This document shows positions 1-34,430 of a stretch of 34,430 nucleotides of DNA, one piece after another. The stretch is taken from NCBI GenBank assembly GCA_029856445.1, contig JAHQWY010000003.1, positions 1 through 34,430 on the forward strand, read 5' to 3'. The translations under genes and the position numbers were made by a program. Numbering within the stretch: the stretch's first letter is position 1; every line of letters starts with the position of its first letter. A model generated the notes under the pieces. It made no database searches. It saw nothing but the letters and a program-made list of their open reading frames with translations, and was not told where the DNA came from. Source of the DNA: Promethearchaeia archaeon. Lineage in GTDB: Archaea > Asgardarchaeota > Lokiarchaeia > Sigyniarchaeales > SOKP01.

Positions 1-32
1 TTCTAATATTAGTTTAAGATTTCATTATACGA

Positions 33-40
33 TTTATAAA
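33..40 (+). promoter_or_regulatory. putative TATA box of the tRNA-Glu gene
   Basis: TTTATAAA ending 35 nt before the tRNA 5' end; AT-rich background lowers specificity. Confidence 0.4.
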
Positions 41-74
41 AAAAACCGATTATGGAAACTCTTATAATAAATCC

Positions 75-177
75 GCTCCTATAGTGTAGTCCGGCCAAGC
101 AGTATTTATTATTTGAATATATACTTGAATGCTAGGCTTTCACCCTGGTGACCCGGGTTCAAATCCCGGTAGGAGCA
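75..177 (+). tRNA. tRNA-Glu(TTC) with a 28-nt intron at 24/25 (102-129)
   Basis: Acceptor GCTCCTA/TAGGAGC; anticodon arm CTAGG-CTTTCAC-CCTGG; T arm CCGGG-TTCAAAT-CCCGG; BHB with helix CAAG/CTTG and bulges CAG and AAT; CCA not encoded. Confidence 0.95.
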
Positions 178-268
178 CTATTTTATATAGAAAGTGTATT
201 TTTATAATGTTCATAAACTATATGTTATCTACAAATCTTAATAAAACAAAATTTTAAGGGAAAAAATG

Positions 269-373
269 CGCCCCCGGCATGGTTTTCTTCTTGTTTAGAG
301 GTTGAACAAAGAAATCGAACATGCGACCGCTCGGTTAACAGCCGAGTGCTCTACCTAGCTGAGCTACGGAGGC
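269..373 (-). tRNA. tRNA-Asn(GTT) with a 31-nt T-loop intron at 59/60 (283-313)
   Basis: Minus strand GCCTCCGTAGCTCAG...CTCGG-CTGTTAA-CCGAG...GCATG-TTCGAT|C-CATGC-CGGGGGC-G; the intron folds into a hairpin; relaxed BHB with one G-A mismatch in the central helix. Confidence 0.93.
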
Positions 374-472
374 TCAATTATTACCTTTTTTCGATATATA
401 ATTTTATTAAATATAATATTTAGCTTTTTCTTTATTACTTTACAAATTAGACATATTATGATTCTCTATATT

Positions 473-997
473 CTAACTCTGAGTTGCATAATATATTAGC
501 CATTTTGCCATGGCCTGGAAGGATTCATTTATATTTATATTTTCTTTCGAGGAACAGAATACACACTGGTTACATTTCGCTCTAATAGCATAATCATTAG
601 CAACTTCAAATTCCACTTCATGATCTTGGAGGTCCCATTTCATCCCCAATAGAATTATTGGGATGAATCCTGCTTTTTGACGTATGATCTTAAGCCATTC
701 TGGTATTTCTCTAAAAGTATCATAATCACTTATATCAAAACAAATAAAAGCGCCACTTGCTCCCTTACAATAATCAGGTAGGAGCTCACGAAAACGTTTT
801 TCACCCGCGAAATCCCATAATTGCATTTTAACTGCTTCTTTTGTGTCAAGAATTTCAGATTTGGTATGAAATCCTGCTCCTATTGTCATTTTATAACCTT
901 CTTCGAATTTACCTGTACAATATCGAGTAATCATTGCTGTTTTTCCTACTCCCCCCGCTCCTGCAACAATAACTTTAAATATCCATGAACTTTGCAT
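473..997 (-). CDS. Ras-superfamily (Rab-like) small GTPase
   Basis: G1 GAGGVGKT, G2 MTIG, G3 WDFAGE, G4 GMKWD, G5 CSSK; 174 aa; no C-terminal prenylation motif. Confidence 0.93.
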   Translation of the reverse strand: MQSSWIFKVIVAGAGGVGKTAMITRYCTGKFEEGYKMTIGAGFHTKSEILDTKEAVKMQLWDFAGEKRFRELLPDYCKGASGAFICFDISDYDTFREIPEWLKIIRQKAGFIPIILLGMKWDLQDHEVEFEVANDYAIRAKCNQCVFCSSKENININESFQAMAKWLIYYATQS

Positions 998-1287
998 TTT
1001 AGTTAATCACAGAAATATCACGTCATAAAGAATTAGCTTATTGATAAATAATAAAAATTTAGCCTTAAATATTTTTTTGAAAGTATTCGCATTGAAAAAA
1101 TCCAAAATAAAATTACATAAGATTGATCTAAAAAAAAACCTAATTTTTTAATGGTTTGAAGATTATAAATGAATTTACAGACACTGTTTTTAAATAACAT
1201 AAAGATATAAGCTAAAATAAAAAAGATTTTTATAAGATTTTGTTCTATTATTTTTTAGTACTGAATTTAATAAGTTTTAATTAAGAA

Positions 1288-1297
1288 AGGTTGTGAT
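1288..1297 (+). promoter_or_regulatory. Shine-Dalgarno-like motif of the aIF1 gene
   Basis: AGGTTGTGAT matches AGGAGGTGAT at 8/10 positions and ends 8 nt before ATT at 1306. Confidence 0.6.
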
Positions 1298-1305
1298 AAG
1301 AGAGT

Positions 1306-1626
1306 ATTAAAGACGACGACATTTGTCCATTATGTAGCTTTCCAAAAGAACTCTGTATTTGTGATAGTTTAAGTGCTGATGAACAACAAATAGTTATTTC
1401 TAACGATAGAAGAAAATGGGGGAGAGTTGTAACTGTAATTACTTTTGTTGGAGATTTTGATGTAAATTTAAAAAATATATTAACAAAAGCAAAAAAAAAA
1501 TGTGCTTCTGGGGGAACTGTAAGAGACAACGGTGTTGAGCTTCAAGGAGATCATCGCTTTAAAATGAAAAAATTATTAATCGATTTAGGGTTTCCTGAAG
1601 AAAATATTCTTATCCAAGGATCATAA
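1306..1626 (+). CDS. sui1: translation initiation factor aIF1/SUI1, probable ATT start (absent from ORF track)
   Basis: Hand translation: IKDDDICPLCSFPKELCICDSLSADEQQIVISNDRRKWGRVVTVITF...KKKCASGGTVRDNGVELQGDHRFKMKKLLIDLGF...IQGS*; CxxC-PKELCxC, GGTV and ELQGDHR are archaeal SUI1 motifs; in-frame TGA TAA at 1294-1299. Confidence 0.92.
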   Translation: MKDDDICPLCSFPKELCICDSLSADEQQIVISNDRRKWGRVVTVITFVGDFDVNLKNILTKAKKKCASGGTVRDNGVELQGDHRFKMKKLLIDLGFPEENILIQGS

Positions 1627-1703
1627 TTAACACAGTATTATTTTAAGAAAGCTATATATTAACGATTTATATATCTAAAACAAATTTTATTTTAGTAGGT
1701 TTT

Positions 1704-2144
1704 ATGGATTCAATAATTTATAAAGTAATTTTTAAAGCAATTCAGTATATGGAAAATAAAAATCTTACTTTAAATTTTAAGAATCTTGGTTTTAAAAAAC
1801 CAATCATTGTACCTTCTAGGTTTCTTCAGGAACTAAAAATCTTGAGTGAAAAATCTGAAAATATATTAATTTTTCAAAATATTGAAGAAGTTATAACAGT
1901 AGGAAATATTAACTCTAATGTAAATTATAATTACTACTTGATTATCTTATTTACGTTAAAATCAGGGAAAGACAAATACGGATATTTAATTGGAAATGTT
2001 AAAAATCTAGGTGATATAACTATAGGAATTTGGCCATTTAATCGAGAGGTTTCAGAATTAACTCCTGAAATTATTATTGAAAACTACAACAATATCATTA
2101 ACAATCCTAGTGACTATAGTAAAATTTGTCTTATTTCTCAATAA
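1704..2144 (+). CDS. hypothetical protein
   Basis: 146-aa ORF filling the gap between genes; no motif recognised. Confidence 0.65.
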   Translation: MDSIIYKVIFKAIQYMENKNLTLNFKNLGFKKPIIVPSRFLQELKILSEKSENILIFQNIEEVITVGNINSNVNYNYYLIILFTLKSGKDKYGYLIGNVKNLGDITIGIWPFNREVSELTPEIIIENYNNIINNPSDYSKICLISQ

Positions 2145-2173
2145 ATAAATTTGTTTTCTCAATCAGGTTTACA

Positions 2174-3112
2174 TTAAAATTTAAAACTAGGATCATGCTC
2201 TAATAAAAAATTTTTTAATTGACTTTTAATCGGCATCCCTGTTCTGGCTCCTAATTTCTGGATTTTTAAAGAGGCTGCAGCATTTGCATATTTGACTGAC
2301 TTTTCTAAATCCCATTTATGAATCCAATAAGCTACAGAAAAAGCACCATTAAATGTATCACCTGCCCCTGTTGTATCGATAATATCATCAACCTCAAATG
2401 TAGGCACTTCTTTCTGAAAATTTTCTGTAGTAACCAGTGCTCCCTTATTTCCTAAAGTTATGATGACAATAGGAATCCCTCTATTGATCAATTCATTAGC
2501 TGATTCTCTAGGGGTTTCACAATCTGTTATACTTTTAGCACCTTCAGCATTAGGAATTAGAACATCCGCATTCAATAAAATATGCTTTAAATTATTCCAT
2601 CCCTTTTGGGCAATTTGAGATTCCAAATCAATACTAATATTTACATCATATTCTTTTGCAATATTAATAGCTTTCTCTGCTATTTTAGAATGAATTATTG
2701 TAGTATGCAAAAGTTTTGATTTAGCAATATAGGATTCTGGTAAATCTGATAATGTTAACTTAGTAATTTGCATATGAGGTGATTGAATTATCGTTTTTTC
2801 ACCATTACAAATAAAAATAAAATTTACTGGAGTTTGTAATCCTGATTTCTTTAATGTAAATAATATATCCACTTTTTCTTTCTTAAAATCTTCTATTAAG
2901 AAATCTCCATAATGATCATTTCCAACAGCTCCAATAAAACCACAACTAACCCCTAAACGTGAAACTGCAACTAAATAATTTGCTGTTACGCCACCTGGAA
3001 AATAATGTTCACTTAAAGCATCTATTTTTTCATCTGGTTTAGGGAAATGTGGAATTTTGGAGACCCAATCAATGACAACTTCACCCAATCCAACTATATC
3101 TACTTTATTCAT
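2174..3112 (-). CDS. PfkB/ribokinase-family carbohydrate kinase
   Basis: N-terminal PGGVTAN and GAVGNDHYG; C-terminal DTTGAGDTFNG signature. Confidence 0.93.
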   Translation of the reverse strand: MNKVDIVGLGEVVIDWVSKIPHFPKPDEKIDALSEHYFPGGVTANYLVAVSRLGVSCGFIGAVGNDHYGDFLIEDFKKEKVDILFTLKKSGLQTPVNFIFICNGEKTIIQSPHMQITKLTLSDLPESYIAKSKLLHTTIIHSKIAEKAINIAKEYDVNISIDLESQIAQKGWNNLKHILLNADVLIPNAEGAKSITDCETPRESANELINRGIPIVIITLGNKGALVTTENFQKEVPTFEVDDIIDTTGAGDTFNGAFSVAYWIHKWDLEKSVKYANAAASLKIQKLGARTGMPIKSQLKNFLLEHDPSFKF

Positions 3113-3190
3113 AGGTCGATCAAAGTATAATATGAATAAAAGAATAATTAAGATATTTTATTAATGAGAAATGTGAATATTATAAAAATC

Positions 3191-4915
3191 CTAAGTTTCT
3201 ATAGTTTTCATTACTCTTTCTAATTCTTCATCAATGTCTAAATATTTGAAATCATACACCGAAATTTCATAAGAACTAGAATATTCACTAAATTTAGCTT
3301 TTCCCTTTATTATTATATCCTTACCTAGGAATTCAGAGGATTTTGTTTCTAAAAATTTTTCAAAATCTGGTGTTTCTCTAATTTGGACAAGTTTATTTGT
3401 TTCAACACCAAGAAGCTTCTCAGCTTTTTCTCCCATAAAGGTTGTTCTGATTGATCCATTACCATCATCGATTGTAAGATTAGTAATCATTCGAAATTCT
3501 GTTGTCTCTCTCGTGTCACAATCACAATTCTCTAGTTTTTTCATACATTTTGGACACGCTTCATAAATTGTTATGTTGTTAAGATCTCTAGCAATATAAC
3601 CCTTAATTTCTACAACCCCCGGGTTATTAATCGAATCAATTTTTATATAATTACCAGAAAAGGAAGTACCTTGACTTATTTTAGAAAAATCCATGATCTT
3701 GAGGTTTTCTATTTCTAAATCAATTAGATCTAGGGTAGAATCACTTATTGTAGAGATCTCATTTCTTTGGGAAAAGTTATTAAACCTTAATGAGACATTT
3801 TTTAACAACAATCCTTGACCGATTGATAATTTAGTTGAAAAATCTTCTGCCATATCTCGCCATAAGGTTACTCTAATCCAATTAGTATTATCACTAACAA
3901 TAAATCCTAATAAAGAAAGAATTTCACCCGATTTTGAAGTAATTTCTTTTAAATCATCAAGCGAAGTTATCACTCCTTTAAATGAGACAATACCATTAAT
4001 TTCTTGAAGTTTGTTAATATTCTTTACTAACCCTACTTCTATTTGAATGTCCTTTTGGATCTTTTTTATGATTGAGTATTTGGATGCATATAGATCAATA
4101 GTTCTAGAATCTAAAGAATTTAATCTTGGATTTAAATTTGAAATTGATATAACATCATTTACCTTTATAGATTCTAATTTTGTCGTGTCATCATTCCAAA
4201 ATGTTATTCGAATTGATCCTGTTGTATCTAATAAAGATAGGGAACTAACTTTTCCTAGTTCTCCATTTTTTCTCGTAAATTCCTTTATAGGTGATATTTG
4301 GATAACTTTTCCTTCCAATGATATTGACTTAAGATTTAAATTAACATCTTTGATATTTGTTAATTTAAATTTAATTTTAGGATATTTTTTATAATCTACA
4401 TCGTTAGGGGACAGGATAACTCCTCCGAATTTTCCTATATGAATTTCTTTATCTTCAAATTTTCCTTTTCTTACAGTTCCATTTACAATTTTAACCAATT
4501 CATTTTGTTGAAAATTATCTTTGTTAAATAAATCAACATGATCATCCCATAAGACAATTCGAATATCTCCTGTTGTATCATGTAATAGGAAAGACCCTAC
4601 ATAGCCAGTTCCTCCATCAACTTTATTAAATTTGTTTGCGTTATAAATTTCTTTTATTCTACCAATAATATTAATATTTTTCATATTGAATGTAATATCT
4701 GATATGAATATTTCAATATCATTCATTAAATCTTTATTTTCCTCTTTTACGTCAACGCCTAGCTCTCTAGCTATAACGAATAAGGCTCCTTCTTCTGAGA
4801 TTAAACCTTTTAATTCCTTCTTTTTATCTTCAACCATATCTTGTATTTCTTTTCTTGTTAAACCTGTACTTTCGATTATTTTATTAATATACGCCTCAGT
4901 TTTCATTTCGCTCAT
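3191..4915 (-). CDS. replication protein A large subunit (multiple OB folds plus Zn finger)
   Basis: Repeated OB motifs DTTGDIRIVLW, DTTGSIRITFW, DNTNWIRVTLW, DDGNGSIRTTFMG; YEACPKC...CDC Zn site in the last OB fold. Confidence 0.9.
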   Translation of the reverse strand: MSEMKTEAYINKIIESTGLTRKEIQDMVEDKKKELKGLISEEGALFVIARELGVDVKEENKDLMNDIEIFISDITFNMKNINIIGRIKEIYNANKFNKVDGGTGYVGSFLLHDTTGDIRIVLWDDHVDLFNKDNFQQNELVKIVNGTVRKGKFEDKEIHIGKFGGVILSPNDVDYKKYPKIKFKLTNIKDVNLNLKSISLEGKVIQISPIKEFTRKNGELGKVSSLSLLDTTGSIRITFWNDDTTKLESIKVNDVISISNLNPRLNSLDSRTIDLYASKYSIIKKIQKDIQIEVGLVKNINKLQEINGIVSFKGVITSLDDLKEITSKSGEILSLLGFIVSDNTNWIRVTLWRDMAEDFSTKLSIGQGLLLKNVSLRFNNFSQRNEISTISDSTLDLIDLEIENLKIMDFSKISQGTSFSGNYIKIDSINNPGVVEIKGYIARDLNNITIYEACPKCMKKLENCDCDTRETTEFRMITNLTIDDGNGSIRTTFMGEKAEKLLGVETNKLVQIRETPDFEKFLETKSSEFLGKDIIIKGKAKFSEYSSSYEISVYDFKYLDIDEELERVMKTIET

Positions 4916-5120
4916 AATATAAAAATTTACCTTTTAAAATTATTTCATCAACTATTATTTAAAAAAAAAATTATTTATTTGTTAATTAAAATCTAATTCT
5001 TTTAAAATTAGAGAGTATTAAATAAAGGTAATTTTTCAAGAATGGATTGATGCATAAATCTAATAATAACAGTTATAGTCAAAGCAAATTTAAAAACCAA
5101 ATAATATCTCGAGGGGACAT

Positions 5121-5861
5121 ATGAGGAAATTTAAAGTTATACCTGTATTAGATATATTAAATTCGGAAGCAGTACATGCTGTTAAAGGCGAAAGAGCTAG
5201 ATATAAACCTCTGAAATCAAAATTATTTAATTCAACCAACCCGATAGAAATATTGAAAGTTCTTAAGCATATTTATAAATTCAATGAATTTTATATAGCA
5301 GATCTAGATGCCATAACTCGTAAAAAACCTAATTTTGAACTATTAGCGGATCTCTTAAAGATCTCGAGAATACATATCTTAATTGATCCTGGAATAGTTG
5401 ATGTAAAAGACATTCAACAATTTTCTCAATATGAAATTAAAAAATTAATAATTGGGTTGGAGACAATCCAAAGTTTGGGAGTTGTAGAAAAGGCTTTAGA
5501 TATATTGGGTAAAAAAAATCTGATTATAAGTATAGATATGTATAAAGGAGAAATACTAACTAAAGCTAAGGGATTGATCAATAAATCTTCTTTAGAAATA
5601 ATTAATAGAGTCGAATCAATGGGTATTAAAGAGTTAATCCTTTTAGATTTATATAGGGTAGGGCAAAAAATTGGTGGTATCCCTCAACAATATTTTGAGA
5701 TTCAAGAATCTTTCGATGGAGACATCTATGTGGGTGGTGGAATTAAAGATTACAAAGATATTTTAAGCTATAAACAAAATAACTTCGCAGGGATATTAAT
5801 TGCAACTGCTCTTTATGACGGTACAATAGATATTGAAAAAGTAAGAAAAATTAGTTTTTAA
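5121..5861 (+). CDS. HisA/HisF-related TIM-barrel protein (type associated with C1-cofactor genes)
   Basis: VIPVLD...AVHAVKGERARYKPL, YIADLDAI, LLDLYRVG, YVGGGI; close to mfnB. Confidence 0.8.
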   Translation: MRKFKVIPVLDILNSEAVHAVKGERARYKPLKSKLFNSTNPIEILKVLKHIYKFNEFYIADLDAITRKKPNFELLADLLKISRIHILIDPGIVDVKDIQQFSQYEIKKLIIGLETIQSLGVVEKALDILGKKNLIISIDMYKGEILTKAKGLINKSSLEIINRVESMGIKELILLDLYRVGQKIGGIPQQYFEIQESFDGDIYVGGGIKDYKDILSYKQNNFAGILIATALYDGTIDIEKVRKISF

Positions 5862-5867
5862 ATAGTT

Positions 5868-6395
5868 TTACTCAATAAAAATTACTCCTGTACTAGAGAC
5901 ATTTAAAGATTTTTTACAAACTGGGCATGTGTGCTTCATCCTTACCCAATCTGTCAAATGATCTTTATGTGCTTTTGCTTCACATATGGGACATCCAGTC
6001 ACTTCATCAAAAATTTCAATATTTTTACCGCATACGGAGCATTTAGTTTTTGAAGCAGTTGATACTTTAATTATATCTTTTTTAACATCTAATATTACTT
6101 TTTCAGTATTTTCAGCTGTTGGATTAATTTGTTTTAATTCATCTTTCGTATCAACACAAAATATTGATCCCTCTGTATCATCTTTTTTATTACCTATCCA
6201 GACAACCTTTCCTTTGAAATAGCTAGAACCCTCGTGTTCTAATGCTAGGTTTAGCCTTCGATCTTCCATAACGTAAGTCTGTATAACTTTTGTATATTTA
6301 AGATCCATAATGTCAGATAATTGGCTAATTACCTCTTTTGGTTCTTTAAATACTTCATTAGTAATATCTACTTTTGTAAATTCTTTAGGAGACAT
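5868..6395 (-). CDS. protein with a C-terminal RING-like Zn finger
   Basis: CSVC-x12-CPIC-x4-H-x2-H-x3-W-x6-CPVC. Confidence 0.8.
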   Translation of the reverse strand: MSPKEFTKVDITNEVFKEPKEVISQLSDIMDLKYTKVIQTYVMEDRRLNLALEHEGSSYFKGKVVWIGNKKDDTEGSIFCVDTKDELKQINPTAENTEKVILDVKKDIIKVSTASKTKCSVCGKNIEIFDEVTGCPICEAKAHKDHLTDWVRMKHTCPVCKKSLNVSSTGVIFIE

Positions 6396-6722
6396 TATAA
6401 CCCAATATTCTTTTTTTTATATTTAATAACAATGATTTAATTTAAATTTTTATATATATCTGTTCTAAAAGAAAGTTTGAAGACCTTTAAATAGAGCGGT
6501 TAAAAAATTACAAATCCAAATTAGTATTGAATAATTAGAGAGATTCTAATATTTCTAATGTGATCATATAAAAAACTCTTTAATTTATTATAGAATCCCC
6601 ACTCAGTTAATAGTTGTTAATCTTTTAAGACTATTAATAAAAACGTCTTGAATTTTAAATTAGGTTCTCAATGTTAGTCTCAAATAAATTTTTTAATATT
6701 TTTAAATTATATATGATAAGAA

Positions 6723-7457
6723 ATGAGCAAAAAAATTAAGCTTTTAATAAGCCCTAAAACAATTGAAGAAGCTAAGACTGTGATTTTAGCAAATGTTGAT
6801 TTTATTGATTGTAAAAATCCTGAAGAAGGTTCTCTTGGCGCGAATTTTCCTTGGATTATCAAAGAAATGAAAAATTTAATCCCTACCAATAGTACTCAAC
6901 TCTTGAGTGCAACTATTGGAGACTTTCCTAATTTACCTGGTTCTGCTTCTTTAGCAGCTTTAGGGGCAGCAGCATCTGGTGCTGATATAATTAAAGTAGG
7001 GTTAAAAGGTCCAAAAACCATTGAAGAGGGGGTAAAATTAATGAAATGTGTTGTAAGAGCAGTAAAAAACTATAATAGAGATATTATAGTTGTAACTGCT
7101 GGATATGGAGACTATTTACGAATGGATGGAGGACTAGACTTCTTATCAATTCCTATAATTGCAGCTGGAGCTGGAGCTGATATAGCTATGCTTGATACGT
7201 ATATCAAAGATAATAAAGGATTATTTGATTTTTTGAATGTTAGTGAATTGATTGAATTTAAAAATAAAGCTAATCAATTAAATTTAAAAGTCGCTTTAGC
7301 AGGGAATTTAAAGGAAAATGTTCTGCCTAAGATTAGGAAAGTTAATCCAGACATAATTGGTGTTCGGAGTATGGTATGTGAGGGATATGACAGAAACCAA
7401 GGTAGTATAAGGTTAGATCTCATTGAAAATTTAAAATCCCATTTATACAACCTATAA
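6723..7457 (+). CDS. mfnB: (5-formylfuran-3-yl)methyl phosphate synthase (methanofuran biosynthesis)
   Basis: LLISP, IDCKNPEEGSLGANFPW, SATIGD, IKVGL, MLDTYIKD, ALAG, IIGVR. Confidence 0.92.
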   Translation: MSKKIKLLISPKTIEEAKTVILANVDFIDCKNPEEGSLGANFPWIIKEMKNLIPTNSTQLLSATIGDFPNLPGSASLAALGAAASGADIIKVGLKGPKTIEEGVKLMKCVVRAVKNYNRDIIVVTAGYGDYLRMDGGLDFLSIPIIAAGAGADIAMLDTYIKDNKGLFDFLNVSELIEFKNKANQLNLKVALAGNLKENVLPKIRKVNPDIIGVRSMVCEGYDRNQGSIRLDLIENLKSHLYNL

Positions 7458-7566
7458 CACACAAGATCTTTAATATGAACTTTCATTATGATTTTAAAAA
7501 GATTTTTTAAATAGAATATACCTATGAAATATTTAATTTCTAAAGAATAAATAAAATTGATTACAT

Positions 7567-8382
7567 ATGTTTCACAAAGAACTAGGAATTATTGGTATTG
7601 GCAAAATTGGGACTGCCCTTTTGAGAGTATTAACTAATTCTAAAGCAATAGATACGGAAAAAATTATTATATATGATATCGATCAAGAACTTCTTCAAAA
7701 CAGAAGTAAAGAATTAAAAGTTGATTTTGCTGAAAGTAGTAAAACATTAGTTAAAGAAGCTAAATATATACTTATTGCTGTATTACCACAGGTAATCGAT
7801 GAGGTTTTAAAAGAAATTGGCTCATTGATTACAAGTGATCACGTAATAATTACAATTGCTGCGGGAATTTCAATAAACCATGTTAGTAAATATATCGACA
7901 AACAAGTGGGTATTATTAGAATTATGACCAATACTCCCCTATTAGTAAAAGCTGCTGCCTCAGCAATCTCATCTAATGAACATATAAAGCAACAGGAATT
8001 AGATTTTGTAAAGAGGTTGTTCAATGAACTTGGTATTATTGTAGAATTAGAGGAAAAACATTTGGATGCGGTCACAGGGTTATCAGGAAGCGGACCTGCT
8101 TATTTATTTATTATTATTGAAGCTTTAGCTGATGGGGGTGTAAAAATGGGACTACCGAGGGCAATATCGCTGAAATTAGCCGCTCAAATGGTGTTAGGTG
8201 CAGCAAAATTAGTGTTAGAGACTAATAAACATCCAGGAGAATTGAAAGATATGGTTGCAACACCGGGGGGTACAACCATTACAGCTATCCATGAAATTGA
8301 ATCCGCTAAATTAAGGGCTACACTTATAAGAGCAGTAGAAGCAGCAACATTAAAATCAAAATCTATGAATGAGAATGCTTAA
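7567..8382 (+). CDS. proC: pyrroline-5-carboxylate reductase
   Basis: IGIGKIG Rossmann motif, RIMTNTP, DAVTGLSGSGPAY, TPGGTT. Confidence 0.96.
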   Translation: MFHKELGIIGIGKIGTALLRVLTNSKAIDTEKIIIYDIDQELLQNRSKELKVDFAESSKTLVKEAKYILIAVLPQVIDEVLKEIGSLITSDHVIITIAAGISINHVSKYIDKQVGIIRIMTNTPLLVKAAASAISSNEHIKQQELDFVKRLFNELGIIVELEEKHLDAVTGLSGSGPAYLFIIIEALADGGVKMGLPRAISLKLAAQMVLGAAKLVLETNKHPGELKDMVATPGGTTITAIHEIESAKLRATLIRAVEAATLKSKSMNENA

Positions 8383-9346
8383 CTTTTTCGTCACTTACAA
8401 AACAAGGCCCTTTTCTATTAATTGATGTATTAAAAACTCTTATTTCTGGTTTGTAAGTCTCAAAAATTTCTCTAACCTCTCTTTCATTATCTTCTTTGCA
8501 AATCGCGTAAACAGATCTTCCTAATTGGTTCATGCTTGCGCCTAAAATCTTCAAATTATTTAGCTCTTTTATTAAGTCTTCGATTTTATTTAACTCAAGA
8601 ATCTTGAGCATTTCAGTTTCATCTACAAACTCAATTGAAGCTTTAATAAATGATTTTATATTTCTTTCTTTCAATAATTTTGCTTGAGCTCTTCTACCGG
8701 CTCTTTTAATTTTTAAATTTAATATTGGATCTGTTAAAATGGATTTGGTATGTATCATCCCAAAAGAACCACATACAATTTTTAAATTTGGAGGAAATTT
8801 AATACTTTCAGACACGCATGGATAACCTGGTTCTTTAAGGATACATAATCCACCACGCAATTGCCCACAAACTGTACCTAATCCCGTACGCTTTACAACC
8901 TCTGCAATGTGAGCAATTCTTCCTTTTTCAGTAATTGATAAATTTAAATTTAAAGCTTTATTCAAACCATAAATGGTACCCAATGCTCCAGAACCACTTG
9001 CTCCATATCCACATCCAACGGGTAAATCAAAATTATGAAAAATACTGATTTTTTTTGGACATGTTAATAATTTTTTAACGTTTTCATAGATATGGTATGT
9101 GGTTTCGGCCTTATCATCAACTTTTTCATTATTAATAAATACTCTTATTACATTATTTTCATGTTTTTCTAAATCTTTAATTAAAACAGTGGTTCTTCCC
9201 ACTGCACTTAAATTAAAACCAGCACCTCTTGAACCAATTCTTTCTGGATTTTTTATGCTTGTACCATCAATCTCATCAACAATTTCAAAAAAACCAGAGA
9301 TTCTATGAGGTACTTCATAAATTACTTCTCTTTTATTGGGAACCAT
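8363..9346 (-). CDS. archaeal pantoate kinase (GHMP kinase family)
   Basis: VPHRISGFF, GSRGAG, PVGCGYGASG, AHIAEV..TGLG. Confidence 0.88.
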   Translation of the reverse strand: MVPNKREVIYEVPHRISGFFEIVDEIDGTSIKNPERIGSRGAGFNLSAVGRTTVLIKDLEKHENNVIRVFINNEKVDDKAETTYHIYENVKKLLTCPKKISIFHNFDLPVGCGYGASGSGALGTIYGLNKALNLNLSITEKGRIAHIAEVVKRTGLGTVCGQLRGGLCILKEPGYPCVSESIKFPPNLKIVCGSFGMIHTKSILTDPILNLKIKRAGRRAQAKLLKERNIKSFIKASIEFVDETEMLKILELNKIEDLIKELNNLKILGASMNQLGRSVYAICKEDNEREVREIFETYKPEIRVFNTSINRKGPCFVSDEKVKHSHS

Positions 9347-9399
9347 ATATCTAAGTAAATTAATTTATTAAATCATCTATATATTATTACATAAAAATA

Positions 9400-10125
9400 T
9401 TGAATGAAAATCTTATGAAAGGAAATGTTGTTATAAAGATTGGTGGATCTTTACTATTTACTGAGAATAAAAAAATTAATTCAAATGAAATAGCTAAATT
9501 TTGCAGAATTTTAAAAAATAAAAAATTCACAGGAAAACTTGTTGTTATTTGCGGAGGAGGATTACTTGCAAGAGAATACATAGATGCAGTTCGATCGTTT
9601 AATGGATCAGAAGCTTTATGTGATACTTTTGGAATAGAAATTTCCCGGATTAATTCTAAATTATTAATCGCTTCCTTTCAAGATTTTGCATATCCTTTAG
9701 TGCCAAGTTCAATTGAAGAGCTTTCTAAAGCTTTACTTTTTGAGAAAATAATAGTAATGGGAGGATTACAACCAGGTCAATCAACCACTTCTGTAGCATT
9801 AGAAGTTGCTGAATTTATTGGGGCAGAGAATGTAATAGTTCTTACTGATGTAGAAGGCATATACGATAAAGATCCTAAAAAATTTACAGATGCAAAATTG
9901 CTTAAAAATCTCCACTATGATCAATTGAGGGAACTATTATTAGAAATGACTAATGATAAACAAGCTGCTGCAGGGGAGTATCGAATTTTTGACACAGTTT
10001 CTTTACAAATTCTAAAACGTAGTGATATCAGAGTTATAGTCATGTCAGGGAAAGATTTAAACAACTTTAGTAAGTTTTGGGACGGAGAAAAAGACATAAA
10101 TGGTACAGTAATCTCAAAGAAATAG
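9400..10125 (+). CDS. pyrH: UMP kinase
   Basis: KIGGS, GGGLLAREYI, MGGLQPGQSTT, TDVEGIYDKDP. Confidence 0.94.
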   Translation: MNENLMKGNVVIKIGGSLLFTENKKINSNEIAKFCRILKNKKFTGKLVVICGGGLLAREYIDAVRSFNGSEALCDTFGIEISRINSKLLIASFQDFAYPLVPSSIEELSKALLFEKIIVMGGLQPGQSTTSVALEVAEFIGAENVIVLTDVEGIYDKDPKKFTDAKLLKNLHYDQLRELLLEMTNDKQAAAGEYRIFDTVSLQILKRSDIRVIVMSGKDLNNFSKFWDGEKDINGTVISKK

Positions 10126-10190
10126 AGAAATCATAAAATATTTTAACTAATAAATTTTTATAAAAATTATTTATGGATTAGCATAAATAA

Positions 10191-10442
10191 TTGGAAAATA
10201 AAATGTCTCAATCTTCATGGAAGGATCAAATAAAAAAGAAATGGGGACCTCATAGCCATTGTCCTATTTGTGGTAAGGCTATGTCAACAGATAAAAAATT
10301 CTGTAGTCAGAATTGTAGAGATAATATGGTAGAACGTGAAAGAAAACAAAAGAAAAAGGGACGATTTCAATGTGTGTTTTTAATAGTAATGATGGTTGCT
10401 ATGATGTTATTTATGTTCATACTACCTTTAATCGGTAGTTAG
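10191..10442 (+). CDS. DUF2116-like Zn-ribbon protein with one C-terminal transmembrane helix
   Basis: PHSHCPICG...FCSQNC, basic linker, hydrophobic C-terminus; the true start may be ATG at 10203. Confidence 0.8.
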   Translation: MENKMSQSSWKDQIKKKWGPHSHCPICGKAMSTDKKFCSQNCRDNMVERERKQKKKGRFQCVFLIVMMVAMMLFMFILPLIGS

Positions 10443-10483
10443 GGAAGATTAGGCTCCAAATTAATCTCTTTAATTTTTCTTAT

Positions 10484-10527
10484 AATAATCTGATCCTAAC
10501 GTTTAAACAATTCCCAATAATCTGATC
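10484..10527. repeat. two-copy 12-bp direct repeat AATAATCTGATC
   Basis: Exact copies at 10484-10495 and 10516-10527, just 3' of tRNA-Leu. Confidence 0.7.
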
Positions 10528-10545
10528 TGGCTTTATAATTTTAAA

Positions 10546-10694
10546 TGCAGAGAGAGGGATTTCCAAAGGTTGCGAAAAGCCACAATATACCTGCCTTATT
10601 TGAACCCCCGTAGGCCTATGCCAATGGATCTTGAGTCCATCACCGCAAATCGCTTGTATCATAACAAGCTTTGACCGGGCTTGGTTATCTCTGC
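10546..10694 (-). tRNA. tRNA-Leu(CAA) with introns at 21/22 (10646-10670, 25 nt) and 59/60 (10560-10598, 39 nt)
   Basis: Acceptor GCAGAGA/TCTCTGC; anticodon arm ATGGA-CTCAAGA-TCCAT; long variable arm; both introns bounded by BHB motifs (GGTC/GATT with bulges AAA and TGC; TTCA/TGGA with bulges AAT and AAT). Confidence 0.94.
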
Positions 10695-10766
10695 ATTTTG
10701 AAATAATAATGACATGAAAGATATAAACCTTACCTTTTTTTGTTAAAAAGCAATCAACAAATATAA

Positions 10767-11129
10767 TTATTCTTTTTTCCTTACCTCATCTAAAACTTCG
10801 TTTATAAAATTAACTAAGGGTTTAATAATATCTTCCTCCTTCTCTCTATTTCTCAGAAATAAAAGGAGTAAGACAGGAGCCTCTAATACTTTGGAAGCTT
10901 TTTCAGCAATTATCGTACTTAATAATTTACTATTCATACCAAATAAATTATATGATGCTGTAGGTGATCTAATCCCCTCAACTACAGGAGGGCTCCCTAA
11001 AGTAACATTTCCTATTCCTAAATCCCGCTGATCAGAGATAAGTAACAAAAAACTCTTAAATAATTTGAAAAGATTTAAATAAATTATATTGTCATTAATT
11101 TCTATATTTCGTTCTGCCAATAATTTCAT
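10767..11129 (-). CDS. putative PAC3/PAC4 (PSMG3/4)-like proteasome assembly chaperone fold protein
   Basis: 120 aa; pattern LNLFKL..SFLLLIS...IGNVTLG...SYNLFG...LSTIIAEKASKVLEAPVLLLL resembles recalled PSMG4. Confidence 0.55.
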   Translation of the reverse strand: MKLLAERNIEINDNIIYLNLFKLFKSFLLLISDQRDLGIGNVTLGSPPVVEGIRSPTASYNLFGMNSKLLSTIIAEKASKVLEAPVLLLLFLRNREKEEDIIKPLVNFINEVLDEVRKKE

Positions 11130-11194
11130 TAATTTATCAAATATTCTTCTAATTCCGTTTTAAATGATGTGTTCAATATCTGAAGCAAAAAAAA

Positions 11195-11701
11195 TTAATC
11201 TGAGGAAATTACTACATCAGAAATTCTTTGTCTTCTAATATCAAAATCATGATCTAAATGAATTGTTATACAATGAAGATCTTTTTTTTCAAGATTTTTA
11301 TGAACATAACTTACAGGGACAACGGGTAATTCTGATTCATTAACTATTTTTTTTGGAACGGGAATAAGAATAACTGCTTCACATCTCTCACAATTAACTA
11401 AAACTACTTTCACATCAGGAGATTCAATTTTCTTATACCTTTTTAGAACATCTGGAGCTAGATCTGGAGAATCTATCGATATTTTATCTTTCTTCTTTGG
11501 GGGTTCAGGAACAGAGGGGATATGAAGATCTTTGTGTTCCTTTGTTGAATAATCTGGTTGCTCAACAATTTTTTTTGGTTTTGAATCAGTGTTTTTTGCA
11601 TCAACCTCTTTCAATTTTACTCCTCCCTGCTTTTTAGAATCATTTCGTTTATGTCTTTTTCCCTTCTTATCTAAATTTTTATCCGTTTCCAAAATTGTCA
11701 C
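11195..11701 (-). CDS. hypothetical protein with a Lys/Pro-rich disordered N-terminus and a C-terminal CxxC...H...H metal-binding domain
   Basis: VNCERC...IPVP...YVH...HCITIHLDHDFDIRR. Confidence 0.75.
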   Translation of the reverse strand: MTILETDKNLDKKGKRHKRNDSKKQGGVKLKEVDAKNTDSKPKKIVEQPDYSTKEHKDLHIPSVPEPPKKKDKISIDSPDLAPDVLKRYKKIESPDVKVVLVNCERCEAVILIPVPKKIVNESELPVVPVSYVHKNLEKKDLHCITIHLDHDFDIRRQRISDVVISSD

Positions 11702-11711
11702 TACTAGAATA

Positions 11712-11748
11712 TATTTCAGATTTAACTAATTATATCATATCTGAAATA
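11712..11748. promoter_or_regulatory. 10-bp inverted repeat with 17-nt spacer
   Basis: TATTTCAGAT (11712-11721) / ATCTGAAATA (11739-11748), between the profilin gene and the next gene; function unknown. Confidence 0.4.
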
Positions 11749-11817
11749 ATAAAAAAGTTTTGACAAAAAATCTATTATTTTTTAATAATTTGTTCAAGGT
11801 TTATATTAAAGTAAAAT

Positions 11818-12453
11818 TTAAACGCCAAAAATTTGTCGTAATTCATTATATATTTTTGATAAATCAGAAATGATTTGAGCATTATTTTGTTGAAGATAAT
11901 AACTTACATATCCAGCTAAGCCCTCACTATCCTTTATCCAATCTAAGAAGGTTTTAATCTCGCCTTGTAGTTGTGGATCTATACTAGGGGCTCCACCAAC
12001 GGCAGCTGTTCCAACAGTAGTCGAAGTTCCTCCCATTTGGGATGCTTTTTGACCTAATTGAGCACTTGAATCCATATATGGTCCTTGTGATCTCATAGAT
12101 CCAACAGCCCTTTGTACATCCATTATTGCCCCACGAGCATCCCCATCTGGCTGAAGATAGCAAATAAGTTTATGTTCATCATCCTTTGCAGCGCAAATAC
12201 TTCCTTCGCCTTTTAAAGATATCGCGACCATACGTTCAGTCTCCATCTGCAATATCGAATATTTTACTCCTGAAACCATAATAAATTGAGCATTTTGACC
12301 CATCCAACTTGATACTACTCTATCAACATCTCCACTAATATCCCAGTTGTCTGTGCTATATATAATTTGTTTCCCTTTAATTACTGTTGCTGCTATAATG
12401 TTAGGATCTGATTGCATTAAATTATATACTGCGGTTGCAGGATCTACTGGCAT
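11818..12453 (-). CDS. Asgard profilin with a ~90-aa C-terminal extension
   Basis: IIYSTDNWDIS, VSGVKYSIL..ETER, GEGSI, CYLQP.G..R...VQ follow the recalled Loki-profilin pattern over aa 1-~122; GGAG SD upstream. Confidence 0.85.
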   Translation of the reverse strand: MPVDPATAVYNLMQSDPNIIAATVIKGKQIIYSTDNWDISGDVDRVVSSWMGQNAQFIMVSGVKYSILQMETERMVAISLKGEGSICAAKDDEHKLICYLQPDGDARGAIMDVQRAVGSMRSQGPYMDSSAQLGQKASQMGGTSTTVGTAAVGGAPSIDPQLQGEIKTFLDWIKDSEGLAGYVSYYLQQNNAQIISDLSKIYNELRQIFGV

Positions 12454-12573
12454 CTTTTTCTCCTTTTTTATGGTTTTGTTATAGACTTGTAAAAATTAGC
12501 GAAATTACATTTTATTATAAAATAATTATAAACTGATTTTTTAAAAATTTATCTATAACATTAATATAGCATT

Positions 12574-13038
12574 TTATTTCTTTTTTTTAATATTTATTTT
12601 GCCAAATTTTGGTTTATTATACAATTTATATTTATCAGAATTTTCTTGGTTTTTTTCTTGATATCCTAATTCAAAATTTAGTTTATTTTTATCGAAATTA
12701 TGGTGCAAATCATCTCGATTTCTCATATTTTTGAGGTGATCATTAAGATTTTTGGGATTTTTGAATAATTTTCCACAAGCAGGACAACTTGGTGACTCCT
12801 TTTCTAGAAGTCCTTTAGGCGTTGTAACAATGACAGGAAAATCCTTTTTTACTACGGGTTGACCTTTAGTATACCGACAAAAATGTTTAACCAATTTTCC
12901 ATATGGGGGATAATTAAAAAAAATCTTACTTCCATGCCGGCATTCCCAATATAATACATCTGCACCACATTTTGAGCATTTTGTTTGAAAAGATCGAAGA
13001 TAACAATGTTTTCCGTGTGATTTATAATAATGTCGCAT
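12574..13038 (-). CDS. Zn-finger protein (N-terminal Cys/His cluster plus C2H2-like finger)
   Basis: CSKC...ECRHG...HFC and CPACGKLFKNPKNLNDHL...H. Confidence 0.75.
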   Translation of the reverse strand: MRHYYKSHGKHCYLRSFQTKCSKCGADVLYWECRHGSKIFFNYPPYGKLVKHFCRYTKGQPVVKKDFPVIVTTPKGLLEKESPSCPACGKLFKNPKNLNDHLKNMRNRDDLHHNFDKNKLNFELGYQEKNQENSDKYKLYNKPKFGKINIKKKK

Positions 13039-13197
13039 TATATTAAGAGAAAGAACAAACTTATTAAAATGTTTCGATCTATAGTGAAAACCAAAAATTA
13101 AAAATTAAGATCATTATTAATGGATAAATCCTCAAAACGCAAATATTTATATTTGCAAGATTAATTATGAGAATTAAAGAATAGAATTTTTAAAGGG

Positions 13198-14136
13198 TTG
13201 AATTTGGTGGATCTTTCAATACCTCAAAAAAATTTAAATTTATGCCCAGAATGTGGTAACAAAAATTTAATCTCTGACGATACACGCGGTGAGGTTGTTT
13301 GCAATGATTGTGGTTTAGTTTTAAGCCAAAGAGTCATAGATTCTGGCCCTGAATGGCGAGCATTCACTTCTGAAGAGGCAAATAGGAAAGTTAGAGTTGG
13401 AGCACCTACAACTTTAACTCTCCATGATAAAGGATTAAGTACTATGATAGGTTGGAAGAATAAGGATGCTTTCGGGAAAACAATCAGTCCAAAAATGAAA
13501 GCTGAGGTCTATCGTTTAAGGAAATGGCATGTCAGAACCCGAACTAATAAATCTATTGATAGAAACCTAGCATATGCTATGAATGAATTAGATCGATTTG
13601 CTTCACAACTTAATCTTTCTAAAGACATTAAGGAATCTGCAGCTCACATCTACAGAAAAATGGCGAATAAAAATTTAATCAGAGGGAGATCGATTGAAGC
13701 AATGTTGATTGCATCCATTTACCTATCCTGTAGACTAAATAATATACCAAAAACTCTCGATGATTTTATAGAATTTGCTTCAGTTGACAAAAAAAAGATC
13801 GCACGATGTTATAGACTTATACTAAATGAGCTTAAATTAAACATACATGTTTCTTCTCCGATAAATTTCATCCCTCGATTTTGTGCTGATTTAAAATTAT
13901 CTGGTAGAACTCAAAACAGAGCTGCATCGATTCTAGAGCTTGCTAAAATGCATCGAATTACAGCAGGAAAGGCTCCAACCGGTTTAGCAGGTGCAGCATT
14001 ATATGTTGCTGCGATACAAGAAGGAGAAAGGCGAACTCAAAAAGAGATTTCAATCACAGCAGGAGTTACTGAAGCAACCATCCGAAATAGATACAAAGAA
14101 TTAGTAAATCATTTGAAATTCAATTTAAACGTTTAA
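13198..14136 (+). CDS. tfb: transcription initiation factor IIB
   Basis: Zn ribbon CPECG...CNDCG, GPEWRAF, HDKGLST, cyclin repeats, VTEATIRNRYKEL. Confidence 0.97.
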   Translation: MNLVDLSIPQKNLNLCPECGNKNLISDDTRGEVVCNDCGLVLSQRVIDSGPEWRAFTSEEANRKVRVGAPTTLTLHDKGLSTMIGWKNKDAFGKTISPKMKAEVYRLRKWHVRTRTNKSIDRNLAYAMNELDRFASQLNLSKDIKESAAHIYRKMANKNLIRGRSIEAMLIASIYLSCRLNNIPKTLDDFIEFASVDKKKIARCYRLILNELKLNIHVSSPINFIPRFCADLKLSGRTQNRAASILELAKMHRITAGKAPTGLAGAALYVAAIQEGERRTQKEISITAGVTEATIRNRYKELVNHLKFNLNV

Positions 14137-14169
14137 TAAAGGACCAATAATTTTAGAAAATGTTTAATT

Positions 14170-14319
14170 TTAACGAACTTTAATTCGTTTTATTACATCT
14201 GGTCTTTTCTTATATAAAATCCGAAATCCACAGTGAGAACATTTAATACCTGGAAGTGCGCTCAATTCTTTTTTACTTACTTCTTTCCCGCAACTCTTTC
14301 TAGCACACACATATTTCAT
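14170..14319 (-). CDS. rpoP: DNA-directed RNA polymerase subunit P (Rpo12), absent from ORF track
   Basis: Hand translation MKYVCARKSCGKEVSKKELSALPGIKCSHCGFRILYKKRPDVIKRIKVR* (49 aa). Confidence 0.93.
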   Translation of the reverse strand: MKYVCARKSCGKEVSKKELSALPGIKCSHCGFRILYKKRPDVIKRIKVR

Positions 14320-14417
14320 ATTATATTCAAATATTTTATGATTAAAATATTTTTTGCTTAAGAACAGTAAAATTGAAAAATTTAATGAAAAAGAAGTTGA
14401 TTATAAATTATTAGGTA

Positions 14418-15227
14418 CTAAATATAAAGCGATTTTCTTTTATCCTCTGTATCCACAACCTGGAGAGTATCAAGATCTTTTTCTAATTGATCTTTCTTAA
14501 TTTGAAGGTTTTTAGTTATATCTTCAATATTTTCTAGCGAATATTTCTTTTTAATTGGCAATGTAAACGATTTTTTAAGCATTTCTAAAAGTGTGATTGA
14601 TGCTCTTAAATCAGTAATATCCTCATTAACCATAGCCATATTATCTGTTTCAGCGAGAAAAACTAAACCATCAATATTAAATCGTGCTTTTGCTAGCGTT
14701 GGAATTAATCCATTTGCACCAATTATCACACCTTTCTGAATTTTTTGGCAATTAGTTACAACTAAATAATTTTCTAAAATTTCTCGATTTGTAGAGCTAA
14801 CAAATATTTGTGGAGTTTTTGAATTAAGTTTTCGACTGCTCACAGGATAAGCACCAAGCGCAACTATAAGTTTTATCCCGTACTGATTAATTATTTCTGT
14901 AAGGAAATTGGAGATACGATAAATTCCCTTAGGTGTTAAACTTTGAGCATCAGCAGTTATTAAAATAATATCTCTTAATTCATTTGGGTCTTTCCAAAAT
15001 AAAATTTCTGCTTTAGGAGCAGATAAGATACTATCATCAACTATCGCTCCTGCAGGATAATCATCAAAAATAATATCCATTAAATTTTGAGCATTAAGTT
15101 GCCCTATTAATGAATCTAAAGCAAATTTACCTACATCGGCAATTCCTGGCATTCCTAAGATACATAATGGCTTTATGAATTGTTTCTTAGAAAGGTCGAC
15201 ATGTTGAATAATTCTTATACCTTCCAT
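14418..15227 (-). CDS. PAC2-family proteasome assembly chaperone (PbaA/B-like)
   Basis: GMPGIADVGK, IIGANGLIP, FLAET. Confidence 0.85.
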   Translation of the reverse strand: MEGIRIIQHVDLSKKQFIKPLCILGMPGIADVGKFALDSLIGQLNAQNLMDIIFDDYPAGAIVDDSILSAPKAEILFWKDPNELRDIILITADAQSLTPKGIYRISNFLTEIINQYGIKLIVALGAYPVSSRKLNSKTPQIFVSSTNREILENYLVVTNCQKIQKGVIIGANGLIPTLAKARFNIDGLVFLAETDNMAMVNEDITDLRASITLLEMLKKSFTLPIKKKYSLENIEDITKNLQIKKDQLEKDLDTLQVVDTEDKRKSLYI

Positions 15228-15447
15228 AGATTAAACCTTCTTTTCACAAAAATATATCTAATAATAGGGTATTTTTATCAGTTTAAAATGGATATATTAT
15301 CCTCGTAGAATTTTAAAATCATCATGATAATACGCTTTTAAAGCGCTCGATCACAATATTTCAATATTATCCAAAAATTAATTTTTAGGTACAGCTTAAA
15401 TATCTTAATATAAAACTCAGTTTTTGTTTAAAGAAAGAAGAATATAA

Positions 15448-16047
15448 ATGACAAATTTAGAATATAAGTGTCAATTGTGCGGAACATGTTGCCATGAGAT
15501 TCCTGGAGAATATGTTAAAAGGATTCCTATATATCCAGACGAAGCAGATAGATTAATTGAAATAGCCAAAAAAAGAAATGTTGATTTCAGGATAATCGAA
15601 GATTTAGTCTTTCCAGATATAAAAAACGAAAAAATAATGGTCCTAACTTATCGAATAAGGTTAGATAATGAATCAAAAGGTTGCCCTTTTTATAGTAAAA
15701 CAACAGGTTGCACAATCCAGGATGTTAAACCTTTAGCTTGTCAAGCATATCCATTAGCTTTAAAACGACTTGATGCATTTAATTTTGCAATATCTATTGA
15801 TCCTTTATGTAATTTTGTTATTATGAATTACGATGAGTTAGAGAAAACCGATTTGGAAAAATTAAGAGAAATTTTTAAAGAAGAATATCCAAAAGCAGAA
15901 AATTTTTACCGAAAAAACAAAAAGCTTATGTTTAAAATTAGAAAATTAGAGGTTACTAACAAAATTAAAATCCCTCACGAAATAAATTTGGAGAACTTCA
16001 ATGATTATCTAAAAAGATGGAATCGTACAGAGATTAGAGTAAACTAA
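15448..16047 (+). CDS. YkgJ-family Cys-cluster (Zn/Fe-S) protein
   Basis: CQLCGTCC, CPFY....CTI...KPLACQAYP. Confidence 0.88.
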   Translation: MTNLEYKCQLCGTCCHEIPGEYVKRIPIYPDEADRLIEIAKKRNVDFRIIEDLVFPDIKNEKIMVLTYRIRLDNESKGCPFYSKTTGCTIQDVKPLACQAYPLALKRLDAFNFAISIDPLCNFVIMNYDELEKTDLEKLREIFKEEYPKAENFYRKNKKLMFKIRKLEVTNKIKIPHEINLENFNDYLKRWNRTEIRVN

Positions 16048-16075
16048 TTTTGTTTCTGTGAATATTGGGATGAAT

Positions 16076-16468
16076 CTAAATTTTTAACTTTAAATCTTTA
16101 ATTAACTCTTTGAATTTGCTCTCTTCCAATTCTTTTTCATAGAATTTATTAAAACCTTCACTTATCACCTGGGCTAATATATGCTTACAGAATTTCCTTT
16201 TTTTATGTACAACAACGTTTTTATAGAAATCTTGACAAGAACAGAATAATCTTGGATAGATCAAATGTTCTTGATTTTCACCCATAGCAGTCCAAACGAT
16301 CCTATTTGACGGCGTGTAGATATATTTTGTAATTCCTCTTTTTAATACCTCTAATACGTCGTTAGATTTATCGGGAAATATGTTTTCTATGAATGAGATA
16401 AAATCTTCGTCAATTAATTGCTTTTGTTTCGCTTGTTCAAAAACCTTCAATAATAAATCTTTTGACAT
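16076..16468 (-). CDS. SWIM Zn-finger protein (SWS1/ZSWIM7-like)
   Basis: PSNRIVW...FCSCQDF...CKHILA. Confidence 0.85.
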   Translation of the reverse strand: MSKDLLLKVFEQAKQKQLIDEDFISFIENIFPDKSNDVLEVLKRGITKYIYTPSNRIVWTAMGENQEHLIYPRLFCSCQDFYKNVVVHKKRKFCKHILAQVISEGFNKFYEKELEESKFKELIKDLKLKI

Positions 16469-16519
16469 TTTCTCTAATATAGTAATAGTATCAATAAATA
16501 AAAAACGATCATCAAAATA

Positions 16520-17809
16520 TTGAATAATATATTATATCTTCCAACTCGATATTTCCCAGCCATTTCTGGCGCCGAATTCTATTTCCAAAGAATGGCAGAG
16601 ATATTAACTTCGAAATACAATTATAAAATAGATATTTATACTTCAAATGCTATAGATTTTAAAGCTTTACGAGATCCCAAAGGGAAGGTATTAAAACCCG
16701 ATAATAAATTATTCCATAAGGTAAATTCCCTGAAAATAAAAAGATTTCCAATAAATTATAACCTTTCAGAAAATGAGATTTATCAAAGGCTAAAAAATAT
16801 TGAGTCTTTTAATTCGTTAAATCTCAGTAGAGAATGTGTAACAAAATTTATTAAAAATGGACCATATTTAGAAGATTTAATAAAGTTCTTCATTACTAGT
16901 AATGAAGAGAATTATGATTTGATTCATACAACATTTTTCCCATATTTTAATTTAGTTATTTGTTTACTCTTTGGAAAAATTTTAGAAGTCCCCACGATTT
17001 GTACGCCCTTTTTTCATTTTTCAAATCCACGATATTCAGATTCAGTTTTAAATAAAATATTAAGCAAGTTTGATCGGATTATTGCTTGTACATATATTGA
17101 AAAAAAGATCTTAGTTGATAAATTTAAAATTCAAAACGAAAAGATAGACGTTATTCCTATGGGTGTAGATGATAAAATATTCAGAAGTAACCGTAAAATG
17201 CAAACAAATCATTATAAATTTAAAGAACACTTTTTCCATGAAAAGGAAAAAAAATTTAGATTAATACTTTATTGTGGTAACAAAAATTACGAAAAAGGAG
17301 CTATTAGCATTTTAAAATCCATTCCTCTAATTCTTGAAAAAATCAAAAATGTATATTTTGTATTTATTGGACCTTCAAGTAAAGCTTACAATCGTGAATT
17401 ATCTAAAATTCTAAAATTTAAACGTGCTAGAATAATCAATTTTACTCCAGATAATTTAACAGGTTATTATGATAAAAAAAAAATAGCAGCCTTTAAAGAA
17501 GCTGATTTATATTTAATGCCTAGTAGAACTGATGCTTTTGGAATTGCCTTTTTAGAGGCTTGGGCTGCTGGAATACCAGTTATTGGAGCAAGAATAGGTG
17601 CAACTCCGGAAGTAATAAGAGAAAACATTGATGGGCTTTTAGTTGAATTTGATAATCCTCTAGATATTGCCCAAAAAGTTATCAAACTGATAAAAAATAA
17701 AAGGTTGAAAAAGAAGCTTGGATTATCTGGTCAACATAGAGTTTCCCAAAGTTATACATGGGACATAATTGCTAAAAAAACGCATAATACATATCAAAAC
17801 TTATTATGA
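16520..17809 (+). CDS. GT4-family glycosyltransferase
   Basis: YFPAISGAE; PSRTDAFGIAFLEAWAAGIPVIG; YTWD. Confidence 0.92.
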   Translation: MNNILYLPTRYFPAISGAEFYFQRMAEILTSKYNYKIDIYTSNAIDFKALRDPKGKVLKPDNKLFHKVNSLKIKRFPINYNLSENEIYQRLKNIESFNSLNLSRECVTKFIKNGPYLEDLIKFFITSNEENYDLIHTTFFPYFNLVICLLFGKILEVPTICTPFFHFSNPRYSDSVLNKILSKFDRIIACTYIEKKILVDKFKIQNEKIDVIPMGVDDKIFRSNRKMQTNHYKFKEHFFHEKEKKFRLILYCGNKNYEKGAISILKSIPLILEKIKNVYFVFIGPSSKAYNRELSKILKFKRARIINFTPDNLTGYYDKKKIAAFKEADLYLMPSRTDAFGIAFLEAWAAGIPVIGARIGATPEVIRENIDGLLVEFDNPLDIAQKVIKLIKNKRLKKKLGLSGQHRVSQSYTWDIIAKKTHNTYQNLL

Positions 17810-17829
17810 TCATAAAGTTGATGAAATAA

Positions 17830-19050
17830 ATGAAAAATATTTCAGGAAATCCATATTTAAAAAGGAAAAATGGAAAAGTACTAATTGATTCAATACTCTT
17901 AGATGAGATAATCGAGCAATATAAAACACCTTTACTGATTTTATTAGAAAACAGGTTAAGAGATAATATTAAGTCATTTGTTAGTATTTTCAATGAAAAA
18001 TTTGAAAATTTTCAGAGTTTCTATTCATTCAAAGCTAATTACTTACCAGAAATCTGTAAGATTATTTGTTCTGAGGGTATTGGGGCAAAAACAGTAAGTG
18101 TACCTGAACTTAAATTAGCACTGAAACTTGGTTTTTCCCCCGATAAAATTTTAGTGGGTGCCCCTTATTTACCAGAAACTCTTATAGAATTAAGTATTAA
18201 GAGCAAAGTAAGAGAAATTATAATATATAGTATAAAAGATTTAAAGAAAGTAAATGATATAGCCCAAAAACATAATCATGTCCAAAATATCTGCATTAGA
18301 GTAAACTCCCCGAAATATATGAGTAAATTGGGTATTAAATTTGATGATGATAAAATCAAATTATTGAAAAAATCGATATTAGCATTTAAAAATATCAAAT
18401 TAACATCTATATTATCTCATTTTGGGACCCAAATGAATAACATTAAACAATATGAAAAAAACATCAAATCTCTAGTTTTAAACTTAGAATTATTATCAAA
18501 ATATGATATTCTATTTGAGAGTGTGAATCTAGGTGGAGGTTTTCCAGAAGCAACTGTTATAGCTCAAAATGAACTAAAAAAAATTGCAGAAATGACAAAG
18601 AGTTATTTTAAAAAATCTAACTTACAATGTCCTATGATAAGTTTTGAGCCTGGAAGATATTTTGTAGGTGATTCTGGCTTATATATATCAAAAATTGTCA
18701 ATGTGAGTGAAGATCGTTGGATTTTTATAGACATAGGAAACCACATTTGTCCTAAATTTGCGAGATGCTCTTTAAGATTTTATAATGCTACTCAGATTGA
18801 TAAACCTCACAAATATAAAACCTCGATAGCTGGTATTGTCCCTACTGATCAAGATGTTCTAGCAAAAAATTACTTCTTTACTCAAGATTTAAGAGAAGAT
18901 GATAATGTTATAGTGACAAACACAGGTGCTTATTGTTTAACTTTTTCAAATCGTTTCCCTTATCCCTTACCAATAATAGTCCTTATCAATGGGGATAAAA
19001 TTACAAAAATATTTGATCCTGATTTAAACAAAGATTTTTCATTAAATTAA
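17830..19050 (+). CDS. divergent fold-type III PLP enzyme (LysA/diaminopimelate decarboxylase family)
   Basis: YSFKAN (PLP lysine), SKLG, HFGTQ, NLGGGF, EPGRYFV, TGAY. Confidence 0.85.
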   Translation: MKNISGNPYLKRKNGKVLIDSILLDEIIEQYKTPLLILLENRLRDNIKSFVSIFNEKFENFQSFYSFKANYLPEICKIICSEGIGAKTVSVPELKLALKLGFSPDKILVGAPYLPETLIELSIKSKVREIIIYSIKDLKKVNDIAQKHNHVQNICIRVNSPKYMSKLGIKFDDDKIKLLKKSILAFKNIKLTSILSHFGTQMNNIKQYEKNIKSLVLNLELLSKYDILFESVNLGGGFPEATVIAQNELKKIAEMTKSYFKKSNLQCPMISFEPGRYFVGDSGLYISKIVNVSEDRWIFIDIGNHICPKFARCSLRFYNATQIDKPHKYKTSIAGIVPTDQDVLAKNYFFTQDLREDDNVIVTNTGAYCLTFSNRFPYPLPIIVLINGDKITKIFDPDLNKDFSLN

Positions 19051-19151
19051 GCTTGGATTAGTATCAAAAAATGTAATACCCCAATAATACATTAATTCTA
19101 ATTTTTTTATTATATTCTTTTTTGTAGCAAGAATTGATTAATTGATAAATT

Positions 19152-20258
19152 ATGGAATCATTTATTAATAAAGCGCGTAAAAGGGAAATAATTAGACCAC
19201 AGGCAGAAAGTTTTGGTTATGCTAATATAAAAATTATTGGGTGTGGTGGTGCTGGAAATAATACTGTTGATAGGTTAATGAAAATTGGAATAAGGGGTGC
19301 AACATGCGTAGCTGTTAATACAGATTGTCAGCATTTAGATAATGTCGAATCTCACCTGAAAATTTTAATTGGAAAGAATCTAACAAAAGGATTAGGGGCG
19401 GGAGGAAATCCCGAGGTAGGAAGAGCTGCTGCCGAAGAATCTCGGGAAGATTTGACCAAAGTATTAAGAGAATCTAATTTAGTTTTTATTACATGTGGTG
19501 AGGGCGGAGGTACAGGAACCGGAAGTGCACCAATTGTGGCTGAAATTGCCAAACTTGAAGGGGCAATAGTTGTAGGGGTAGTAACCCTTCCATTTGAAAC
19601 CGAAATAGGTCGTATTGACAAAGCTAAAATAGGTTTAAACTTATTAAAACGCTATGTTGATACATTGGTAGTAATAGATAATAATAGATTATTAGAAATA
19701 GCTCCAAATTTACCAATAATCGAAGCATTTAGTGTAGCTGATGAAGTTTTAGCTACAATGGTAAAAGGAATCACAGAAACAATCTCTTTACCTTCCTTAA
19801 TCAATCTAGATTTCGCTGATGTCAGAACTATTTTAAGTACAGGTGGAGTTGCCATTGTTGGTGTTGGTGAATCAAACAAGAAAGAAAGTCGAGTTGATGA
19901 TGCTATTGATGATGCTCTAAATACTCCCTTGTTAGATGTAAGTATTGAAGGAGCGAAAGGAGCTTTGATTCATATATGTGGAGGCAATGATATGACCCTT
20001 TCAGAGGCAAATTCAGTAGCTAAAAAGATTTCTGAAAAAATGGATGTGAATGATTCTATGGTTATTTGGGGTGCTCGAGTTTCAGATGAATTTGATGGGT
20101 TTATTAGGGTTATGTTGTTGATAACAGGGATTAAATCTCCTCAAATTTTTGGCAGTGGGTATTCAATGAATAGTTCAATCTTCCCTACTAAAACAAAATC
20201 TTCAAGGCTAAGTTTGTCTGACGATATTTTCAATATTGGTGAAATTACGTTTGACTAG
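19152..20258 (+). CDS. ftsZ: cell division protein FtsZ (FtsZ2-like)
   Basis: GCGGAGNN, GLGAGG, GGGTGTG, SLINLDFAD, VIWGAR; AIVVG and PNLPI segments resemble archaeal FtsZ2. Confidence 0.96.
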   Translation: MESFINKARKREIIRPQAESFGYANIKIIGCGGAGNNTVDRLMKIGIRGATCVAVNTDCQHLDNVESHLKILIGKNLTKGLGAGGNPEVGRAAAEESREDLTKVLRESNLVFITCGEGGGTGTGSAPIVAEIAKLEGAIVVGVVTLPFETEIGRIDKAKIGLNLLKRYVDTLVVIDNNRLLEIAPNLPIIEAFSVADEVLATMVKGITETISLPSLINLDFADVRTILSTGGVAIVGVGESNKKESRVDDAIDDALNTPLLDVSIEGAKGALIHICGGNDMTLSEANSVAKKISEKMDVNDSMVIWGARVSDEFDGFIRVMLLITGIKSPQIFGSGYSMNSSIFPTKTKSSRLSLSDDIFNIGEITFD

Positions 20259-20290
20259 TCCTTTTTATATTTCTTTTTAAATTTAAGTGT

Positions 20291-20659
20291 ATGATAAACA
20301 AATTCTCTTCAGAAACACAAAAAGAAATTGATGGAATTATAAAAAAAATCAAAACGTGGAAAGATCTATTTAATATTAATCAAGAATTTTATTACGATGG
20401 CTGGTCCATTTCTTTAAAAGAAAAGAATGTCTATCCTCGTTGTATTATAATTTTTAAATCATATGAAAGTAATCAATTTTCTATTAGAAGCTTCGACATT
20501 TATCTTCGAAATTATCAAAAGGAAGAATATCATGAGATATATTCTGTTGAAAAGATAAAAAATCATCATGATCTAATAAAGGAATTAAAAGATGTTATTT
20601 ACGGAAAAGATTTAGGAAATCAGGTTTTACAAATCTATAATAAAACATTTTCAGAATAA
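20291..20659 (+). CDS. hypothetical protein
   Basis: 122-aa ORF 32 nt after ftsZ on the same strand; no motif recognised. Confidence 0.7.
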   Translation: MINKFSSETQKEIDGIIKKIKTWKDLFNINQEFYYDGWSISLKEKNVYPRCIIIFKSYESNQFSIRSFDIYLRNYQKEEYHEIYSVEKIKNHHDLIKELKDVIYGKDLGNQVLQIYNKTFSE

Positions 20660-20662
20660 AAA

Positions 20663-21229
20663 TTAGAATTCTGGTTTATACATTTGTCTAAATTCTTCTT
20701 TCTTTTTGTCGTTATATTTATTTTCTATAAATTTTAAAACTGTATGATGAGGTATCCCTTTTATTATCATATTTATTGCTTTTCTAGCAATTTGTAGATT
20801 TTCATAAGCAGCGATTACAGAAACGGTTTTCCCATACACAGAGACATAACATTCAGTAAACCTTTCAAGAGCTTTTCGGATTTCTCCATTCCTCCCAATA
20901 ATTCGTCCTTTTACCCTTTTTATACGTTTCTCTGATTTTCCTAATATTAAAAATAGATTAAAAACTTCGAGATCATAATCATCTTCGATCAATTTCATAG
21001 CTTTAATAGGATTAAAACCTCTATTAATGGCATTTACTATCTTTTGAGCGGTATAAACATTTAGTGGTTTATAGTTTGGTTCATCTAATTTAGGTAAGAT
21101 TTCACAATCTCCTGTTTTACTATCTAAATTGATCTTTACTCCAAGCTTTTTTTCAATATCTTTCTTAACATGACCATCTGTTCCTATCAAGACCGCTATT
21201 CGATTTTTACCTATTTTCAATATTTTCAC
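20663..21229 (-). CDS. KH-domain pre-rRNA processing protein (Dim2/Pno1)
   Basis: RIAVLIG, AINRGF, KGRIIGRNG, SVYGKTV; next to rio1. Confidence 0.92.
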   Translation of the reverse strand: MKILKIGKNRIAVLIGTDGHVKKDIEKKLGVKINLDSKTGDCEILPKLDEPNYKPLNVYTAQKIVNAINRGFNPIKAMKLIEDDYDLEVFNLFLILGKSEKRIKRVKGRIIGRNGEIRKALERFTECYVSVYGKTVSVIAAYENLQIARKAINMIIKGIPHHTVLKFIENKYNDKKKEEFRQMYKPEF

Positions 21230-21266
21230 TTTAAACTGTTATATCTTTTAGAAAGATTAAAAATTT

Positions 21267-22115
21267 TTAAACCTCCATATTGATTACATCATAATAAAAA
21301 TCTTTAGGATCTGGTGTTTCAACACCTAATTTATTAAAATATTGAAAAATATTTTTGATATCTCTTACCAAAAAAACCTCTGCTTTAGGATGTTGGATTG
21401 ATACAGCTTGAGAGATGTCAATTACAACAGGACTCTGATTATGATATAAAATGTTGAACTCACTTAGATCTCCATGTACTAATTTTGCCTTTTGATATAA
21501 TAATTTTATAAATTTTAAGATTTCATTAAATAGGCTTACAGGTTCTTTGGGATTCTTAATATCTTTCAAAACAGGCGCAGGTATAGATTCAAAACCAATA
21601 TATTCCATAATTAAAATATTATTTTTAATAAATATTGGTTTAGGAACACGCAAATCTACTTTATATGCTCTTTTAAGATTTTTAAATTCTTTACTTGCCC
21701 ATAGGAATATAATTTTTGAAACATTGTGCGGAATTTTTTTAAATCTTGGATCTCCAATGATATATTTTTTCATCCATCTTGAAGTATTGCTATCAATTTT
21801 ATAAATTTTAACAGCAACTTCTTTTTCCTCTAAATCATATGCTAAATAAACATTAGCTTCTTTTCCAGCAGAAATAATGCCCTCTATTCTTTTTAATGGT
21901 CCATTTACTAATATTTTATTTAGATGAAAGACAGTACGTTCATCAAAAACAGATTCAATAGCAGCTCTCTTCTTTGATTGGTCTATTTTTTTAATTCTTT
22001 TATAATCAATTTTTGTTTTTTCTAACTCATCAATTCCGGAATTGAATTTCTTTTCTGATTTATCTTCTAAGAATCCTTCTTCATCCTCATCAATTTCGTC
22101 ATCGTGATCTTCCAA
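21267..22115 (-). CDS. rio1: RIO1 serine/threonine kinase
   Basis: SAGKEANVY, VAVKIY, LVHGDLSEFNIL, IDISQAV; GAGGAG SD before the TTG start. Confidence 0.95.
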   Translation of the reverse strand: MEDHDDEIDEDEEGFLEDKSEKKFNSGIDELEKTKIDYKRIKKIDQSKKRAAIESVFDERTVFHLNKILVNGPLKRIEGIISAGKEANVYLAYDLEEKEVAVKIYKIDSNTSRWMKKYIIGDPRFKKIPHNVSKIIFLWASKEFKNLKRAYKVDLRVPKPIFIKNNILIMEYIGFESIPAPVLKDIKNPKEPVSLFNEILKFIKLLYQKAKLVHGDLSEFNILYHNQSPVVIDISQAVSIQHPKAEVFLVRDIKNIFQYFNKLGVETPDPKDFYYDVINMEV

Positions 22116-22128
22116 TAAGTACTCCTCT

Positions 22129-23040
22129 TTATTTTTTTTTTATAATATTCTCATTAAAAAAGTAAGAATAGTCTTTTGTAAATTTAGAATTATTTTTACT
22201 TTTTAGTATGATTTTACTTTTTGTAATATTTTCTACTATAAATTCTTGATTGTCTATTAGAATTATATCATTAGTATCTACAGGTAAAAATTTTATCAAT
22301 GTTTTTAATCTATAGAGGTTTTTACCCTTCTGATTGTCTCTTCCTACCAATTTCTTTGATCTTTTTAACAAAAAATGATACTTTCCTTTTAGAAATTTTA
22401 TAATATAATTCATTAATTCGTTTGTACTGAGATATAAATCTACCCCATATTTTTGATCTTCGATCTTAGAAATGTATTGACGGGTGTCTTTATCAAAAAT
22501 ATTACTAACAAATTTATCTATTTCATTTAAAATTGTCTCAATCAACTCTAATTGGCTCTCATTTTTTACTCGAAGTTGGATAATTGATATAAAATAAGTG
22601 CCACCTCGTAAATTAGAACAATTCCTGCATAACATGTTATTTAAATTTAATTTTATTTCTTGCTGATGATAAATATTTGATGATCCCTTCAATTTTCCCA
22701 TGACAAGTATTTCAACGGATCTTATTAAACCTGTTGATGAATATACAATTGAATCTTCATTCGTTGAAAATAAAATCTCAATTTGCTTATTTTTGAGTAG
22801 TGATTTCAATAAAAACTTTTTAATAATCTCATAAAGGTTAGAAAACAAATTATCATTAGTAGGTTCAATCCATAAATCTCTTTTAGCATAACTACCACAA
22901 TCAATACAAACATTCACAGAAAAAGTCTTAGGTAACTCAAATAACGGATTTTCCTCTAAATAGCATTGAAGGCACATTCCGAAATGAGGAGAATCTTCAT
23001 TTAAACTTTTTCCACATATTGCACAAAATCGATTTGGCAT
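22129..23040 (-). CDS. nmd3: Nmd3-family ribosome biogenesis protein
   Basis: Four CxxC pairs, IIQLR, GVDLY, KLVGRD...YR. Confidence 0.9.
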   Translation of the reverse strand: MPNRFCAICGKSLNEDSPHFGMCLQCYLEENPLFELPKTFSVNVCIDCGSYAKRDLWIEPTNDNLFSNLYEIIKKFLLKSLLKNKQIEILFSTNEDSIVYSSTGLIRSVEILVMGKLKGSSNIYHQQEIKLNLNNMLCRNCSNLRGGTYFISIIQLRVKNESQLELIETILNEIDKFVSNIFDKDTRQYISKIEDQKYGVDLYLSTNELMNYIIKFLKGKYHFLLKRSKKLVGRDNQKGKNLYRLKTLIKFLPVDTNDIILIDNQEFIVENITKSKIILKSKNNSKFTKDYSYFFNENIIKKK

Positions 23041-23336
23041 TAAAACATCATCTTTATAGCCATTGGTACCCCATTTATGGATCTAATTCCTTCTCTTGGT
23101 AGCAGTTTACACTCAATTGCTTTCTCGATTATTTTTTCTCCTACTATATTGAAAAAAGAAGCGTTCTTCAAAACATCTATAGCATCTTCTATCTTGATTA
23201 AATCTCCACCATAGAATCGGGTCGATATCTCAATTTTCAAATTACCCTCAGTGAAGACCTGATTAAGAAGCTCCTCATCACAACATGCTACAGTTTCACA
23301 ATCATCTCGAATGTGAATTTTTAGATAAACTCTCAT
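23040..23336 (-). CDS. DUF424 family protein
   Basis: VACCDEELL...FYGG...NIVG; stop overlaps the nmd3 start (TAATG). Confidence 0.88.
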   Translation of the reverse strand: MRVYLKIHIRDDCETVACCDEELLNQVFTEGNLKIEISTRFYGGDLIKIEDAIDVLKNASFFNIVGEKIIEKAIECKLLPREGIRSINGVPMAIKMMF

Positions 23337-23353
23337 GATTTTTTTTAAATGCT

Positions 23354-23767
23354 TTATTTCTCTTTAACTTCTACTCTGGCTCCGCAAGCAGTACATTTTA
23401 AATAAAGTTTTTTACCCTCCCGTTGAATTTGGGTGTCTGGTTTTTTACAAATACTACATAATACATATGTTTTTGTATAATTTTCAATTAACTTGTTCAG
23501 TACTTGCTCTTTATATTGACCTTTTAGAAATAATTGTTGTCCTCTTATCTCCCCCATTGTTCCTGCGCTCTTTAGAAAAATGCCTAAAAAATGTCTTCTA
23601 TCTCTATTAAGAGTACTGATTATTTTATTGAAATTTGTAATAAATGTATTTCTACTTTCTATTCTAAGTTCTACTTTAGGAATTTCGAATCTTGAGGATT
23701 TTTTTACATTTTCTGGTATTTTTTCATAAGCTTCCTCTAATAAATCCTCATAATCATTTAAATCCAT
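23354..23767 (-). CDS. eif2b: translation initiation factor aIF-2 beta subunit
   Basis: YEDLL, RFEIP, YVLCSICKKPDT, CTACGA. Confidence 0.95.
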   Translation of the reverse strand: MDLNDYEDLLEEAYEKIPENVKKSSRFEIPKVELRIESRNTFITNFNKIISTLNRDRRHFLGIFLKSAGTMGEIRGQQLFLKGQYKEQVLNKLIENYTKTYVLCSICKKPDTQIQREGKKLYLKCTACGARVEVKEK

Positions 23768-23865
23768 TATTTAATCATCTAGTTAATTATTATATAATTA
23801 TTAAATCAATAATAAGAAAAATATTTTTCCTTTATTTATAATAAAGTTATCAATTTTAAGGTGAT

Positions 23866-24573
23866 TTAGTAAGATTCAAAAATATCTATATCTGATTCAT
23901 AAATACGCGATTCTAAAATTAAATCATTAATATAAGATCTTAATTCAATATCAGGTATTTTTATTTCTCTCCTTAACCCTTCAAAATTTATTCCTTTACC
24001 CTTATCAGAATGTAATTTAATTACTGAGTATACTTGCTCCTTCAGATTATCTCCTTCAGTATAATCAAATTCCTCTTCAAATAGATTATTAACATCAGAA
24101 AGGACTGGAATTTCCTGAATATCTCCTGCTTTAATACGATTTATTATTTCAGCATTTCTTAGCAAAATAAGATTGGGTTCCTCTACTTTCTTAATAATTT
24201 CAATCCATAATGATATATATCCACCCTTTTTGCTAACCCGACCAACGACATCAACAATATCACCAACATCATATATATTATAATTATCTGGATTAACTCT
24301 ATCCTTAACCGCTCTAATCAAACCTGTGCTATCATCCAAATTAAAAAATACTCTCACATTTGCTGTTAACTCCTCTTCTAATCCAGTTTCAAATTCATCA
24401 GGTTCTATTACTTTTTCTTTCTTTTCTACTATAGTAGCAATTAGTCTGATTCTTTTAACTTTTCCAAAGATAGTTAGAAAACAATTCTCATTTTCGTCAT
24501 ATTTTCCTTCTTCAATATGTCTTATCCAGCAATGTATTGCTGGATTTCTCTTATAACCAGTACTTTCAGTCAT
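23866..24573 (-). CDS. RPA32/Stn1-like OB-fold protein with a probable C-terminal winged helix
   Basis: RIRLIATIV, LDDSTGLIRA, GDIVDVVGRV, acidic linker, helical C-domain ending LILESRIYE. Confidence 0.8.
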   Translation of the reverse strand: MTESTGYKRNPAIHCWIRHIEEGKYDENENCFLTIFGKVKRIRLIATIVEKKEKVIEPDEFETGLEEELTANVRVFFNLDDSTGLIRAVKDRVNPDNYNIYDVGDIVDVVGRVSKKGGYISLWIEIIKKVEEPNLILLRNAEIINRIKAGDIQEIPVLSDVNNLFEEEFDYTEGDNLKEQVYSVIKLHSDKGKGINFEGLRREIKIPDIELRSYINDLILESRIYESDIDIFESY

Positions 24574-24758
24574 TATGATTCAATTACACCTTTAGATACA
24601 TTTAAAATTATTTCCATTTAATTTAGGAATTTTTATTAAAGGAATAATACGTCATCCTTTCTTTTTTTATTGCTCAATTATTTATTAAATCAAATGAGGA
24701 TCATTATTTTTAGGACTCAAGAAATTTTATTGGAAAAAACCTAAAAATAAGAGTTTAA

Positions 24759-24888
24759 TAGCGGGGGTTCGATTTGAACGAACGATCTCAGGGTTTCTCA
24801 ATGGAGTGGAAGTACCATTTATGAGCCCTGCGGCATAAACCAGGTTAGCCCACCATCCAGAATTTTTAGGTGACTAGCCCACCCCGCT
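24759..24888 (-). tRNA. initiator tRNA-Met(CAT) with introns at 15/16 (24845-24873, 29 nt) and canonical 37/38 (24795-24819, 25 nt)
   Basis: A1:T72 acceptor AGCGGGG/CCCCGCT; three G:C pairs in anticodon stem CAGGG/CCCTG; BHB CTCA/TGAG at 37/38; BHB GGCT/GGCT with bulges AGT and AAC in the D arm. Confidence 0.94.
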
Positions 24889-25104
24889 TTGAATAAATCT
24901 ATGAGATTATTTTATACCGATATATACTAGTTTTATATATTGCAATATAAACCCCCATAATTAAATGTTTTACTTTTTACAAGTACTAAAGTTTAATTTT
25001 GAATTCTGAGGATAAAATTGCGTAAGATTATATTTTTTATGGAAAAAGTTTAACTTACTATTTTAATTACATAATAAAAGATTTATTAAGCTAATCAGAG
25101 AAAT

Positions 25105-26937
25105 ATGCCACTTTTAAATTCACCATTTATTGAATTTTTGCTCAATCCTTGGTTTCTCTTATCTCTATTCTTTTGGCTAATTGTCTTAGCATTAGTTTAT
25201 TTATTAAGAAATAAAAAAGAAGCTGCGTATTTATTCTTCCCATTGTTAGCAATGTTCAAAACTAAAAAATTAAATAATTTCTTAAGAAAGATTTCTAGAA
25301 AAGTACCAAAATTTTGGAAAATTTTTTGGACAATAGGTATCTTCATCTCATTTGGATTTGTCATTTTTGCATTTTATTTCTTTTTTACAAATTTTATTAA
25401 CCTACTTGTAAATCCCAGAATAGAACAAGCAGTATTACCTCTTATTCCTGGCGTAACAATAGATTTACCCTTATTTTTTTACTTAATTCTTCCTTTATTA
25501 TTCATTGTAACTACTCATGAATTTGCTCATGGAATCGCAGCGAGTGCAGACGGACTAGATATTAAATCTACAGGAGTCCTTGGAGCGGGTATTTTCTACA
25601 TAATTGCTTTTGGTGCTTTTGTTGAAGTTGATGAGAGAATTGTAAATTCAAATAAGGTTAACAGGTATACCCGGTTAAGAATTGCGGCAGCAGGAACTTA
25701 TGTTAACGGAATTACGGCAGTTGTTGCTTTTATTTTGCTATTATGTTTCCCTTTGATGATAGCACCATGGTATCGTCAAGTAACACAAGTTAATACTGTA
25801 TTAAAAGAGGATGAAGGCGGATTTAATTATGGGAACATCACCAGGGGAGATGCCATAATTGCTATTAAAAAGAGTGGTACTACTGATGAGAATTACGTAT
25901 CTCTTGATGAATTAAAAGGAGTTTCCTTAAGTAGTATTTTAAACAACAAATCGACATTAGAGTGTGCAATTAATGATAGTTTAACACTAAAGATTTATGA
26001 TCCCTCTTTAGATGCTTTTTTAGAAAAAAATATTACTTTAGGACCACGTTATTATATAGGCCTTAGATATGAATATACCTCTGATGGACTTGGTTTAAAA
26101 ATAAATAAAGTTCTTTCTTTAAGTGAAGGTGGAAACAATTTTGGTAATATTTCAGAAGGATTAACTGTGATAAAAATTAATGGAATTCCTATAAATGTTT
26201 CAAATGGAGACACATTAGAGAGAGTTTATACTTCCTCTTTTCAAAATGGTATGATTCTAAATAACATTAATTTTAGTACCGATTCAGCTAATTATACTTT
26301 AGATCTTAGGATCGATGGAGTCATAATTGGAATATATAGTAATTCATATTTTATGTATAAGAATGGTATAGCCAAATTCTTCACAAGTTTTTGGCCAGAA
26401 TTTCTATTAAGAGAACTATCATGGCTTTTTTTAATTGCCTTTAGTATTACTTTATTCAATATGCTCCCTTTACCTATATTTGATGGGGATAGGATGGTTA
26501 AAGAATTAATTAATTGGGGTATAGGAGAAAATTACAAATCATTGAAGAAAAAGAAAGATAAATTTTATTTTAAAAAGGAAGATAAAAATTATGAGTTATC
26601 AGAATATCGAGTTGAAAAAATTAACTCTATTGAAATTATTATGAAGGATCCATTAAGATCTATTGAACCAAGTACAATTAGACTTTCAGAAGATAATTAT
26701 CAAATTATTGATAAAATTGGGGATGGATTTAAGGATACTGTTTTATTGAACCTCCCTGAAAAAACAGAGTTAACGGAAAATTCGGTAGTTGAAATTTCTT
26801 ATGAACATTACTATGATGAGAAGAAGAAGATAAAGAATTTAATTCTAAATACACTAAGATTTATTACCATATTTATTATCCTCGGAAATTTCATTTTATC
26901 ATTTATTAAATTTGGTGGATTAATCTTTTGGATGTAA
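25105..26937 (+). CDS. site-2 protease (M50 intramembrane metalloprotease) with tandem PDZ-like inserts
   Basis: HEFAH, GAFVE, RIAAAG, NMLPLPIFDG; several TM segments. Confidence 0.93.
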   Translation: MPLLNSPFIEFLLNPWFLLSLFFWLIVLALVYLLRNKKEAAYLFFPLLAMFKTKKLNNFLRKISRKVPKFWKIFWTIGIFISFGFVIFAFYFFFTNFINLLVNPRIEQAVLPLIPGVTIDLPLFFYLILPLLFIVTTHEFAHGIAASADGLDIKSTGVLGAGIFYIIAFGAFVEVDERIVNSNKVNRYTRLRIAAAGTYVNGITAVVAFILLLCFPLMIAPWYRQVTQVNTVLKEDEGGFNYGNITRGDAIIAIKKSGTTDENYVSLDELKGVSLSSILNNKSTLECAINDSLTLKIYDPSLDAFLEKNITLGPRYYIGLRYEYTSDGLGLKINKVLSLSEGGNNFGNISEGLTVIKINGIPINVSNGDTLERVYTSSFQNGMILNNINFSTDSANYTLDLRIDGVIIGIYSNSYFMYKNGIAKFFTSFWPEFLLRELSWLFLIAFSITLFNMLPLPIFDGDRMVKELINWGIGENYKSLKKKKDKFYFKKEDKNYELSEYRVEKINSIEIIMKDPLRSIEPSTIRLSEDNYQIIDKIGDGFKDTVLLNLPEKTELTENSVVEISYEHYYDEKKKIKNLILNTLRFITIFIILGNFILSFIKFGGLIFWM

Positions 26938-26958
26938 TAAAATAAATTTATCTTTTAA

Positions 26959-27942
26959 TTGGTATTAATGATTAATTACAATATTTTCTTGAAGAAAGGT
27001 AAATGTTCTTATTGCGAAAACTCAATTGTAATTGAGAGAAGATATTCAGGTGAAAACCTCTGCCCGAACTGTTTTGAGAAAAACATTGAAAAAACAATTT
27101 ATAAGACCATTTCAAAATATGGAATGTTAAAGCCTGATGATAAGATTATAGTAGCACTTTCAGGAGGTAAGGATTCATATACTCTTTTATATAATCTCAC
27201 TATGATTCAAAAAAACCTATACCATCCAAATAAGCTCATAGCATTAACAATAGACGAGGGTATAAAAGATTACCGAGAAAATAGCATTAAAAATGCGATT
27301 GAATTATGTAGAGAACTAAATGTTGAGCATCATATCATCACTTTTAAAGAAAAATTTGGTTTAACCTTAGATGAGATCATCAGGAAAAAAAACCAACTGC
27401 CTGATTACAAATATGCCTGTAATTATTGCGCAACAATAAGGAGGAGATTATTAAATGATGGAGCTAAAGAATTTGGAGGCACTATCTTAGCTATGGGACA
27501 TAACCTTACAGATATAGCAGAAACTTATCTTATGAATATTCTATACAAGCGTTTTCACTTAATAGCAAATCAGTATTTATATAGGAAAGAAAATTCAAAA
27601 TTAAGTCGGTTTTTTGTTAAAAAAATTACTCCATTAATGAGAATTCCTGAAGAAGAGATATTCTTATATGTAAATATTAAAAATTTCAATTATTACCCTT
27701 CACATTGCCCCTATAGAGAAAAAGATCCAATATTGAGAAAAAGGGTTTTGAATTTCATTCAAAAATGTAAAAATTCCAGCCCAGAAATAGAATTTAATTT
27801 ACTCAATGGTTTTTTAGAACTTTCAGCTATTCTATATAACTATAATAAGAAATTAGAATATCAAACATGTCAGTCATGTGGATACCCATGTACAAATACT
27901 TCTATCTGCACTTTTTGTAGTTTTTTAAAAGAGTTGAATTAA
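26959..27942 (+). CDS. TtuA/NcsA (Ncs6-like) tRNA 2-thiolation protein
   Basis: N- and C-terminal Zn fingers, PP-loop SGGKDS, CNYC, GHNLTD, CPY. Confidence 0.9.
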   Translation: MVLMINYNIFLKKGKCSYCENSIVIERRYSGENLCPNCFEKNIEKTIYKTISKYGMLKPDDKIIVALSGGKDSYTLLYNLTMIQKNLYHPNKLIALTIDEGIKDYRENSIKNAIELCRELNVEHHIITFKEKFGLTLDEIIRKKNQLPDYKYACNYCATIRRRLLNDGAKEFGGTILAMGHNLTDIAETYLMNILYKRFHLIANQYLYRKENSKLSRFFVKKITPLMRIPEEEIFLYVNIKNFNYYPSHCPYREKDPILRKRVLNFIQKCKNSSPEIEFNLLNGFLELSAILYNYNKKLEYQTCQSCGYPCTNTSICTFCSFLKELN

Positions 27943-28931
27943 TAGGATTTTTCTATTAAAAATTCTCCCATTTCTTTAAGTTTATCATATTCTCTTATTT
28001 CTTCTTTGAATAACGGTACTTCAATTAGATTCTTATGCAATTTCTCACTAAATATTTCTCTTATTTTTATCAAATTTTTTTCTTGCATTTTTCGTCTTGC
28101 CTTACAGAACTCACATAGTTCAGTTGGATCTTGGTATAATTGATTCACTACAATATTAGAGACAGAAATGTTATTTTTAATTAATTCATTTAGCAAACGT
28201 CCAGTTTCAGTAATAGCCATTTCTTCAGGGATCATTACAATTACAAATGAATTTTTGACGGGATTTGTAAGATCCTCTCTTGCATTTAAAATAGATTCAT
28301 TTAATCTTTCTAAAATTTCTAAAGAATCATCTTTTTTTTTTTCTTCACGAGAAAATAGTCTTTTTACTGCCCCAAACATGTTACCTATTTTTATTCTCAT
28401 TTTTATTAATTTTCCTATCCATCCAGATAGAGTTTCTGGTAAGCTTAGAAATCTTAGGGTATGGCCTGTGGGAGCAGTATCAAATATAATTAAATCATAA
28501 TCGTGGTCTGTTTCAACGAATTCTAATATTTTCCCAAAAGCTAAAGCCTCATCAATTCCAGGCGGTGTCATCGAAGCTAATTCTTCCATATCCCCAAAAA
28601 GTGGCACATTTTCCATTAACCCAGACATGCCCATTTCTTCCATTGGATTTATATTAGTTATTCCCCTAAATTCTGCCATATTTGCCTTAGGATTTATCTC
28701 TAAAGCAGTAAGATTTTCTATTCCTTCAATATGAGTAGGTACACCTGGTAATAATTCTACACCTAAACTATCTCCCAAAGAATGAGCAGGATCGGTACTT
28801 ATAATCAATGTATTTCTTCCGTGTTCTGCTGCCCAAATTGCCGAACTTGCAGCACAACTAGTTTTTCCTACTCCTCCTTTACCTCCAAACATGATCATTT
28901 TTAAATTTAATAAAAGATTCTTTAACTGCAT
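27939..28931 (-). CDS. TRC40/Get3/ArsA-family ATPase (Get3-like)
   Basis: GGKGGVGKT, STDPAHSL, PGIDEA, DTAPTGHT, CEFC; single ATPase domain. Confidence 0.92.
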   Translation of the reverse strand: MQLKNLLLNLKMIMFGGKGGVGKTSCAASSAIWAAEHGRNTLIISTDPAHSLGDSLGVELLPGVPTHIEGIENLTALEINPKANMAEFRGITNINPMEEMGMSGLMENVPLFGDMEELASMTPPGIDEALAFGKILEFVETDHDYDLIIFDTAPTGHTLRFLSLPETLSGWIGKLIKMRIKIGNMFGAVKRLFSREEKKKDDSLEILERLNESILNAREDLTNPVKNSFVIVMIPEEMAITETGRLLNELIKNNISVSNIVVNQLYQDPTELCEFCKARRKMQEKNLIKIREIFSEKLHKNLIEVPLFKEEIREYDKLKEMGEFLIEKSY

Positions 28932-28997
28932 CTTTGAAATTACACCTGTTTAGTTATTTTAAAATTTAGAATTAAGTTTAATTTAATTTTGTTAATT

Positions 28998-30278
28998 TTA
29001 ATAGTCAATTTTATACCTAAGAATACCAGCTATTCCACCAAAAGTACTATACAACATTTCACCCTCTTCTGTTTCAGTTGATAAAATTTCTACATTTGTA
29101 CCAGTTGATTCAGCTATTTCTCCAAGTTCTTCAATTAATGAATTAATTTCAATAATTCTAAATGAATTTGAATTACATTGTGGGCAGCTTTCTTCTTGAA
29201 TATCTCCACTAAATTTTTCTAATAAATTTTCCGTTATAGTTCTATTTTCAGTATAATCGCAATTTGAACATCCTAATTTGACTATATGGGTTTCTAGCTT
29301 TTCAGAAAGCAGGAGCATATCAACAGCGCCGTAATTTAATGCTCTTTGTATTTCTTCTAACCCATAAGTTGCTAATCCTGTATCATTAGAAATCTCCTTC
29401 ATAAAACGTTGCATAGCTTCTTTTTCACGAATATATTTAACATTTTCGATTTGATCCTTAACTTTTTCTATTAAAGCACGAATTCCTTCAACACCACCAT
29501 ACCCGATATCTACAACATCAAAAATTTTATCCTGTAATCTATAATCTAGACTCTCATCCTTTACAAATTTTTCTTTTGAGGGTCCTGGACCTCCCACAAA
29601 AATACCCTTTAAATCTTCAATTTGTAAAAATACTTCATTTACAGTTTCAGAAATTCGTCGATAGAAAGCAATTTCTGCTTCTTGATTTAATCTTTCAAAT
29701 CTTCGCTGTGATTGCCCACCTGCTGAATGTTTAGAATGAATACCTGAAGTAAATTCTTTTATAACTTCGACTTTATTGCCTTTAATATAACCAACAGCAG
29801 ATTCTTTTCTTCCAATTACTAACAAACCATAAGTCTCAGTAGGTGTAAGCATATCCTCTAAAGGCCATAACAAAAATTCACTCGCACAGTGATATCTAAA
29901 TGTGGTAATTCTATCAGGAGGTTCAATAATTGTTAGTTCATTTCTTTCCGTTCCAGGAGTATTATTTTGAGGTATTGCACCAGAAAACATAACCAAACCA
30001 TTATCAGGTGCTTCCTTTATGTTTTTTAATTGTCCTAAGAGACTATTAATACTATCAAGTACATTCTTTCTGGTTAATTTTGATTTGATATTTTGACTTT
30101 CACTAATTTCGTTCTTTAAATAATTTGTAACATCAGAAATTTTTTTATCATGAGGAATATACAACGAAATTAATTCAGTATGAAATCCCCTTTTATTCCT
30201 AAGTTCATCTAATTTCTGTTTCATTTTATAAATCTGTAAATCATTTGATTTCTTTTTTTCTACTGCACTCATATCCAT
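28998..30278 (-). CDS. prf1: peptide chain release factor aRF1
   Basis: TELISLYIP, NIKS, YHCASEF, GGQS, FGGIAGILRY. Confidence 0.97.
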   Translation of the reverse strand: MDMSAVEKKKSNDLQIYKMKQKLDELRNKRGFHTELISLYIPHDKKISDVTNYLKNEISESQNIKSKLTRKNVLDSINSLLGQLKNIKEAPDNGLVMFSGAIPQNNTPGTERNELTIIEPPDRITTFRYHCASEFLLWPLEDMLTPTETYGLLVIGRKESAVGYIKGNKVEVIKEFTSGIHSKHSAGGQSQRRFERLNQEAEIAFYRRISETVNEVFLQIEDLKGIFVGGPGPSKEKFVKDESLDYRLQDKIFDVVDIGYGGVEGIRALIEKVKDQIENVKYIREKEAMQRFMKEISNDTGLATYGLEEIQRALNYGAVDMLLLSEKLETHIVKLGCSNCDYTENRTITENLLEKFSGDIQEESCPQCNSNSFRIIEINSLIEELGEIAESTGTNVEILSTETEEGEMLYSTFGGIAGILRYKIDY

Positions 30279-30367
30279 CTACTAAGATTACAAATTATAC
30301 AAAAAATTAATATTTTTTCTTTATACCAATCTATATAAAGAACTGTATTTAATACATGTGAAAAAAT

Positions 30368-31165
30368 ATGACTCTGAATGAAAATCAAAACAATGGAATC
30401 CCTGAAACACACCCACGATATCAAAGTCTAAAATTTCGACATAAGATAATCGATGGTATGAAAAAATTAGTTGTAGCTGAGGCTGGATTGATAGCTCATG
30501 GTAGAGGTGAATGTTTTGATTATATTTTAGGTGAAAAAACAACTAAAACCGCAAGATATGCAATAAGAGCCGCTGTGGCAGCATTATTATTAGCTAAGAA
30601 ACCAGTGATTAGTGTAAACGGTAATGTGGCTGCTTTAGTCCCCAATGAACTGGTAACTTTATCAAAATTATTAAACATCCCTCTTGAAATCAATTTATTT
30701 TACCATAAGGAAGGACGAATAAAAGCAATAACGGATGTTTTAACAAAAGCTGGAGCTACCGATATCAAAGGAATCAATGAAGATAAAATGGTTGAGCTTG
30801 AGGGACTTGAAAGTAATAGAAGAAAAGTAGAATTAATCGCTAAGGCAGATATTGTTATGGTTCCTTTAGAAGATGGTGATCGTACGGAAGCTCTAAAAAA
30901 GCTTAATAAAAAAGTAATAGCCGTCGATTTAAATCCTTTAAGCAGAACTGCTCTTTGGGCTGACATTACAATCGTTGATAATATCGTAAGAGTTATACCT
31001 GAAATGATAGAAATCTCAAAAGAATTAAAGAAATTAAATAAGGCTGAATTAAACTATATTCTGGAAAAATTTGACAATAAATTGAATATTCAAAAAACAC
31101 TGGATTTAATAATCGATTATATTAAAGAACAAAAAAAGATAGCATTCAACATCCAAAAGAAATGA
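30368..31165 (+). CDS. 4-phosphopantoate--beta-alanine ligase (archaeal phosphopantothenate synthetase)
   Basis: HPRYQSL, GLIAHGRGE, SVNGN, VPLEDGDR, DLNPLSRTA. Confidence 0.93.
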   Translation: MTLNENQNNGIPETHPRYQSLKFRHKIIDGMKKLVVAEAGLIAHGRGECFDYILGEKTTKTARYAIRAAVAALLLAKKPVISVNGNVAALVPNELVTLSKLLNIPLEINLFYHKEGRIKAITDVLTKAGATDIKGINEDKMVELEGLESNRRKVELIAKADIVMVPLEDGDRTEALKKLNKKVIAVDLNPLSRTALWADITIVDNIVRVIPEMIEISKELKKLNKAELNYILEKFDNKLNIQKTLDLIIDYIKEQKKIAFNIQKK

Positions 31166-31271
31166 ATTTATGAATTCTCTGTATACATAAAAACTTAAAA
31201 GTTTCAAATATTATAACATATATATTAACAATGCCGTTTTTGAGTTACTCATCTTTTGAGCAAGCTAAGCA

Positions 31272-31802
31272 ATGACTACTAATAAAGATATAAAGATAAG
31301 TACTTTTACCGATACTAATAATCAAAAAATTATTATAAAGAGATGTAACTTGGATGATTTAGATGGAGTTATAAAAGTAAATGAAGAGGAACTTCCAGAA
31401 GATTATCCCTACTTCTTTTATAAGAGCATACTTGATAATTACCCCGAATCTTTTTTAATAGCTCAAAATAGTTTCGGAAAAATTATTGGTTACATTATGT
31501 GGAGGGTAGAAAAGACTCCTTCAATAGATAGTTTACGGTATGTCAATACGGGTCACCTTGTATCGATTGCGGTCTCACAAGGATATAGAAAGAAAGGAAT
31601 AGCAAAAAGTTTATTAACAAATAGCATGAATGCAATAAAAAAGTATAAGATTCATGAATATGTTTTAGAGGTAAGGGTTTCAAATTATAATGCAATTAAG
31701 CTGTATGAGCAATTCAACTTCAAAATCTCGAATATTAAGAAAAATTATTATCGAGATGGAGAAAATGCTTACTACATGACCCTAAAAGCAAAAAAACGTT
31801 AA
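31272..31802 (+). CDS. Ard1/RimI-like N-terminal acetyltransferase (GNAT)
   Basis: LPEDY, GHLVSIAV, YRKKGIA, LEVRVSN, YYRDGENAY. Confidence 0.92.
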   Translation: MTTNKDIKISTFTDTNNQKIIIKRCNLDDLDGVIKVNEEELPEDYPYFFYKSILDNYPESFLIAQNSFGKIIGYIMWRVEKTPSIDSLRYVNTGHLVSIAVSQGYRKKGIAKSLLTNSMNAIKKYKIHEYVLEVRVSNYNAIKLYEQFNFKISNIKKNYYRDGENAYYMTLKAKKR

Positions 31803-32806
31803 ATTAATGAAGCTTCTAACCCTTTAATTAAATGAGTTAATAATTCATTTATGGGTGTCTTAATGCCTAATTCTTTTGCATAAATTAAGACCCTACCATT
31901 AATAAAATCAATCTCAGTGACCGTCCTATTTAAAATATCCTGTAGCATCGAATTCTTATTTTTTGATGTTTTTTTTGCTACATCATAAGTTTCAGCTATA
32001 AAATCTTTATTGGATAGCTTGATTTCCTTCAATTTTGCCACTTCAACTGCTTCTTCAACGGCTTCAGCCATCAATTGCTTTAATCCTTCCGATTCTAATA
32101 ATTGACCATTAGTTAAATTAGTTAAAGCCCCAAAAGCATTAATTCCTATATTTACAAAAACTTTCTCCCAAGATTCCTTATTTATATCTTTAGCAATTTG
32201 AGTCTTTAAACCCGCTAAATGGAGAAGCTCTTTTAAAAGATTCAAATCTTCATTTGCTTTGGTTAAATCAACATGATTATTATTGATATCTTCTAGAAAT
32301 GGAAAACCAATTTTTGTAAATCCATCTCCAGTGTGAATTAAATTACCTGGGGATTCCAAAAATGCCCCATTTGAAGTTACAATCCTTATTATCTTTGATT
32401 TCGGTATATAATTACTAATAATCTCTTCATTTCCAATCCCATTCTGTAAAATAACAAACCAGTCACTTACATCAATAAGTTTTTCATATTGGAGCACAGC
32501 TTTTTCCATATCATATGTCTTTGTAGTAAGAAAAATGTAATCAAATCTAAAATATTTATCCATTTTCAATTTTTCTTCTAGAATTTTCTCGTTTTCATAT
32601 GCGAGAATATCATTAATTTCTTTTACATCTTGATTCTTCTTAATTTTTAATCCTTTTTTGTCAATAGCTTCCTTATGTTCTCTCTGGCAGAAAAATATTA
32701 CTTCTAAATCATAGATTTCAGATTTAATATTTGCTAAATACCCGCCAAATAAACTACCTATGGAACCAGCTCCAATAAATCCGATCCTTATCTTTTTCCT
32801 TCCCAA
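31799..32806 (-). CDS. panE: ketopantoate reductase
   Basis: GAGSIG, LQNGIG, WEKVFVN, SMLQD, TEIDFING. Confidence 0.93.
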   Translation of the reverse strand: MGRKKIRIGFIGAGSIGSLFGGYLANIKSEIYDLEVIFFCQREHKEAIDKKGLKIKKNQDVKEINDILAYENEKILEEKLKMDKYFRFDYIFLTTKTYDMEKAVLQYEKLIDVSDWFVILQNGIGNEEIISNYIPKSKIIRIVTSNGAFLESPGNLIHTGDGFTKIGFPFLEDINNNHVDLTKANEDLNLLKELLHLAGLKTQIAKDINKESWEKVFVNIGINAFGALTNLTNGQLLESEGLKQLMAEAVEEAVEVAKLKEIKLSNKDFIAETYDVAKKTSKNKNSMLQDILNRTVTEIDFINGRVLIYAKELGIKTPINELLTHLIKGLEASLI

Positions 32807-32862
32807 GTTCCTTCAAAAACCCTAAAATAAATAAAAATATTCTTATCTCAGTTCTATCTAAT

Positions 32863-33732
32863 TTATTTTAAAAACTTATCTAAATCTGTTTGACCTTTGG
32901 AATATTCGCCAGTTTTTTTCTTAAGATCCAAAAGACTTACATTTTCCGGTGAATTCTTTGGCTGCAGTGTTAATTCTTTCATTAACATTAAAGAATTTTT
33001 TGCTGCATATCCAGAAAAATGATTATTAAAATAAATCCCTATTCTCTCCACTTTTGGTATTATTTTACGTATTGATTGTGCAAATCTTTTTATTTCATCT
33101 TCCTTAAAAAAATAATCAAACCATATTTTTTTTCCAAATCCATGAAACCTTACATATGCCAAATTTGAATTTGTTACATCCATCCTGGGAGGTAATAAAG
33201 GCTCGACAACAGCACAATATGTCAAGGACTTATCTTTCAAGTAGTTAAACACCTCATCATCCATCCATGATTTATGTCTAAACTCTACGGCTAAGTAATA
33301 CTTTTCGTCTTTAAGCTCTGTTGGCCAATTATCTACAAATTCTTTTAAATTACTAAAATGGTCCTTTTTATTAAATGAAGGTGGTAATTGTATCAGAAAT
33401 GATAATAATTTTTTAGCATTAATTAGAGGTTCCATTGAATTTAAATAATGATATAATTCATTCGAGCACAATTCAATATCTAATTTATACTCATGTGTAA
33501 TTTTCTGGGGTATTTTTGCTGAAAAGATAAAATTACTTGGCGTTTTATCTACCCAATTTTGAACAACTCCCCTTGGTGGTATATTATAAAATGTAGTATT
33601 AATCTCATTTGTATAAAAAACTTCAGAATAAAATAAGAGAAAATCCTCTTGTCTTAAGCTTTTTGGATAGAAATTACCAATCCATTCATCATAACCCCAT
33701 CCAGATGTACCGATCAAAACCTTGCTTTCCAT
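32863..33732 (-). CDS. DUF72 (YecE-like) TIM-barrel protein
   Basis: IGTSGW, EINTTFY, QLPPSF, VEFRH, YVRFHG, YFNN. Confidence 0.92.
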   Translation of the reverse strand: MESKVLIGTSGWGYDEWIGNFYPKSLRQEDFLLFYSEVFYTNEINTTFYNIPPRGVVQNWVDKTPSNFIFSAKIPQKITHEYKLDIELCSNELYHYLNSMEPLINAKKLLSFLIQLPPSFNKKDHFSNLKEFVDNWPTELKDEKYYLAVEFRHKSWMDDEVFNYLKDKSLTYCAVVEPLLPPRMDVTNSNLAYVRFHGFGKKIWFDYFFKEDEIKRFAQSIRKIIPKVERIGIYFNNHFSGYAAKNSLMLMKELTLQPKNSPENVSLLDLKKKTGEYSKGQTDLDKFLK

Positions 33733-34009
33733 AGTTAACTCTCTATTTTTTTACGATTTCTTTAAATCATCATTTCTCATTGCTAATAATTACTTACATT
33801 CGTATTTAAACTTTAAAATTCACTTAGTTTTCTGATTTTATTTAAGTTTTATTTTGATAGTAATAATCATTAATTCATTAATTATTAAATCTCAAAGGCT
33901 CTAATTTATCTATTAAATTTTATGAATTCTGACCATAAAATTTTTAACCAAGGATTTATTCTTATATTTCGTCGATTGTATTTTTACTTTCGATAATTAT
34001 TGGTGAAAA

Positions 34010-34329
34010 AATATCTCATCCAAATGGATGACATACACCTTTAATTGGCAGCGGACTTGTGGAAGTATATCTCATGAGTAGAAACATGCGAGAAATTGAA
34101 TCCATAACGACAATATAGTGAATTCTTTATTACGGCGCATGAAGTAACCCATGACTGAGATATTACAGGAAGCAATTTACCAAGCCAAGCATGAAAAATC
34201 GTGCTCATAAGAACATACTCCCTATATTATTAAAGTCTACTTATTTTTCGTCTCGATTTAATAATTATTTTTACCAAATCTGAATACGCAAACCCTTAGG
34301 CAAGCAATCTGAATCTTTCCTCAATTAGA
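34010..34329 (+). other. probable structured 5' leader (external transcribed spacer) of the 23S rRNA; boundaries approximate
   Basis: No long ORF; higher GC than other intergenic DNA; hairpins TCATCCA/TGGATGA and AGCATGA/TCGTGCT; directly upstream of 23S. Confidence 0.5.
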
Positions 34330-34430
34330 CTCCAATACGCCTCCGCTATTTGGTGGATATCTTGGCTTGGGCACCGATGAAGAGCGTGACAAGCTGCGAT
34401 AAGCTCGGGTTAGTCGCATGAAGACGCTGA
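34330..34430 (+). rRNA. rrl: 23S rRNA, 5' fragment (runs off the window; start approximate)
   Basis: GGTGGAT...GGCTTGGGCACCGATGAAG..CGTG.CAAGCTGCGATAAGC matches the conserved archaeal LSU rRNA 5' region. Confidence 0.9.

What the first reader, a model, noticed from the sequence alone, without database searches (positions are those of the whole stretch)
1288..1626. Start-fidelity factor aIF1/SUI1 appears to start at AUU: candidate autoregulatory circuit
Seen: an intact 106-aa SUI1 frame is closed upstream by TGA TAA (1294-1299). The codons before the conserved CxxC are GAG AGT ATT AAA GAC GAC GAC ATT, so there is no ATG/GTG/TTG. An SD-like AGGTTGTGAT ends 8 nt before ATT 1306, which gives a normal-length N-terminus. 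Known: bacterial infC (IF3) autoregulates through an AUU start, and eukaryotic eIF1 through a poor start context. Inference: this Asgard aIF1 may limit its own synthesis through a near-cognate start, an archaeal counterpart of both circuits. Standard gene callers would miss or truncate the gene.
Basis: partly seen in the sequence, partly recalled or inferred. Interest (0 to 1): 0.85.

Follow-up and report, generated by a model that had tools for sequence, protein, structure and literature searches.

The report
Asgard aIF1 gene starting at AUU
The gene for the archaeal start-codon proofreading factor aIF1 itself begins with the weak codon AUU, kept unchanged in about a hundred related Asgard genomes, in an organism that uses such weak starts for many genes.

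Summary
Bases 1306-1626 (+) hold an intact, single-copy aIF1/SUI1 gene. In-frame TGA TAA lies at 1294-1299, and there is no ATG, GTG or TTG before the zinc-knuckle CxxC. ATT 1306 is the only usable start. It sits 9 nt after an interrupted Shine-Dalgarno, AGGTTGTGA.

Comparative data support this strongly. All 47 readable orthologues in the genus carry ATT. In the family, 104 of 112 loci have no canonical in-frame start: 100 have ATT, 3 ATC and 1 ATA. None has ATG or TTG. The coding-type substitution pattern begins exactly at ATT, and dN/dS is 0.04-0.09.

In 70 non-Asgard archaeal loci the gene starts with ATG (68) or GTG (2).

aIF1 is not unique in this genome. At least 17 other Shine-Dalgarno-led genes start at ATA, ATT, ATC or CTG. 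In five of them tested, the start codon swaps with ATG, GTG or TTG between close relatives, while aIF1's never does.

Autoregulation by aIF1 is therefore plausible, since Sulfolobus aIF1 rejects AUU in vitro, but it is untested. NCBI's pipeline already annotates the ATT start in relatives. I found no paper discussing it.

The parts
1220..1258 (+). Conserved 39-nt upstream block. It is read as a BRE/TATA-like promoter (TTTTTATA at 1227-1234) plus the stretch down to a predicted transcription start near 1257/1258. This is an inference, not mapped.
   Evidence: An alignment of 86 family loci shows this block nearly invariant, while the flanks and the about 30 nt after it vary and carry indels. 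The 3' 25 nt are unique in the genome. No RNA data exist.
1286..1296 (+). Interrupted Shine-Dalgarno element AAAGGTTGTGA. AGG and GTGA(T) pair with the 16S 3' end, and the two T's between them do not.
   Evidence: GGTTGTGA is invariant in 46/46 loci of the genus. AAAGGTTGTGA is invariant in 43/43 loci of other genera, except one column at 41/43. The 16S 3' end in two genomes of the same genus reads GGATCACCTCC.
1294..1299 (+). In-frame stops TGA TAA that close the frame upstream. The TGA lies inside the SD.
   Evidence: TGA is kept in all 46 loci of the genus.
1297..1305 (+). 9-nt spacer between GTGA and the start. It is non-coding.
   Evidence: The columns vary without codon periodicity, and several genomes carry an extra in-frame TAG here. 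Genome-wide, GTGA-to-start spacers run 6-10 nt: 65, 35, 12, 23 and 14 cases respectively.
1306..1308 (+). ATT, the inferred initiation codon (read as Met).
   Evidence: 47/47 in the genus. In the family, 104/112 loci have no canonical alternative: ATT 100, ATC 3, ATA 1. ATTAAA is invariant in 46/46.
1306..1626 (+). aIF1 (SUI1) coding sequence, 106 codons plus TAA.
   Evidence: It aligns with M. jannaschii aIF1 (4mo0) at E 1.7e-25, query 5-103 against chain 3-101. dN/dS is 0.04-0.09.
1324..1362 (+). N-terminal zinc knuckle, CPLC ... CIC.
   Evidence: Translation. The four Cys are invariant in a 15-sequence alignment across the class. A zinc module is described for most archaeal aIF1 (PMC6237735, passage read).
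1381..1596 (+). SUI1 domain (residues 26-97).
   Evidence: Pfam PF01253, 63.2 bits against a cut-off of 25.5.

Best explanation
This is the functional, single-copy gene for aIF1, the archaeal factor that destabilises initiation complexes on wrong start codons. Its mRNA is most likely transcribed from a conserved promoter near 1220-1235, giving a leader of roughly 50 nt. It is translated from AUU 1306.

The initiation region is weak in three ways, and each feature is held constant by selection:
- a near-cognate start codon;
- a Shine-Dalgarno interrupted by two mismatches;
- a 9-nt spacer, where the genome's optimum is 6 nt.

Because aIF1 is the factor that rejects AUU, the most likely working is negative feedback. 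When aIF1 is scarce, 30S complexes accept AUU more readily and more aIF1 is made. When it is plentiful, its own start is rejected. In this lineage the same set-point would also govern the many other genes that start at AUA, AUU, AUC or CUG.

Shown here: the gene is intact and under purifying selection, AUU is the only plausible start, and it resists replacement by AUG. Inferred: the promoter and transcription start, and the feedback itself.

My confidence that AUU is the start is about 0.93. Given that, my confidence in feedback is about 0.5.
For: **Start codon**
- In-frame stops lie directly upstream, and there is no ATG/GTG/TTG before the CxxC.
- The codon is ATT in 47 of 47 readable loci of the genus, from 48 of 54 genomes with a match.
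- 104 of 112 family loci have no canonical in-frame start. The other 8 have only a GTG lying inside the SD motif. None has ATG or TTG.
- Third-position variation begins right after ATT. The two codons before it vary like a spacer and are a stop in some genomes.
- The N-terminus then exceeds that of solved M. jannaschii aIF1 by only 2 residues.

**Selection**
- dN/dS is 0.04-0.09 with dS 0.8-2.3.
- Even so, ATTAAA and GGTTGTGA are invariant in 46/46, while an Ile codon five codons downstream varies T38/A6/C2 at its third base.

**Contrast with other genes**
- Five other genes that start at AUH or CUG in this genome swap the start codon with canonical codons among close relatives.
- Counts: IMPDH, 22 ATG of 28; succinyl-CoA-synthetase-beta-like, 5 codon types in 13; epimerase, 7 ATG of 11; aldo-keto reductase, 10 ATG of 15; AN1 zinc-finger gene, 19 CTG of 30.
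- aIF1A and aIF2-beta of this genome start at ATG.

**Phylogeny**
- 68 ATG and 2 GTG in 70 non-Asgard archaeal loci (read by eye).
- Near-cognate aIF1 starts recur in other Asgard families: 5 of 35 loci lack any canonical start.

**Biochemical premise**
- S. solfataricus aIF1 lets the 30S complex bind AUG mRNA but not AUU mRNA (PMC4705826, section 9, passage read).
- The IF3/infC AUU circuit and the eIF1 poor-context circuit are described there too.
Against: - No expression, 5'-end, ribosome-profiling or proteomic data exist for this organism. No RNA run was listed, so neither the start nor any feedback has been observed.
- AUH and CUG starts are common in this genome: 17 of 152 strictly SD-led long ORFs. 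This lineage's machinery must therefore tolerate them well. The AUU may only set a low constitutive level.
- Stable start codons are not peculiar to aIF1. The two neighbouring genes keep ATG in 37/37 and 36/37 genomes.
- The contrast rests on five control genes. Relatives are not independent, and some control families hold paralogues.
- Sister families use TTG, GTG or ATG for aIF1, so the arrangement is not required for aIF1 function.
- The promoter assignment is weak. Two genome-wide motif scans gave no sharp position signal.
Confidence: 0.5

Rival explanations
1. The AUU start is real, but there is no feedback. It is one instance of a lineage-wide relaxed start-codon repertoire. It is kept because it, with the weak SD, gives the low and fixed translation rate that suits this factor. 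aIF1 of this lineage does not discriminate appreciably against AUU.
For: 17 other SD-led genes in the same genome start at ATA (8), ATT (6), ATC (2) or CTG (1). In all 10 tested, Pfam domains begin at residues 3-38, well before the first canonical codon at 43-163. Start codons of such genes interchange freely with ATG, GTG and TTG between species, which suggests modest functional differences. Other Lokiarchaeial families have TTG, GTG or ATG on aIF1.
Against: If AUU and AUG were nearly equivalent, ATT to ATG would be expected to appear among 112 family loci with dS up to about 2. It never does. The SD, its two mismatches and the long spacer are also frozen. In the only archaeal system tested, aIF1 does reject AUU (PMC4705826).
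Confidence: 0.38
2. Translation does not start by direct SD-led initiation at AUU. It is fed by an upstream mini-ORF instead. One version has GTG 1293 opening a 5-codon uORF whose TAA (1308-1310) overlaps ATT, with termination-reinitiation or a +1 shift into the aIF1 frame. Another version uses the in-frame TTG-TGA start-stop at 1291-1296.
For: GTG 1293 and TTG 1291 lie in the invariant GGTTGTGA. The uORF stays open in the genus, and its stop overlaps ATT (sequence). Termination-reinitiation at overlapping genes is known in archaea (PMC10666635, title and abstract seen in the listing only).
Against: GTG and TTG have no SD at a usable distance, because AAAGG abuts them. Three genomes with ATC lose the overlapping TAA yet keep everything else. 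The 17 other AUH/CUG genes have a plain GGTGA about 6 nt upstream and no such uORF, so direct initiation at AUH is the general rule here. A 5-codon open frame in an AT-rich spacer is not unlikely by chance.
Confidence: 0.04
3. The start is another codon. One candidate is the second ATT at 1321, directly before the first Cys, as one NCBI record of a relative has it (MCPLCS...). The other is a leaderless start.
For: One public protein of a relative begins MCPLCS (P0008). A TATA-like run at 1276-1283 lies about 26 nt before 1306.
Against: Codons 2-5 (K D D D/E) show third-position variation and conserved residues, so they are translated. ATT 1321 lies 24 nt from the SD, and its third base varies T/A/C. 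The 1276-1283 run is not conserved in the genus, whereas the SD is.
Confidence: 0.03
4. The finding is an artefact or a decaying gene: a sequencing error at the start codon, or a pseudogene replaced by another copy.
For: The genome is a fragmented MAG of 505 contigs with 6.4% contamination.
Against: The sequence is identical in independent contigs, and the same codon stands in 46 other assemblies. dN/dS is 0.04-0.09. No other SUI1 copy is in the genome.
Confidence: 0.01

Closest known systems
Bacterial infC (IF3) autoregulation through its AUU start codon
   Same: The gene of the factor that enforces start-codon fidelity itself begins with AUU behind a Shine-Dalgarno. Low factor levels would raise its own translation. 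The codon is evolutionarily protected from becoming AUG.
   Different: IF3 and aIF1 are unrelated proteins with different folds (PMC4705826). Feedback is shown genetically for infC but is only inferred here. In this archaeon AUH starts are used by many genes rather than a handful.
Eukaryotic eIF1 autoregulation through an AUG in poor Kozak context
   Same: The factor is homologous (SUI1 fold) and has the same role in rejecting poor start sites. The logic is the same: a start site that the factor itself disfavours (PMC4705826; PMC6237735).
   Different: Eukaryotes use a scanning mechanism, and an AUG weakened by its context. Here the start is a non-AUG codon, with a weakened Shine-Dalgarno and a long spacer. 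Continuity between the two is not shown: most other Asgard families sampled have ATG.
Canonical archaeal aIF1 genes (M. jannaschii and P. abyssi type)
   Same: Same protein: zinc knuckle plus SUI1 domain, about 100 aa, aligned end to end with 4mo0.
   Different: In 70 non-Asgard loci the gene starts at ATG (68) or GTG (2). This is usually 2-4 codons before the CxxC and behind a strong GGAGG-type SD.
Near-cognate initiation sites seen by ribosome profiling in Haloferax volcanii
   Same: There is evidence that archaeal ribosomes can initiate at near-cognate codons. About 30% of putative alternative start sites were near-cognate (PMC7261190, passage read).
   Different: Those were alternative or putative sites that the authors set aside. 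Here near-cognate codons are the sole starts of conserved housekeeping genes.

Membership tests
aIF1 / SUI1 (archaeal translation initiation factor 1) | SUI1 domain | tested here: met
   PF01253: E 3.3e-17, 63.2 bits against a cut-off of 25.5, residues 26-97.
aIF1 / SUI1 (archaeal translation initiation factor 1) | Full-length likeness to a solved archaeal aIF1, including the N-terminal zinc knuckle | tested here: met
   4mo0_A (also in 30S initiation complexes 5jb3 and 5jbh): E 1.7e-25, query 5-103 against chain 3-101 of 102. The four Cys are invariant across the class.
aIF1 / SUI1 (archaeal translation initiation factor 1) | Sole copy, under purifying selection | tested here: met
   One match in the genome. 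dN/dS is 0.04-0.09.
aIF1 / SUI1 (archaeal translation initiation factor 1) | Binds the 30S subunit and rejects non-cognate start codons | not testable with these tools
   Known for S. solfataricus and P. abyssi aIF1 (passages read). Not tested for this protein.
YciH (the bacterial SUI1 homologue; the name NCBI gives to relatives) | Bacterial protein without the archaeal zinc knuckle | tested here: not met
   E. coli YciH (1d1r) matches only residues 37-95, at E 4.8e-07. aIF1 matches end to end. The host is an Asgard archaeon (record names). The NCBIfam model NF002096 that is passed merely carries the YciH label.
infC-type autoregulation by a near-cognate start | The fidelity-factor gene starts at a near-cognate codon | tested here: met
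   Met by comparative inference only. No protein or ribosome data exist.
infC-type autoregulation by a near-cognate start | The weak codon is protected against change to AUG | tested here: met
   0 ATG, GTG or TTG at the start position in 104 of 112 family loci. The remaining 8 are ambiguous. Five control genes swap their start codons.
infC-type autoregulation by a near-cognate start | Expression from the weak codon falls as the factor rises, and an AUG mutant escapes control | not testable with these tools
   Needs toeprinting or reporter assays.
eIF1-type autoregulation by poor context | AUG start in a poor Kozak context, read by a scanning ribosome | tested here: not met
   The start is not AUG, and an SD precedes it. 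The resemblance is in logic only.

The most novel reading that the evidence does not exclude
This Lokiarchaeial family, and in patches other Asgard lineages, runs a relaxed start-codon regime. AUA, AUU, AUC, CUG and perhaps GUA serve as ordinary starts for a tenth or more of SD-led genes. The AUU start of aIF1, frozen for the whole life of the family, is the homeostat of that regime, or even its cause. A self-limiting, low level of the proofreading factor would set how permissive initiation is genome-wide. That would be an archaeal, SUI1-based counterpart of the infC circuit, and a possible forerunner of eIF1's self-control in eukaryotes.
Probability: 0.3. Interest if true: 0.9.

Novelty: new variant of a known kind. 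Interest (0 to 1): 0.77.

Why it matters
Self-control of start-codon stringency is known for bacterial IF3 (AUU start) and eukaryotic eIF1 (poor context). I found no report of it for archaeal aIF1.

A deeply conserved AUU start on aIF1 in Asgard archaea gives a concrete, testable archaeal case, in the lineage closest to eukaryotes and on the homologue of eIF1.

The side result may matter as much. Housekeeping genes in this lineage start at AUA, AUU, AUC or CUG and swap these with AUG between species. Gene callers limited to ATG, GTG and TTG therefore truncate or lose a noticeable share of Asgard proteins. aIF1 itself appears as 65-90 aa stubs in several public sets. Start-codon fidelity in these archaea also seems to differ from the textbook archaeal picture.

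Tried and rejected
**Expression data.** The look-up of sequencing runs listed no RNA holder. Only DNA contigs could be laid, so no 5' end or expression level is known.

**RNA structure.** Folding the leader plus the first codons gave energies no better than shuffles, with z from +0.3 to +1.7. No structural switch is proposed. Rfam found only two tRNA-like matches in 1-3000, and nothing in the leader.

**Promoter position.** A genome-wide scan for TATA-like motifs showed only a faint rise at -32 to -28 in genes without an SD. A 15-nt BRE/TATA pattern with up to 2 mismatches hit 373 places with no sharp distance to starts. Promoter and transcription start therefore remain inferences from conservation.

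**Initiator tRNA.** aragorn found only 11-12 tRNAs in the MAG and no tRNA-Met, so nothing could be said about it.

**16S rRNA.** It is absent from this MAG. I took its 3' end from two genomes of the same genus instead.

**Loop-1 aromatic residue.** It is W here, F in M. jannaschii and Y32 in P. abyssi. I considered it as a cause of relaxed stringency and dropped the idea, because the aromatic character is kept.

**The 'split' aIF1 of G006.** It is a scaffold artefact: both pieces abut runs of N.

**Readings rejected.** The uORF or frameshift, leaderless, second-ATT, pseudogene and sequencing-error readings are treated under the rival explanations.

**Limits of what I could see.** Supplementary files of papers were closed. 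Supplementary start-site tables of PMC7261190 and PMC6237735 might bear on archaeal near-cognate starts, and I did not see them.

Full report
**Observation**

TGA (1294-1296) and TAA (1297-1299) are followed in frame by GAG AGT ATT AAA GAC GAC GAC ATT TGT. The frame runs to TAA 1624-1626. From ATT 1306 it encodes 106 residues. With ATG/GTG/TTG starts no ORF is listed here. The first canonical codon in frame is the Met at codon 87 (ATT = codon 1).

**Identity**

- The protein passes Pfam SUI1 (E 3.3e-17).
- It passes NCBIfam NF002096 over profile positions 2-101 of 102 (112.7 bits, cut-off 98).
- It aligns end to end with solved M. jannaschii aIF1: 4mo0, E 1.7e-25, query 5-103 against chain 3-101. 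With ATT as start, the N-terminus is 2 residues longer than that protein's.
- E. coli YciH matches only the core, so the 'YciH' name that NCBI gives to relatives is a label of the model, not a fit.
- It is the only SUI1 gene found in the genome, with one match by the protein and one by a class-wide profile. The MAG is 94.4% complete.

**The start codon**

In the genus, 48 of 54 genomes have a match.
- 46 loci are readable in full.
- One, G006, is readable as a 5' fragment beside a scaffold gap.
- One is cut by a contig end.

All 47 readable loci carry ATT at the aligned codon, with in-frame stops just upstream.

I then fetched 85 further loci across the class, where 161 genomes were searched and 138 matched. 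In the window's family, 104 of 112 loci have no ATG, GTG or TTG between the upstream stop and the CxxC.
- The aligned codon is ATT in 100, ATC in 3 and ATA in 1.
- The other 8 loci have a GTG that lies inside the SD motif, followed by ATT or ATA at the usual place.
- None has ATG or TTG.

Eight further 'second copies' of 55-66% identity occur in some genomes. They were tallied apart, and a ninth carrying two in-frame TAA was left out. Seven have such a GTG, two of those also have an upstream ATG, and one has no canonical codon.

Column counts show where translation begins.
- The six bases before ATT vary without codon periodicity, and are a TAG stop in some genomes.
- After ATT the variation is at third positions.

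**Ribosome-binding site**

AAAGGTTGTGA (1286-1296) is essentially invariant: GGTTGTGA in 46/46 in the genus, and 43/43 in other genera apart from one column at 41/43. The 16S rRNA of two genomes of the same genus ends in GGATCACCTCC. AGG and GTGA(T) can pair with it, and the two T's cannot.

In this genome (30.7% G+C) a G-rich peak sits at -12 to -8 before starts. GTGA-to-start spacers of 6, 7, 8, 9 and 10 nt occur 65, 35, 12, 23 and 14 times among 1,763 unambiguous ORFs. Multiples of three are favoured by my selection. Only about 14% of such genes have a strong SD, which agrees with a remark on a cultured Lokiarchaeon in PMC7531240.

The aIF1 spacer of 9 nt is in range but not optimal. The neighbouring Ras-family GTPase gene uses TGTGAT with the same spacing before an ATG.

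**Not an error, not a relic**

- Contigs of three runs cover 1150-1319 with no difference, and no variant is listed before 1320. X1 and X2 may be one data set, and one run may be the source sample.
- dN/dS against 11 orthologues is 0.04-0.09, with dS 0.8-2.3.
- Silent sites have therefore turned over, yet ATTAAA and the SD have not. An ordinary Ile codon five codons downstream varies T38/A6/C2 at its third base.

**Upstream anatomy**

An alignment of 86 family loci shows a nearly invariant 39-nt block at 1220-1258. About 30 variable nt with indels follow it, and then the SD. The block starts with a purine run and TTTTTATA, which resembles an archaeal BRE/TATA. On the usual spacing the transcript would begin near 1257/1258.

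This is an inference. Two genome-wide motif scans gave no sharp signal, and no RNA data exist. The leader has no predicted stable structure.

**Distribution of the aIF1 start codon**

| Group | Loci | Start codon | Calls |
|---|---|---|---|
| Sister families of the same order | 15 | TTG 6, ATG 5, GTG 2, ATA 2 | 11, 28, 72 |
| Helarchaeota-type families | 7 | TTG 3; ATA with no canonical option 4 | 28, 54, 72 |
| 22 other Asgard families | 35 | ATG in most, GTG 6; no canonical codon 5 (ATA 3, CTG 2) | 61, 91 |
| Non-Asgard archaea | 70 | ATG 68, GTG 2, usually behind a strong SD | 53, 54 (read by eye) |

The non-Asgard sample covers Bathyarchaeia, Nezhaarchaeales, Thermoplasmatota, DPANN, Methanobacteriaceae, Halobacteriota and others. 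Near-cognate aIF1 starts are thus an Asgard trait, fixed in this family.

**A wider habit of the genome**

I ran a scan anchored on a strong SD. It required:
- the measured spacing;
- an ORF of 150 codons or more;
- an upstream stop within 8 codons;
- for non-canonical codons, no canonical codon within the next 30 codons.

It gave ATG 95, TTG 32, GTG 8, ATA 8, ATT 6, ATC 2 and CTG 1. Every other codon hit except one (GGA on C237) was the codon right after an ATT, ATA, ATC or CTG already found.

In all 10 of these genes tested, Pfam domains begin at residues 3-38. That is far ahead of the first canonical codon at 43-163. So AUH and CUG are working start codons here, in at least 17 of 152 such genes.

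Their orthologues swap start codons between close relatives.

| Gene | Loci | Start codons among orthologues |
|---|---|---|
| IMPDH | 28 | ATG 22, ATT 2, ATA 1, GTG 1, TTG 2 |
| IMPDH, the 10 loci within the genus | 10 | ATG 6, ATT 2, ATA 1, GTG 1 |
| Succinyl-CoA-synthetase-beta-like | 13 | ATT 7, ATC 1, ATA 1, TTG 2, ATG 2 |
| Epimerase | 11 | ATG 7, ATT 2, ATA 1, TTG 1 |
| Aldo-keto reductase | 15 | ATG 10, TTG 2, ATC 1; 2 misaligned |
| AN1 zinc-finger gene | 30 | CTG 19, GTG 5, TTG 3, GTA 2, ATA 1 |

aIF1A and aIF2-beta of this genome start at ATG.

**Mechanism**

Three things are shown. The gene is a functional aIF1. AUU is its only plausible start. And the weak codon, the interrupted SD and the spacer length are protected from change, although ATT to ATG needs a single substitution and such swaps happen in other genes.

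From the literature, S. solfataricus aIF1 makes 30S complexes reject an AUU mRNA while accepting AUG (PMC4705826). IF3 and eIF1 limit their own synthesis through a start they disfavour (PMC4705826; PMC6237735).

The inference is that aIF1 of this lineage damps its own translation at AUU, and so fixes the stringency under which the other AUH/CUG genes are read.

The main rival is that AUU merely sets a low constitutive rate in a lineage that tolerates such codons. Present data cannot separate the two. I put AUU as the start at about 0.93, and feedback given that at about 0.5.

**Comparison with what is known, and novelty**

NCBI's pipeline already begins the protein of relatives with MKDDD, that is, at ATT. 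Other public gene sets hold 65-90 aa truncations.

Six full-text searches and passages of five papers turned up nothing on two points:
- a near-cognate start or self-control of archaeal aIF1;
- routine AUH/CUG starts in Asgard archaea.

I read only passages, and supplements were closed. I rate this a new variant of a known kind of circuit, with an unexpected genome-wide companion phenomenon.

**Limits**

- Relatives are not independent.
- The controls are five genes, and some belong to families with paralogues.
- The non-Asgard and other-Asgard starts were assigned by inspection of SD and position.

Noticed in passing
G000 contigs C15, C217, C277, C395, C23, C262, C320, C435, C46, C102, C130, C208, C438, C463, C3, C183, C220 (loci L263-L279): 17 long SD-led genes appear to start at ATA, ATT, ATC or CTG. 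They include IMPDH, succinyl-CoA-synthetase-beta-like, ADP-forming acetyl-CoA-synthetase-like, aldo-keto reductase, carboxylesterase and an AN1 zinc-finger gene. In 10 of 10 tested, Pfam domains start before the first canonical codon.
   Followed up: partly
L369 and L375 (AN1 zinc-finger orthologues in G018 and G067): At the position where relatives have CTG, GTG or TTG, six nt after GGTGA, these two genomes have GTA. GTA differs from ATG at two bases. This may be an even more permissive start, or a start shifted elsewhere.
   Followed up: no
window 1220-1258: A 39-nt block upstream of aIF1 is almost invariant in 86 family loci, including the stretch between the TATA-like run and the predicted transcription start. 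That stretch is usually free to vary, so it may be an operator for a regulator. Its 3' 25 nt are unique in the genome.
   Followed up: partly
window 473-997 (-); L034: A Ras-family small GTPase gene lies divergent from aIF1. Its ATG start is kept in 36 of 37 genomes of the genus. In G069 the aligned region suggests an ATA start one codon upstream, behind GGTGG.
   Followed up: no
G062:C58, G053:C2, G046:C101, G007:C18, and second matches in genomes of g22 and g15 (L056-L059, L104, L105, L108, L118, L128): Some family genomes hold a second aIF1 of 55-66% identity, also with SD + 8 nt + ATT or ATA. The copy in G007 carries two in-frame TAA. This could be a true paralogue, or contamination from a related genus. 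G000 has no such copy.
   Followed up: partly
window 23375-23710 (-): aIF2-beta lies in the same window. It starts at a plain ATG without an obvious SD. aIF1A (G000:C484) also starts at ATG.
   Followed up: yes
G006:C1 around 1032005 and 1385113 (L060, L023): In this 'single-contig' genome the aIF1 gene is split over two places 353 kb apart. Each piece abuts a run of N, so this is a scaffolding artefact and not biology.
   Followed up: yes
window 107-171 (+), 322-373 (-); whole MAG: There are two weak tRNA-like matches upstream: one just above the Rfam threshold and one just below it. aragorn finds only 11-12 tRNAs in the whole MAG and no tRNA-Met, so tRNA genes here are either unassembled or unusual, for example intron-bearing.
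   Followed up: no
window 3191-4915 (-), 2174-3112 (-), 1704-2144 (+): Other neighbours are an RPA-like protein with several OB folds, a PfkB-family kinase, and a 146-aa ORF with no Pfam match. The last keeps its ATG in 37 of 37 genomes of the genus.
   Followed up: partly
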